NCBI GenBank assembly: GCA_054600435.1
Contig: BAAIJX010000005.1
Location: 744,001 to 808,000 of the forward strand
Origin: Neophaeotheca triangularis
Lineage: Eukaryota
Length of the DNA: 64,000 bases
Reading direction: 5' to 3'
In this document: one piece after another, positions 1 through 64,000 of the stretch
Numbering within the stretch: position 1 is the stretch's first letter
Layout: every line of letters begins with the position of its first letter
Position numbers and translations under genes: made by a program
Notes under the pieces: generated by a model
Told to the model about the DNA's origin: nothing
The model's input: the letters and a program-made list of their open reading frames with translations, nothing else
The model's database searches: none

Positions 1-1
1 A

Positions 2-1150
2 TATATCGCCGTCGAGCTATGTCAGGCTTCGCTCTACGAAGTTTGGGAAGCTGAAAAGGCAAGAACGGACGAGCGCCAACAGCAGCTGCGCCTGCTGAAG
101 TTCACCATCCAACAAGACATTCCCAGAACACTGCAACAGCTTGCGGCCGGGCTGCATCACCTGCACAATCTGCGCATCATTCACCGAGACATAAAGCCCC
201 AAAACATTCTCGTCGCTTACCCCAAGAAACACCAAGCTACCGGACCACGACTTGTCATTTCAGACTTCGGCTTGGGTAAGAACTTACCGGAGAACGTGAG
301 CACGCTCATCGATCCCACGGGGAATGCAGGCACGTCCGGCTGGAAAGCACCCGAGCTCATCTCTCAACCCAGAGAGTCGGAAAGCAGACACAGCCAGTCC
401 GTCAACGGCTCCCACACGGGTGGCAGCGAACCCGGCGGTCCTTCAGGTGTCAAACGAGCCGCCGACATCTTTAGTCTGGGCTGCCTCTTCTTCTGGGTCC
501 TAACCGACGGCATCCACCCCTTTGAAGATGACAATGGCTGGACACAACTCCGCGAACTCAATATCAAACGTGACAACAAGAAAATGGGCGTTCTCGAGCG
601 CTGGTCCGACGCCTACGAGCCCATGTCCCTTATTACCAGCATGCTCGAACACCAGCCAGAGAACCGACCCACGGCACTCCAAGTCCTCAACCACCCCTTT
701 TTCTGGACACCGGAGAAGCGGCTCTCCTTCCTCTGCGACGTGAGCGACCATTTCGAACGCGAGCCCCGCAGCTTAGACGGCCACTACCCACACCCGTCGG
801 CCCAGCTCAACGCGCTCGAAGACCGCGCTTACGAGGTCATCGGCATCGAGGACGCGAGTAGGGACGGCGGCTTCTTGGACAAGCTCGACAGACACTTCGT
901 CGAGACGCTAGGCAAGCAGCGCAAGTACACGGGCGACCGATTGTTGGACTTGCTCCGCGCACTGCGGAACAAGAAGAATCATTACGAAGATATGCCTGAA
1001 GGGGTCAAGAAGATTGTCGGCCCCTTGGCGGGCGGGTATTTGATGTTTTGGACCAGTCGTTTTCCGAGGTTGTTGATGGCTTGTTACGAGGTGGTGCACG
1101 AGTGTGAGGTGCAGGGTAATGATCGATTCAGGGGGTATTTTGCTACTTGA
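2..1150 (+). CDS. IRE1: IRE1 kinase/endoribonuclease, 3' portion (5' end outside window)
   Basis: Frame open from nt 2: YIAVELCQASL, HRDIKPQNIL, ISDFGL, GTSGWKAPE, DIFSLGC, then KEN RNase domain (LCDVSDHFERE, DLLRALRNKKNHY). Confidence 0.97.
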   Translation, partial: YIAVELCQASLYEVWEAEKARTDERQQQLRLLKFTIQQDIPRTLQQLAAGLHHLHNLRIIHRDIKPQNILVAYPKKHQATGPRLVISDFGLGKNLPENVSTLIDPTGNAGTSGWKAPELISQPRESESRHSQSVNGSHTGGSEPGGPSGVKRAADIFSLGCLFFWVLTDGIHPFEDDNGWTQLRELNIKRDNKKMGVLERWSDAYEPMSLITSMLEHQPENRPTALQVLNHPFFWTPEKRLSFLCDVSDHFEREPRSLDGHYPHPSAQLNALEDRAYEVIGIEDASRDGGFLDKLDRHFVETLGKQRKYTGDRLLDLLRALRNKKNHYEDMPEGVKKIVGPLAGGYLMFWTSRFPRLLMACYEVVHECEVQGNDRFRGYFAT

Positions 1151-2282
1151 GAACGGGTCGTGCCGGCATGGTATATGAGGTGTTTGTTTTGGTAGGGTAC
1201 TATTCATTCATAGCGACTGGAAGCGTGCGGCATTGCGAAATTGCATGATTTAGATACGACCATGATCCATCATCCATGCTCGTGATAACCCAGGAGACCC
1301 AGGTAGCGAGATGGCTCTCGGCGAATTAAATCAAGACACACCACTGATGCCACTCATCCCGTTGACGATTCCCAAAAAAGGGTTTCAACGAGCGGCAGAC
1401 TCATCAACCACCAGCTGCGCAAGTCGTCGCTCATGGCCATTTTTGTCACCGGGAAACATGGACTGCCATGGTTGCAAAAGGGTTTTAAGGTAGAGCAAGC
1501 GGGCTGCCGGCGACTTGCAAGATTGAAGGCTGCAAGTTTTCTTGCTAAGGTATATGTATACATGGCCGTGACTGCGTGGGTACTACTGGGTAAGTAAGGT
1601 ACAGTACTACTCTGGCTGCTTTGTGTTCGCCGCGTGGCTGCATACGTTGCCTCCCGTTGTCTTCGTCGTGGAGGTTGTGGAGGACGGGGTTTTTGACTTG
1701 GAAGAATGTCTCGTGAGGAGAGATAGCCCTAAAGGCCCGGCTCCGGAGACGACGACGGGAGATGAGAGGTGAAGTAAGGTTGACCAGGTATAACATGGAG
1801 ACAGCGCGGGGGTTGGGCACAGCTTCGATCCACCTCTTACCTCTTACCTATCTTAACTTCTTCATACATTCAATCCCTTCAGGTACCTTCAACAATATCT
1901 AGATTTTGCCTTGTAAACGCGCAGGGCATGTATTCTGGATGACCTTTAGCGAAATGTCGTACCTAATTCGTTCCGGAAGAAGGGAGACAGTGCCTAACCT
2001 CAGGCCAACTTACGAAGATGCGTGACGCCAGCAGGGCTCGGCGTGCCTAGAAATAGACGAAGGCGATGACGCCTCGCTCAAGAGGTAAAGTAGATGCCTG
2101 CGTTCATTCGCCAATAGACATAACATTCTTCTATCAAACCAATACCTCATCCATCTCGAATCCCCTGATCAACAAAACCGTCCCAACACCAGCGCAACTC
2201 CAAGCAAATCTCAAACACCCCCCACCACCAAAACAGCGCCCCCAGACAGACCAGACTACTCGGCAAACAAATCCGAACAACA

Positions 2283-2927
2283 ATGCTCTCCCCAACGACG
2301 CCCGCCCTCCTTCTCGCCCTCTCCACCCTCTTCCCCCTCCTAAACGCCCAATTCGACTTCCTTCTCCCCGACATCCCCTCCTGCGCCACAAACTGCGGGA
2401 CCAGCCTCGGCGGCTGCAGCGCCCTCGACACCGAATGCCTATGCACCAACACGGCGCTAATCGACACCGTCGCCGAGTGCGTGTGCTCATCGTGCGATCA
2501 AGATGACCAGGAGGGTAAGTAAGATGACTTCACTACGAAGCATTAAAAGACCCGCTCCCAGTGGTGGGTGGTCTGGCATCGCTAACGTGGCATCGGGACA
2601 GAAATCATCGACCTAGCAAACTCGATTTGCGGCTCCTACTCCAACGCCGACGTTCCCACGACAGCTACTTGCGCGGGCTCGGGGGCTTCTTCCGCCGCCG
2701 CTGCGACTTCTTCCGCTGCCGCTGGGAGCTCCGGGGTGGTCTCGAGCGCGGTTCCCACCACTACGGCTGCGGGCGCTGGAAGTGGAAGTGCGGATGACGG
2801 GGCTGAGGTGACGAGTACCGCTGCTGCGGATGCGGAAGAGCAGACGGACAATGCCGCCGTTGGAGGGAGGGGGGAGAAGGAGTTGGGGTTGGGGATTGCT
2901 TTGGCTGGGCTTTTGGCTTTGTTGTGA
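2283..2927 (+). CDS. CFEM-domain GPI-anchored cell-surface protein (2 exons, intron 2515-2601)
   Basis: Signal peptide; CFEM cysteine pattern IPSCATNC..GCSALDTECLC..ECVCSSC..ICG across a GTAAGT/GCTAAC/CAG intron; Ser/Thr/Ala-rich stalk; hydrophobic C-terminus. Confidence 0.88.
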
Positions 2928-3083
2928 GGAAGGGCTTGTGAGTTTGGGGCGGGACGTTTGGCGTTCGGGGCTACACGGGTTGCAACTGGGACAATTGGGC
3001 ACTGGGGATCGGATAGAAGTTTCTGCGCTGGCTTTGCGATGGGTCATGCGGTTTCATATCACCGTTTGATGGTTGATGGACAA

Positions 3084-4144
3084 GACTCCCCAGCTTGAGG
3101 CGGGAGTTCAGGTCATGGCGAGGTGACGTTTGAGATAATAGAGGCGTCGTGCATTCTAGGCACACTTTCGCAGGCGTTTTTCGCAGACCCGGCGGCTTCG
3201 GATTGGGAACAGACAGAATACGTTCTGATATGTGGAACTCGATGTGGCAGGGAATTTAGACATGAAGGGTACTATGATGCGCTGTCAACGCTAAAAACTG
3301 CTGATGGAGCCCGTCCATGCTCCATGCAGCACCCTTCGGCATGACAGCAAAACGCGGCACAGTGCGAAGCATACAGTACTGTGATTTCGTGGACGCTGCT
3401 TCTCTTCGCAGCGTCTACGAAGCGGTCAAAAAAGAGACCTAATTGCTCTCCTACCGTATAGCCAAAATATTAAACGCACGTTGAACAGCCACCGCCGGGA
3501 GAACGAAGTCCTCTGAGTACTTAGGTCAAGTGTACGCGCCTCCGGCAAAGTCCGATCCTCTTCGCGGCTTTCTTATAGCCGTAGAGGAGTCCTTGGACTT
3601 GCTGTAGGTGCTCGTGATAGTTGCCAAGGAATGAGAAAGCATAAGTGTGGCCGAGAGGCTGAAACAGCATTGGGTGAATCAGTGGAATGTCCAATATTCG
3701 TCACCTTCCGCGTTCTGCTGTCACTATCTTGGCACCTTTATAGAAGCATCGGAGGGCGACCCATTAGGGGCCGTTTTCATCGCGTGCCAATACGCAGCCA
3801 GAAGACGCTGATTTCCTCGAGTGGCTAAGGTTGCTACTTATGGCGATGTGAACTTAGCACAGTTCAGTTTCGACTTGCGCCTGGAGTTTGCGGTGAGACT
3901 CCAGAGCGTTCCGAAAAGATGTTTGAGAAAGGGCGCAGGAGCGCGACTGCTTGCGCCCACTTCGGCGGTCTGTCGCAAGAATGGTAAGGAGCCTGGAAAG
4001 TTTTATCCCCTGTTGCTCTGATCCGGCAGTTCGACATGATCAAGCATCCTCCCGTTCAGTGCGCGACCGTCCTGGCCCTGGAGGGAAATTGGCGCGGATG
4101 AGCACAAGCGTAGCAAACTGTAGTCAGCGTCGTCCCGTGGCCGT
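3084..4144 (+). ncRNA. Candidate large structured non-coding RNA or structured 3' extension of the CFEM transcript; boundaries approximate
   Basis: No long ORF. Many helices by eye: 14 bp 3386-3421; ~20 bp bulged hairpin 3548-3600; 3881-3904; 3931-3958; long-range 3804-3813/4122-4131 and 3831-3837/4110-4116. Non-Watson-Crick positions read as G-U on the plus strand. Confidence 0.55.
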
Positions 4145-4287
4145 GTAAGTACCATAATGTTTCGACAGCGCCATAATGCCGATACACAGCGCCCTCTGGG
4201 GATAGGCGGTCGACCCCACCGCCATCTTTACGAAGACGAAGCTGACTACGAGGCGGTTGAACACCCAAGTGGCGACCCTCGCCATAC

Positions 4288-4971
4288 TCACTCCCCCTTC
4301 CCATCCCCGGATCTCAAACTCTCAGCAACCTTCCTAGTCCCCTCAACAATAAGCCCATGCTCAGCCCGATGCATCCTCTCCTCCAACTCCCCCAGACTCT
4401 TACATCCCTCAATCCCCACCTCAGCCTCGCAAATTGCATCCCCCATATCCACCTCGGTAATAACATAATGCACCATGACCCCGGTCATCTTCCTCTCCCC
4501 CGCCTCAAACTCCCCCCAAGCCTTCTCAATACAATTCGCCCCAACCAGATCCCCGTGCAAACTCGGGTGCAAATTGATTATCGGCACTTTGCGCTCCTGC
4601 AACGGCAACAGGAACGCGGGCGTCACTATGCGCATGAAGCCCGCGCACACCACCATATCGGGGCCATCGGCGAGGACGAGTTTCGCGAGGTCGGCGTCGT
4701 AGGCTGCGCGCGAGGGACTCTGCTGGGGGTCGCTGCCGTCGGCGGGGTCGGGGTGGGATTTTTTGTAGGGCAGGATGCCGTGGGTGGTTGTGGGTATGTT
4801 TGCTGAGGCGGCGCGGGTCAGGCCATAGGCGTTTTTCCTGTCGGAGATGACGCGGATGAAGGTGGTGTTGGGGAGTTGGGCCGGGGTTTGGGAGGCGTCG
4901 ATGAGGGCCTGGAGGTTGGTGCCGCCGCCGGAGATGAGGACTGTGATGCGTGTTGGGTTTGGAGAGGTCAT
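4288..4971 (-). CDS. ADE8: Phosphoribosylglycinamide formyltransferase
   Basis: VLISGGGTNLQALID, VVCAGFMRI, INLHPSL, TGVMVHYVITEVDMG motifs. Confidence 0.96.
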   Translation of the reverse strand: MTSPNPTRITVLISGGGTNLQALIDASQTPAQLPNTTFIRVISDRKNAYGLTRAASANIPTTTHGILPYKKSHPDPADGSDPQQSPSRAAYDADLAKLVLADGPDMVVCAGFMRIVTPAFLLPLQERKVPIINLHPSLHGDLVGANCIEKAWGEFEAGERKMTGVMVHYVITEVDMGDAICEAEVGIEGCKSLGELEERMHRAEHGLIVEGTRKVAESLRSGDGKGE

Positions 4972-5508
4972 GTTGGCGGCGTGAGGGATGTAGAGTTGTT
5001 TACTTGGTGATAATGAGGGAGATTATTGTCGCCTGCAGTATTCGAGTTGAGAAACATGTGACTGACGCATATGGTAGCACCATTCGGGGATTTTGATTCC
5101 ATTATTATGATTTTCTGACAGGCTGCAGGCTAAAATAAGTTACAGCCCCTCCACCAATGGCCGAGCTGCCCTCCGCAGATCTAATCGAGACCCCTGTACC
5201 TGGCTAATGCGATCGCGGGCAGGAGCGAATGACGATATCTGCGTCAATGCGTCTAGACCTAAGGTTAAGATAGGTAGGGTAGGTGCTGATGAGACTGCCA
5301 TTCCATTTCTTTCAAGGGCCCGTCTGTTGTTTAGGGATCAATTCGTCGGCTTGCTTTCTTCCGTCTCATACCGAAGCTTCTCTATCTTCTCCCGTCTTTC
5401 TCTACTCCTCCAGTTGACCCTTGATATTTTGCACCTCATCCTTTGTGCTCTACATTCCAACCCAAACACCTCTCAATCGTAAAACAACCCCAACCAATAC
5501 CAAAAGCA

Positions 5509-6016
5509 ATGTCCTGGTTCACTCCCCGCAATATCGCCATAGGCGGCGGCGTCCTAGGCGCCGTCTTCCTCATCCCCAAGACCCGTGCAGGCCAGCAAGT
5601 AGTCCCGTAAGCGCGACCAAGAAAACCGCGACGCAGTAGACTCGCGACGCGGCGAAATCGCAGAACATAGCCTGAGGAGCTCACAGAACCGGCAGTGACA
5701 ATTTCGAGACCCCTGGCGTCAAGAACATAGGCAACCGGTATTCGGCCGGCGGAGGGAGCAACACGCACATGAGCGGCGTCGCTACGCCGAGAGGTGGGTT
5801 TTTGCCCTTGCTCCATCGTTTCTCAGGAGAGGGTGGTTGGAGCTGATGTGTGGTTTGCCAGGCGACGCCGAGAAGACGGTCTCACCCCAGCAAAAGTCGA
5901 GCGGACCGACGAGCGCGAACTTCAACGACAGGCAGGCGGATCAAAAGGTCGGCGAGCCCGGTGCGCTGGAGGAGGCGTGGAACAAGACGCACTATGGCAA
6001 CTCCAAGGGGAAGTAA
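5509..6016 (+). CDS. Small ~116-aa protein with N-terminal hydrophobic anchor, 3 exons (5509-5606, 5696-5793, 5862-6016); absent from ORF track
   Basis: Spliced frame MSWFTPRNIAIGGGVLGAVFLIPK..P|DNFETPGVKNIGNRYSAGGGSNTH..TPR|GDAEK..EEAWNKTHYGNSKGK*; GTAAGC..CAG and GTGGGT..GCTGAT..CAG introns keep phase. Confidence 0.75.
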
Positions 6017-6548
6017 AGAGGGTGTTGCGGTTTGGAGTGATGCGTGTTCGATGTCGCCTTCGGCCTTGGGATTGTAGCGTGGCTGTTCAAGGAGTTCAGA
6101 GAGTAGCGAAAGGGGGATAAAGAACTGAGTTGATCGCTCAGTGGTGGATATTTTGTATAACACTACAGCTTCCAGAGCTTTTTGGAAAACCAACACTAAG
6201 TGTGCAGGTCGGCTTAAGGCGCTAATCTTACACTGGTTCACGCCTGATAGGCGATGGCTCGACGGTGCCAAATATTACTTCGACTTGGTCTCCTGGCCCC
6301 TTCGTGCTTGCGTGTTTCGCAAGCTGGACACCATTCTGAACGCACATGCCCTTGATTATCGACTCCACCAACACTCGATGCATCTGATCCAGTCACTGAG
6401 CGGGGCCCGGTTCCTGACGTAGCAGTGACTTCCACGCCTCACGAGGCTGACATTCCGTTCGTGGGTCGCGGGTCGCGTTCTGCCTCAGGATGCTCTAGCT
6501 GGCGATTCGGGCGCTGTTCGAACTAGGTCCCGATGGTATCGTACAATC

Positions 6549-7696
6549 TCAATGCACCTCCTGCAGAGGAATTTCCCGATAAACGCTGTTATTCTCGTTC
6601 CGCACCCACTCGGTCTCAATGCGCAAGAAAGCCCACATCCATCTCCTCAAAATCTCCAACAACTCAATCACGAAGAGGTTAGTCTCGGAGTCATACACCA
6701 GTTGATAACCCCAAGTAAATCTCAACACAGCATCGACCAGTATAGCAAGATAATAGCTCGAAGGCGCAAAAAACAGCCTAGACCGCAAAGACTTCGGCTG
6801 CAGATCCCAGTCCTTGTAAATGTCCCAGTAGAGCGAGTAGGAGGAGTTCAGCAGCGTGAAGAACAGCCAAATGGTGTGCACGCCCGCCTCGGTCAGCCCA
6901 ACGGCTCCAGGATTGTACCAGCTGCTATGCTGTAACACGCCTAGCACTATCGGCGGGAAAGCGCTCGCGTATTTGAGAGCGTTGGCCAAGTGGTTTCCTC
7001 CACTTTCTCCCGCCTTTTGCGCTCTCTGATACTCGATCAGACATTGCCGCAACCGTATCGCGAACGGCAAAGCCAATACAAGTATTGCAAAGACGGTCCG
7101 CTGGGGTTTCCCCGTAGAGTGGTGGCCAGGCACCAGAGCGGCATAGACGGCTATCGAGAGGTCTGAGATCGGTTTCGCGTAGCTCGTCAACACATCTGCC
7201 ATCAAGATGTCCCCGAACTTGCCATTCTCGGTCGTTGCGATGCCGCCTATGCTCACGCGCTTGAGAATGGAGAGGGTTCGTCGCCGCCCGGCACGCGGGA
7301 GGAAGTGGAGTGGCAGGACGAAGGCTAAGATGAGGAGGATGAGATAGGCGTTTGGCAGAATCTCCCAGGACTGCACTGAGGGTATGTCGCCTTGAGTTAG
7401 TGCCCAGAAGATCAGGAGCGAGAGGGTCAGGGGGACTGTGAGGACGGTTGCGAAGCGGTAGGTTGAGAGCGCGTGGCTGGGCTCAGTGGCTGTCTTTCGA
7501 GACGGATATTGAACTAGGGCTATGACGGGGACTTGATGGCGTGGCAGGATTTGGAGGGTGAGGCCCCAGAGCCATATTCCTGGTTGAAGGGGTGAGCTTG
7601 GGAAGAGCGTTGGTCGGGTTGGGGGTGGAGGGCCATACCGAGGACCCAGAGTACAGAGACTCGGTATGGAAGAGGAAGGAGGAGGTTAAAATCCAT
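6549..7696 (-). CDS. ERD1: EXS-family membrane protein, Erd1-like (intron 7638-7580)
   Basis: FGDILMADVLTSYAK, LRQCLIEY, HLANALKY, YWDIYKDWDL, LEILRRWMWAFLRIETEW; upstream exon MDFNLLLPLPYRV; no SPX domain. Confidence 0.9.
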
Positions 7697-8395
7697 GCCT
7701 GAGTGCGATGTTCAGGTCATGGATGGCATGCCGTCAATACATGTACACTGGGTGCAGGTGGATGTTAGGATCGCGTGTCTGAACGCGTACCCGGAAGCTC
7801 AAGAGTCAAGATACCTGTACCTTATCTACATAGGTACATAGACAAGCTTGATAGCCGAGCCGAACTCGGAAACGCCATTTAGGTACAAGCGCCGGAAGGC
7901 ACTTCTGATTATCAGATCCGAGTTCTCGGCCGTTCACATTGCTGCTTCTTTTAACCTCACCCCCCGTTTACGACCTTTACCTCTACTCGTGCGAGAGTAA
8001 TCGCTAGGAAGTAAGAGGCCCTCATTGCGACCGAAAGGCTGAAGCGGAATAACAGCACAGCTCGGTGGGATAAAGAAAAGCCATACCCCTCAAAATCATT
8101 TAGCTAGGGAGGATACGCCTGGCCGATTGGCGATTGGTAGTGATTGGAAAGTGCACTTCAACACGCCAGGTACGCTGCATGTCAAGGTTCAACTGGATAT
8201 ACCTAGGAGAGACAGAATAGAGACAGTTCCCTATAGATCCTTATCAGAGATGCATTTGCCACCTTGGAAGCACCTGGGAATTCTCCGTCGTATCCCACCC
8301 TAAACTCCTGTTTCCGGTCCGTCATGGGTCGGTCATATCCTACATAAACTCCCAAACTCCCGCACTTGTGCATCGCTTCTGCCAGAACCTTCCAA

Positions 8396-9762
8396 TCAGT
8401 CGTCGTCATCACTACCCGAAAGACCTTCGCTCTCAGACCCCGACCCCACTCCCGCAGAAGCACCCGCCTCAGCATCGGTATTTGCGGCCGACCAATCTGG
8501 TGAATTACCAGCAGGCGAAGACCCCGAGCCCCCTTCGGAATCGCTGTCGGGATCCTCATGCTGAGACAGCTCGAAGATCAATGTAGGCCGGCTGGTTTCT
8601 CGGTCGAAACGGTTAACGGGAGGGGCTTCATGGTGGAAGACGGTAATGGATTTAAGCCGTGTAGTCGAGAATGTCTCCTTGCGCTCGAGAATCAAGCGGG
8701 CGACACCCTCGCCGTGAGGAGTCCCTAGGAGAGCGTAGAAGGCCTCGCGCTTGAGGTTGATGTTCTCAAAGTCTGCAGCGCCCACTTCCATGCGGAAATC
8801 GCAGCGGAAATTCCATTCTGGCGGGCCTGGGTTGCCAAAAGGGGGGCGCCCTATGGCTTGGAAGATGATGTCTTTGGTCTCGGGCGTGGCGATCGATTCT
8901 CGGATAATCATGTTGAGTTCAGCCCTGGCTTCAGGGTCCTGCGCGATTCTCTGCTGCATGCCCTCTAGGAGTGTGAGGAAGATTACGTCCGACCAGTGGT
9001 GGAGGGGGACCAGAGGTTCGTTCTCATTGTTGCCGACCCTAGTGTTGAAAGGACTGATGGCGTCGAAGCTGCTGACTATGCCGCGATCGAAGGCGTACGC
9101 AGCGCGATACCTTGCACCGGTGGCCTTTGGCCTTGTCAGCTATTTCTTTTCATCTGTTACATCTAACGCGCAAGCCTAACCTTGTACGTCACTGCGGGTT
9201 GCCCGTTTTGAGCTGGGATCGTCGTGTCACGATCGTGCTTCCAACTCTTGACAACCACGTTATCGACTTCTTGCCGGCTGCCCATTTGAATGCCTGTTCC
9301 GAGGCGTGGGTTACGATTCCACGTCCCAGCCAAGGCCTCATCTGGGAATCTGAATGGCCTCCGGGAGTGACGTGCAAGCGCTCCAACCGAAGTCTCAGTC
9401 CCGGTCCAGCCGTAGCTCCTCAAGTGTTGGGGACTCCAAGGCGCCTGCTCCACGTAGTTGTATGGGTCTTGAGGATCAATGACTTGTTGAGTTGCCGCAT
9501 TAAGAAGGAGATAGAAATTTCGTCCCCGGTTAACAGCGTCCTCCCATGTGAGTGTACGCTTTTGGATGAGGTGGTCATGGTCGGAGGAGCTACTGTCGAT
9601 GCTAGGGCCCCGGCGGGCGCTGAGGGAATGATGAGAGGCTGCATTGTGCTCGGCGTGCGTGCCAGCTACGAGGCTGAGAACCAGGGTTAGCATGAGGAGT
9701 AGAGCGTACGCTAGCCGGGTGCTGGGAGAACGATGCCTTGAGGCATCAGGATGGTTCGGCAT
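8396..9762 (-). CDS. Secreted hypothetical protein (intron 9180-9125)
   Basis: Hydrophobic signal-like segment and dibasic sites; spliced frame ..YK|ATGARY..LHHWSDVIFL..ALLGTPHGEGVARLILERK..LIFEL joins ORFs 9163-9762 and 8396-8959 in phase. Confidence 0.75.
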
Positions 9763-9787
9763 GGCTGTTCCAGTTGTTCCGGCCGAT

Positions 9788-9871
9788 GTGAATAGCTTGA
9801 CTGTTGGTGTGTACAGTGAGGCTAGATCGGTGGATAGCTTGACTGTTGATGTGTCCAGTAAGGCTAGATCG
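9788..9871. repeat. Tandem direct repeat, 2 x 42 bp
   Basis: GTGAATAGCTTGACTGTTGGTGTGTACAGTGAGGCTAGATCG followed by a copy with 4 substitutions; just upstream of the minus-strand secreted gene. Confidence 0.9.
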
Positions 9872-10454
9872 TATCACGGTGGTGGTGGTACTGTGTTCGT
9901 TGGGTGCCAGGAAGAAGAGGTGTGTAGCTTAATAAGTCGGAGCCGCAAGGACATGTGTATGTGACAGCGTTTTGCTGGCGTGGCGGTTGTGAAGAGGTGT
10001 TATGTGGAAGCCAGGTTGTGACACCACTTGTGCTTGTGGAAGAGACCCATGTGTTCAAGCTTCGAAACATGTGCTATGTGGAGCTTGGTGCCACTTCTCT
10101 TTGACGACAAATTGCGCTCGATATACCTCTCGACTCTGGATTATAGTGAGACGTGATCGCATTTTAGGCTTAAAGCTAGAAATCAGAGTTACAAAGGCTG
10201 TACCAGACCCAGCAGGCCATAGAAAAGAATGAAGGCGATTCCCGAGGTCGCTGTACTACAAGGTGCGACAGGTTGTGAAGTAGCTCAGGATGGGATTCAG
10301 ACATGAATGAAGCGATATTATATCCAAAAGTGCAAATAAAGACACCGGCGCTGTCATTATGCGTGTTGCTTCCTATACGTCCACATATCAGTTTGCGTAA
10401 TGAAAGGAAAAAGACATGATCAAAGTGGCAAAAAGAAAGACGAGAGCTCACTGC

Positions 10455-10464
10455 GATTCGAACC
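10455..10464 (-). promoter_or_regulatory. Pol III B box (TFIIIC site) downstream of the ncRNA terminator
   Basis: Minus strand GGTTCGAATC matches GGTTCGANTC(C); not part of an intact tRNA; ~65 nt past the T6 run. Confidence 0.65.
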
Positions 10465-10527
10465 TGCGCACTTGAAAGAGCCAAAGAGAGTAGGAAAGTG
10501 AAGGAATTCTCCACCCCTGAGCGCAGC

Positions 10528-10533
10528 AAAAAA
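10528..10533 (-). terminator. Pol III oligo(T) terminator
   Basis: T6 on the minus strand immediately after the 3' stem-loop. Confidence 0.7.
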
Positions 10534-10768
10534 GTTCGGGTGTCTACGAGTGTGTTCAGGTATACTCGGACTTCCCTACGTCTTTATGGGTCGGCTACGC
10601 CTGGTGTATGCGGAAGCTGATGGGCGTTGATACCACTCATTTTGCGGGAAACCACGCAGGTAGAGGGATCGACTCGGGTTGCGGGATACCACGCAGATCG
10701 AGCTTTTGCCAACGTTCTTTCGAAGTCGTCAAGTTGCGGGAAAGCACACAAAGACTTGACGCGACGGA

Positions 10769-10779
10769 CCGGTACACCA
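10769..10779 (-). promoter_or_regulatory. Internal Pol III A box (+14 to +24)
   Basis: TGGTGTACCGG matches TRGYNNANNNG. Confidence 0.55.
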
Positions 10780-10813
10780 GACGTCGCCGACCATTATTTC
10801 GGTTCCGAAATCA

Positions 10814-10824
10814 TTTTATATATA
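10814..10824 (-). promoter_or_regulatory. TATA box of the ncRNA
   Basis: TATATATAAAA begins 32 nt upstream of the first paired G (10792). Confidence 0.7.
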
Positions 10825-11169
10825 GCTTCATTTAATTTGTCTTCGAAGTGAGAGACTGCAGGCGCTACGTCACTAGGCTGTCGGTGCCGTCATCAAGAGA
10901 GGATAGCCTCAGGCATGCCGCTGTAAGGGGTCCAAGCGTACTGAAATGGGCAGATTCGATCGCACTGTAGGGGGCGCCTGAGGGGCCTACAAGCGATAAG
11001 CCTTCACTCAATATCGGGCCTGGGTGGAGGGGGCGTCCTTCCTTCAACCGCAGTTACTCACCCCATGCTGAATAGATGTGTATTTTCCTTTGGACTCAGG
11101 GATTGCCTTGCTATATCGAAGCCTCGCTCTTTCCGGAATTTTCTTGCTGGTGCATGACAGCCTTCAGGC

Positions 11170-11466
11170 TTACTCTTTCTTCTGGGTCTCTTGGGACTTC
11201 TCGCTCGAACCGGCTTCTCCCTGCTTGACTTCCCCGACATCCTGCTGGTCTTTCTCGGCCTGTGCCAGCAACATCTCAATCTTCGCCTCCATACTGCTCA
11301 GCTGGTTCTCCAACGCTGTCGCAGTCCGTTCGCCCTTTGCGAGCTCTTGGAAGGCCTGCGAGGGGCATCAGCGAAAGCTCGACGGAAGACTGATGGCAAT
11401 TCTCACTTTCGCCAGGTCTGCCTCATCCGTACCCTCCGACGAGGCTTGTGGCTTCTCCGGCGCCAT
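11170..11466 (-). CDS. Small 81-aa coiled-coil protein, 2 exons (11466-11407, 11355-11170); absent from ORF track
   Basis: MAPEKPQASSEGTDEADLAK|AFQELAKGERTATALENQLSSMEAKIEMLLAQAEK..KKE*; GTGAGA..GCTGAT..CAG intron, phase 0. Confidence 0.78.
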
Positions 11467-11761
11467 TTTCGCACGATATTGTGTCGAGGGAGAATGAGAT
11501 GTCGTCTGAAGTCTGGCTGGAGTGGACTGGCAACTGGGACGCGGCTAGATCGATCGCCGACGGGATTTGACTTTAATTGGCTGTTGGGATTCCCGTCTGT
11601 ATTGATAATCAATTATTAATGCCCGTCGTTTAGATGTCGTCCACTATCTTCTTCGACTCATCTCGGCCCCGTAACATACCTCGCTCGCTGTGATTGTTGG
11701 TTTATTGATCGTAGAGTATCGAGCCAAGTAAACGAAGATCCCAGGGTATAGACACGGGACC

Positions 11762-12958
11762 ATGACCACCGACACAAGCTCAACAGAGATGCAGGCCAAT
11801 GACCGGGCGCTAGCATCGGGCTGTCGCATCAAGGACCTGTTTACTCCCCGAGCACGATCATCGCGAAGAAACGTCGACCACGAAACGGTCCCCCAAACCT
11901 CTACCGAACGTCTCGAGGCATCGTTGGACGAGGATGTCAACCAGGCCTTACTCTCGACGGAGAAGAAACGAAGCGTGTTGTACCTCGCTTACGGCTCAAA
12001 CCTCGCAGCCGAGACCTTTAAGGGTGTTCGAGGCGTCAAGCCAATCTCGCAGATCAATGTTCAGGTGCCATCGCTCAGATTGACATTTGATCTGCCCGGC
12101 ATCGCATACGCAGAGCCATGCTTTGCAAACACGGCCTTGAGGGACCCAGATAACGATCCGTCGCCGACTGCGCCCTCGGATGGAGACAACGAAAAGGGCG
12201 AGGTGCTGCCTATAGCTAGGAACGAGGATTATCACAAAAGAAGATGGCACAAGGGGTTGGTCGGAGTAGTCTACGAAGTCACGGCAGAAGATTATGCTCA
12301 CATAATCACAACGGAAGGCGGCGGCTCATCGTATCAGGACGTACTAGTCAACTGCCATCCATTTGAATCCGACGACCCAGCGGTCCCTTTGCCGCAGAAC
12401 CCAAGCAGACCGCCATTCAAAGCACACACTCTCTTTGCACCGGCGAAGCCACCCGGCGAGAAGCCTCCGGAGGGCGGTCGTTTTCAGCGGCCGGATACCG
12501 ACTATGCTCAGCCATCGGCTCGGTATCTCAAGCTGCTCACTGATGGCGCCTCAGAGCACGAGTTGCCTTACGAGTACCAAGACTATTTGCATCAGATCCG
12601 ACCATACACCATCACTACGAACAAGCAGCTGCTTGGACAGTTCATCTTCCTAGCTCTATGGTCGCCTTTCATCACGATGATATTTGCACTTGGCAGAAGG
12701 TTCAATGATAAGAAAGGCCGGTCGCCGCCATGGCTGAAGCAGCTCAGTAGCGCTATTTTTTCTGGGTGCTGGGCCAGTTACGACGGCCTATTCGAGCCCC
12801 TTTTCGGAGATGGCGAGAGAACCATTGCCGATGGCGGCAAAGGCAGCGAGGGTGGCGATGACGAAGAAAAAGAAGGGGCAAGTTATCCTAACCCATGCCT
12901 GATTGACGAAGATGGGATATCTCGCTTGGAGAAAGGAATAAGTGACGACGAGCACTAG
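11762..12958 (+). CDS. GliK-like gamma-glutamylcyclotransferase-fold protein
   Basis: YLAYGSNL, PGIAYAEPCFA, LVGVVYEVT, IITTEGGGSSY, PSARYLKLL, C-terminal hydrophobic segment. Confidence 0.85.
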   Translation: MTTDTSSTEMQANDRALASGCRIKDLFTPRARSSRRNVDHETVPQTSTERLEASLDEDVNQALLSTEKKRSVLYLAYGSNLAAETFKGVRGVKPISQINVQVPSLRLTFDLPGIAYAEPCFANTALRDPDNDPSPTAPSDGDNEKGEVLPIARNEDYHKRRWHKGLVGVVYEVTAEDYAHIITTEGGGSSYQDVLVNCHPFESDDPAVPLPQNPSRPPFKAHTLFAPAKPPGEKPPEGGRFQRPDTDYAQPSARYLKLLTDGASEHELPYEYQDYLHQIRPYTITTNKQLLGQFIFLALWSPFITMIFALGRRFNDKKGRSPPWLKQLSSAIFSGCWASYDGLFEPLFGDGERTIADGGKGSEGGDDEEKEGASYPNPCLIDEDGISRLEKGISDDEH

Positions 12959-13215
12959 CCATGGGCTTTGGCTGCCGTGTAGAGCAGTTGTCCTGTCTCA
13001 GCTCTGTGAGAATGCCTTTTCAATGTTTTATTACGGTTCGGTTCAAGTGCTTTTCGCGCTTCTCTTGACTACGGTATACACCTGACATGTCACGTGCCAG
13101 CGCGCCCCTTCCGTGACTTGACGCGGCGAGCAGGCTTCAGCTCAGGCTTCCCATCAGCACCTTCACTTCATCTCGCACCGAGTAGGTTTTTTAAATCGTT
13201 TCGCGATGCACAACC

Positions 13216-16200
13216 ATGGCGCGGACTCTTGTATCGCAAGAAACTTCTGAAGCACTAGACGTCAGTCAGGATTACGAAACCCCGCCCAAAGCCTCGATCC
13301 CCCTTGACAATCAGCCTGAGCTCGCGGTTTCCCAAGCCGACGATAGTACCCAACTTGTCAAAGACTCACTTGAGAACCACGAGGGTGGCGCGGTGCAACT
13401 ACCAGGCTTTCAGGCAGCCGCTGAAGACAACCAGGACGACTTGTACGAGACGAGTCCCCAAGCAAAGGTCCAGCTGGTCCAAAAATCGGCGACCCAGCGA
13501 GCTTCCCAAACACAAGTCACCCAACCATTCAAGAATCAGCAGCGTGAAGCAGTCTTACAGAAAGGGAAATCTTCTGGCCAAGGGTCTCCACGAGAGACGC
13601 ACAGTCAAGGCCCTGTGGTGGATGCTCAGCAAGGCGTCCAAGCGCAGCAAGCATACTCGGAAACCTCCCAGGCTGTGAAAGCCTCTACTTCGGCAGTGCT
13701 CGCAAAAGGTTCGCATTCGATCCCAACGTCTTGAAGTGCACTACTAATGCCTCACCGCTCAGAGCGCGGACAGCACGGCCTGCCGGCAGCTGTTTTCTCC
13801 CCGAGCAGCAAGAGTTTGACTAGGTCCGAACGTCTCCAGGACAAATTTGAGCCATTTTCTGTTGCCGACCCAGTCACAGACCCCTTCGCCAAAGCGATGC
13901 CGAGCCAACGCACTAGAGCTTCGGGCTCCCAGGTTCCGCCTATCCAGACGTCTCATCCAAAGAGCAAAATCTCAGCAGCATTTGCAGCATCAGGAGCATA
14001 TGTCAATGGCTCCTACGCCCGCCAACTCGGCAAGTCAGGAAAAGCATTTCCTGCTTCTGCACCAACGACAACGACCAGCATCGCGCCCGCGGCTGCTTCA
14101 ACCCCTCTGACATCGATGGAACTGCTAAAGGCCCGGAAGAACGCCAACGCTTCCTCTCAACATCCCGCTTCTGGCAGTCAAATCTCCGCACGAGATGGAT
14201 TTAGAGCCATGGAAGCCAATGCCTCTTATCAGGCTTCGACTGCACCTCCTGTAAAGACCTCTACTGCAGCTAGCCTTGCCGGCGAGCCTAATGGGACCTC
14301 GACAGCAGCTGTTATCGGTGACACCGCTTCCACAGGCAAGCCCGGGAACGATCCAAACGGACTCCAGGAGTCAGCCGGGGGTAAGAAGACAAGGCAAGCG
14401 AACGTAACAGCGAAGAAGAAAGGCGCCGCCCAGACAAAGAAAGACAATCAGCCACTAGCAAAAAGGGCAAAGCAGGCCGCGCAGCGTTCAAGCACCGCCG
14501 CTCACACTCGGAAGGACAATGGCAAGGGTCAAACGCAGGTCGGCGGGGAAGTGGAATCGAGCACGCGAATCACAAGGGCGGCAGCAAAACGACGCAATGA
14601 AAAGCCAGCCGGCATGTACGCAGAGAAGAGCTCTTCTGATGAGCCTGATGAGCTCAGCGTAAAATATAAAATCACGAACGGTGGCCAAAATTTCGCAAAT
14701 TCTGTCCCCAAGGAGCGTCGCAAGGGTGAAGCAAAGGTAATCGCAAAAGGCGCTGAAGAGCCATTAGCGTCAGGAAAGGAGGGCAAGTCCCATGAGAAGG
14801 CTGTTGAATCGGATCTGGTCACAAAGCCTAGCGTGGAAGACATGTCGCATTCCGGAGGGGCTGTCGTCAACGGGAAGGCCAAGCAGATAGAGGCACCCAA
14901 GTCGATGCCACCAGCGGGAAATGGCGTGCATATCAACTCTTCAGTCCCGCCTGGCGCATCTCAAGACGCCCCTATAGTCTTATCGGACCGACCCGAACAG
15001 TCTTCTGACCCAGAGCTCGAACCTGCCGACAAGCTAGCGGCACCAGTGGCTGTTCAGCCCCAACCGCGTGGTGTCGCCCATCATGTGCAAGCTCCAGAGA
15101 CACCGGCCAACCTTCGCTCCAGCCCACCGCTAAGAAATGTCGCTGAGCGTCAATCGAACGCAACCAGTCGTATACAGGATAGCGGAGATCGAAAGCCCAA
15201 GATCATTGGCTTCAGCAGAGCAGGCCCGCTTAATCAGGGGTCTGCTTCTGCTCGCAAACAGCAGCTTCACTCCGCATCGATGTATCGGCCCATTGAACTC
15301 ACTCAGAAAATCCCTTTAGCTGCCGAATGCTCTCGAGGTGCAGATTATCCCGGATTGCGGCGGACAGTTGACCGCTCATCTATGGCCCCAAGTGCGAGGT
15401 CGACTCGTACAGATAGATCGGCTGCTCCTAGCAACGTTGCCGAGGACGTTTCAGAGGCTCTTGCGGGCCTTCTTGGTAGACTTACGGCTCCTGCAGACCT
15501 CTCACAATCGCGACATGCGAAGGCAGATATTGTCGAAGCTCCTGCCAAGCAATCTCAGATGGCGTCGGTCGAGCCAAACGAAGACGACGAAGGATATGTC
15601 GCCGTTGATGACTTTGAAGGGCCACCTTTTGCGCAGCACGATGAAATACCCGCTGCCGAAGACCTTCAACGGCCCACTGATTCCCAGATCGCGATGCCCC
15701 CTCCGCCAAGTAAACCAGTACCAATGCCCAAGGTACAGCGCGCCCCGATCGGCCCGGTAATGCTAGGAGGTCACGTAGCTTCTCGCCCACACGCCGATAC
15801 TCCACGCCGTGCGCAGTTCTCAGTGTCCCCAAAACGAGCTGCTGAGGAACCATCCTTGGATTCTCCTCCAGCAAAGCACCAAAAAGCGAGATCGACGCCT
15901 TTCAACCAACCTGACGATAACGGTGGCTATGCATTGGCTAATGACAACCACTCAGCACGTCAGACTCACGCAAACTCCAGCACAGATCTGATCCTCGATA
16001 CCAGTGCAAGAAAATACTCATCCAGAGCAGCTGCCGAGTCTCAAGTGCAGGCCCCTCCCAAAACTGACTCGAACCTGCAACTGCGTGGTCAACGCAAAGC
16101 CAGTAGATACAGCTCGCAAGGTCAGACTGTCGATGTCCACGGAAGCCCCGTTCCAGATGCTCTAGATGTTCCGTACCGCGCCACTGTATTAGAGACGTTC

Positions 16201-17112
16201 TCGCAACAAAACCAGGGGTCTTCAGAAGACGGCGCAGTCTTGAACGCAATCACCAGCACCAGAAAGAGCGACATTGGTGGCAACGCTGCGCTTTCAGCCA
16301 GGCCCACTCGGAAGCTCTCGCGCAACGCCAAGACTATGCCAGGCCTACCAGACACCGAGTCGCGGGCTCCCGCTGACATGGTCTCTGGAAGGCTCGCGAG
16401 TCGACATCTTGTTCGTAACCAAAAGAGTTCAGAGCCAGATCCTTTCACAAGCTCCGAAGATGCGACAGCCCAGGGCCAACAGCGTCGCCGAACATCTGCC
16501 TTCCTTACCCAGTTGATGGAGGGTGTAGCAAAAGAGCAACGCGATGCTAGGATCGGCAATAGCAACGACCAGATCAATGATGGCGAGCAGCCGGACCCAG
16601 ATGAAACGTTGGTAGAGCCAGAGCCGACAAAACGAGTGCGCCACGGCAAAACGAAGGACTACGAGTCTGAAAGCGAATCTTCCTCCTCCGGTTCCTCGGT
16701 CAGCTCTGAAGAGACTGTCATTATCGAGGAGGACGACATGGTCACTTGGCGAAACGGACTAAAGCCTCACCAGATGAACCTCTTCGACGAGCTTGTCAGT
16801 GTCTCTCACCAATTGGTCCGCCACATCGTCGACAAGGAAACTGCAACCCAGCACATCCTGTCTGACTACCGTCGTCGTGGTGAGAATCTTATCAAGCAGA
16901 TGCAGCTTCTGCACAAAGCGAGAAGAAGTGAACACATCGAGTCATTGAAGAAGAGGAAGAGGGCTGTCGGCGAGCAGCTGGATAGGGCCGTGGACGAGCT
17001 CGGGAGACTACGGGCTGGTATCGAGAACGAACCCGCCGACGAGCCTACGTCAAAAAGATCTCGCCTCGATGCTGATGCGGCCTTGCAGCAAGCCCTTGAG
17101 GTGTTCTGCTGA
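13216..17112 (+). CDS. Large low-complexity protein with C-terminal coiled coil (intron 13709-13762)
   Basis: Two long same-frame ORFs joined by a 54-nt GTTCGC..TACTAAT..CAG intron; S/P/Q/A-rich; C-terminal helical block WRNGLKPHQ..LVRHIVDKE. Confidence 0.75.
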
Positions 17113-17845
17113 AAATTTTGCTCGTTGGCTGACATTGCTCACTCGTACGGCGTAGCAAGCGGTAGTCGTCGAGCTTGCGTGTGTCTTCAGATTTGATCTT
17201 GCTTGTGGGATCGTAGGTAGTCTGATAACAATAATACGTAGCTATTTGTATGCTCATCTGGGGCTGATTTCGCGGAAGCTACTTCATGCTCAATGAATTG
17301 GTGTCAGTGCTTCGAGAACTGGAAACAGCAACAAGCCAAGACGATTTTCCCTTCACCACGCTCGCCGCAGGGCACTTTGATTTTTGACAAACGGCTTCAG
17401 CATCAAACATCGATTCATCGAAGGGACATGCCTGACCGTCCATCTAACGAGAGCGTCGTAAATGGGATGGAAGGTGGCAGAGCGAAGAGCTTGACGATCA
17501 ACTCCGCTCGAAACAGTCAGCGCATACGTACATGAGGTACTTACTGTACCTAGGCATGGGGTACAGAGGCTCTCGACACGAGGAGGCGGCCGCATTCTTA
17601 CGCACTTTGCAGAGTGGTTATAGGTACAGGATACGAGGCGCTACGACGTCAAGGATTCACGACCAAGGCTCGAAGCCAACTCAGTCGGCAACAAGCTTCG
17701 TAATGTTTCTATGTAAGTTTTGACAGGAAATCTTGAGCTCGACAAAATGGTGAAAGAATGAGTCGAATTCGCACAGAGAGATGATCGGCTACCATGCGGT
17801 TTCATGTTCTCGCTTTGAATGCCTCGAAGCCGTTCCCAAGGGTCC

Positions 17846-18809
17846 TTAAGACAGAGGCGGCTTCTGCCCTCCCTGCACCTTACCAAAAGGCGTATCCGGC
17901 CGGGCCAACATCTCCCCATCAAGCTCAATATCCACCTTTTCGTTATAAAAGCAGCACAACCTAGACATCACAAACAAGATTAGCTCCAAAACCCTGTACA
18001 CATCTCATGCCCTTCGCAATGAAAAAAAAAAAAAGCGAAATGAAAAATAGCAAAGAAAGGAGAGAAAAAACTCACCCCTCAACCTTCGCACACTCCAACG
18101 CGGGCCTGTCATAAAACCAAACCACGTCCTCCCACCTCTCCCCTCCCTCGCCCCTTAGATCAACCGAATAATACTCCGCCTCGCCCTTGTACGGACACTG
18201 CGTGCGCGTCTCCGTCCGCCTCAAAACCCCCACATCGACAGCCGTAAGCGGCAAGTAGAACCTCGCGGGCAACCCCGTCTCGTACAAATGCATTGCGCTG
18301 CTGCTCTCGGCGATGGTGCGTCCGGCTATGGAGACCTTGATGGGTCGCGTTGAGTGCAGGATGTCGATGCGTTTGAAGGGGTCTTTGGGGTGGACGTGGA
18401 TGGGAGTCGATTCTTCGAGCCACTGGTCCACGGCGGCGAAGGAGATTTTGACGAGGTCGGCGAGCGGGGCCGCGGCACCGCTGAGGTCGGCGGCGAAGTG
18501 GATTATCTCGGTTGTGGTGCGGGATCCCAGGGTGAGTTTGAGCTGGGTGGCGAGGACGGCGCCAGTGGTTGGATGGGTTATGGGCGTCTGCGGGGTGAAG
18601 ATGGAGTCGAAGTTGGGGAAGGCGGAGGTCGGGAGGTAGAATTGTGGGTAGTAGGGGTGTTCCCAGACGTAGAGGGCGGAGGTTGTGCGGGCGATGTATG
18701 TGTGGGCGAAGACAATTTGGACTAGGCGTGGGGTTGGGAGGGTTTTGTGAGGACCTTGGGTCGCCATTTTGAGGGCGATGTCTTGGATGGGGAGCGGCTT
18801 GGGGGACAT
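17846..18809 (-). CDS. DUF427 (tandem) family protein (intron 18075-17961)
   Basis: VWEHPYYPQFYLP, HPKDPFKRIDIL, LYETGLPARFYLP, TQCPYKGEAEYY, spliced to G|LCCFYNEKVDIELDG. Confidence 0.9.
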
Positions 18810-19230
18810 TTTGGCGTGGTTTTGTGTCTTGTCCAGGGGATTCTGGTTTGATGGGTGTTGGATGTTGAGGTTCGGTGTTGATGAATTCAAGTTTGTCAAG
18901 GTCTGGGCAGGTCTTCAGTTATGTGACGTCCTTACTGTTGTTGCATCGGTTCCCGTAGGCGGAGCAATCTTATTGCGATTGTATGACGTGGAATGGCCGC
19001 GAGGTCTTCAAGTGTTGCTGTCGTTGCGATGATGAAGTCGCTGGATGTAGGTGGTAAGGCCCATATTAAGCGCAAGATTAGTAATACCAGCTGCAAAGAG
19101 GGGTTTGCATTACCTTCGAACTTACCTTCAACATGCTGAGAGATTTGAAAATGAACGAGATTGAGAGGCTCCTTTGTGCAGAACGGCACTTCAGATCGCA
19201 GGTGAACACCGAGAGTCGTACAGCTCTAGC

Positions 19231-20685
19231 CTACCTCCTCCCAGTCTTCCTACGGCGTCCAGCGCCTCCATCACCACCGGCTCCAACAGGCACACGACTA
19301 ATACCATACCCGCCGTTGCCACCATGCTGCTCAGGCACCATCTCGACCTGCACGCCCTGATCGTCAGAGGAGGAAGACGAAGAGCTTCCGGCCTGACCTC
19401 TCACTTCCTGACTCAGGCCACTACCCTTTCTACCGCTGGATCCGGCCGTCATTTGAGGGTCCGAATGCCCTCTCGGCGCTAATGGACTCGAGCCGGGCGC
19501 TACTCTACGTAGTGTGGAGCCGTAGAGGACGTCTGGAGGACCGCTGACATTCCGTCGAGCTCCTGCAGTCGCGGCCCCTGGCGCTGCAGGCCCGGGACCG
19601 TAATCGTCGCGGTAGGAAGGCGAGTATTGTTGAGCGTTGGAAGCGGAGCGTGTGCGAGGAGCGGTAGGCTGATACCAGTCTGGCTCGTCTGGGATCGAAG
19701 TGTGTGAGCTGGACGAAGGCGGTCGCATGCCGGCAGGTGGAGGGTAGAAGCGAGGATGGTAGGCTTGGTAGCTAGGCTCTGGAGGGGTTGATTCTCTGCG
19801 TGAATGTTTCGAGGTAGACCGGGAACGTGCACGAGGAGCTGTATTTGGCGGAGAGTAGTAGATTGGTGTGAAGACGGGTTCTCCGTCTGGGCCGGGTACG
19901 AAGATGCCGGGAGCGCCCTGGGGAGTGTAGTCTTGCGGAGCCTGCTCTGCAGATGGTCGTCTATTCATTTTTGGCTTGGATTTAGAAGCCGTCGGTGAGC
20001 TTTGTCCAAAAAGGCTGAGGCTTGCTTTTCTGCCCTTTTTCTGACTTGCGAGATTGGTTGAGCTATTGGATCGACTGCCGGCCTTGCCTTTCTGTTTCTG
20101 AGGTGTCGCAGGAGGGGAAGCAAGTGGCACTCGCGGTGGAGGCGGTGGCTGAACCAGCGGCTGGTTGGTCCTGCGCTCGATTGCATCCATTTCCTCGATT
20201 GATAAGTTTACGTTCGCCTTGCCCGTCGCTCTCGCCCTTGCAAGCTGATCCATTGCCGACTGATAAGCCATATCCTCTTGGTAGCCCGTACTTCTAGCAT
20301 TCCTGTAGTCTTGCGTAGCATATCCGTACCCATCATATTCAGGACCCGCAGAAACACCTTTGCCAGAACTCCGCCTATCCTGTCCAATGTCGTAGCCAGT
20401 GAAATGTAGTTCATCGCTCGCAAAACCCCTAGAGCCCGCTCTTAAGCCACGACCATCCAAGTATACACCCTGTCCATCATCCTCCTCGCTCTCAACTTCC
20501 TCAACACGCTCGCCGTAGCGAACAGGCTGGCGGAACTCCCAGTCCTGCGGATGTCTTCGCCTACCACCGCTACCGGGGGTCCCGGATGGTCTTCCCTCGT
20601 AGGGCGAAGAGTCTGGCGCGGCCGACCATCTAGACCGCCTCTTCTGAAAAACTATTCTCGATGGGCTTATCGAAGAAGCTCGCAT
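19231..20685 (-). CDS. Ser/Pro/Arg-rich hypothetical protein overlapping the 3' end of YIP3; start uncertain
   Basis: Long open frame with a helical core (YQSAMDQLARARATGKANVNLSIEEMDAIERR). The only early in-frame ATG lies inside the YIP3 CDS. Confidence 0.65.
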   Translation of the reverse strand: MRASSISPSRIVFQKRRSRWSAAPDSSPYEGRPSGTPGSGGRRRHPQDWEFRQPVRYGERVEEVESEEDDGQGVYLDGRGLRAGSRGFASDELHFTGYDIGQDRRSSGKGVSAGPEYDGYGYATQDYRNARSTGYQEDMAYQSAMDQLARARATGKANVNLSIEEMDAIERRTNQPLVQPPPPPRVPLASPPATPQKQKGKAGSRSNSSTNLASQKKGRKASLSLFGQSSPTASKSKPKMNRRPSAEQAPQDYTPQGAPGIFVPGPDGEPVFTPIYYSPPNTAPRARSRSTSKHSRRESTPPEPSYQAYHPRFYPPPAGMRPPSSSSHTSIPDEPDWYQPTAPRTRSASNAQQYSPSYRDDYGPGPAAPGAATAGARRNVSGPPDVLYGSTLRRVAPGSSPLAPRGHSDPQMTAGSSGRKGSGLSQEVRGQAGSSSSSSSDDQGVQVEMVPEQHGGNGGYGISRVPVGAGGDGGAGRRRKTGRR

Positions 20686-21163
20686 GACCCAAAATGCCAA
20701 CGCCGCTGGCACCGATGAGCCACAGAACGCTTTGGAAGGGCTTAGCCCAGAAGCCCAAGGGGACTGCTATCACCAAGAGCGTTGTGTATAGCTGTGATGT
20801 CGTTGCGCGCACAAAGCCGAGATCGAGGTCACGGCCCTGCAGTTTGCCGATGCCGTACATTCCTCCCACGACGAGGAGGATCACAAAGGCGAGTGTGAGG
20901 TTTGTGAGTAAGCTGTAGACGGCTAGCATGGCGAAGACGGCGGCGTAATTGCTGCTAAAGTAGGAGAGGTTGTAATTGACGCGGCTCTGGGCCTCGCCAA
21001 AGTTTGCGGGTTTCGAGACGCGCTTGAGGTCGAAGAACTCGCCGATCCACGGCCGCATATTGGCGAAGCGGTTGGTCAACGACTGACTCCGGACCGAGTC
21101 AAAGCGTTCGGAGAAGTTGAGACGACTCGCCAGAGCGTCAATGGGAATGTTGATTCTTGCCAT
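20630..21163 (-). CDS. YIP3: PRA1-family Rab acceptor (Yip3)
   Basis: EFFDLKRVSKP, SRVNYNLSYFSSNY, two hydrophobic hairpins, ILGHASFFDKPIE. Confidence 0.93.
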   Translation of the reverse strand: MARINIPIDALASRLNFSERFDSVRSQSLTNRFANMRPWIGEFFDLKRVSKPANFGEAQSRVNYNLSYFSSNYAAVFAMLAVYSLLTNLTLAFVILLVVGGMYGIGKLQGRDLDLGFVRATTSQLYTTLLVIAVPLGFWAKPFQSVLWLIGASGVGILGHASFFDKPIENSFSEEAV

Positions 21164-22040
21164 GGTCGCGAGCGAATAGGACGTGTGGATACGATGCGAG
21201 GCTGGTTTAGTAGTACCGTAGTCGAGGGGTGTCCACTGGTAAGAGCTAAAAGGGGCAGTTCCAAGTCAACAACAAGACCCCCTTTCAACGCGTGGCTGCA
21301 TCTCGAGCGGGCTGCATGCCATGCCGCCGGCGGGTGGATGCTTTCAGCAAAGACAAAAAGGGGAGAAGACATGGGGGCTTACCGTTGGCCTTTTATTATT
21401 CAGCGTTCGGCGAGGGTGGTTGAAGGAGGTGGATAACGAAGGGCGAAAGTTGGATAGTAACCTCAAACGCAAGCAGTCGGGACCAGGGGGAAGTGGTATC
21501 AAGGAGTTTTGAAATGATGAGAGGATTCATCAGTTCCAGGTCGGATGCCAGAGATGTCCGCCAAGCTTTATTCCGGCCTCCTGTTACACACGCCAGTCCC
21601 GAAGTGGATTACGGTGTATTACCGCATGGCATGTGAATAAGGTACCGTACATAGAGATGGATTATCAAGTAAAAAGACTCAAGAGCCTCGAGAGGTCTAG
21701 GAAGGGGAGAAAAGGAGAAGAAGAGAAAGAAGAAGGAATATATCTCCCATCCCGTCCCCGGTATATACCCAACAAGTTACCTACCTTTATTCGACTCGTT
21801 CTTCCACTACATAGAAAGGTAGTTTAGTAGTACCTCCTAGCTGCAAGCCACAGCACATCATCCGCATTCCGCCCGGGCCCTGTGAATTCGGCCACGTCAC
21901 GTCTCCCTGCACGTCTACTGGTCCCCTCGACTTTTTACAGCACCGCGACCGTTGACCGTGTTTGTTTGCTTCCACACCACCACCACCATCACCTCCTTCG
22001 CCCTCCTCCAACCCCACCAACACACACGCCAGCTCCAAAA

Positions 22041-23353
22041 ATGAGGCTGGCACCCGGCCCAGTAGCATTGCTACTCCTAGCCAGCTTCTCCCTCCTTGTC
22101 TCCGCCTGGACAAAAGAGGATCATGAAATCTTCCGGCTCAAGGACGAAGTGCAAGCCTCCGAGGGCCCAAATGCAACTTTCTACAGCTTCTTAAACATCA
22201 AACCCTCGGCCAACAACGACGACATCAACAAAGCCTACCGCAAGCTCTCGCGCACCCTGCACCCGGACAAGGCCCGCAGCAACTGGATCGCAAACTACAA
22301 CACTCCCAAGAAAACCCAGACAAAATCCGGCGCCCAACCCACCGTCCACGTGCAAAAGGACAAGAAACCCTCGCAGTCGGAAATCAACAAGTTCAACAAG
22401 GAGGCCTCTGCGCGTTTCGAGCGCCTCGCTCTCGTCACCACCATCCTCCGCGGCGGCGAGCGCGACCGCTACGACCACTTCTTGCAGAATGGCTTCCCCG
22501 CCTGGCGCGGTACAGGCTACTACTATGAACGCTTCCGTCCCGGCTTAGGAAGCGTGCTCATGGGCCTCTTCGTCGCGCTCGGAGGCGGCGCCCACTACGC
22601 CGCCCTCTACCTGAGCTGGAAGCGTCACAAGGAGTTCGTTGAGCGCTATATCCGACACGCGAGGCGCATGGCATGGGGTGACGAGGGGGGTATTGGTGCC
22701 ATCCCCGGTATTGGAAACGCTGGCAACGGCACTGCTACGCCGCCGATTCAGCAAAACGAGGGCGGTGATCAGGAGAGCGTGCAGTGGAACCGCAAGCAAA
22801 AGAGGGCAATGGAGGCGCAGAAACGGAGGGACTCGAAGAAGCCTGCTAAGAGTGCGGCGGTTGCGGAGAAGGCGAAGAACAGTGGTGTCAGCACTCCCGT
22901 CGAGGCTGAGGTGACGAGTGGACCTGTCGGAGCCAAGAAGAGAACGATTGCGGAGAACGGGAAGGTCTTGATTGTGGACAGCGTAGGCAATGTGTTCTTA
23001 GAAGAGGAGACGGAGGAGGGAGATTCCCATGAGTTCTTGCTCGACGTAAGTTGATGTCGTTTTGACAGCATGAGAGTGTCGGTGCCCCGAGCTAACGTAT
23101 TCTCTTCAAGCCCAACGAGATCCCTCCCCCGACCATTGCGGACACAGTCTTGTTCCGTGCGCCTATTTTCGTGTGGAACCGCACCGTCGGCCAGGTGCTG
23201 GGCAAGAAGACGCATGAAGCGGAGATGGAAGAGCTTCTTGGCGAGGAGACTGAGGAGCAGAATGAGGACGAAGCCACGCTGCAATCCGCCATGGCCACCA
23301 ACGCCAACGGCGAAGCCAGGAAGCGCAAGGCCAAGAACAGGGCACCGCAGTAG
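22041..23353 (+). CDS. ERJ5: ER J-domain co-chaperone, Erj5/DNAJC1-like (intron 23046-23110)
   Basis: Signal peptide, WTKEDHEIF, J domain with HPD, RYDHFLQNGFPAWRGTGYYYERFRPG, TM segment. Confidence 0.85.
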
Positions 23354-23793
23354 TAGTCCTGCACGGTTTACGGGGGGTTTATAGACAAAAGCGCTGTACT
23401 TGTAGATGGATTTGGACATGTAGCCAATGCGTTATGCAGTGCATCGAGCACGCTTCAGACCGCAAATTGTCGCATTCTTTTCGTCGCATTGCTGGAGCTA
23501 TAGCGGAGGTCTTGGAGCTGCTTGTCAAAACACTTGCTTGCGTCGTGCCAGCTCTTGATTCTCGTCCTTGCAGCAAACGACCCCTTTGTATCAAACCCAA
23601 ACGCCTGACGCCCCTTCGCTCAATACAATAGATTCGAGTCCCGTTGGACTAGGCCCCTTCGCAGCCGGGACATATCCCAATCTTCACCGAGCAAGGTGTC
23701 TCCGGTCTCTCTGCTCCGCACCTCTCACGTCCATGGCCAGTGGTCCCCATAGAAAAGTACTCCAAGAAAGCGGCCTCTCCAACCCGAGCCCCT

Positions 23794-24180
23794 CTAACCG
23801 AAGAAAATCCGCAAAAGCTCAACAATAAGCCCCCCACAGATAACGAAGAGCATGATGTCTACGCGAAACGTCAGCCAAACACGCCTTGCACTGGCCGCGA
23901 GAGTCGGCACGGCTTGACAGCGGGACTTACACAACCACACCGGACTAATAGGCGACTTCTTCTCCTTCTCCTGCTGCGCTTTGGTGATGCGCTTCTGGTC
24001 GTCGATCGGCTTGCCGCGCTTGGCTTCTTCGTTGCGCGCGTATTGGATGTTCGCTTTGCGTTGCTGGGGGGTTTGGGCCTGCGTGACGAGAAAAGGGGGG
24101 GATGGTATTAGCGGGAGTATTCGGATAGAGTGCCAGAGGTGCTTTATGGGTTGGGTCTGGGGTTTGGGAGGTCTTACCAT
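23794..24180 (-). CDS. YSY6: RAMP4/SERP1 (Ysy6-like) ER tail-anchored protein, 3 exons (24180-24178, 24078-23931, 23858-23794)
   Basis: M|AQTPQQRKANIQY..KRGK..KSPISPVWL|YIMLFVICGGLIVELLRIFFG. Confidence 0.88.
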   Translation of the reverse strand: MVRPPKPQTQPIKHLWHSIRILPLIPSPPFLVTQAQTPQQRKANIQYARNEEAKRGKPIDDQKRITKAQQEKEKKSPISPVWLCKSRCQAVPTLAASARRVWLTFRVDIMLFVICGGLIVELLRIFFG

Positions 24181-24679
24181 GGTGGGCGGATTTGCTTTGA
24201 GCTTTCGGGTCTATGGGTTGTACAGTAGTTTAGTGTCGGATTTTGGTATTGTTGTTGCTTGCTGAGGGTTCAGAGCAGGGATTGAGGGAGACGAGTCCTC
24301 TATACTGGGAAAGCTGTAGTGGTAAGCCGAGAGTAGGGATGAAGGAGGTAAGTTGTCATTAATATCTACGTAGCTACTAAAGCACATGAAAGTCGACCTC
24401 CAGGGCTGCGCTGTCTATAAAGGTGGCCTCCGCTGAAAAGCCCCGAGCGCCGACCAGTGCAGGACCTCCCCCCCTGCACATCCCGAGTGGGGGTCGGGTA
24501 CCTGGACGCCACAGACGGGAAAAGCAAGTGTGGCGCAACAAGTGAACTTTTGACGAACCTCACTTGGAGATTTTGTCCATCTCCTTCCTAAACTTTGTTT
24601 GCCAGTTGCTTGACCTTTCCTTACAACCAGGAGAGTATCAGCGACTGATCAGGACCGGATCAAACACAGACAGACAGCC

Positions 24680-27129
24680 ATGGTTGAGAACACGGCAAAT
24701 CCTCTGGTATAAAATTGAGAGCATACTACTCGCTCAGCGGCAGGTCCTGTTTCTTCAGTACGGCAGAAAACTAATATACCCCATTCAAGACCAGGGATCA
24801 ATTGTGGTTACCTGGAGCGAACATGTCGTTCGAGTTCGATGTCCAGCCTTACATTGACGAGGGAAATTTCAAGGCTGGAATCGACCGCTGCAACACCGTT
24901 CTGAGCAAGACTCCTGATGAGCCACTGTTCCTATCCAAGAAGCTGAGGCTCCTGTACGCCAGTGGCGATGATGAAGCTGGTGACAAACTTCTCAAGGAAC
25001 TGAGCGGAAAACCGGTCAAAGGAACCTTCACGTCCCACTTAGGTAGAAAGGAGCCTTATGAGAACGTCTGTCTCTACGAAGGTGCTGTTGCCGAGAAGCG
25101 CGCCAACCTTGACGCTCACCCCCGTCCATCAACCTACGGACCCGAGATTGCGAAACTGTGGGACTTGACCATCAAGCAGTATGGATCTGCGGCTGCGAAG
25201 CAACGAGCTCTCAGTGCTCGCTTCGAAAAGGCCGTACTCGAAGGTCGACTCACCGATGCACACCAGGCTTTGATCCAGCTCAAGGCTCTTCTTCCAAAAT
25301 CTCGCATGATCTACTTGGCCCACGCTGCATTTACTCAGATGATTTCACAGTCCAAGGATGATATCCACAACAAGCTGGCGTTGATGCTTGCGAGGAAGGC
25401 GGTCACCGATGGCTTCGATGGGGACAAGGATCTTGATGTCAGGGTTCCTGGTCAGATCTTTGCCATTCAAAGCTCGACCGCGGACTTGGAGAAAATCAAG
25501 CAGAGGTCTAAAATGGCAGACAGCAAGCATGCTTTCGAAGCCCTGCAGGAGATGGCTGGGAGTGACGACAATGTACCATCTGACGGCGTTGACGTTTCTC
25601 TCGACTCACTGGACATCAATGAGGATGGTAATACCCTGAAATGGCTCACCAACAAGGTTGAAGCACTCGAAGCGCTTTATAGCCAATCAGTCGGATCCGA
25701 GACTCGCCCAGATGTCATTCTTCGATTCGCAATCAAGGCTATCCAGCTCTTCCGAATTGGAACGACGATTAACACCATTCATCATCCGTTCGCTGATGCA
25801 TGCTTCCTTGCGATCTCGGCCTTGGTCCAGATCTTTCAACAGACCGACGACACAAGCGATCTTTACCGCGCAGCATTCCTCGCCGAGGTCCTACTCTCTT
25901 TCAACGAGCACGTTCACGAAGCGAGATATATCCTCATTCTCATCTACATGCGCCTCGGCCTTGGCAGCCTAGCCATGCGCTACTTCGAAAGCCTCCGCAT
26001 CAAAGAGATCCAATTCGACACGGTCGGCCACACGCTCTTCACCAATATCGCAGTGACCCATCCCCACCGCTGCCAGATCGGCAAGAAGAAGGTCCTTGAC
26101 CCCATCAAGGTCACCGAGCAAGCCACCAACATGTACATCCGCCACGAACACAGAATCGCAGACAACGTCGCCGGCGTCATCCAGCATGGACAGACGGGGA
26201 TGCTGTTTGACCTGCAAGAGTTAAGATACAAGCTCAACAACTCCTACACCCACCGCCTCTTCCTGCTCGAGCGCAGGCGTCTAGCACGTCTCACCAACGT
26301 CCGTATCGGCACCGACACCGTGCAAGAGTTCCCACGAGTCACGAACCACTGGCTCGAGACCAACGACACACGCGATTTCAAAGGCGCCTTCAACTACGGC
26401 TTCGGCGTCGAGAAGGCCCTGCACGGCGACAGCGAAGCCACCCTCTACGAAGCCATCCTATTCCGCCTCATCGTGGACCAAAGCTGGAGCTGCATCGACA
26501 AAACCGGCATGGTAGAAGACACAGGCCTGCTACAAGACAAATTCGAACTCCACAGCAACAGCCCCTCCCCCGAGCAAAAGACAACCCTAACCTACCAAAT
26601 CACCGATCTCGCCTACCAGATCCTCTGCCTGGTCGAAGCAAACTCGGACAAAGCTCTCACCGAGCACATTGCCGCTTTCGCTTCCCGGCTCGATAGTCTC
26701 GTCCGGCACGCCGAGTCCCTCATTTCTCGCACCGCGTCCGCCGAAACCGCGGCATTTCTCGCACAACAGGGCCATCTTCTCCGCTCGCATTTCAGATTGC
26801 TGGAGGCTTTCAAGCTGGTTTGCGCGACACGTGGGCGGTTTTATAAACGCAAGGATGAGGATGAGAAAGTTTTGGAGGCGTTGGCGCAGGGGGCGGAGCG
26901 TGCGAGGGAGGCTTTTGGGAAGGTGTTGAAGAGTGCTGGGGCTGTGGTGGGCAGGGTCGATGGGTTGGGTGAGGGGGTTATGGGGCTTGTTCTGGGCGCC
27001 GGAGGAGAGGACGACGGGGTAGGAAAGGCTTTGGGCGCGCTGGGCGAGGCAAAGGTGGCGAAGTTTGTCAAGGATGTGTTGGCGGCGGCTAAGGAGGGGT
27101 GGGAGGGGGTAGGGTTGGTGAAGGTTTAG
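24680..27129 (+). CDS. MDM20: NatB N-acetyltransferase auxiliary subunit (possible short first exon 24680-24706; alternative start 24823)
   Basis: TPR-like N-terminus; ARYILILIYMRLGLGSLAMRYFESLRIKEIQFDTVGHTLF is typical of NAA25/Mdm20. Confidence 0.8.
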
Positions 27130-27692
27130 GTTCAGATTGGGGCTGAGATGGTGTAGATAGCGTGGGAATGAAGCCTCCGGGCGAAAGTGAGAGTCGTCAT
27201 GATGTGCGCGCCGTTTTACCCTCATGCTGTTTCATGAATAGTCATCCCGAAAGTGCTCACCTCATGGGCAGCAAAATGGGATGCGACGGTGAAGTATCGC
27301 ATCCTGGAGCAAAACAGACGATACCGCTTTCGGTTAGGACGGAGGCAGCCGCTTCTGAAATGAAATATCGGCTTTTCCATCTGCCGACGACACACGAGTA
27401 CATGGAGGCACAAGCATCTCGGCGGCCGTGGGCGGCAGTGAGGAAGTGGTCCTGGCGATGCATCATCATATCACGATTTGGGGTCTGGGGAACTCCCCCA
27501 GATGCTGATGGAACTTCATCATACCAACTCCTTGTCTAGTTCTTCATTCATCCCGGTAGGTGTTGCCATTTTCCTTCTCCGCTACCTATCTTTCCACATC
27601 TTCCGCTGGATTGAGCATCGGAACTGTGGGCATTGAAGACGTCAGAATCCCCATACGTTCAACCTTTGCTGTGACAACGACCGAACACAAAG

Positions 27693-29076
27693 ATGGCGCC
27701 CAAAGATGTTAAAGGCCTCGAGATCAGCATCATAGGTTCAGGTAGGATCAATCCTCGACAATGGTACTGAACAGCATTAACAACCTCAAGGCATGGGTGG
27801 CTTGACCACAGCCCTGGCCCTAGCCCAACAAGGCTTCACCCAAATCAACATCTACGAGTCGGCCTCAAACCTAGGCTTCGTGGGCGCCGGCATTCAGCTC
27901 GCCCCCAACATGGCGCGCATTCTAGACCGCCTAGGCGTATGGGCCCCCATCGAAGCCGAAGCCGTCGACCTCAAAGACACCAGCATCCGACAGGGCGCTA
28001 CAGACGAGGAACTCGGCCACGTCGACCTCCGCTACGTGCGTGAGACCTACCAATACCCACACATGGTCGGCCACCGCTCCTCACTCGCTGGCGCCATCTA
28101 CGAAGGCTGCAAAATGGAAAAAGCCATCAACTTCTTCTGGGCGACCTCGGCCGGTGACATCCAGACCTGGGGGCCTCGTCCAACCTTCACAGCTATCCCA
28201 CGGAAAGGAGAACCCTACACCGTAACCTCGGACATCCTGCTTGCCTGCGACGGCGTCAAATCCACCATCCGCGACCAGCTCCTCAGCGACCTCGACGTCC
28301 CGGCCAAAATCGTCGACACCGAGCAAGCCGCCTACCGCATCATGCTACGGCGGGAGGACATGGCCCACGACCCCGAATTGCTGGCCTTAGTCGACAGCCC
28401 GAGCGTGACCCGCTGGATCGGCGAAAAACGCCACATCATCGCCTACCCGGTCTCCAACAACCAAGTCTACAACATCAGCACCGTCCAGCCCGACACCAAT
28501 TTCGCCGCCGCCCCGTCGGCAACTTACACCACCAAAGGCAGCAAAAAGGACATGTTGCAAGTTTTCGACGATTTCTGCCCCAAAGTGCTCCGCATGCTAG
28601 ATCTCGTGAAGGACGGAGAAGTCTGCGAGTGGAAACTGCGAGTCCACGAACCCCTACCGACATGGGTGCACGAGCAGACGGCGTTGGTTGGTGACGCATG
28701 CCACCCGACACTACCGCATTTGGCGCAAGGTGCCGCGCAAGCGATAGAAGACGGGGCGGTGTTGGGGACGGTCTTGGGCCGCTTGCCGGACTCGAGTCCA
28801 GCGGCCATCACCAAGGCGCTGAAAGTTTACGAGAGCGTGCGCAAGGAGCGGGCGTATAGGCTCGTGGCGCTTGCGGCTGAGAGCGGGAGGTCAATGCATT
28901 TGGGCGAGGGCAAGGCGAAGGAGGAGCGTGATCGGGCTTTTAGGGAGATGAAGGAGGGTAAAAGTGGGGCAGTGCCGGATAAGTGGGCGGATGCGGATGT
29001 GCAGAAGAAAATATACGGCGAGGATGTAGTTGAGGTTGCTGGAGAGAGGTTTGAAGAGTTGTTTCAAGCGGCGTGA
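27693..29076 (+). CDS. FAD-dependent monooxygenase, salicylate hydroxylase-like (intron 27742-27790)
   Basis: IIGSG|MGG Rossmann motif, GAGIQLAPN, ACDGVKS, LVGDACHPTLPHLAQGAAQAIEDG. Confidence 0.93.
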
Positions 29077-29677
29077 GGGGATTATCGCAGAGGGCTTGGT
29101 TGGTGTCATGATATGGTAGAGGTATATGACGAGCTTCAAAGCTCTAGAAATTATTCGCGTTTATTTACTCGCTCGCGAAGATGTATCCGACCTAGTAATC
29201 TGCCCTTTCGAGAACTAACAAAGGGCAGATCTGAAATAGGCCGGTTCCGCCACTTTCTTATTAAGCATGACTCAAAAGCCCACTACCCATCATCTCTCCC
29301 GCAAAGGAGAGAGAGAGGGTAGAAAAAGCTGATCATCGTGCTGTAAGGGAAGGGGCGTTTGGTCTTGCGCATGTAAGTGACCCGGTTTACTTGCCATGGA
29401 GCTGGGCAGTGGGTGTGTTTGTGTTCTGTTCTTCTGCGCTTGTGATGGTGACGGGGGAGAGACGGGATGGGCGGTGGGGAAGGGGATCAAAGTGCAGGTC
29501 ACGGAGTTAATCGGCGAATAAAAAGGAAAGAGAAAAGTTGAAAGTCCCGCACTGGGTATGTTGAAAGCTTTGTTAACAGTATCGGTAAACGAGTGGCGGC
29601 GAGCGTACACAAGAGTAGCGGGCGAGCTCACTAATCGGTCAATCATCCTCAATCAGAAAGAAAGAGTCCGAGACCAA

Positions 29678-31359
29678 TCAGTGTCTAGCGCCATTGACAC
29701 CAGCACCATTGACCTGCTGAGAAGGAGGCGCATTCGCAGACATCTTCCTCTCGCCGTTAGGCATGAGGGCAGGCTCCTGCGGTGGAGGCGGTGGCGGCGG
29801 ACCGTAAGTCCTAGGCCTAACCTCAATGCTCTCCTCCTCCGTGTCGTCGTCATACTCACCCTCCTCATCTTCGTCGTACTCATCATCCTCGTACTCGCTC
29901 TCAGTCTCGCCCTCCAAGCCTTCGTCGAAATCTTCAGCACCAGCGCCAGCGACTGCTTGACCGCCGTAGCCTCCGGTTTGCATGGCTCTGCAGAGTTTTT
30001 TGAGTTTTTCGTTTTCGCGCGTCAGACGGTCAATGGCTTGCTGGGAATGGGAACGCTCTTCGGCCATCTGGAAAATGTTTTTGTTGGTTGCTTCTTGCTT
30101 GCGGGTGAGGTTGAGGTTTTCTTTTTCGAGTCTTTTCGTCTTCTTGGACATCTCCTCCATCTCTTTGCGGAAAGTGAGGAAGAGATCGTTGCTGTTGTTC
30201 AAGGTGTCTTCGACCTGCTAAAGGGTCAGTCAGTCACTCTTCAAGATACCTAACCCTCTTTGGGCTTTGGTTCTTCTCGGCCGCTGGACGCCTGTTGAAT
30301 GGACGCCCGGGCAAGCATGCCGCGAATATGGTTGAAAGCAGCTTGTGCCGAAAGTGCAGTCGCGAATGCCTCTTGGGAGTCTTCGTTGGCGGCACATACC
30401 TGCTTGAACTTCTCCACATAGACGTTCAACTGGCCCCTGAGCTCGTTCTCCGTCTGGCTGAAGGTGGAGACCTGGCGGGTTAGTTGGTGGGATTTGGACA
30501 GCTCCGATTCTTGAGCGCGCTTGAGCTTTTCGTAGCGGTCGATGTGGTGGGCGATCTCGAGGTCCTTGATGCGGGTCCACGAGATGAACCAAATCTCACG
30601 CATCTCCCACTGTTCGCAGAACGATTTGAACTTGTGGCGGAAGATTTCGTCGAGCTTCATGGTATAGACCTTGTTCTCCGGCGCGCGTGGATCCAACGTG
30701 ACCTTCTCGACGTCCTCCACCATGCCCTCGAGTTTGCGGTGAAGTTCGTCGTTGCGCTCGGAAGAGCTTTCTTTGATGTCGCGCAAGTCCTCCTTGAGCT
30801 TCTTGTTGTCGCGAGTGAGCTCACGGCTCAGCTTCTCCAACTTCTCCTTGAGTCCACGCTCGCGAGTCCTCTCACGCCCAACTTCCTCCTTTTCCTTCTG
30901 CAGCTGATCGCCACGCTTCTTAGCCTTGACGTGCTCGCGTTCCACCCTCTTCATCTCAGCCAAGAGCTCGCTATACTTGCGCTGGATGACATCCACCTTG
31001 CTGTTGTGGGGCTCGAGACTTCCGAGCAGCTGGCTGAGGTCTCTGTTCGCCTTCTTGACCTCGGCCTCGATTTCGGCAGCCTCGTGCGCGGTCTCGGTAC
31101 TGGACTGCTCAAGCTGGCTAATCTTGGAGAGTAGAGCCTTGTGCGCATCGTTGGGATCGCTGCTGTTGTTGGCGCCTTTTTTGCCCTTGCCTCCGCGCTT
31201 GGCTGGAGCCGGGGCAGGAGCGTTGGATGGCGGTGGAGGGGGTGCAGCTAGAGAGCTTTCGGAGGCGGAGTGAGAGGACGCATCACGGCTGTAGCTAGGC
31301 TCGGCAGGAGAGTGGCGCGCATTGCCTTGCGGCAGAGGCTGCTGGCTGTTGCTCGCCAT
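29678..31359 (-). CDS. Taxilin-family coiled-coil protein (intron 30399-30215)
   Basis: KEKLEKLSREL, ENELRGQLNVYVEKFKQ|VEDTLNNSNDLFLTFRKEMEEMSKKTKRLEKEN, KLKKLCRAMQ. Confidence 0.9.
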
Positions 31360-31455
31360 GGGTGGTGGATGTTGTTTTGTACAGTTGCGGAAGTTGGTGA
31401 AGGTGCAGTCAAATGCGCAAGTCTTCAGTGAATAAGCGTGCGTTCAAGTGAGGTC

Positions 31456-31487
31456 TTCACTTGTTCACTTGTTCACTTGTTCACTTG
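31456..31487. repeat. (TTCACTTG)4 tandem repeat
   Basis: Seen directly, in the taxilin upstream/5' UTR region. Confidence 0.85.
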
Positions 31488-31982
31488 AGGGCCTTCTGTC
31501 CCGAAGTAATGGACAGCAGGCTTTGCAAGGCACTATGCCTTGGCATAGGTGGTGAAGTGAAGCAAGCGCGTCGATGAAATAAATCGCCGTGGGAGTGCGC
31601 AATTCGAGCGGCGAGGCAACGGCGTGAGGTGATGCAACGATCAGAGGTAGAGTCGGTGGTGAAGGCAGTGAAGAGGAGGGGAAGGTCGGTCCGCCGAGAC
31701 TTTCTGTTTCAAGAGCAGCGTTTCCGGGGCCGGCTCGCGTGCAGTCGGCGCCGGTATGAATGGGGTGGGTAGTAGCGGTGCAAGCCTCGGTGGAAGTAAT
31801 GGCTATGAATGGCGCGACGGAGTGATGGGAGTGTGGATAGATGTTCGGGTAGACGAAGTGCTTGGATAAGTAAGGTAGCGGAGGTGGTGCCGCCAGCAGG
31901 TGCAAGCAGCAGCAGTAAGGTAGTAGTAGTAGAAGTAAGTGGTAGTGAAGGTGTGAGGTATCGATGTGACTGGCTGAAGGTG

Positions 31983-32007
31983 TCTCTCTCTCTCTCTCTC
32001 TCTCTCT
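31983..32007. repeat. (TC)n microsatellite
   Basis: Uninterrupted TC run in the divergent taxilin/CYM1 intergenic region. Confidence 0.9.
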
Positions 32008-32227
32008 GCACGTCGAAGCGAGACTCCCGATCTGCTGGTCCGTGCCCGGGCCGACTCTCGCCCAATGACGCCGATTCGATTCCATCTCGAAAAGTACCTA
32101 CCTAGGTACCTAAGGCAGGTAGACGAGACAACCTTAAGACAAGACTACTACTTTTACAACATCCCTTCCCAATCCGGTCATTCGGCATACTCAGCGTTGG
32201 TGTTTTGAGCCAAGACTGATTGCCATC

Positions 32228-35200
32228 ATGTTACGATCATTACGCACATCGCGTGCACCGGCGCCATATTCGCGCCTCCATCGATACTCCCTCCGCAGGA
32301 CGTACGCCTCCGTGACTGATCTCCTCACCCTGCCCAAACCAGGTGCAGAGCTGCACGGCTTCAAGCTCGAGCGTGTCAAGAATGTCCCAGAGCTCGAGCT
32401 CTCTGCCCTCCATTTTAAACACACCTCCACCGGCGCCGATTACCTCCATATCGCTCGCGATGACAGCAACAACGCCTTCAGCATCGGCTTCAAGACTAAT
32501 CCTCCAGACGCTACTGGAGTGCCGCATATCCTCGAACATGTCACGCTTTGCGGTTCTGAAAAGTACCCAGTCCGAGATCCCTTCATGAAAATGCTACCGC
32601 GGAGTTTGCAGAACTTCATGAACGCCTTTACTAGCAGTGACTACACCATGTATCCGTTTGCCACGACCAACAAGCAGGATTACAAGAACTTGTTGGGCGT
32701 TTATCTGGATGCGACACTACACCCCTTCTTAAAGAGGAGCGATTTTGTTCAAGAGGGATGGAGGCTTGGGCCCGAGAACCCCCTAGCGCCCAAGACCGAG
32801 GGAGAGGGCGAGGCCGATGACATTGTCTTCAAGGGTGTTGTGTACAACGAGATGAAGGGCATGATGAGTGATACCAGCTATCTGTATTATATACGGTTCA
32901 TGGAGCACTTGATCCCATCTCTCAACAATTCAGGAGGCGATCCCCGTAAAATGACCGACTTGACATGGGAGCAACTGAGAGGCTTCCACAAGGCGCACTA
33001 CCACCCGAGTAATAGCAAGATCATTACATACGGAGACAGCCCAGTCGAGGAGCATTTGCAGTATCTTGGCCAGCAGCTCAGTCGATTCGATAAAGTCGAT
33101 GTAGATCAAGACATCAAGGCACCCATCGGTTTGGAAGGTGGCAAGAACATCGTGGTTAAGGGACCGATCGATCCGTTGACCCCAGTTGATGCGCAATACA
33201 AGACTTCGACCACCTGGCTCATGGGCGAGCCATCAGACATTAAAGAGTCTTTTGCCCTGCGCATCGCGACCAGCATTTTGATGGATGGTTATGGATCTCC
33301 GCTTTACCGAGCATTGATTGAGTCAAGTCTCGGTTCAGACTACTCGCCCAACACTGGCTACGACACCAGTGGCGCCAAGGGCATCTTCTCGGTCGGTTTG
33401 AACGGCGTTACCAAAGACAATGTGCCGAAAGTCAAGGAAGCTGTGCTGACTGCAATGCGGGACGTGATTGATCGTGGGCTGGACAAGCACAAAGTTGATG
33501 GCCTGCTTCATCAGTTGGAACTGGGCTTGAAGCACAAGACTGCAAGCTTTGGTCTGGACATGATGACAAGGCTCAAGCCTGGTTGGTTCAACGGTATCGA
33601 TCCCTTCGACTCCTTGTCGTGGAACAGCATTGTTGAACACTTCAAGACCGAGTATGCAAAACCACGCTATCTCGAAGGTCTCCTTGAGAAATACCTGCTT
33701 AACGACAACGCTCTGACTTTCACAATGGAACCATCACCAGCATATGCCTCCGATGCGGCAGCCGAAGAAGCCGAGAGGCTGCAGGGCAAGATTCTAGAGA
33801 CGGTCAAGCAGTTTCCGAGCGAAGAAGATGCGCACAAGCATTTGCGTGAGCGCGAGCTTGAGCTTCTCGAGGAGCAAGAGGCAGGTCGTACTGAAGATCT
33901 GGATGTTTTGCCCACGTTACGTGTCAATGACATTGACCGCCAAACAAAGCACACTGAGGTCAGAGACAGTACCATTGACAAGGGCGTCAAGGTCCAGTGG
34001 CGCGAAACGCCCACCAATGGCCTGACATATTTCCGTGCTCTGAGCTTGTTCCCGAACCTGCCTGACGAGCTTCGCATGCTTGTGCCTCTGTTCTGTGACA
34101 GCTTGCAGCGCATCGGCACCAAAACCAAGACGATGGAGGAGCTCGAGGACCTCATCAAGTTGAAGACTGGTGGCATCAGCTTTGGCTACCACGCCACTAC
34201 ATCATCGTTTGACATTCAAAAGGCTGAGGAGGGTCTCAGTCTCAGTGGCTATGCGCTGGACAGGAATGTGCCGGCTATGTATGAGCTACTTCAGACACTT
34301 CTCCTCGAAACCGACTTCGACTCACCACACGCATATCGTATGATAAGGCAACTGCTGCAGACGAGTGCCAGCGGCGCCGTAGATGGCATTGCTGAAGCCG
34401 GGCATGCGTATGCCAGGCGTTACGCTGAAGCTGGTCTAACACCCAATGGGAAACTGCTCGAGCAAACGGCCGGTATTACCCAAGTCAAGCTCATCACAAG
34501 CCTTGCCTCTGCGGAAGAAGACCCAACAGCAATGGCTAATCTGGTCAGCAAGCTCAAGACAATCCAAGCACTGGCAGTCGACAACATGAAAGCGGGCAAC
34601 ATGCGTGCAGCCCTCACCTGCGGCTCAGAAGAAGCCAACCCCAACGAACGTGCCCTGCAGTCTTTCCTCCAAACTGCCTCGACCACAAACCTGACCGCTC
34701 CAAACGCTTCCCAATCTACGACGTCCGAAACCCCAACCTTCCCTTCCGCCCCCTCCAAAACTTTCTTCAACCTCCCCTACCAAGTCTCTTACGTCGGCCT
34801 CTCCCTCCCGACAACCCCCTACACCTCGCAAGCCTCGGCACCCCTTGCCATCCTTTCCCAACTACTAACCCACAAACACCTCCACCACGAAATCCGCGAA
34901 AAAGGCGGTGCCTACGGCGGCGGCGCCTATTCGCGCGATCTCGGCGGCGTCTTCGGCATGTACAGCTACCGCGACCCGAACCCGCTCAACACCATCACGA
35001 CCATGCAGGACGCGGGCCGTTTCGCCGCCGAGAGGCAGTGGACGGATCGTGAGCTCGAGGAGGCCAAGCTGAGCTTGTTCCAAGGCGTTGATGCGCCTGT
35101 CAGCGTGGCGCAGGAGGGCATGGTCAGGTTCTTGAATGGTATCGATGGGGATATGGAGCAGAGGAGGCGCGAGTGGTTGCTGGACGTTGGGCAGAAGGGG

Positions 35201-35356
35201 ATTAGGGACGCCGCTGATGGGTTGGTGAGAGATCTGAAGGAGAGGGCTAATTTGGTTGTGCTTGGGGAGAGAAAGGGGTGGGTTAAGGAGGCGGAGGGGT
35301 GGAAGGTTGAGGAGGTGGGTATGGGTGCTGCTGCTCCTGCGGAGAAAGACGTTTGA
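32228..35356 (+). CDS. CYM1: Mitochondrial presequence protease (M16C)
   Basis: Arg-rich presequence, [23 protein letters not shown] (HXXEH), [31 protein letters not shown]. Confidence 0.97.
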   Translation: [1042 protein letters not shown]

Positions 35357-35853
35357 TTGAAATTGATTGCAGACTGGGGGAGTTGTCGTCTGATGCTGTT
35401 GATGATACCCCACTCTTCGTTGATGCTGATTGCACTCGTGTATATTATAAAGACATCTGTAGGAATAGAGGTGGAAAGTAACTATAACAGTGTACTTAAT
35501 GTTCATGCCGTCATTTTTAGATTTGAGCATCAAGGCCAGCGTGATTCTCTATTTTACATCAATTGATGCCCCCCGTCTGTATCTCGGCACTTCAGAGGAA
35601 ATATGCAATAGACGCCCTTCGACCCCAAAAAAGCAACCTGCTGCTGTAAATTCCAACGACCTTCGGAACCCGGGGCAGAAAGACGCCCAAAAGCTAGCGC
35701 GTCTCTGTTTTGAGCCAGTAAAGATCAGTCTCAGCGTCGGGAGAAAGCTTGACTTCCATCTGATAACAGCCTCCCAGACTTCATCCCTCCAACAACGAAC
35801 AAACAGCTCATAACCCTACATCACAATCCTCTACCCAACGCTAAACCCAGATC

Positions 35854-36828
35854 ATGGACCCCGACTCAAATCTCCCTCCCAGTTCCCACCCAGGAAGCCT
35901 CCACTTCATCCCCCCAAGCCTCTCAGCCTTCGAACCCTCCCGCCCAACCCACAATGCCCAGACCCCAACCAACACCCTCCTCTGGGTCGGCGGCATGTTC
36001 GACACCTACCTCTCCGTCGCCTATCCCATTCAGATCGCCCGTGATTTGCCCGCGACCTGGTCTCTAGCCACCTGCTCTTTGTCATCCGCAGGCTACAGTT
36101 GGGGAACGAGCAGTATAGCCCGTGACGCAAAGGAGATGGGTAAGATTGTGGAGTTCTTTCGCAAACTCCGGCCAGAGGGGAAGATAGTTATTATGGGTCA
36201 TAGTACTGGATGTCAAGATTGCATGGAGTATCTTGTTGGCGAAGGTGCTGGGGAGAGACCGCCAGTTGATGGTGCGATTTTGCAAGCGCCGGTTTCCGAC
36301 CGTGAGGCTATTGAGGGGCATTTGCCGAAGGGGGAGTTGGATGAGTTTAACGGTATGGCTTTGAGGATGTGTGAGGAGGGGCGGGAGACGGATGCCATGC
36401 CGGCTCGGATGGTGAAAGGGACGTTTGGGCGGATTGCGATTACGGCGAAGAGGTGGATTGACATTGCTTCGCCGGCGCCGGAGAGGAAGGGGGCGGATGA
36501 TTACTTTAGTAGTGACTTGAGTGATGATAGGTTAAGAAAGACTTTTGGGAAGGTGCCGGGGCGTTCGCCGTTGTTGATTTTGTACAGTGGAAGTGAGGAG
36601 AATGTGCCCGCTGGCGTGGATAAGGAGGCCATGGTGAAGCGGTGGATGATGCATGTACGTGAAGGCGGAGGTGTGGCAGACGAGACCGACGGTGGTGTTG
36701 TGCCCGGCGCTACTCACAACCTGAACGGCAACCCTGAGGGTGTGGTTCAGGATCTGGTCAGCAGGGTCGCGGCGTTCATCCACCGGGTGGGGACGGAGAG
36801 CTTCCAGCAGGAGAAAGCGACGTTATGA
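35854..36828 (+). CDS. DUF1749 alpha/beta hydrolase
   Basis: LLWVGGMFD, MGHSTGCQD, ILQAPVSDRE, DDYFSSDL, GATH. Confidence 0.9.
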   Translation: MDPDSNLPPSSHPGSLHFIPPSLSAFEPSRPTHNAQTPTNTLLWVGGMFDTYLSVAYPIQIARDLPATWSLATCSLSSAGYSWGTSSIARDAKEMGKIVEFFRKLRPEGKIVIMGHSTGCQDCMEYLVGEGAGERPPVDGAILQAPVSDREAIEGHLPKGELDEFNGMALRMCEEGRETDAMPARMVKGTFGRIAITAKRWIDIASPAPERKGADDYFSSDLSDDRLRKTFGKVPGRSPLLILYSGSEENVPAGVDKEAMVKRWMMHVREGGGVADETDGGVVPGATHNLNGNPEGVVQDLVSRVAAFIHRVGTESFQQEKATL

Positions 36829-37426
36829 GCTTTTGAGCCCTTTCGCCCCCGAAGAAAGCACACATGTGCTCCTGAAAAGGCCAACAAGCATGTCCATACC
36901 CGGGATAGCTGCGTCAACTCGAGCTTCACACCTCACCTGCAGTCTCTAAGGTCTTCTCTTGCGTACATATAGTCTGCCTGAACTGCCAAAGTGAGGGCTT
37001 CGGATCCATCTCTCTTGGAAGTTGTGGCCAACAACAAGCCTGCCTTCTTGTGTGGAACCGAATGAAATTCCCTACGAGTGTAACCTCACTCCGTTTGGCC
37101 AACAGCGAGTGAAGTCCGACACTTCTACATCAGCCACCTCAAGAGCTCCTGGTCTGTTGCGGTATTGGTCTTTTCTCTCCTAAACATACGATCACCTCCG
37201 TACAGCAACCTCTCCGAAGTTACTACGACTTTGCGGCGGTGTCCCTGGTCTCTTACACTTTCACTTCCAGAAGAAGTCTACGCCAGCCGGGCCTATTTCA
37301 CAATTCAATCTCTACAAGGCGCTCGAATCTTGGGGTACTGGCTTTCAGGTCATTCTACTCGATTGAAAGGACTTCATGACACCACGCCTCTTCTTCACCA
37401 CTCATCATTCATCATCCAACGTCAGC

Positions 37427-38400
37427 ATGCCTTCGTCGAAGGCGATCAAGCCGCGCATCATCATGCGTGCGAAGAAAGTGAGCCCTGCACTGCGCAAGCT
37501 GTAAGTTCGGTATCTCTCTCGCTCTTCCGATTGTAGTCAAGAGCGCTGACCCATTGATCTCGCAGCTATGCCGAGAACCAGGAGAACAGCCCACTGCTAC
37601 GACTTCCGCCGGAGATACGCAACCGCATCTGGGGCTATGTACTCGGGGGACACACGATTCATATCTATACTCTGGGCCCCACGAAGAATGCGCGCGTCCT
37701 CCATTGCCTTTGCCTCAATGAGAAGTCTGATGCTGAAGAAATCGATCATCTCCGATCGCTCCCTTTGAGCAAGCGTCATACGTACCTTAACCTTCATTCC
37801 CTCTGCGTTGACGGAGTTGGCCGACCACATAAGGACACGACCAATGCAGGCTCTGGTCTCACCACTGCCGATGTTGCCGAAAGTACCGTTCCGTCAGCAG
37901 GTCGTCTCTCCCTCGCTCTTCTTCATGCTTGTCGCCAGATCCACCAAGAAGCTGCGCTTCTGCCGTTTGTCGACAACACCTTTTCGTTCCCCACCGACAT
38001 CTCCGTCAAAGCTTTCTCGATGACACTGATCCGCGAGCAAGCCAGAGCGGTCCTGAGTCTCACACTGTGCATCGTCGGAACATGCCGCATGTCCTTCGAT
38101 TTTCAAGCATCCTCAGGTACCAGGCTAGGCCCGGGAGTGCTCAGCCGCTTGACGTTGCACTTAGAGAGCTCTTGTTCGCTAAAACAGTTGCCCCTCGGCG
38201 GATTCGACACACGCGTCCAGAGACTGATCGAGCAATTTACAATGCTGTCTGCGAAGTCCGCACAAACTCTCATCGCCTACTACCGCTGGAATGGAGACCC
38301 AGACGACAACTCAAGGCTCCATAACATGAGGAGGTTGGAGGAAATCATCGAGGATAGCGTGACAGGTGCGGTCAAGGGCGATCATGGGCAGGAGAAATGA
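37427..38400 (+). CDS. DUF7730-like protein with F-box-like SPLL.LP.EIR motif, copy 1 (intron 37501-37565)
   Basis: Spliced NQENSPLLRLPPEIRNRIWGYVLGGHTIHI..LLHACRQIHQEAALLPFVDNTFSF. Confidence 0.78.
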
Positions 38401-39254
38401 AACAGCGGTGGCATCCCTGACTTCTAAGACATAAGGGCGGTCAGGACAGGGTTTGAGATTGTCTGACGGGGTGTGGGCGGACACTCCGATGCATACACAT
38501 CAAAATTGTGGTGCAAGGTGATGAAAGAACGGAGTTTTGGGGCAGATCGAGCTCAGTGCTCTGGGTGTTTTTCTGCGGCATTAAGAGAAGCGGTCCAAAC
38601 CAGTGAGCTCGAGCATGACCTCGCTCGGAGCGAGTAATTGACTTATTGCCTCAGCGGTAAGACTTGCTTCAGACGATTTCTATCGACGAGGTAGTTCAGA
38701 AGATCTCGTCTATTGTTTCTAGATCCCGCGACTCGAAGTTCACGGTTTAGCTGAACCCAGGTCCCAATGGCATAGCTTAGTTGCTGCTTCAGCCCATCGC
38801 TGCGACGTTGTGCTTTCTTTCAATCCCGAGGTCGTGAATCATTGACCCAATGTGATGCGTTGACCCCTTTTCACACGAAGTGATCTTTGATGACAAACAT
38901 CTTCCCTCTGACCTCTCTTTTCAGCGACGTTTCGAACGTCATGCTAAATACCTACGCCGGTCATAAGTGAAGCTGAAATAGGTCTCGATCACGTGTTAAA
39001 GCTTAATCTGCCTGGCACTTACCGTGACTTGCTTGATTAGGGGCAGCTGCTTCCTTCCCACCCCAGCACTCGACCTCTCCTCTCCTCTCCTTTCTTTACC
39101 TTCACCAAACACCAGCCTCGACGTCAACAACTACTGCTGCCAACAAACCTAAGGTACCTGATCAAACTGAGGCGTTCATCAACCAAGTAAAACGCTTCCT
39201 GCAAGACCTTTCTCTTCCCAACCTTCACTCCACCACCAAGTACCACCGACAACC

Positions 39255-40283
39255 ATGGCGCCAACCAGAAAGACTCCAACCGGTGGATCCTCCAAAAGTA
39301 CCCCAGCTCCGCAGGCCAAGAAGACACGCAAGCCAAGAAAGATGATGAGCGCAAAGAAGGTCGACCCGGAGCGGAGCAGAATGTAAGGCTGCCCTCTAGC
39401 AACGTTTAACCAAGCGTGAAAGTCAATTCCCGAGAGCGATGGAGACTAATCAGATCGTGACAGCTACATCAAGAACCAGCAAGACAGCCCTCTGCTAAAG
39501 CTTCCACCTGAGGTCCGGAATATGATATGGGGCTTCGTTCTTGGCGGCAATACCATCCACATATGCGTGGGACAAAACAGTGCAAGCCGTAAATGGGGTC
39601 GCATCTACCATACTGTCTGCTTGAACGACACATCGGATACGGAATATGCGAAGGAAGTGAAAACGCGGCCGTCAGTTTCCTGCGAGCCTTCCATGGAGCG
39701 CCATGAGGCCTGCAAGCCTCTCAGCCATGGTTTCAGCGATGAGCACAAAGAGTACCTCACCAACTGTCTCGTACTCCTCGAAGCGTGTCGACAAGTCCAT
39801 GAAGAGGCTGCGCTATTGCCCTTCAGCAGCAATGCTTTCAGTCTGTGGGGTTTCCAGCAGCTCGAACTTTTCTGCAATTCAATGTTATGCCCGCAGGCCG
39901 CGGCGATCAAGAATGTCACTCTTCATTGCCACTATGACTCTTTTATTAGACTGGGAGGACCGGGAAGTCCTGAGTACGGGGATGTCATTTGCAAGAAGAT
40001 CAAGGCGCTGGATTCGATGAACATGCTCATACACGTGGGGGGCACCGACATTCCCATTTTTGTTCAGTCTGGTGAAATGGACGCAAAATTGTGGTTTGAC
40101 TTGGAATGGATAACTTGGTTCGGTCGAGTCTCGAAGCCCATCAAGTCTGCCACGGTTGCGATTACTTTTGAGGCTGGATCATCATGGGTCAGGAGCCCTA
40201 CGTCTCCGCACGGTCTTGTGGCAGAGGAAGTACGGGAGATAGAGAGGAGCATTGAGGATAATTTCGTGGCGAAAAAGGTCTAA
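39255..40283 (+). CDS. DUF7730-like protein, copy 2 (intron 39383-39463)
   Basis: NQQDSPLLKLPPEVRNMIWGFVLGGNTIHI..LLEACRQVHEEAALLPFSSNAFSL; same intron position and phase as copy 1. Confidence 0.78.
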
Positions 40284-41066
40284 GCAAAGCCCAAGGGCGA
40301 GAGCCGTGCGGATGTGCGATGAGATACGAGGTGCCTCAAGGATTCTCACCACGGGACGTAGAAAATTAGTAACGAGACTGTCGTAAGTCTGAGGGGTGCC
40401 CATCCGGAAAGAACACCAGACAAGATATGGTACGGCACGGGGATCGCCATAGCAGGAATACCATAGTTGGTACGATGGGTTTTCAGGGTGGTTTCTTTGC
40501 TGCAGAACGCGAGCGTCGAAAGTCTTGTTCTAGCAGAGACTCCCAAAAGCTTTTCCGGGCGTCTGTGTGTTTGCAGTATCTGGCGTGCATTCCATTAGCG
40601 ACGGGCAGAGACGAGAGGTTGTAATTAGCTTGACATGTTGCTGCGGACAATTCTACAGCATTGCGATCCCTCCGTGAGCGAAAGCCTTCCAGGCTGCTTC
40701 CAGGCCACTCAACGGCGTAGTCTTTTGACTGCATAGCTGTCATGAACAAGACCGCACACCAGAAGATTTTCATTAGACGTGCTCAAGAAATTGGCTGGTA
40801 ATGGTGCGATTTCGACGTTACCCTGGAGCGTGGTCGACGTGTGAGATCCGCAGAGGTGCTTACCTGCTCACGAGTCGTACCAGCAGCCACTGTACGTCAC
40901 CAGTGAAGTCAGACCAACTTTCTCCCTTCGGACCAACCTCCTTCCGCGAGAGCATTGTTGTAGGACTCAAATGTAGGACATATACCTCTCTCTCCATTTC
41001 CCATCCTTCCCTTGAAACACATATATTCCAAAAGCTTCCCAACTTCCGCGCCTCATCTACAGCAAC

Positions 41067-42380
41067 ATGGCAGCCCAAACCCAAACCCAAGCGCAACCCA
41101 AACCGAAACCCAAAGGCCAAAACAACAAACCCAAACCAAACAGTCGGGGCGGTCCAAATCAACAAGCAAACAACAATGGCGGCGGACCGTCGGACGAAGA
41201 GCGAAAGCAAGAATCCTCCAAAGCCGCCCAAACGGCCCTGAAAGCCCAACGCGAAGCGACACGCCTCTCGCAAGCTGCCGCCGGCGCCGGCGACCCGAAC
41301 GAACGACAGAAACTACTCAACCAAGCTCTGAACAAGGAGATCGAGGCCGAGTCTTTTGGCAAAACGGCCAAGTACCTGCAATCTGGCACTTTTCAGGGCA
41401 TGCTGGTCGGAGGGGGTATGGGAGCTGTGCCGGGAGTTACGTTGGGCACATTGACAGGCACGCTCGTGGGAGGAGTGTCTACACTAGTGACGGGAGGGCT
41501 GGGGTCGGCAATTGGTGCGGGAGTGGGCGCGGTGCATGGCTCGTTCTTCAAGTTGGGTGACGTGGCTGGGAACGGTCTCAGGAAGCTTACGGGAGATTTG
41601 CCGGGTTGGGTGGCTTCGGAAGAGCAGAAGGCGACTTTGGAGCAGATGATTGGGCAGATTAACGATCAGGAGAGGCCGTCGGAGGGGGATTTGGAGGGTA
41701 TGAGCGCGGGTCAGAGCGTCGAGACCATAAAGGATGCTGGGACTGAGGCGGGAAATCAGGCTTCGTCTTGGTTGCCTGGGAAGGAATCCATTCCGACGTG
41801 GCTGGGAGGAGGAGGAGGAGGAGGAGGAGGTGGTGGTGGTCAGGAGCACAATGCACAAAAGGCTCAGAATGCGCAGAAGGCTCAGCAGGCTCAGCGGCAA
41901 CAGAGGGAACAGCAGCAGCCGCAGCAGGGGGGGCAAAATGGACAGGGACAGACGAATGCGCAGAGCAGTCCGCAACAGGCACGACCGAGCCCGAAAACAC
42001 GTAGCAGTCAAGCTGCGCCCGGGTCGAAGAGGCCTAATGAGCAGGCCGCCCCAAGGGACAAGTCTAGAAGAAGCAGTCTTGCCAACTCGGTGCAGACGGG
42101 TCAAAGACCGGCTTCAAGTGGTGCAAGCCAGGCGAAGAGCAAGCCGCCTTCCACAAACAGTGGGAACAGGCCCGCAACACGGAGCTCCGCGCAAAGTGGC
42201 CAGGAACAGGCTTCGAATACTTCAAACCAAGCCCCTACGGAGAAGAAGAAGCCCCAAAAGCTTCAAGTCCGGGGACAACAGCAACAACAATCACAGCCAC
42301 AATCGCAACCGCAGTCGAAAAAGACTCCGCGAAAGCTAGACAACAGGTCTAACAAGGCTAGTCAAGTGGCCGCCGCTTGA
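41067..42380 (+). CDS. Hypothetical protein with glycine-zipper hydrophobic segment and Q/S-rich tail
   Basis: 437-aa ORF; GxxxG-rich GMLVGGGMGAVPGVTLGTLTGTLVGGVSTLVTGGLGSAIGAGVGAVHG; poly-Gly from (GGA)n. Confidence 0.8.
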   Translation: MAAQTQTQAQPKPKPKGQNNKPKPNSRGGPNQQANNNGGGPSDEERKQESSKAAQTALKAQREATRLSQAAAGAGDPNERQKLLNQALNKEIEAESFGKTAKYLQSGTFQGMLVGGGMGAVPGVTLGTLTGTLVGGVSTLVTGGLGSAIGAGVGAVHGSFFKLGDVAGNGLRKLTGDLPGWVASEEQKATLEQMIGQINDQERPSEGDLEGMSAGQSVETIKDAGTEAGNQASSWLPGKESIPTWLGGGGGGGGGGGGQEHNAQKAQNAQKAQQAQRQQREQQQPQQGGQNGQGQTNAQSSPQQARPSPKTRSSQAAPGSKRPNEQAAPRDKSRRSSLANSVQTGQRPASSGASQAKSKPPSTNSGNRPATRSSAQSGQEQASNTSNQAPTEKKKPQKLQVRGQQQQQSQPQSQPQSKKTPRKLDNRSNKASQVAAA

Positions 42381-42479
42381 AAGAGGAAAACGAATTGTTT
42401 AAACGTCGTATCATAATGCCCATTGTTGGTCTATCTATTCCCGGCCATGTTTTGCGACACCGAGCTACCCAAGCGCTGC

Positions 42480-43596
42480 TCAATACGCAGGTGGTGTCGA
42501 GTAGGCCCAATCCTTTCCAGCCTGGATCATCTGCGTGTCAATACCGTTCGGTCCGCCCGAGGAAAGTAGGAACTTGTTGTAGTTGACAGACGACGAGAGG
42601 GTGAAGTTGGTCCCGGCGGGGATGAAGAGAGAATCGCCCTTGATGATCCTGACCTCTTCGCCGCAAAGGCACACCGTCACCTCGCCGTTCATGCCGTAGA
42701 TGAACTGGTGGTCAGGCGAGACCAAAGAGGGCTGGACATTGTCGGCGTGGGTCTTGCGCATGACCACTTGAGCGAGGGTGAAGTTGCCGTCGGATTGCAC
42801 GGCAGTGGCTAGAGGGGAGACGACGGCACCGACGTCCTCGTTCCAGTGGTGAGGGCCTTCGCCGTTGGCGAGGAAGTAGGGTGTCTTGCCATCCTTCGGC
42901 AGACTACCGTTGACGTGGTGCCAGTCAGGGCTGACGCAGTCGGGCGCAGTGTAGGTCTTGTTGATGAGGTTGATGTCGTACTTGCCGACAACTTTCCCGT
43001 AGGCTTCCTGGGGGAAGGCCAGCGCCTGGTCGGGCGGGAAGGGAACGCTGTACTCCGGGCTCCACGGCTCGCTGACGTTATAAAAGAACTCGTCGAAACC
43101 AGCCGGCTGGATCATGCCCATGAACTCGGTCTCTTGGGCGATGAACTGGTACGAGTGGTTTTGGTAGCCGGGGACCATGGCGAAGTCGCCGGCTTGGAGG
43201 TCGCGGGGTTCGCCGTTGACCCAGACACGGATGCCACCAGTCATGGGCAGGAATGTTTCGTGCCAGATGACGTGCTGAGTCGGTGGGTTAGCCGGATTCT
43301 GCAGTGGAGAGGGATGAAAAGGAGCGTACATAGTGAGCCGGCACAGCTTGGTTCGGCTTGCCGTTGGAGAGCAGCATGCTGAAGCCATTGGCTTCGTCGT
43401 TGTTGCTGCCAGTAGCAGTGACTTCTCCGTTCGTCAAGGGGCGGAAAATGTCGCCAGCGAGCTGCAACTTGGGGCCGTCGAGGTGACGGACAACGTAAGG
43501 GACGGGGGAAGCGGGCAAGGTGTCGTCGACCTCGAGGATCTTGGAGTAAGAGGTCTGCGCCAGGACGGCGAGGACAGTGGTGAGTTGACGAAACAT
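42480..43596 (-). CDS. Secreted quercetin 2,3-dioxygenase-like bicupin (intron 43329-43275)
   Basis: Signal peptide; spliced metal motif VPAHY|HVIWHETF, then GDFAMVPGYQNHSYQF, PYFLANGEGP, GDSLFIPAGT. Confidence 0.88.
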
Positions 43597-44519
43597 GGTT
43601 GCGAGGGAGGTTGAGTGAGGTATAGCAGAGACTCGCTTTCGATTTAATTTGCGATTGCTGGGTTTATATACACGACGACGAGCTCGACCCACTACAACCA
43701 TCGAAGACGCTAGACCCATAATCCCACCTTGCGCAAGGACCATAACATTAGGGCACTCTTCGGGCTTGACCCGTGTATTGACCCTTGGGGCTGGCAATGC
43801 GTCGTTCGGGAACTTACAGCAGTGACAGCGCGTTTCAAGACGACGAGGGTGTCGATCACGGTCAATCTAGACTCGTACCTGAAGGCTTCTCCGGCAAGTC
43901 GTCTGCGAGAAAGGTTTGGCTAGTTACATACCCCTGGTCTCAACAGTCTGAAGAGACTTTACGGACCACGATATAGTCTCGGTATCCGGCGGCGAATGCT
44001 CTGCCAGCCCTAACTGCGCTAATGCTTGAGGGCTGGGACTTGTTAAAGCTTCGCCTTCTTCGCGGGCTTGTATTGTGCCGAGCTAGGTACCTGCTCTCGG
44101 CTACTGTACCTTAAGGTATCCGTTGCTTTAAGGTACGTACCGGTAAGGTAAAACACAACATCCTTACATTCTAAGGATGATGATGATCGAAAAGTGAACA
44201 GTCGACTGGTCCAATGTGTGATATGAGATAGTCACGGGCCCAGACTATTCAACACTCATCTGCTTCTAGCCCTGATGCAATGACAGGAGGTCATACGGTC
44301 ACCTTTTGACTTGAAGTTTTCCGCCCACCCACGGGTCTTCCATATCGTTGAGGCATGGAGACGCTGAGGCTCCCTCGAGCGGTCAGCATAGCGGCTCTCT
44401 CGGGGAACCTAGAAACAGCCGGCGAATGCTACCACTTGCACAAATAATAATTAGCAGAGTGCGAGACTCTTCACTAGCATAGTGAGAGACTATACTTTAC
44501 ATGGCTACAAAGACACTAA

Positions 44520-45146
44520 CTATCCCCTCAACCCGCCAAAATCCGCTGAACCAACATGCACCAACCAGCGTATCAAAATCCCGACATCATCGACCAGATT
44601 CCTGGGAAACCCATCTTTAGGTCTATGCAGCTCCTTGGCCTCCATACGACTCCCATATTCCGTCTCAATGACCCTCCTGACAGCAGGCTCCAAGACAACA
44701 AAAAGATGACTAGCGCTGATATCCCTGGAATGAAACTTCGCCAACGTCGCCTCGAGTTCCAAAACCATGGCCTCTAGTCTCGCGACCCGCGCCGAGTGGT
44801 ACGAGCGCTCGGCCTTGTAAGCCAGCGCTTCGAGCAAGTCGGTCATGACCATGGCGCAGAGCGTTAGGTGTTTGGCGTCGACGAAGACGGGCATGGCGAC
44901 TTCGATGCCTTGCTCTTGGCCGGCGATGAAGGAGAGGGCGTCGCCGACGGCTACGCGGCGTTCGCGCGCTGTGAAGGCGTGCTTCCGGCTTGGGGAGAGC
45001 GTGTTGCCCGGCTCGTCGTAGAGGCCGCTCTTTTTCAGAGCGTCCGAGAGGAGTTTGGCTTGGTTGGGGTGGAGGGTCGAGAGGTCGAATTGGTCGAGGG
45101 GTGGTGCGAGTTTGGTCTTGTCCGTGGATTTGTCGGTCGAAGGCAT
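44520..45146 (-). CDS. Hypothetical protein, one copy of an unnamed helical domain
   Basis: 208-aa ORF similar to both halves of the adjacent 45545-47191 protein. Confidence 0.7.
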   Translation of the reverse strand: MPSTDKSTDKTKLAPPLDQFDLSTLHPNQAKLLSDALKKSGLYDEPGNTLSPSRKHAFTARERRVAVGDALSFIAGQEQGIEVAMPVFVDAKHLTLCAMVMTDLLEALAYKAERSYHSARVARLEAMVLELEATLAKFHSRDISASHLFVVLEPAVRRVIETEYGSRMEAKELHRPKDGFPRNLVDDVGILIRWLVHVGSADFGGLRG

Positions 45147-45544
45147 GGCGGCGGTAGGAGGGCGTCTCTAATTATTCGTTTCAATCGCCTGGTTTCTATG
45201 CTTGCTAGGGGGTCGTTCTGATCGGAGAGACATGCTTGAGAGCGGCGAGGGAACAGTATCATTGTCAGTAGGAATACAAAGCGTCCACCTACACTTCCGT
45301 ATCCGGCCAGACTGTTACTTGTGTGTTCTTGTTGAACAAAGGAGTCAGAGGACTTCCGAATCAATGCTCGCTCTTTGTCACTTTTTAACTGCTAGTTGGG
45401 ATCTGGGCGAGAATGTTGGCTGCTCACAGTCACGACACATTAGTGGTGGCGAGCAGAAACCACGAGGATGAGAGTAAAGTCGCCACGATGGAATGGCATA
45501 TTAATACCAAGATGTACGAAATGCCTGCGAGGCTTCGGACCTCC

Positions 45545-47191
45545 TCATTCATTATTTCCTTCGTACGCAATCAACCCAGCCCTCTCCTTATGCTTCTTGA
45601 TGGTCTTGTGCGCCCACGCTCGAATGATATCCCTCGTCCGCTGCCCTTCGGCAACCGGCGGCGCGCCAACTTTGGCGTACTGAATTCTCTCCAACGGGCG
45701 ATCGACCGCAATCAAGTATCGGAAAAGCACGGCGATATCTTGAGTAGGCGAAGACGGGAGCTCAGTGATGAGCTTCTCGCCCTCGAATCTCTCGCGGCTG
45801 TGCTTCCAGCCCGGTTGCCACATTTCCAAGACCTCATTCATTGGTTCAGCGCAGTCGAAAGCGATGCGCACGTTGTTGGAGAGGCGTTGGTTCTGACGCG
45901 AGAGTTTGCCCTCGATTTCCTGTAGCAGCCAGTCCCATTCACGCCATTGCTCCCGAGTGTAGGGTTTGGCGCGGCGGGCGCCGTCACCTTCCCAGCCGAT
46001 GAGGAGGTTTTCGCGATAGCTGATTTGGGCCATGTGGCGGAGCAGGCGGCCCATGACGGTGACTCCGAGGGTGACGCTGCGGTTGTCTTTCCAATGGATA
46101 GCTGCAGTTTCCAGTTCGAGGTTGTACTTCTTGTCTGCCAAATATTGCAAAGCTTGCATTGTGGCCTTTCGGATCTCGTTATGGTCATAGACAACAATTC
46201 CAAGTGGGCTCCTGAAGGGTAGGCGCTTGGTGGCCAAGTCGATGAGCTCGCTTTCTTCCAACGCCAGCTTGAGCAGCTTGATCTCCTCTCCTTCGAGCTT
46301 GGTGGTGTCCACTACGTGCTTGAGATCCATCTTACGCAAGTGTTCGCTTGGCTTAATGTAGTGGCGATCAATGGCGATATCCGGGTCCACGTACGCAGTG
46401 GCGAGATCATCTCCGATGGTGGGTAGGAATGGTTCGTCAACTGATCTGGGGGAAAGCTGAGGCTCTTCAACTCCTTGACCAGCGACCTCCAACGCCTGTC
46501 TTTCGTTGCGTTGTTTTTGCAATATCGCTTGTTTCTTCACTTCACCCACGTCGACCAGGTAATGCGTGAGGATGGCGAAATCACCAACAAGGTCCGTGGG
46601 AAAGCCTTCAAGAGGGCTCACCAATTCGTCCTGTCGGTATGCAAGTCCAAATTCGTCGAGGAACGATGCCAGTACAAGCTGAATTTGCATCTGGGCCTCT
46701 CCGATAGTCGTCTCCCGCCCTTCCATGCTCAGGATCAATGTCTCAAGCTCATCTTCCATCCTCCGCAAGACTTGTCCCTCGGCATTGCTGTAGCTTCTTT
46801 CGCTGCTATGGATCACCATCGCTTCGAGTAGGCGGGTCATCACTAGCATTCGCATGACGATCTTTCGGCTGTCCATCTTGAACCCCCAGTGCAACGACTC
46901 AAGGTTGGTCTCTGCCTTGCCAGAAGCGACATAGTCGAGTGCCCGTAACAGAGAGCGGGTACCTTCCTTGGGTCGATAGGAGTATGCTCCGGTCACGCTG
47001 TCGAGTCTTGTTACTGGCTCGTTTGCATCGGCATAGGCCGAAAAGTCGTAGAATTGCGTCGACTCGATGGCACTGTCGAGAATGCCGACTTGAGATGGGT
47101 GTAGCCGGCTGCAGTCCACAAGAGCCTCCACATGAGGTGCGTGTCTGGGCCGGTTTTCGCCAAAAGGCGTATCCTGGGATGAAGAAGCCAT
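45545..47191 (-). CDS. Hypothetical protein, two copies of the same unnamed domain
   Basis: Long ORF from ATG 47191; internal repeat DCSRLHPSQVGIL..GFPTDLVGDFAILTHYLVDVG / DTTKLEGEEIKLL..LPSSPTQDIAVLFRYLIAVD. Confidence 0.75.
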   Translation of the reverse strand: MASSSQDTPFGENRPRHAPHVEALVDCSRLHPSQVGILDSAIESTQFYDFSAYADANEPVTRLDSVTGAYSYRPKEGTRSLLRALDYVASGKAETNLESLHWGFKMDSRKIVMRMLVMTRLLEAMVIHSSERSYSNAEGQVLRRMEDELETLILSMEGRETTIGEAQMQIQLVLASFLDEFGLAYRQDELVSPLEGFPTDLVGDFAILTHYLVDVGEVKKQAILQKQRNERQALEVAGQGVEEPQLSPRSVDEPFLPTIGDDLATAYVDPDIAIDRHYIKPSEHLRKMDLKHVVDTTKLEGEEIKLLKLALEESELIDLATKRLPFRSPLGIVVYDHNEIRKATMQALQYLADKKYNLELETAAIHWKDNRSVTLGVTVMGRLLRHMAQISYRENLLIGWEGDGARRAKPYTREQWREWDWLLQEIEGKLSRQNQRLSNNVRIAFDCAEPMNEVLEMWQPGWKHSRERFEGEKLITELPSSPTQDIAVLFRYLIAVDRPLERIQYAKVGAPPVAEGQRTRDIIRAWAHKTIKKHKERAGLIAYEGNNE

Positions 47192-47503
47192 CGTTACGCA
47201 AGTGAGTAACAAGTTTTGCGAGGTAAGCGATTTGGTCAATCGATGTGCATTTGCGAAGTCGAAAAGCCACCCGCAAGTAAGGCATCGCCACACTTTTGTC
47301 TATGATAGTGTCCGGATGCGGTTATTCGACAAAGCAAAGCCAGGTACATTCCAGCAACCCTGAAACCTAGCTTTCGCACAAAGAAGTGACATTATGTCGG
47401 GTCGCGTTATTCAATTCCGCCTTGGGTTTACAATGGCGTTCCAGTAGACAGAAACAGAATATCGAAGTTTTCGCATGTACCGTACATACGGCGATCTTTT
47501 GAC

Positions 47504-48730
47504 TCAAGCGTTTGGTGCGTCCTCGCCCTCTTGAGCGACGGAGGCGGTAGCGTCATCAGAGCCGCCGCCGCCGCCAAGGTTTAATCCAAAAGGTTTCCGA
47601 AATCGACCTTGCATCCAGCACCTGTACATCTTCAGTTTTCGTTGTCGATTGACCAGCATTCGCCTGTCCACGGCCAGGTTTACGACTTCAAAACTAGGCT
47701 TGGCCTCGCTCTTTCTTCCCCAGATATCCCGCAACTCACTCTTCTCAAAGAAGTAGACTCTTGTGCCATCGCCTCTGACATAGAAGTTCTCGTCCAAATA
47801 GCGCCCTTTCTTGAAGCGTACTTGAGCCAGATCGCCGCGACCGTAATCTCGAAACAGCACCTCTCCGCCGGGCTTCAACACCCGCCAAATATTCTGCACC
47901 GCTTTGTCCCATTGCTCCGGCGCCAAGGCAGAGAAGATAAATATCATGAGGACGACATCCACACTGCCCTCTTCCACCCCCGGCGGCAGGTCCTCGCTTG
48001 CAACATCCCACACATCAGCCCTCAAAACTTGTCCCTCATCCTCTTGGCTCTTGTACGCCTCTTGCGCGCGTATCACTTCTATGCCCTTCTTGCTGTAATC
48101 GCAAGCATGCACTCTCAACTTGCTGTTGGCGTTCATGTTCAAGATCGGAAAGGCCGTGTTACCCGCACCCGCCCCGACCTCCAGAACCCTGCACTCTCCG
48201 TACCCATCCTCCGTTACCTCTCCCAACACTGGAAACTCCTGCACAAGCCACTTGCGATCTTTGAAGAAGTTGGCGGCATTGTTACTGTAGAACTTATCCC
48301 ACCACTTCTCGGGTTTTTCGTTGAAACGGCGTTTGTCGAAGTCGTTGACCTGATTTTCGCGCTGAAATTCCGTTTGTGAGGCTATGAATTCGGTGTAGGC
48401 CGCATCGACCTCGACGTGATCCCAAGCGTTGTGGGCGAAGATATCGTCGCCCGCTTCAAGATAGCGAGTACCGAACTGGAAGGGATCGGTGCGTTTCTGG
48501 GTGTTGGAGGCGGAATCGGTGGCAGGTTTGCGCAGGGGCTCGATGCTTGCGGGTACGCCGTAGGTATCTTGTCCAGCATCTGTAGTCGTGGTCGAAGAGG
48601 AGTCGGTGGTCGTGTCGGGCGTATCGATTGTGACATATGATCGCATGTGCTCCATGCCTCGTGTGAGCTGCTGCTTGGGCTTCTTCTGCCGTACAGGCAA
48701 GCTCATTGGCTCAGGCTCCTCTGCAGCCAT
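47504..48730 (-). CDS. TRM140: tRNA m3C methyltransferase (Trm140/METTL2-6 family)
   Basis: HNAWDHV, WDKFY..FFKDRKWL..EFP, LEVGAGAGNT, FRDYGRGDLAQVRF, YVRGDGTRVYFF. Confidence 0.93.
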   Translation of the reverse strand: MAAEEPEPMSLPVRQKKPKQQLTRGMEHMRSYVTIDTPDTTTDSSSTTTTDAGQDTYGVPASIEPLRKPATDSASNTQKRTDPFQFGTRYLEAGDDIFAHNAWDHVEVDAAYTEFIASQTEFQRENQVNDFDKRRFNEKPEKWWDKFYSNNAANFFKDRKWLVQEFPVLGEVTEDGYGECRVLEVGAGAGNTAFPILNMNANSKLRVHACDYSKKGIEVIRAQEAYKSQEDEGQVLRADVWDVASEDLPPGVEEGSVDVVLMIFIFSALAPEQWDKAVQNIWRVLKPGGEVLFRDYGRGDLAQVRFKKGRYLDENFYVRGDGTRVYFFEKSELRDIWGRKSEAKPSFEVVNLAVDRRMLVNRQRKLKMYRCWMQGRFRKPFGLNLGGGGGSDDATASVAQEGEDAPNA

Positions 48731-49088
48731 CTCAAAAGTCGAGGCGATAAAGTACCGAATGGGGCTGGTAAGGAAAGAGAGGAGAAAATGTTATACGCAG
48801 CCTTCGACGGAGACGAAATCCTGCCCCCCACCCCCACTTCGATTGTGCCTTATCTGGCGAAAGACGGGGCTCTGCGGATCTACCCTCAGATCTAATTTCC
48901 TGCATCGGCCACGATTGGTCTAGATGATGATGACATTTCCGCTGTCAATAATGGCAGGGGTCGGGGGTACCTTATGATTTGACATGTCGTCCTCGGCAAT
49001 GTCGCATCGACTTTTCGAATCCCTTGATATACCCTCGCCCTCCTCCGTTGCAAGGGTATAACACGCATCACCAAGGGCATCCTCCACC

Positions 49089-49925
49089 ATGAAATCAATT
49101 CAGCCCCTGCGGCAGACGCTGCTCCAGCAGTCCACCTACTGCCGACCTTCAACCTCTACCTGCAGAGCAGTCTACCTCCAGACCCCCAACACCAACAGCA
49201 AGAGGACCTTCATCTCCAACCCTTTCAGCAGCAACCAACCGCAAACCCTGACAGCGACCCGCACCCTCCAATACCCGCACAAAACAATCTACGCCATAAT
49301 CTCGGACGTCTCCAGCTACAGCACCTTCCTCCCCTACTGCGCCGGGTCCACCGTAACCAAAACCTCCTCCCCACACCCCAAAACCGGCAAGACCTACCCC
49401 GAAGAAGGCAAGCTCGTCATCGGCTTCAACGGCGATGTGAGCGAAGAGTTCTGGTCCAGGGTTTACTGCGTGCCGGACACGGTTGTGGAAGCGGTCAGCG
49501 GCAACAGCGAGACGACTCTCCCGGCGGAGGAGATATCGCACCACTCGCAAAGACCCCCGGCCGGTAGCGATGACAAGACTCGCAATGCCAAGGTGCTCAC
49601 GCACTTGCTCACGCGCTGGTCGTTGAAGCCTTTCCCTTACAAGCCGCCGCCGGCGAGCGCTACCCACCCAAGTACGACGCATATGAATCACGCTGAAACG
49701 AGCGAGATCCCCGGACAGGAGAAGACTGAAGTCAGCTTGCACATGGAATTTCAGTTTGCGAACCCCGTATATGGCGCTTTGAGCCAGGCGGCCGCGCCGA
49801 AAGTGGCCGAGAAAATGATTGAGGCATTCGAGACGCGGGTGAAAGCCATCATTGAGGGACCTGGTAACGTGGGACCTACCAAGAGTAAGCTGGAGGGTGT
49901 TATTAGTAAGGGTAGTAGGCCGTGA
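49089..49925 (+). CDS. COQ10: Coenzyme Q-binding START-domain protein
   Basis: Mitochondrial presequence, IISDVSSYSTFLPYC, HLLTRW, EFQFANPVY, MIEAFETR. Confidence 0.85.
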   Translation: MKSIQPLRQTLLQQSTYCRPSTSTCRAVYLQTPNTNSKRTFISNPFSSNQPQTLTATRTLQYPHKTIYAIISDVSSYSTFLPYCAGSTVTKTSSPHPKTGKTYPEEGKLVIGFNGDVSEEFWSRVYCVPDTVVEAVSGNSETTLPAEEISHHSQRPPAGSDDKTRNAKVLTHLLTRWSLKPFPYKPPPASATHPSTTHMNHAETSEIPGQEKTEVSLHMEFQFANPVYGALSQAAAPKVAEKMIEAFETRVKAIIEGPGNVGPTKSKLEGVISKGSRP

Positions 49926-50139
49926 GTAGGCAGTGAAGCGAGAGCGTGCGGGATTTGTAAAGCAAACAATAGTGTAAAACGTTTGACTGGTTGTACAAAT
50001 AGAACGCTTCCCAGCCGCACAAACTGTTCCAACCTAGCATTCTTGAGCCGTAACAAGGGATATCCAACCAACAACACCATGCCTTGAACCAGAACGCCTC
50101 AAGTACCGTCTCCAGCGCGTGATGTTCGACTACCGATTC

Positions 50140-51129
50140 TCAGTTGTTCTGCTGCGAGTTCAAGATCCTGAGAATGGCAAGGAAAAGGTTGATCACATCA
50201 AGGTAAAGGCTGATGGCCGCAGCAATTTCCTCCTCGACCTGATAGTGGCGCATCACTAGCTGTGTGTCCACCAAGATGTAACCGCTGAAGATCAGCGCCG
50301 CGACGATGCCGTAACCCAACTCGAGGCCAGACGAGTGGGGAAAGAATGCCGCCATAAAGCCGAACAGGATGAGCACCCAGAGTGCACCGAAGAGGTATGG
50401 CATCCAGCTCGTGAAGTCGTATTTCGTCTGACAGGCGAAAAGAGTCAGAGCGACAAAGATGCCCAGCGTGAAGATGAGTGCCTCGAGCACAATCTTGGAC
50501 GAGTAGAAGGACGTGATGACGGAGATGCTGTAAGCTTCGAGAGCTGTGAAGCCGGCAAGGAAGACGAGGTTCATCGGGTATGACTTGCGCTTCTACAAAT
50601 GTGCGTCAGTAAGCCGTGTCAATCTTCGGTATCTGGTTTGGAGGACAATCTTACCCAGAATGTCAAGAGCATGAACCCGATGGCGCCGAAGAGGCTGACC
50701 CACATCATCCACTGGTTTGACTGGATCCACGACTTGTAGCCCTTCGAGAAGAACGAGACGGCGCTGAGAGCGGTTGTGAAGAGGAGCTGCACTGTGAGAA
50801 TAGCATAGACCTTGCGGATAACTGTGGTGCTGTTAGTGAAAAGCTCATGCTTCCTTACTCGTTGCCCTAATCGCATCCATCTTCGCCCTGCCCTGGCAAG
50901 CTGATTGGTGGCGCTTACATTGCATCCTTATGGGAAGAGTCGCCTCGGCGACGCTCCCGCCAAACTTGAAATCATCAGGCACGTTGTCATCCTCGTCTCT
51001 TGCTTGTCCAAGGACTGGCTCGTCGGCCTGGTATGAAGGTGGCGGTTGGCTGTATCCTTGTCCGCCGTTGCCTTGCTCTTCGAAGCTGTCGCGCGTCGGC
51101 GCCGGCTGGTATTTGGAGTTTGCCGCCAT
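50140..51129 (-). CDS. BXI1: Bax inhibitor-1 family protein (introns 50918-50822, 50654-50593)
   Basis: DDFKFGGSVAEATLPIRMQ|FIRKVYAILTVQL, KRKSYPMNLVFL, FACQTKYDF, YILVDTQL, ISLYLDVINLFL. Confidence 0.94.
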
Positions 51130-52342
51130 CGGGAGATTCCTGGTTGATTTCTGAGTACAGTCTGGTTGTGCTAATCGCTAGGTTGTGTTCGTAGGAGTTG
51201 AGACAGTATGTCGTGTTAGGAAGGCTGATGCGCCGGATGACGATGGATCGAAGGAGTACTATAGTAGTGTACTACCTAAAGTCGGCGTTTCAAAAGCTCG
51301 CTCCGACTTCAAGCCTCCGAGAGTCCCTCACCAGTCCCTCACTCCCGCTGACTACCCAGGCAGCCAGGTCGGCAGTACACATAGTACTACTCAGTAGCTA
51401 ATGAACAGCCCTACTGTAATCATTACCGGTAGTTATCGTCAGTAATTCCCAGCAGATCCCAGGCCATATCAGATCGTCTCACGCACTACAATTCACGACA
51501 ACAGCTCATGTCGAGGTAAGGTACCATGAAAAACCGTCTCGAGCACGTGCACATCAGTGGGGAAGAAGGCTTCTTCATGTATCTTGTAGAGTACCCAATT
51601 CCTAACTAGGTGCCAAGTCACCAACCACGACTAGATATCTACGACGCCCCTGCAGCTGCTGCTGCCGCCTCGCCTGCATAGCCAAGTCGATGTGCAGAGG
51701 ATATCGAGGCGTCACTACCTCCCCATTTGAGCTTTCCAACCGACTGTGGCAGTGTAAAACCTGTAGGCCAAACCACACCACGCATTGCGAGTCTTACTGT
51801 ATCCATGGCCGCCGAGACACACCAAGGGCTACGTCGCGAGCGGTATGCAATAGGTATGCATGCCTGTCGCCCGCGGCTCTAGGAGCTCGATATTCCTCCC
51901 AATGGACGAGCAAGCTTTCATCGAGCCTGAGCGTTGGTCGAGGACTTGATCTGACGGCGTCACTGGACTTGGACCGTCTTCATCTTCGAGGGACATGGTC
52001 ACGATTTTTCTCGACGTGTTAGCAAATCGATGCATTGCAGCAGTCTCCGGCAAAACTAGAATGTCCAACCGTGGTCATCTTCCTATGGCTGCGCATTTTG
52101 CTTCCGCGGTGTATGCTGATACTTCCTCGCGATCGCAATATCGGAAGCTGCAGGACCGTCTTGCTTGACGTACGCCATGACTTGAATCAATAAAGCATGT
52201 CTCGATGCTTTTCCCGTGCTCAAGGGTGCATGGCAAGAGCATAAAGAGCACCTTCGATCCTCTCTTATTGTTGTAGCATCATTAGAGTATCTCAAGTTGT
52301 CTTTCTCTCAGCGCTCATCCAACGTAACTCCGCCAATACACC

Positions 52343-53450
52343 ATGCAGACCAAAAGCCTCCTCGCCGTGGCCCTAGCGGTCATCGGCTCCACCGCGCAAG
52401 ATGACGGTAGCGACGTCGACCTCACGACCTTGCTCGCAGGCCAAGAGAGTTTGTCGAGCCTCACTGAGCTCCTTACGAGTCTGCCTGACTTGGCAAGTGA
52501 GCTCGCTTCCTTGGAGGGCATAACCATCTTCGCTCCCAGCAACGACGCAATCGCCGCGCTCTCTGATGCCGATAGCGTGACCGAGGAAATCTTGATGTAT
52601 CATGTCGTGAACAGCGAGGTACCCTCGAGCGCCGTCACCGAGGACCTTCAATTCGTGCCGACTCTGCTCGAAGCCGAAGTGACCGGCGGCCAAGTCGTTG
52701 GAGCCCAGGTGGTCGACGGCGGCGTTGTGCTCACTTCGGGCCTGAAGATGGAATCAAACGTTGTCGAAGCCGTAAGCGTGCCACCAAAACACCAGCAAGC
52801 CCATTCCCTCTCTCTAACCACCCCCCATCTAGGACCTCCAATACAACAACGGCATCGTGCACATCATCGACTCCATCCTCACCGTCCCCTCGAGCGTCTC
52901 CGAAGCCCTGGCCTACTTCAACCTCACGGCCCTAGCCGACGCCGCCACAACCGCAAACCTCGTCGAAACCCTCGACACGACCTCGGACATTACCGTCCTC
53001 GCCCCCAACGACGAAGCCTTCGCCGCCCTCGCCGGCGCCGACACATCTCCCGAAGAGCTCGCTCAAGTCCTCGAATTCCACGTCCTGCCGGCCGTCCTCT
53101 ACAGCTCCACCATCTTGGCAGGTGACGTCGAAAACGCGCCCGAGGGCTACGACATCCAAGTCACCGACGCCGGCGTGACCATAAACGGCGCCAGCGTCGT
53201 CGTCGCGGACGTCCTCGTGGCCAATGGCGTCGTTCACGTCATCGATGCTGTTTTGGATCCCATGGCCGATGAGGCGCCTCCCCAGTCTACTGCCACTGGG
53301 GCCCCCTACCCTACCGGCACCGGTGCACCCATGCCGACGGATACTGCTGGGGAACCCCTCCCGTACGATGGCGAGGGCGCTTTTGTTCGCGTTTCCATGG
53401 GCGCGGCGGGCTTGGCGGCTGGCGTTGCCGCTGTTTTGGCTGCCTTTTAG
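52343..53450 (+). CDS. GPI-anchored fasciclin protein with two FAS1 domains (intron 52772-52832)
   Basis: Signal peptide; ITIFAPSNDA, ILMYHVV, NGIVHIIDSIL; ITVLAPNDEAF, NGVVHVIDAVL; hydrophobic tail. Confidence 0.92.
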
Positions 53451-53858
53451 GAGCCTGTCAAGGGAGATTGAAATAGTGTACCGAAGCGCGGCGAGAAAGT
53501 CAATCAATATGACGAGCTGAGGAATCCCCGTGGGATTAAATAGTTTCGTATGACATCGTTTTCAAACCTTGGAAGATTCATCCGCCTAGCTGAAAGAGTG
53601 AATATATGTCAAGCAGTTCAACCGATGTAATTGTGGGTATAGTACCAAACCTTTAGAAATGTACACCTCGTTTCGACCCTGTATCCAATAGTGCCTTCTT
53701 TCGCGCCCGACCTGTCTAACGTCCGTGTGAAATGCCGTTAGATCAACCATGCGCCATGTCCGAAACCAAAAAGAGCGTTAACGCTATCATGACCACATAA
53801 ATTTCGCATCATCCTTACATCCTGCATCGCGAGCGAGAGTAATCGCGAGCGCAAAACC

Positions 53859-55364
53859 CTACCTCGCGCCCACCTCACCCGCCTCGACCTTCGCCGCCAC
53901 CTCCTGAGCCCAGACCCGCTTCTCCACCTCCAACATGTGGAAAACATACCAGAAAGTCATGGCGGTGAAAATCGCCGCCCAGACGAACGGCACGGACCAG
54001 CCAACGATGTAAGCTGGATCCTCTTTGAGGGTGAAGACTAGGATTGTAGTCAAGGTAGCCGCAGCCTGCGCGCCCACCGCCCAGAAAATCCCCAGTCGCC
54101 TTAACATGGCACGGAAAACGTGACTGGCTTCATAGCGGGCGTTAAGTCGTTGGCGAAACTCTTCACCACCGCCGCCGTCGACGGCGCAGATGTCTTCGAC
54201 GAGCGAGTAGAGGCAGGGGCGGATCTGGGAGCCTTTGGGGATCGAGGAGATACGGAAGGGCGATGGGACGTGGAAATAGCGTAGGATGTCGGCGATCATG
54301 AGTTCGGTGCCGAACCAGTAGCACATTGTCGCGACGGGCATGGAAAGGAGGCGGATCGGAGGGTCCTCTTGGGTCGAGCCGCTGGGATGGGATGTTAGTG
54401 ACCATGTTGGCTAGAGGTAGGTGGGTTGGTGGGGTTTAGCTTACTAGCAAAGCTCGATCATAATTACCAGCCAGGCAGAGCTGAAGTTCCAATGGAACCA
54501 GTCGAGATACCAGCGATTTGCGCCCAGGGGTCGGCATGTGCTGCTCTTTTTCCACAGATTCCACCATCGCATGAAATACTCAATGATTGAAACACCTCCG
54601 AGTGCGGCTGTCACGACGGAAAATACGGTGTTTGGGGATAGCCCGTACCCCCCGTACCACAGCCCAAAGTATAAACCGATTGGCATTGCTATGCTGTCAA
54701 GCGCTGTCAAGCCCCAGAAGATACAGATCGTCAATTTCCTCGTCCGAAGGGTGTAGTTGAGCGGCGGTGGGACTGGCGCAAACGAGGGATCGTTGCTGGA
54801 CTGCATAGTCTCGACACTCAACGGCTGCGGTTCGCTGGCATGGTGACCATGTTCGGCTGGATGCTCAGGCGATGTGGGAAGCGGCCCTGACGACTTTCTC
54901 CGTGTCATGGTGACGGACGGTCTACCAAAGGGTCCATCCCGACGTGTGTCAAATTCAGCGCTCGGCCTAGAGCGCCATTTCTGTTGACTGCTGTGCCTCC
55001 TTGCTCTTTCGCTCTCTTCCGCGCTGACACCTACTGGACTTGTAGGCGTTTGCGAGTCCGGCCCAGCTGGAGACGTTACGCCGCCAGGGTTCGTAACGTC
55101 TTCCTCTCTCGGCATTGGGCTTGTCGCGGGAGTCTCAAACTTTTCGTCCTGTTGCGAGGATTGTCGACGGGGTGGTTGCACCGAAGGTCTGTTGTCTATT
55201 GAATCCGTTGCCTCGGCGACTTCATGTTGCTTTGGGTCGGTCGGGAATGGTTGTTCGGCTGGACCGTCGGTGCGAGTGTCGAAGTCATGGTGTTTTGGGT
55301 CTACAGCGAGGGAGGGTCGATGGTCGGGGTTGCCGGTCTTAGATGGGCGATGATCGTGGTTCAT
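53859..55364 (-). CDS. Multi-pass membrane protein of unknown function (intron 54444-54382)
   Basis: Disordered N-terminus, PPLNYTLRTRK, several TM helices; spliced IELC|YGSTQEDPPIRLLSMP..VEDICAVDGGGG..RY.AS..FR.ML. Confidence 0.82.
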
Positions 55365-55459
55365 GTTTGGTTGCTCTCATGTAGTAATGTAAGTATCGCA
55401 AGAAGTGTGAGTCTATGATGGGGATGGATGTGTCCGGATCGAGGCGGATGACGATTGGG

Positions 55460-55750
55460 TGGGAGGGTGGTAGTGTGTAGTAGAGGGAATAAAACGAGCG
55501 AAGGGGATGGGAAGGAAGTGTAAGGTGGGTAGGATAACTAAGAGAACGAGGTAGGAGGGATGGCAAGGGAAAGGGAAAGGAAAGGAAAGTGGCAGTGGCA
55601 GTGGCAGTAGGTAGTAATTGGAAGGTAGTAAGGTAGTTAGCGTCTCGACGTTGGCAACGTAAGGTAAGGTAAAGGTTGGGGTCGAGACTCGATTCTGCCG
55701 AACGTGGAGAAAGAGTTGGGAGGGAAGTGTGGAAGTGGAAGTGGAAGAAG
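55460..55750. repeat. Purine-rich low-complexity tract with short GGAAA/GTGGCA/GTGGAA/AAGGT repeats
   Basis: Seen directly; pyrimidine-rich on the sense strand of the 55364 gene's upstream region. Confidence 0.6.
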
Positions 55751-56375
55751 GTGGACTTGCACTACTACTGAACAATAATCTAACCTCAAGGGCTTGGAAG
55801 TTAATTGAAATCTCGATGAGATCACATCCGTAGTCCAACCGTCACGGGTAGTAACCCCATCAATATCAATCAAAAATAATAATAATATCCAAGGCATGAT
55901 GGCCCATCTATTTCCATCCACCTCCACTAATATCTTACCAGCCGTGGACCCGTGGACCCTACAGTATTTTCCTCTACCTCTGCAACCTCATGCCCTTACT
56001 ACTATGTAGTATCAAGTGTCAACAAACACAGGCGGACGTTGACAGAATCTACCTACTCTTAATTATCATCAATCAACAAACTCTTCCATCAGCCTTCCAG
56101 GTTCTGCTGCAATTCATTCAAGATTCTCCCGGCAATTCAAGCCTTTTGTGACATCACAACAAGCCTGCTGCCCTGCGCCACATGAGCCCGACAAGATGCC
56201 AACGCCGCTGTTCCCGCCAGGTACGCGACGCTGTGTGACATGCGCCGAGCACCCGTGAAGACGACGACTTGGACGACCTACCTTAGTAAAAAACCTGTCT
56301 TCTCTTCCCCCCTCCGCCTAACTTACAGCACTGTAGCCTTATCTGATAACATGTGATTGTGATCGCTGTGAAGCC

Positions 56376-57512
56376 ATGCGCTTCCTCTCCGCCGTCACCA
56401 CCGCCCTCTTGGCCGCTTCCGTCTCGGCCACTAACCCTACCGACCAAACACCACTCCTCAGCCATGCTTCAGATAACCGTGGCGTATCCGCCGAGCTCTT
56501 CTCTGAACTCGAAGAATTCGCCCGCATAGTTGACATCGCCTACTGCGTCAGTCTCGGCGGCATCGGCATCCGCAAACCCTTCTCCTGCCTCTCGCGCTGC
56601 TCTGATTTCCCCACCTTCGAGCTCGTGACGACTTGGAACACGGGACCGCTGCTCAGCGACTCTTGCGGGTATATAGCGCTTGATCACGGGAAGAGGAGGG
56701 TGATAGTAGCATTCAGGGGCACATACAGCATCGCAAACACCGTAGTCGACCTCAGCACCATTCCGCAAGCTTACGAGCCGTATCCTGCATCGGACAGCCA
56801 CAATCACCTCAGATGCCATAATTGCACGGTCCACAGAGGTTTTCACACCTCATGGCTCAACACTCGCGACAAGATCCTCACATCTCTCCTCCTGCAGCTC
56901 GAGCTACAACCCGACTACACTCTGCACATGGTCGGGCACAGCTTGGGCGGGGCGGTAGCAGCGCTGGCAGCTTTGGACCTTTTAGCCCGGGACTACAATC
57001 CCATCGTCACCACTTTCGGCGAGCCGCGCATTGGCAACAACCGGCTAGTTGAATACCTAGACGAGCGATTCGACTTGAAAATACCGCAACGAGACGGTCA
57101 AAAGTTCCGCCGCATCACCCACATCGACGACCCAGTTCCTCTCCTCCCCCTGACCGAATGGGGCTACGCAATGCACGCTGGCGAGATCTTCATTTCCAAA
57201 CCCTCTTTGTCTCCGGACATTGCCGACCTAGAACACTGTATTGGCGACGACGATGATAACTGCATAGCTAGTCAAGATGCGAGCCTCACAAGCGGCGGCG
57301 AAGGAAGCAAAGTCAAGAGAGATTTGTTGGCGTCCGTGGAAGACGAGGTGCAGGACGTCTTGAACGAGCCGTGGGGCGTGCCGAGTCGGTATAAGCTATG
57401 GCAGCTGTTCTTCGCGCATAGAGATTACTTCTGGAGGCTGGGGTTGTGTGTTCCTGGCGGAGATCCGCTGGGTGGTGGCGGAAAGTATGCGTACGATATT
57501 AGGGAGTTGTGA
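56376..57512 (+). CDS. Class 3 lipase with signal peptide
   Basis: IVAFRGT, VHRGF, VGHSLGGAVA, TFGEPRIGN, RITHIDDPVPLLP, HRDYF. Confidence 0.94.
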   Translation: MRFLSAVTTALLAASVSATNPTDQTPLLSHASDNRGVSAELFSELEEFARIVDIAYCVSLGGIGIRKPFSCLSRCSDFPTFELVTTWNTGPLLSDSCGYIALDHGKRRVIVAFRGTYSIANTVVDLSTIPQAYEPYPASDSHNHLRCHNCTVHRGFHTSWLNTRDKILTSLLLQLELQPDYTLHMVGHSLGGAVAALAALDLLARDYNPIVTTFGEPRIGNNRLVEYLDERFDLKIPQRDGQKFRRITHIDDPVPLLPLTEWGYAMHAGEIFISKPSLSPDIADLEHCIGDDDDNCIASQDASLTSGGEGSKVKRDLLASVEDEVQDVLNEPWGVPSRYKLWQLFFAHRDYFWRLGLCVPGGDPLGGGGKYAYDIREL

Positions 57513-58602
57513 GTAGCACAACGTGTGCGGGTTGACACAGGTGAGGGTGCTGAATAGACGGCGGGTGTTTTATTGAAGTTCGAATCATGACAGTATTCTG
57601 CGTGTAAGTCTCCAATCGAAAATGTCGATCTTCCACGCTTGCGAGGTTCTCTTTGCTTCGCGCTCCGCTACGTTCTTTCCCGACGTGTCGGAAGGGTTTT
57701 CTTGATAACCCCGCCTTGGATTTTGTGATCCTTGGTGGTCTGATGCTTCTGTGGTACCCTCGATCTTCTTTTCCACACATGTGAGCAAGCCGGTATTGAA
57801 GGTCTTACACGCCACCCGGCGTTCCGGGGGTCGGTGTTCTGGCGGTCTTGTGGGAAGGACTTGAGCGCAAACGAAAGGACCGGCCTCGATTGGCGCGATG
57901 AGACCTCTGCTGGGAGTTGATCGATGGAGAGGGACTCGGCGATTAGAGATGCGGCGTTGAGGCATAAGTAAGAGTCGTTTAAGCGTGAGAAGCCGGGACT
58001 ACTGAGTATAAGTGAGATGAGGTGAAATGAGGTAAGGTGATGCTCCATCCCCGGGGTTATCCTGCCCCTTCGCTGTTGCCTTCACTTTGGACCATTCTCG
58101 CAGGTCTTCTTCACTTGTCGCTCGTACAGCATCCCCTGTCCGGTCATGGCGCAAAAGAAGGAAGAGCTCAATGAATTTCCCGAGAAAGAACGGGGGCTTG
58201 CTGGCACCTCTGGACTACATCTGCCACGCGGTCCTGGTCATATGCTCCACTGTCACCATAGCTTCTTTACAAGAGGGAGGGAGGAGGTGATGTCGTCGAG
58301 CCAGAAACATCCGGCAGCTAGCGCCGGGCGAGACGAACCACCCAGCTCGCTCGCGCCTCCGCGCTAGCTGAGGGACGTGTTTCACCCGGCGACCTCACCT
58401 CGTCTTTTGGGCGAGACGGCAGGTGGTCTACACTGATTGGTGGGCGTAGCAAAGTCTGATGCTCGCTCGGGCCAGACTCACAAGCCTCTAACTAGTCACC
58501 ATGGCCTTTGACCCGTGCGGCTTGGCTCATTGTGAGGTTGTTTGGATCCCTTCCCTGCCTACCTACAGAAAGACATGCAAGTTCATTGGCGCTAGAAGTG
58601 TG

Positions 58603-60760
58603 CTAACGTGATGGAGACTCGGTCTCTTCGGTCTCACGCTCGTTGAGCGACAATATCACCCCGTCCGCTGCCCGCAACCTATGCCTCTCCACGACTGGTG
58701 GCATGCTATCAGGCAGTCAGCTTTCGCTATTCAATGACAAGGCACTACTTTGGTGGCCACTCTCATACCTAAGCACTTTTGGGTTTCCGTCATCTAAACG
58801 TGTCCCTAGATAACCGCATCGTGTCGGGCTCGTGGCCAGCACCTTCAACCGGTATTCGCCCGTGTCTTTGTCGGCCAAGTCATACAGCGAGTTGAAAAAG
58901 TCTCGGGTGTCATGGTACCGTTTGCGGTCTTCGTAAAAAGATACGCAATCGAGAATGAAGAACACCGAGCTTTTCTTAAGCTGTGCGTCCAGGAGACACA
59001 TGAAGATCGCGAGCAGATCATCAAAGCTCGTACAATCTGCACGTAGACCGGACAGAGTGACAGCTAGGAGGATGTTCCTTTCCCCCTTCTGCAGCAGCTG
59101 TCCTGTTGCATCTCGAAGAATATGATCAGCTCTGTCGTGGATGTTCCGATAGCAGGTCCAGTACAATACGACATCTTTACTTTGCTCCGCCAAAGCTTGC
59201 GCCATCATTGCAGAGAAAAGCGACACCGGCGAGTCCCGCTCGTGTGAAGCTTCTCGGCCGTTGACGACCAAGATATGCGATGATGAGTCGCTTTGGAGCC
59301 ATGTAAGAATCTCCGCCGATTGGAAGAGCCACACGGCACGATCTTGCGCTCGGATGTTGGTATCGATACCAGTTTTGAGACAGTCGAGGAGATCTTGGGT
59401 TTGTTTCACTGGGTCATATCCAAGCTCCAGAAGAAAGCCCCCTGCGGATATGATTAGCCGCCTGCCGATGCCATGTGTCTCTAACAGTACGGGACTTACG
59501 TTTATTAGTGTCAATCACGACCCCAAGCTGCTTCTCTAGCGCTAGAATAATTTCTTCCCTCTTTCGCGAGTGCTCTTCCTGCTGACGCTTCTCGCCTTCA
59601 TCGTATTGCAACTTTTCGCACGTGCGCTCGAGGGTGGCCACAGCTGTTTCCAGATTACCGGTGAAGAGTCCGAGCGCATTGTTCAGAACATTGACCTCGA
59701 CTCCACCTTCTCGCGAGCCTGAGGGCGATGTGTCAACGTCCATTGAGAAGATAATGGCGATTTTGATGTTGGAAGACTTACTAGTGTACATCTCGTGCAT
59801 CTTTGCGTGCAAACCTGCATCTGCTATTTGATCTATTTTGTGACCCAACCCTCTCAGTGCCGCTCGCTTCTCCTTCAACCCCTTCGCATGATCGCTACCT
59901 TTGAGTGCGGAAAATGCTTTAGTGACCGGATTCCTTGTCAACCAAGCCAGGCATTCTTGCAAGAGTTGTAGGATCGTCACCACCAGTTCAGACACGTGAT
60001 ACCTCATCATCCCAGTATCGTAACACCGAGCAAGATCCTTGACAATCTCCATCGTGAATGGGATTTGCTGAATCGAGTCTATGATCTCGCTGTTGACTTG
60101 ATTCAATTGGTGGGCAGCGGCTAGTACCAACTTCATGCCGCCACAAATTCCAGAACCCTGCCACGACTCCGACGGGAGGAACTATAGTTAACATTGATTA
60201 TTAGCTCAACTCTGCAAGAAGATTTGATTCCATCGTACTTGGAGAAACTGCTCGCATGGCACCGTTGAGCTCCGCAGCTTTCGAAGGCACTTTCTGATGT
60301 GGTCCGATTTTGCGTTGGATAGGTATTTGTACCGATCGTAGGCGACAACGACTCCGTTCAGCTGCTCAACAACATCGTTCCATCGATAATCACTCGATCT
60401 GTCCAGGCGAAAATCGAGTTTGACTTTGTTGTCCTTTTCGAATCTCGCTGCGGCTTCGAGAAATTCTTGCTGCTGACGGTTCATTTCGTCCGTCACCTGG
60501 ATCGGCTCGTTGATGACTTGGCTGTCATGCTCGACATACCGTCCTTTGGGGACACTGTAAACCGCATCCGAAGCGCTGAGTTGCTCGAATTTGGGATGCA
60601 CGCTCGCAAGGTGATTGTCCACGAATGCCACAACTGGATTCAGCTGCGGTTCGAGTCCTTTCTCTCTTAGCGGGATGGCGGACATGGTTACTGGAGTGCT
60701 CGACGGTTGATAAATTACGGTCCTTTCGAGGGCGGACATTTGCAGCGCTGGCGTCTTCAT
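58603..60760 (-). CDS. Multi-exon protein with degenerate NACHT/STAND-like NTPase domain and helical N-terminus (about 4 introns; first 60238-60182)
   Basis: ORFs 60206-60760, 59414-60136 and 58717-59514 join via GT..AG introns. WLQSDSSSHILVVNG..SPVSLFS lies at the Walker A position (no GK[ST]); VFFILDCVSFYE at Walker B; LKVLATSP. Confidence 0.7.
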
Positions 60761-62730
60761 CTATAGGAACCTCCATACCCAGCTATAGCTGCCACACGTC
60801 CCGGAGGCTGCCCCAAGGGCGCACGCAACGGCGCCAGAGTAGATGCTGTAGAGCATACACCACCAACATCGCCAGCTGCAGATCTCGCATCGTGCTAGCG
60901 GTCAGTGCATCAAGCGTGCTGGCACCTTAGGTACTCATTCATCTCTGGGTCGGCTCCAGAGCTGTCCGCTCCAGTACAGTAAGCCGCCACAGTGCTAGCC
61001 CGTAGACCACTGCTCGTTACTGACCGGTGCGACGCTGTTCGTGTTGATGCAGCCGCACATACGCAACCACTCTGACATCCACACCATCAATGCCTTTTAG
61101 GCTTTTACCTTGTCAGCTTACCCGTGCAGAAGCGACGTGACATTCTAGCTACCTACCTGTAAGCGCCTAGGCATCTGGATCACCACCGATGCCAAGCCCT
61201 TCAGCCTTGCCTTCACAAACTACAGTACTTAATCCCGAGTCGAATCCTTCAGCCTACAGCCTTATCTTTTTTTTTTTTTCCCTTCCACGGATCCCTTGCT
61301 ATCCATCCGAGGTATGGAGGGTGTTAAATCATCTCGCATCTTTCGTGGTTGTACTTGGTCACCTGCAGCTTGGTATTGACAAGGGCCTTGTCCTCTTCTC
61401 TCCGTACCTCAAATTCTGGATTTCCGTGCTGGTCCAGACTCGGACTTCAGCCATGCCAGCATGCCAGCCTTGCATTCAACCCCTCATCTTCATCATCCTG
61501 AACCAAAATAAGCCCGGAGGACGTTTCTACCGCCTTCATACCAGTTGGCAGAGCTCAGTCTGCGAAGCGCTTTGGGCTTGCCTGGGAATCATCTAGAGCC
61601 GAATATTTCAGCATTGTTCTCCTACCTCCTACCTTCTAAAAATTATCGACGGTACATCTTTCGACTCGTGTTTCGCACAGCTGGCACTGCATCTTTTAGC
61701 CACTTCCACCACGTTGGAGGTTGAGATCTGAGGTCAAAGACAAGCAAGTCTCAGCCTTGGGACCGGGCGGCAGTCGACCCAGTGTTCAAGCGGTACGTTT
61801 CCACTTCTGCTCTTCCACATGACATACAGGCCTACGTTATGTACCGAGGCCGTAAGCGAAAGATAGTGCTGTACTATACATCCCTCGAGCTCGTCGTTGC
61901 TCAAAGCTGAGTGTTGTTGATCTACGCAATATACGATCACACCATCCTAGAACAGCGGGTCTAGAGAAGAGGCAGGGTTATGTTCCTTGCTATACAATAA
62001 TACAACCTCAGCCTCGAATTTCCAGCGCCCCCTCGCTCTAGACACGAACGGCCTACGCTTCAGACAACAGAAACGACCGGCTAAAGTATACTAGAATTGC
62101 GTTGGCTCTGGAAACGGTCTTAAAGAGCCTTTGTACTCTTCATCAGCCTGAAATTCGCCTTAACACCCAGCGAGATTGAATTCAGCCCCCATCACGGAAT
62201 ATCGATGAATCGAGATACAACAAGGCAAGGAGCTTGTAAGTGGCAATACCATGAGCTTGCGGCTGCGTTCCTTTCACGACAGTGATGTTCAGACATCGGC
62301 TTGCGCGCTTATGCACATGGAGGAGTAGGGTCTCATTGGAGGTTGCACCGGCATGTCCGATGACTGACATGACCGGCCAAACTTGACTCCATGACTTTCA
62401 GGACAGCTCAGCTGTATGAAGACAGTCTCGCGTAGCTGTACACTCTAGGCTGTCAACTGTGCCGCCCACGAGGTAAAGTATCCAATATTGCATGCACACC
62501 ATGCAGCTTACCCAGCCGTAAGCTTCATTCAGGAAAGGATACGTCCGGCGTCTGCTCGTGTACACTGGACGGGATTGTATTGGCTGCCAAGCTTCAATGC
62601 GTTATATCAAGGTGCGACGACCCGCTCTTCCCGAGCGCAAACACATTACGAACGTTTTACTTTATCCTTGCAAAGGCCATTGACCGCGATTGTTTCTGTC
62701 TCAATGTAATTGCGATTGCCTCTCTCAAGG

Positions 62731-64000
62731 ATGGCTACCACACAGTCCACACTCTTATCTTCAAATGGAGATGGCCACGTGCAGATCAAATCTGGCTCAG
62801 CGATTTCTGGAGAGGCGACCCCAAACATCCCGTCCAGCGGACATGATACACCCTCAGGCGACTTGGCTCCGTCGAAAATCGGCTTGAACGACGAAGTCGC
62901 TACCAATGGGACAGGCGCCAAGCCTGCCGGCTCCCTCGAGATAGCTGCTGCCACAGTCGACACTGCTATCGGGGAAACAAACGACCACGTCGGTAAAGTT
63001 AAAGCCGATGGATACGAGACTGACCAGGAGGATGAGTATACCCTCAAACAAACCCTTGCAGATGATCTACGATACCCAAGCCTGGCTGCACCCTTGGAGG
63101 AACGGCGAAAGTCTTCCCAAAAGCGAAGCCTCCAAGCTTCCTCTTATTTAATATTGCTCGAAGATCGCGTGCGAGATCTCGAAAAGATCGTAACTGCTCT
63201 ACAAACGGAAAAAGTCGATGCAAAGGCAGACGCGGCTGACGATCAGACTGAAGCGCAGCCTGAAGCGAACGTCCACAAATCCGACGACCTGCGCCCGGTC
63301 GTGGCCAAATTGCAGTGGGCCGCATTCTCTGGAGCCGTATCCACCACCCCCTTGGCAAAAGATGTCCATGTTGTAGAGCTCCTGATTCAGCGGCCATACT
63401 CCTTTGAGGTTCGAAGCCAATCCTTGGGGAAACGCCACCGGAAGCACCTTGACCCTCCGGATGAACAGTCGGAGGCGCTCGTGCAGCGAATCAGGCACAA
63501 CTCAGAGAGCTTGTCACGCATTTTCGAAGAAATCCTGGACAAAGATCATTACCCAAAAGAGGCGGAGGATCAACTCAGACCTTTCAAAGCCCTGGTACCA
63601 TACGCTGAAGAGCTTCGCGCAAAGAAGGAAGAGCTGGAAGAGTTGCTGTCAAATTTACCAGCGCCACCAGAGGATTCATCGGTGGGTGATGGCGAACCGA
63701 AGTCATCCCCTCTCGCTCACAACGAGACTCGTAGTGGCGGGGAGGCGAAGCAAGTTCCTGTATTTCACGACGCTGCTCCCCTGGCCGATTCACCATTGCC
63801 TGGATCGGATGCGAAAGATATTGAGTCAGACAAGGAGCGGTCTGACGTTGTCAGATCGCTTGAGCATCTTCAGCCTCTACTCGATTGTCTGAATGGCAAC
63901 CTTGCCGTTGAAGTGGCTCGTCACCAGAGGCTGAGAGCGTGCCACACTGGCGGTAAAGCGGCGGGCTCTACCAGAGTTTCCTTTGATGAGCTGTGGCACC
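62731..64000 (+). CDS. N-terminal part of a probable fungal AAA+ ATPase (DUF7025-type N-region); runs off window
   Basis: Frame open from ATG 62731 to window end: QRIRHNS, RPFKALVPY, EHLQPLLDCL, RVSFDELWH, the pattern that precedes the AAA domain in this family. The ATPase motifs themselves are not in the window. Confidence 0.68.
   Translation, partial: MATTQSTLLSSNGDGHVQIKSGSAISGEATPNIPSSGHDTPSGDLAPSKIGLNDEVATNGTGAKPAGSLEIAAATVDTAIGETNDHVGKVKADGYETDQEDEYTLKQTLADDLRYPSLAAPLEERRKSSQKRSLQASSYLILLEDRVRDLEKIVTALQTEKVDAKADAADDQTEAQPEANVHKSDDLRPVVAKLQWAAFSGAVSTTPLAKDVHVVELLIQRPYSFEVRSQSLGKRHRKHLDPPDEQSEALVQRIRHNSESLSRIFEEILDKDHYPKEAEDQLRPFKALVPYAEELRAKKEELEELLSNLPAPPEDSSVGDGEPKSSPLAHNETRSGGEAKQVPVFHDAAPLADSPLPGSDAKDIESDKERSDVVRSLEHLQPLLDCLNGNLAVEVARHQRLRACHTGGKAAGSTRVSFDELWH

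Follow-up and report, generated by a model that had tools for sequence, protein, structure and literature searches.

A candidate TATA-driven Pol III gene for an unclassified RNA with three iterated hairpins in a Dothideomycete

What, if anything, is encoded at positions 10528..10792 on the minus strand of the 64 kb window, by which we mean the whole stretch of DNA that was analysed? An initial annotation had described this intergenic interval as an unassigned Pol III-type structured RNA gene. In our analysis, much of that description stood: the locus had no Rfam or tRNA match, was present in one copy in the window and had a well-placed TATA element and T6 run. By contrast, the A and B boxes that had been assigned to it did not stand. 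The proposed RNA is 265 nt long including a terminal U6, and its base 1 corresponds to position 10792. We regard a genuine gene for an unclassified structured RNA, driven by the TATA element and terminated in the manner of Pol III, as the most likely identity of the locus, and on the strength of the DNA sequence we give this reading about half of our confidence.

The closing helix and the flanking signals

The initial annotation had proposed that the first 20 nt of the RNA pair with a segment further downstream, and this closing stem was present as described. The helix, P1, joins RNA 1-20 (10773..10792, minus strand) to RNA 185-204 (10589..10608, minus strand). Of its 20 positions, 18 are Watson-Crick pairs, 12/193 is a U-G pair and 8/197 a G/A mismatch. 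Its strands make up inverted repeat I9, which is 20 nt long and 90 % complementary and was the sole pair of at least 20 nt and at least 90 % complementarity among the 25 listed of the 45 inverted pairs. A pattern representing the P1 arm had two matches in the window versus 0.01 expected, and both were the P1 arms themselves. According to ensemble calculations, the pairs of P1 have probabilities of 0.86-1.0, and the helix is lengthened by three further pairs, between RNA 22-24 and 180-182, with a probability of ~0.9. The minus strand of the RNA folded with a free energy of -92.2 kcal/mol (z = -3.72), which was equalled by none of 200 shuffles. Folded alone, the 5' domain yielded a z-score of -3.75.

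A linker of 12 nt leads from the closing helix to a 3' hairpin, GGG-AA-GUC-CGAGU / ACUCG-UA-GAC-A-CCC, which the initial annotation had also drawn. According to the fold and to pair probabilities of 0.72-1.0, this hairpin occupies RNA 217-255 (10538..10576, minus strand), and it is followed by GAAC and then by the U6.

We then considered the signals on either side of this structure. A TATA element had been placed at -32 on the minus strand and was found there: TATATATAAAA (10814..10824, minus strand) extends from -32 to -22 relative to the proposed start, comprises the strings TTTTATA and TTATATA, and has its core TATAAAA at -28 to -22. The T6 run that had been named as the end of the RNA was likewise in place, at RNA 260-265 (10533-10528, minus strand), 55 nt after the helix, and is the proposed Pol III terminator. 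A TATA element ~25-30 nt upstream of the start combined with a terminal run of at least five or six T is the arrangement by which a TATA-dependent Pol III gene of the U6, 7SK or milR-1 type is recognized. On both strands of the 64 kb window, we counted 14 TATAAA/TTTATA strings and 14 places with a T or A run of at least six bases. Assuming uniform placement, a TATA string would fall in the 11-nt slot on the right strand with a probability of ~1.2e-3, and a T run would fall within 100 nt past the helix with a probability of ~1.1e-2. By our arithmetic, the joint chance of the two is ~1e-5, which AT-rich intergenic DNA might make ~10-fold likelier. Given how seldom the window contains a TATA-like string or six consecutive T or A, this layout is unlikely to have arisen by chance.

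The internal promoter boxes could not be upheld. At +14, where an A box had been reported, there was no match with up to two mismatches, and the sole such match inside the RNA on the same strand was at 10662-10652. The reported internal B box, at 10675-10665, has two mismatches, and matches of this quality occurred at chance level in the window (211 versus 205.8 expected). Post hoc, we noticed a B-box-like sequence with one mismatch, GGTTCGAATCG (10454..10464, minus strand), 64 nt beyond the T6 run. This sequence may represent a downstream TFIIIC site; the window contained 20 B-box matches with at most one mismatch versus 16.75 expected, and the downstream site alone is not significant. No tRNA-like arm was found around it. 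In the U6 gene of Saccharomyces cerevisiae (SNR6), a TATA element near -30 and a T-run terminator are accompanied by a B box beyond the terminator. The present locus resembles SNR6 in its TATA element near -30, its T run and the position of its one-mismatch B-box-like site past the T6, but its RNA is not U6, to judge by the lack of an Rfam match. Elsewhere in the window, two perfect B-box strings, at 60648 and 63408, have coding-looking surroundings and are not tRNAs.

The initial annotation had also assigned the RNA to the minus strand on the grounds that its wobble pairs are G-U on that strand only. This evidence was weaker than claimed, as it comes from three G-U pairs among the 73 pairs of the hand-drawn structure. 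On the minus strand, that structure has a free energy of -83.7 kcal/mol, and its plus-strand mirror has three C/A mismatches and a free energy of -79.3 kcal/mol. The plus strand of the RNA folded comparably to the minus strand (-102.4 kcal/mol, z = -3.49), and the basis for the choice of strand is therefore the TATA element together with the T6 run.

Three iterated hairpins inside the helix

Within the closing helix, we found three hairpins with near-identical apical units, which were missing from the initial annotation. The apical unit consists of a 4-bp stem, UGYG/CGCA, an 8-nt loop, UGSUWUCC, and a trailing A. These units lie at RNA 43-59, 98-114 and 135-151. The corresponding pattern had three matches versus 0.33 expected, and three matches were reached in 1 of 100 shuffles. 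Hairpin 1 (RNA 28-68; 10725..10765, minus strand) comprises a GUC/GAC base, a GUCAAGU/ACUUGAC stem and the apical unit UGUG-UGCUUUCC-CGCA, with pair probabilities of 0.81-1.0 in the outer stem and 0.83-0.84 in the apical stem. Hairpin 2 (RNA 90-121; 10672..10703, minus strand) carries the apical unit UGCG-UGGUAUCC-CGCA on a GCUCG/CGAGU stem and has a probability of ~0.5. Hairpin 3 (RNA 126-160; 10633..10667, minus strand) carries the apical unit UGCG-UGGUUUCC-CGCA on a CC-CUC/GAG-U-GG stem and has a probability of ~0.55.

Two smaller elements complete the inner structure. In helix P3, which was read from the sequence, the 3' strand CAACG (RNA 164-168; 10625..10629, minus strand) pairs with CGUUG (RNA 79-83; 10710-10714) with a probability of 0.37-0.45; this 5-bp helix can enclose hairpins 2 and 3 as a sub-domain. 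Between hairpin 1 and P3 lies a possible mini-hairpin, UUC-GAAA-GAA, with a GNRA-type loop (RNA 69-78; 10715..10724, minus strand; probability 0.25-0.33). Taken together, hairpins 2 and 3, P3 and the mini-hairpin have ensemble pair probabilities of 0.25-0.55 only, and the sub-hairpins folded singly were barely better than shuffles (z of -1.3 to -2.1).

When the three hairpins were aligned, 19 columns were invariant. Hairpins 2 and 3 have the appearance of a tandem duplication of ~37 nt. The basal stem of hairpin 1 is unrelated in sequence to those of hairpins 2 and 3 and retains the pairing, with a U-G pair where the other two have C-G. These differences provide weak within-molecule support for the minus-strand structure.

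We also inspected the coding potential of the region. An ATG occurs 2 bases upstream of the proposed RNA start, and the resulting 21-codon frame (10729-10794, minus strand), which reaches into hairpin 1, is probably without meaning. A protein-database search for relatives of the 104-codon open frame across the locus returned one candidate and none that scored, and a Pfam search of seven small flanking open reading frames identified no family.

Three iterations of one hairpin suggest a scaffold with several sites for protein. Our preferred explanation, which we consider about evenly balanced against everything else, is that a TATA-driven Pol III gene encodes a scaffold RNA restricted to this lineage, to which one protein binds in several copies. 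In this model, Pol III would start from the upstream TATA element of a stand-alone, single-copy gene and stop at the T6 run, and the product would be a stable, folded RNA of ~260 nt outside all described families. The 5' end would be locked in a closing helix of 20-24 bp, which would display the three near-identical apical hairpins. One protein, present in several copies or as an oligomer, could bind these hairpins as a repeated site, and the RNA would then serve as an RNP scaffold or a protein sponge. Pol III RNAs are bound by La at their 3' ends, and the 3' hairpin and U tail of this RNA would be expected to bind La in the same manner, shielding the 3' end. We infer the transcription of the RNA, the polymerase responsible, its protein binding and its function from features of the sequence.

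Small, stable RNAs that hold proteins include the Y RNAs and the bacterial sponge RNAs of the CsrB/RsmZ type, the latter acting via many short repeated hairpins. The RNA described here resembles the CsrB/RsmZ type in its repeated short hairpins and differs from it in motif, the CsrB/RsmZ type being moreover bacterial. Y RNAs are ~100 nt long and have both ends in the closing stem, which binds Ro60. By contrast, our RNA is 265 nt long, has a further 60 nt between the closing stem and its 3' end, and had no match to a Y RNA in Rfam. As of 2015, no Y RNA was known in fungi (PMC4726728).

Copy number, relatives and conservation

To the extent that sequence from other samples was available, we compared the region between genomes. 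The comparison used four DNA runs on the region, all of near-identical sequence and with no divergent relative among them. In runs X3, X4 and X5, coverage of the RNA was limited to 150-230 nt, with depths between 2 and 3.7. Run X2, from another strain labelled as the same organism, had nine differences in one contig covering 10449-11000 and six more in two shorter contigs. Of these, 2 fell among the 265 RNA positions and 13 among 399 positions of the flanks (p = 0.035, two-sided Fisher test), and none of the 216 positions of RNA 1-216 differed (one-sided p = 0.003). Both RNA differences, at 10568 and 10570, are in the 3' hairpin: C225-G246 is changed to U-G, by which the pair is kept, and U223-A250 is changed to C/A, by which it is broken. 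These data point to modest constraint on the 5' domain; X2 gives no evidence of constraint for the 3' hairpin.

Two further features of X2 concern the sample itself. A 13-nt insertion (TGCAAATAAAGAC) is present behind 10330, and the segment 10337-10478 is represented by two half-depth contig versions that differ at 2 and 5 places. The insertion and the half-depth contigs suggest that the sample contained two haplotypes or strains.

The copy number of the element bears on an alternative reading of the locus, namely that it is what is left of a small, non-autonomous DNA transposon (a MITE or foldback element) ~204-210 bp long and bounded by terminal inverted repeats of 20 bp. The neighbouring TATA element, 3' hairpin and T6 run would then be coincidental. 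The arms suit this reading, being 20 bp long and 90 % complementary. After one imperfect arm-extension step, moreover, TAA is found on both sides (left TAA-TGGTCGG, right CCGACCCA-TAA), although three nucleotides, in flanks rich in A and T, are poor evidence of insertion. However, the element and its arms were present in one copy in the 64 kb window. A single X2 contig spans the element and both flanks, from which we take it that identical copies are probably absent from the rest of the X2 genome. The interior likewise fits poorly, as it consists of direct hairpin repeats and not of the usual AT-rich filler. Finally, chance would have to account for both the TATA element at -28 and the correctly oriented T6 run, for which our arithmetic gives ~1e-5 to 1e-4. 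We consider a transposon remnant unlikely, though it fares best among the alternatives.

We next searched for relatives of the RNA. No homologue was found in scans of metagenomes, viral genomes or prokaryote genomes. The metagenome scan, performed with a two-hairpin pattern, returned 36 loci whose likeness to the RNA consisted of short repeat-like matches only; 10 of the 36 were scanned against Rfam, and no family was identified in them. The viral scan, performed with the stem arm, returned one single-arm match, the RNA being otherwise unmatched.

One metagenome locus, L010, drew attention in its own right. At 528-683 of a GC-rich contig, it contains five tandem 31-nt repeats, each with a hairpin UGUG-UGG(C/U)AUCC-CGCA-ACC, and the period of 31 nt is incompatible with coding. 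The repeat hairpin is identical to hairpin 2 at 18 of 19 bases; the contig is bacterial-looking and has no Rfam family. This likeness is a probable coincidence. A scan of prokaryote genomes for the L010-like hairpin returned one match in each of 27 genomes (L038-L064), approximately the number that chance would give in 596 Gb for a query of 17.5 specified bases. None of the 27 was in an array, and many were in Acidobacteriaceae or Sulfotelmatobacter MAGs. In these loci, the 18-nt motif may belong to a gene segment conserved within that clade and not be a product of chance.

Known RNA families and precedents

The initial annotation had seen in the RNA none of the hallmarks that it could check for U1, U2, U5, U6, 5S, SRP, RNase P/MRP, tRNA and snoRNAs, and had proposed an Rfam search as a check. 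In this search, Rfam 15 had no match at gathering score anywhere in the window. We then performed a relaxed search, with E up to 10 and lax filters, on 265 and 551 bases of the locus. It returned just chance-level matches to miRNA, snoRNA and cis-regulatory families, the miRNA matches scoring 20.5 and 16.7 bits versus gathering scores of 70 and 60. No SRP, RNase P/MRP, snRNA, Y, vault or 7SK model matched at E up to 10; more specifically, the covariance models of the U1-U6 snRNAs, U3, SRP RNA, RNase P RNA and RNase MRP RNA were all without a match at this threshold. ARAGORN identified no tRNA at the locus. Nor was there a tRNA-like head, as in a tRNA or a tRNA-derived SINE; matches to the A and B boxes within the RNA were at chance level. 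A search of literature text for the hairpin loop strings returned one match, which was unrelated.

A second alternative arises from the small RNAs of Neurospora. According to the available text of the relevant study, milRNA precursors in this fungus are made by Pol III, on which the major milRNAs depend; milR-1 relies on TATA-like elements and has neither an A nor a B box, and its figure legend marks poly-T stretches (PMC3547838). In milR-1, the Pezizomycotina offer a precedent for Pol III units that depend on TATA and lack these boxes. The same locus is also the source of a rival reading, in which our locus would encode a Pol III precursor of microRNA-like small RNAs: Dicer would cut the near-perfect 20-24 bp helix to ~20-22 nt and the remainder would be discarded. 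A fungal pri-milRNA is recognized by small RNAs of 19-25 nt that have defined ends, come from one arm of the stem and mostly depend on Dicer. As far as that text describes it, the Neurospora crassa milR-1 type shares with our locus its occurrence in Pezizomycotina, its intergenic position, TATA-like elements, the lack of an A or B box, poly-T and a stem-loop (PMC3547838). In addition, our helix opens with the first base of the proposed transcript, and its length would suffice for Dicer. By contrast, the RNA described here is branched and has repeated apical hairpins: a 160-nt branched domain with three conserved-looking hairpins lies inside the helix and a 3' hairpin lies beyond it, which is unlike a simple stem-loop. 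The miRNA matches in Rfam, as noted, were at chance level. We regard such a precursor as a slim prospect.

Slimmer still is the prospect that the RNA is a very divergent form of a known housekeeping RNA, namely an SRP RNA, an RNase P/MRP RNA or a spliceosomal snRNA, that escapes the Rfam models. A size of ~260 nt and Pol III-like signals would suit SRP or RNase P RNA, and the 3' hairpin contains a string, GGGAAGUCCG, which recalls the conserved CR-I element of RNase P/MRP RNA. However, this string lies 40 nt from the 3' end, too close for a partner strand to fit, and its own pairing is local. The motifs that we take to be typical of the SRP, RNase P/MRP and snRNA families were not visible in the RNA. 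These observations are in line with the absence of any such family from the relaxed search of 265 and 551 bases and with the negative ARAGORN result.

Two other candidates were rejected. The telomere repeat is TTAGGG, and no permutation of CCCUAA occurs in the RNA, which disposes of a telomerase RNA. An snRNA with an Sm site was rejected as less economical, as the U run is preceded by C and not by A and as this reading needs Pol II.

A described RNA of the same size is Afu-202 of Aspergillus fumigatus. The available text on this RNA gives 265 nt by coordinates, a 266-nt cDNA and 270 nt on a northern blot, and describes an intergenic, unclassified ncRNA that is conserved with its structure in four Aspergillus species (PMC2377427). 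In 2026, it was still measured as an uncharacterised ncRNA, according to the portion of that study at hand (PMC13015456). Compared by description and primers alone, Afu-202 and our RNA are alike in being intergenic and in their length of 265 nt. The two Afu-202 qPCR primers given in the available text (PMC13015456) matched our RNA no better than shuffled primers did, their scores being reached by 57-452 of 500 shuffles. Because the paper on Afu-202, in the text available, never names SRP, RNase P or MRP RNA, Afu-202 may itself be one of these. The equal length of the two RNAs may be a coincidence.

Finally, the initial annotation had likened the RNA to 7SK, an analogy that we found unsupported beyond general shape. 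In this reading, to which we attach very little probability, the RNA would be a fungal counterpart of 7SK, bound by relatives of LARP7 and MePCE and controlling transcription elongation. The outlines are indeed alike, with a paired 5' end, a branched middle and a 3' hairpin followed by a U tail; here, the paired 5' end and the 3' hairpin followed by GAAC and U6 are generic features. The RNA also has two GAUC strings, at RNA 94-97 and 122-125, which we take to recall the HEXIM site, but they flank hairpin 2 and compete with its basal stem. Neither the 7SK nor the arthropod 7SK model of Rfam was matched, whether at gathering score or at E up to 10. According to the available text on human 7SK, Larp7 binds the 3' hairpin and U tail and MePCE binds the 5' helix-tail (PMC3632141). 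As portrayed there, animal 7SK shares with our RNA a paired 5' end, a branched middle and a terminal hairpin with a U tail (PMC3632141). Animal 7SK is also a Pol III product of a TATA-type promoter and a protein-sequestering scaffold, an origin and a role that our RNA would share only under our proposed reading. It differs in having a single long 5' hairpin where our RNA has three iterated hairpins.

The partner proteins of 7SK bear on the same question. The host is a Dothideomycete: the presequence protease encoded in the window is ~70 % identical to those of Vermiconidia, Zymoseptoria and other Mycosphaerellales-like Dothideomycetes, its best named relatives. Pof8/LARP7-like proteins are described, in the text available to us, as missing in Ascomycota apart from Taphrinomycotina and Pezizomycetes (PMC7928011), which places the host outside the groups reported to have them. 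The origin of HEXIM and cyclin T is placed near animals and their closest unicellular relatives, again in the available text (PMC11482795). On these partial accounts, the partner proteins are absent or doubtful in the host lineage, and a fungal 7SK is unlikely because HEXIM is placed in animals and their closest relatives and LARP7-like proteins are missing from most Ascomycota. The probability that is left over after all of these readings belongs to ones that we have not thought of.

Returning to the preferred reading of a TATA-driven gene for a scaffold RNA, we tentatively propose, well short of an even chance, that a hitherto undescribed family of fungal Pol III RNP RNAs has its first member in this RNA, whose three hairpins would hold several molecules of one protein. 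To our knowledge, the Pol III products of fungi form a short and supposedly near-closed list of tRNAs, 5S RNA, U6, SRP RNA, RNase P RNA and a few others. If the proposal is true, one more abundant, structured Pol III RNA with protein-binding hairpins would amount to a new RNP in fungal biology, in a class, the Dothideomycetes, that includes major crop pathogens. Such an RNA would be a fungal functional analogue of the protein-sequestering RNAs, such as 7SK and the bacterial CsrB type, that evolved independently of them. The locus would also supply a native pair of TATA-type Pol III promoter and terminator, usable for example in guide-RNA expression. If instead the RNA is unexpressed, the locus would be a useful warning that what looks like a perfect gene layout can come about next to an inverted repeat of transposon type.

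Other observations concern the remainder of the window. Four long open reading frames had no Pfam family at E up to 0.001: 13747-17112 (plus strand, 1121 aa), 19231-20685 (minus strand, 484 aa), 41067-42380 (plus strand, 437 aa) and 45545-47191 (minus strand, 548 aa). The window also contained two homopolymers of at least 13 bases, the only ones of this length in it: an A run at 18022-18034 and a T run at 61267-61279.

Follow-up and report, generated by a model that had tools for sequence, protein, structure and literature searches.

A candidate structured small RNA gene with three copies of one hairpin motif in a fungal intergenic region

In a 64-kb stretch of fungal DNA, the whole of which is referred to here as the window, a short hairpin motif is found three times on the minus strand of a single intergenic locus, where its copies are predicted to cap three arms enclosed by a common closing stem. 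The explanation that we favour is that this locus encodes an independent RNA of ~264 nt, RNA polymerase III being the probable polymerase, in which the duplicated arms have kept the UGSUWUCC hairpin as the reiterated site of one ligand; the RNA would then act trivalently, as scaffold or decoy. The whole case rests on one sequence, and we would give this combined reading somewhat less than an even chance of being correct.

The three copies conform to the consensus UGYG-UGSUWUCC-CGCA-A, that is a 4-bp stem with an 8-nt loop, UGSUWUCC, and a following A. When they are aligned with two to three flanking bases, 14 of the 17 columns made up by the 16-mer and the next A are invariant. A preliminary description of the locus had reported three 16-nt copies on the minus strand, each followed by A, with a single C-to-U change in the stem that preserves pairing, and this is exactly what is found (Table 1): the change lies in the apical stem of copy 1, where it gives a U-G pair and leaves the hairpin intact, as do the two variable positions in the loop. 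In copies 2 and 3 the predicted fold would allow the loop to be closed further, with G-G/C-C pairs around a UWU triloop and the U bulged. The pattern TGYGTGSTWTCCCGCA, which describes the motif, has three minus-strand copies and no other exact occurrence in the 64 kb. With up to two mismatches allowed there are four matches in the window, the three exact ones at this locus and a two-mismatch match in an ORF at 39844; shuffled windows gave a mean of 0.24 matches, and none of 100 attained four. When the whole window was scanned, filters off, with a covariance model built for the hairpin, the three copies scored 28.7-30.4 bits and the runner-up 13.8 bits. The motif is real and local, confined to this locus within the window and beyond what is expected by chance. 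No copy in any other transcript of the 64-kb window, such as might mark a competing target, was picked up by the covariance model. A degenerate fourth half-copy is present at the locus, with identities of 91% and 82% to the matching parts of copies 2 and 3, respectively.

The MFE layout of the minus strand consists of the closing stem, the three motif-capped arms and a 60-nt 3' tail with one more hairpin. The two strands of the closing stem are complementary at 18 of 20 positions (90%), are separated by 164 nt and enclose a 204-nt unit containing all three arms; most of their pairs have probabilities of 0.86-1.0. The window has 45 inverted repeats (within 600 nt), and of the 25 longest this alone combines at least 20 nt with 90% complementarity; there is no second copy of it in the 64 kb. 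The region from 10528 to 10795 folds with an MFE of -92.2 kcal/mol (z = -4.0), and for the core alone (10589-10792) z falls to -4.7, with none of 150 shuffles being equally stable. The signal from the core comes mainly from the closing stem, because the three-arm region alone is not unusual (z = -1.3, with 16 of 150 shuffles as stable). For the 3' tail alone the stability is not significant (z = -0.86). Both the MFE fold and the pair probabilities bear out the suggestion that the copies cap separate arms of one folded unit. The outer helices that had been proposed for these arms, GUCAAG/CUUGAC, CUCG/CGAG and CUC/GAG, all exist in the fold, though with unequal support: in arm 1 the pair probabilities are 0.81-1.0 for the lower helix and 0.83-0.84 for the apical stem, whereas the lower helix is weak in both arm 2 and arm 3, at ~0.5. 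The GGUAU of arm 2 might also form a 5-bp loop-loop pairing with AUACC in the hairpin of the tail.

Table 1. Positions of the features of the candidate RNA gene (window coordinates).
Feature	Position	Strand	Description
TATA-like box TATATATAAAA	10824-10814	minus	22-32 nt 5' of the closing stem's first base
Predicted primary transcript, ~264 nt	10529-10792	minus	5' end inferred from TATA spacing, 3' end inferred to lie within T6
Closing stem, 5' strand GGUCGGCGACGUCUGGUGUA	10773-10792	minus	20-nt inverted repeat
Arm 1	10728-10760	minus	7-bp lower helix GUCAAGU/ACUUGAC, CUU bulge, apical hairpin copy 1
Motif copy 1 UGUGUGCUUUCCCGCA	10750-10735	minus	UGUG-UGCUUUCC-CGCA, then A
Arm 2	10673-10702	minus	lower helix CUCG/CGAG (4 bp), 3x3 internal loop, apical hairpin copy 2
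Motif copy 2 UGCGUGGUAUCCCGCA	10695-10680	minus	UGCG-UGGUAUCC-CGCA, then A
Arm 3	10636-10665	minus	lower helix CUC/GAG (3 bp), 4x4 internal loop, apical hairpin copy 3
Motif copy 3 UGCGUGGUUUCCCGCA	10658-10643	minus	UGCG-UGGUUUCC-CGCA, then A
Degenerate fourth half-copy UGAGUGGUAUC	10639-10629	minus	3' of arm 3; 5' half of motif kept, no complementary 3' half
Closing stem, 3' strand UACACCAGGCGUAGCCGACC	10589-10608	minus	one U-G pair, which would be C-A on plus
3'-tail hairpin	10542-10571	minus	GUC-CGAGU ... ACUCG-UA-GAC, 12-nt loop AUACCUGAACAC; MFE structure
T6 run	10533-10528	minus	3' of tail; candidate RNA polymerase III terminator
B-box-like GGTTCGAATC	10464-10455	minus	64 nt beyond T6; putative TFIIIC site

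All three arms can be aligned over ~38 columns, with a U-C...G-A core shared by the lower helices. Over 31 nt the identity between arms 2 and 3 is 81%, and in the same register arm 1 shows 61%; it would therefore seem that the motif spread by internal duplication. The flanks of the motif are thus not unrelated, as the preliminary description had them. Its accompanying view, that simple tandem duplication is not the explanation, stands as far as a regular array is concerned, the copies being unequally spaced (55 and 37 nt) and Tandem Repeats Finder returning no rows at a score of at least 30, but fails in that the arms are paralogous. The arrangement is best read as a dispersed internal duplication of a stem-loop module, not as a regular tandem array. 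Within the alignment, variable columns make up 3 of 17 in the apex (the 16-mer and A) and 16 of 21 in the flanks (Fisher p = 0.0008), from which it appears that the apex has been kept while the remainder has drifted. Arms 2 and 3 differ at six positions, only one of them inside the 17-nt apex (p = 0.05). A recognition site present in several copies would be expected to show such conservation of apex over stem. In the three-arm alignment 24 of 27 cells are paired, two lower-helix pairs have both partners replaced (one from G-C to C-G, the other from A-U to G-C) and one apical pair has changed from C-G to U-G; covariation among only three paralogs is statistically weak, with 46 of 500 shuffles equalling the score. 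Since the arms are paralogous, recent common descent competes with selection as a serious explanation of their similarity, and the conservation of the apex could have arisen from recent duplication or from copying of the 17-mer alone (into arm 1).

The two strands are not separated by folding energy (z = -4.7 for minus versus -4.6 for plus). On the minus strand the 49 proposed pairs comprise 46 Watson-Crick pairs, two U-G pairs and one G-A, the exceptions becoming two C-A and one U-C on the plus strand, and runs of four or more T between 10534 and 10792 number none on minus and two on plus. It is also on the minus strand that signals resembling those of a small RNA gene are seen (Table 1), all of them rare in a window with a G+C content of ~54%. 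Over both strands of the 64 kb there are 11 overlapping matches to TATAWAW, four of which constitute the TATATATAAAA site, and 28 runs of six or more T, of which the one 3' of the tail is the sole example within 10300-10950. The B-box-like GGTTCGAATC is present as a single exact copy in the window versus 0.18 expected, and the looser pattern GGTTCGANNC has four matches on both strands of the window. The 101 nt around the B-box are unstructured (z = +0.92). This box could be a downstream promoter element of the RNA gene, or else a stand-alone TFIIIC site; in yeast such stand-alone sites are termed ETC. ARAGORN gave no tRNA or tRNA-like gene around the B-box at normal or lowered thresholds, and at 60% made implausible intron-bearing calls only. 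Within the predicted transcript an A-box-like sequence, TGGTGTACCGG (10778-10768), agrees at six of the nine specified positions with the consensus TRGCNNAGTGG, and a strict A-box pattern has no match at the locus. Nothing relevant was found at the locus in the way of a bacterial-type promoter or terminator.

Taken together, the layout agrees with a gene of its own, ~264 nt in length, with RNA polymerase III as the probable polymerase and a promoter like that of yeast U6. The yeast U6 gene SNR6 has the TATA near -30, a run of T as its terminator and, past this, a B-box, as here; it differs in that the candidate RNA has no similarity to U6 and that its internal A-box match is poor. Separately, a small hairpin-forming inverted repeat, AUGAUUUCGG / CCGAAAUAAU, is present at 10793-10814 (minus) between the TATA and the closing stem, and would lie within the RNA only if transcription started further upstream than the start given in Table 1.

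The window is eukaryotic and contains families typical of fungi (IRE1-type kinase/RNase, EXS, DUF7730, DUF7708 and NPHP3_N), a domain repertoire from which we infer a filamentous ascomycete. Its ORFs are fragmented, and a short GTGAGA...CAG intron is visible. At its start, positions 2-1150 (+) lie inside an IRE1-type gene (protein kinase and Ribonuc_2-5A) that has no evident connection to the RNA locus. Upstream of the locus and co-oriented with it is a gene of two exons, apparently unannotated, whose product is an 81-aa coiled-coil-like protein (ATG at 11465, TAA at 11172-11170, minus), with an intron of ~51 nt (GTGAGA...CAG) and no Pfam family at E <= 0.001. The next ATG on the minus strand, at 9762, belongs to a secreted-protein gene and is ~1050 nt downstream of the TATA. 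With one gene ending before it and the next start ~1 kb away, the TATA is hard to attribute to the mRNA promoter of a neighbour, which favours its belonging to a small RNA unit. No credible ORF crosses the RNA locus, which has no coding potential.

A search of sequencing runs with an 801-nt query returned two marine metatranscriptome runs, with 0.20 and 0.18 of the sampled words. Each yielded one contig of ~210 nt with a match of at least 99%, over only 10917-11100 in one case and 10895-11100 in the other, just 3' of the stop codon of the 81-aa gene, and these contigs are the probable 3' UTR of that gene. No contig covered the RNA locus, a result that is uninformative on expression either way, as a query of 801 nt dilutes a small RNA. 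A scan of metagenomes for two adjacent motif copies gave three loci and no ortholog. Two of these (L002 and L003) are chance matches inside bacterial-looking coding sequence. The third (L001) is a bacterial-looking 30-nt tandem repeat adjoining an rplK-like ORF and was picked out by the search pattern itself; at 560-713 (minus) it has at least five head-to-tail 30-nt units, GAGCTGTGTGGYATCCCGCARCCATCGCTGC, each containing the 16-mer of the window, which we judge to be coincidence.

The whole 64-kb window gave no match to Rfam 15 at the gathering score, and at E <= 10, with 1001 or 371 bases as query, only chance-level matches to miRNA, snoRNA and cis-regulatory families were returned (12.8-20.5 bits); the families covered include SRP, RNase P/MRP, the U snRNAs, U3, 7SK, Y, vault, telomerase and the Afu RNAs. 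Inspection by eye against consensus sequences gave neither the helix-8 motif of SRP nor U-snRNA signatures, and likewise no telomere-template repeat and no boxes of the C/D or H/ACA type. Several shorter resemblances were noted. The tail sequence AGGGAAGUCCGAG resembles the CR-I box of RNase P/MRP, in a position near the 3' end that is the wrong order for P/MRP. The nucleolin recognition element is UCCCG(A/G); the sequence here is UCCCGC and is partly in a stem. TTTCCCGC is E2F-like, and no E2F is known in Ascomycota. CGUAGGGAAGU resembles a TPP riboswitch, but with its elements wrongly ordered, and Rfam gave no match. The topology is like that of U1 snRNA, with a closing helix round three stem-loops and, after it, single-stranded sequence, another hairpin and a tract rich in U, but the candidate RNA lacks the 5' splice-site recognition sequence and the U1A and 70K loop sequences of U1 and has no Rfam match to it. 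As for the U-tract, a terminator is a better reading of it than an Sm site.

Several other explanations have to be weighed against a reiterated ligand site. The RNA may be a real structured non-coding RNA in which the hairpins are alike solely through recent internal duplication, the arms being architectural and without a shared ligand, and the RNA neither sponge nor scaffold. We consider this unlikely, although several observations favour it: arms 2 and 3 retain the 81% identity over 31 nt, all the arms align, the decayed fourth half-copy speaks of ongoing duplication and decay, and motif copies that might represent competing targets are absent from the rest of the window. Against it, the apex is far better conserved than the flanks, and the variable loop positions and the U-G change keep the hairpin intact. 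A feature acting at the level of DNA seems distinctly unlikely, whether a foldback or MITE-like element with 20-bp TIRs or a cluster of palindromic TGCG-N8-CGCA transcription-factor sites. Terminal inverted repeats of the kind expected are present, 20 bp at 90% on either side of a 204-bp unit, the ends of the motif are palindromic, both strands fold equally well and the locus is intergenic. However, neither the terminal repeat nor the motif has a second copy in the 64 kb, no clean target-site duplication could be read at the repeat ends, and the lower helices differ yet stay complementary, which a protein-binding site in DNA would not need. Moreover, the two wobble pairs favour the minus strand, on which the TATA, T6 and B-box also lie.

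For a lineage-specific and strongly diverged member of a known RNA class beyond the reach of the Rfam models (SRP, MRP/P, U3 or a type such as Afu-202) we see a slim chance. It draws on the CR-I-like sequence in the tail, but that box is out of order, no class signature was seen by eye, and Rfam offered no match at the gathering score and none of relevance at E <= 10. The length of ~264 nt also equals the size given for Afu-202 (PMC2377427). Slimmer still is the chance that the structure is a cis-acting part of a long UTR, either an extended 3' UTR belonging to the 81-aa gene or, for the secreted-protein gene (ATG 9762), a 5' leader of 1 kb. All three units are on the minus strand, in favour of such a reading, but the structure is bracketed by a TATA and a T6 of its own, and neither a 1-kb 5' leader nor a 3' UTR above 600 nt would be usual in a compact fungal genome.

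Under the reading of a reiterated ligand site that we prefer, the locus would be a minus-strand gene for a small, structured non-coding RNA, running from ~10792 to 10529, with the three hairpins as its paralogous apical modules. Its transcription would most likely be by RNA polymerase III from a U6-like promoter, with the TATA near -30, the T6 run and the B-box past the terminator. A stem-loop unit of ~30-37 nt would have been duplicated inside the RNA to give three arms and a decayed fourth half-copy within the 20-bp terminal stem, after which the lower stems may have drifted, partly by compensatory changes, with the apical 17 nt staying nearly invariant. The likeliest reason for this invariance would be that each apex presents the same recognition site to one ligand, probably an RNA-binding protein, in which case the RNA would bind three copies of the ligand at once and could serve as a scaffold or decoy. 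That such an RNA is multivalent, with one ligand site reiterated on it, is plausible but unproven. We think it unlikely that the locus goes so far as to be an undescribed fungal RNA polymerase III transcript acting as a multivalent decoy, with three identical UGSUWUCC hairpins that titrate one RNA-binding protein, and so a functional counterpart of CsrB or 7SK in filamentous ascomycetes.

The comparison with CsrB was already drawn in the preliminary description, and holds at the level of logic only. Like CsrB and RsmZ, the candidate is one RNA showing several copies of one short hairpin-loop motif. The loops of CsrB-type sRNAs carry GGA (ARGGA) and number ~5-22, whereas the loops here are without GGA, there are three sites and a half-site, and the host is eukaryotic with no known CsrA-like partner. 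With 7SK snRNA, the metazoan RNA polymerase III transcript that sequesters P-TEFb via HEXIM, the candidate has in common its size range, the upstream TATA, the U-run terminator and terminal helices, and the idea of an RNA polymerase III transcript as a protein decoy or scaffold is shared; it differs in having no Rfam match to 7SK, and 7SK does not have three identical hairpins. We know of no 7SK from fungi. To our knowledge, and in the literature searched on fungal RNA polymerase III non-coding RNAs, no protein-sponge RNA of either the CsrB or the 7SK type has been described in fungi, and almost no regulatory RNAs that RNA polymerase III transcribes are known in these organisms beyond the housekeeping tRNA, 5S, U6, SRP and RNase P/MRP RNAs. 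If expressed and conserved, the unit would represent a new family of small structured RNAs in Pezizomycotina, with the 17-nt hairpin, present three times, as a testable handle; if it is not expressed it would be a single-copy foldback sequence of little consequence. On the features described, the locus is a reasonable lead to a new fungal non-coding RNA family.

Other RNAs from related fungi offer few points of contact. A study of Aspergillus fumigatus describes unassigned small RNAs, among them Afu-202, Afu-182 and Afu-309, that are conserved in four Aspergilli (Jöchl et al, 2008; PMC2377427), and gives for Afu-202 a 266-nt cDNA and a 270-nt Northern band. A previously undescribed 'intergenic structure 2' of Pezizomycotina, averaging 144 nt and present in 207 genomes, is listed by Gao et al (2021; PMC8216456). 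In their descriptions all of these RNAs resemble the candidate in being intergenic, structured and restricted to Pezizomycotina, the link consisting of size and broad taxon only. Literature searches for Afu-202 and for the names of its flanking genes returned nothing useful, full-text searches with 12-mers of the motif gave unrelated primer matches only, and the motif has no match in the three text supplements of Li and Breaker (2017; PMC5640933). Elsewhere in the window, the longest local inverted repeat lies at 58281-58404, near NACHT/NPHP3_N-type ORFs, and has 44-nt arms that are 75% complementary and 36 nt apart.
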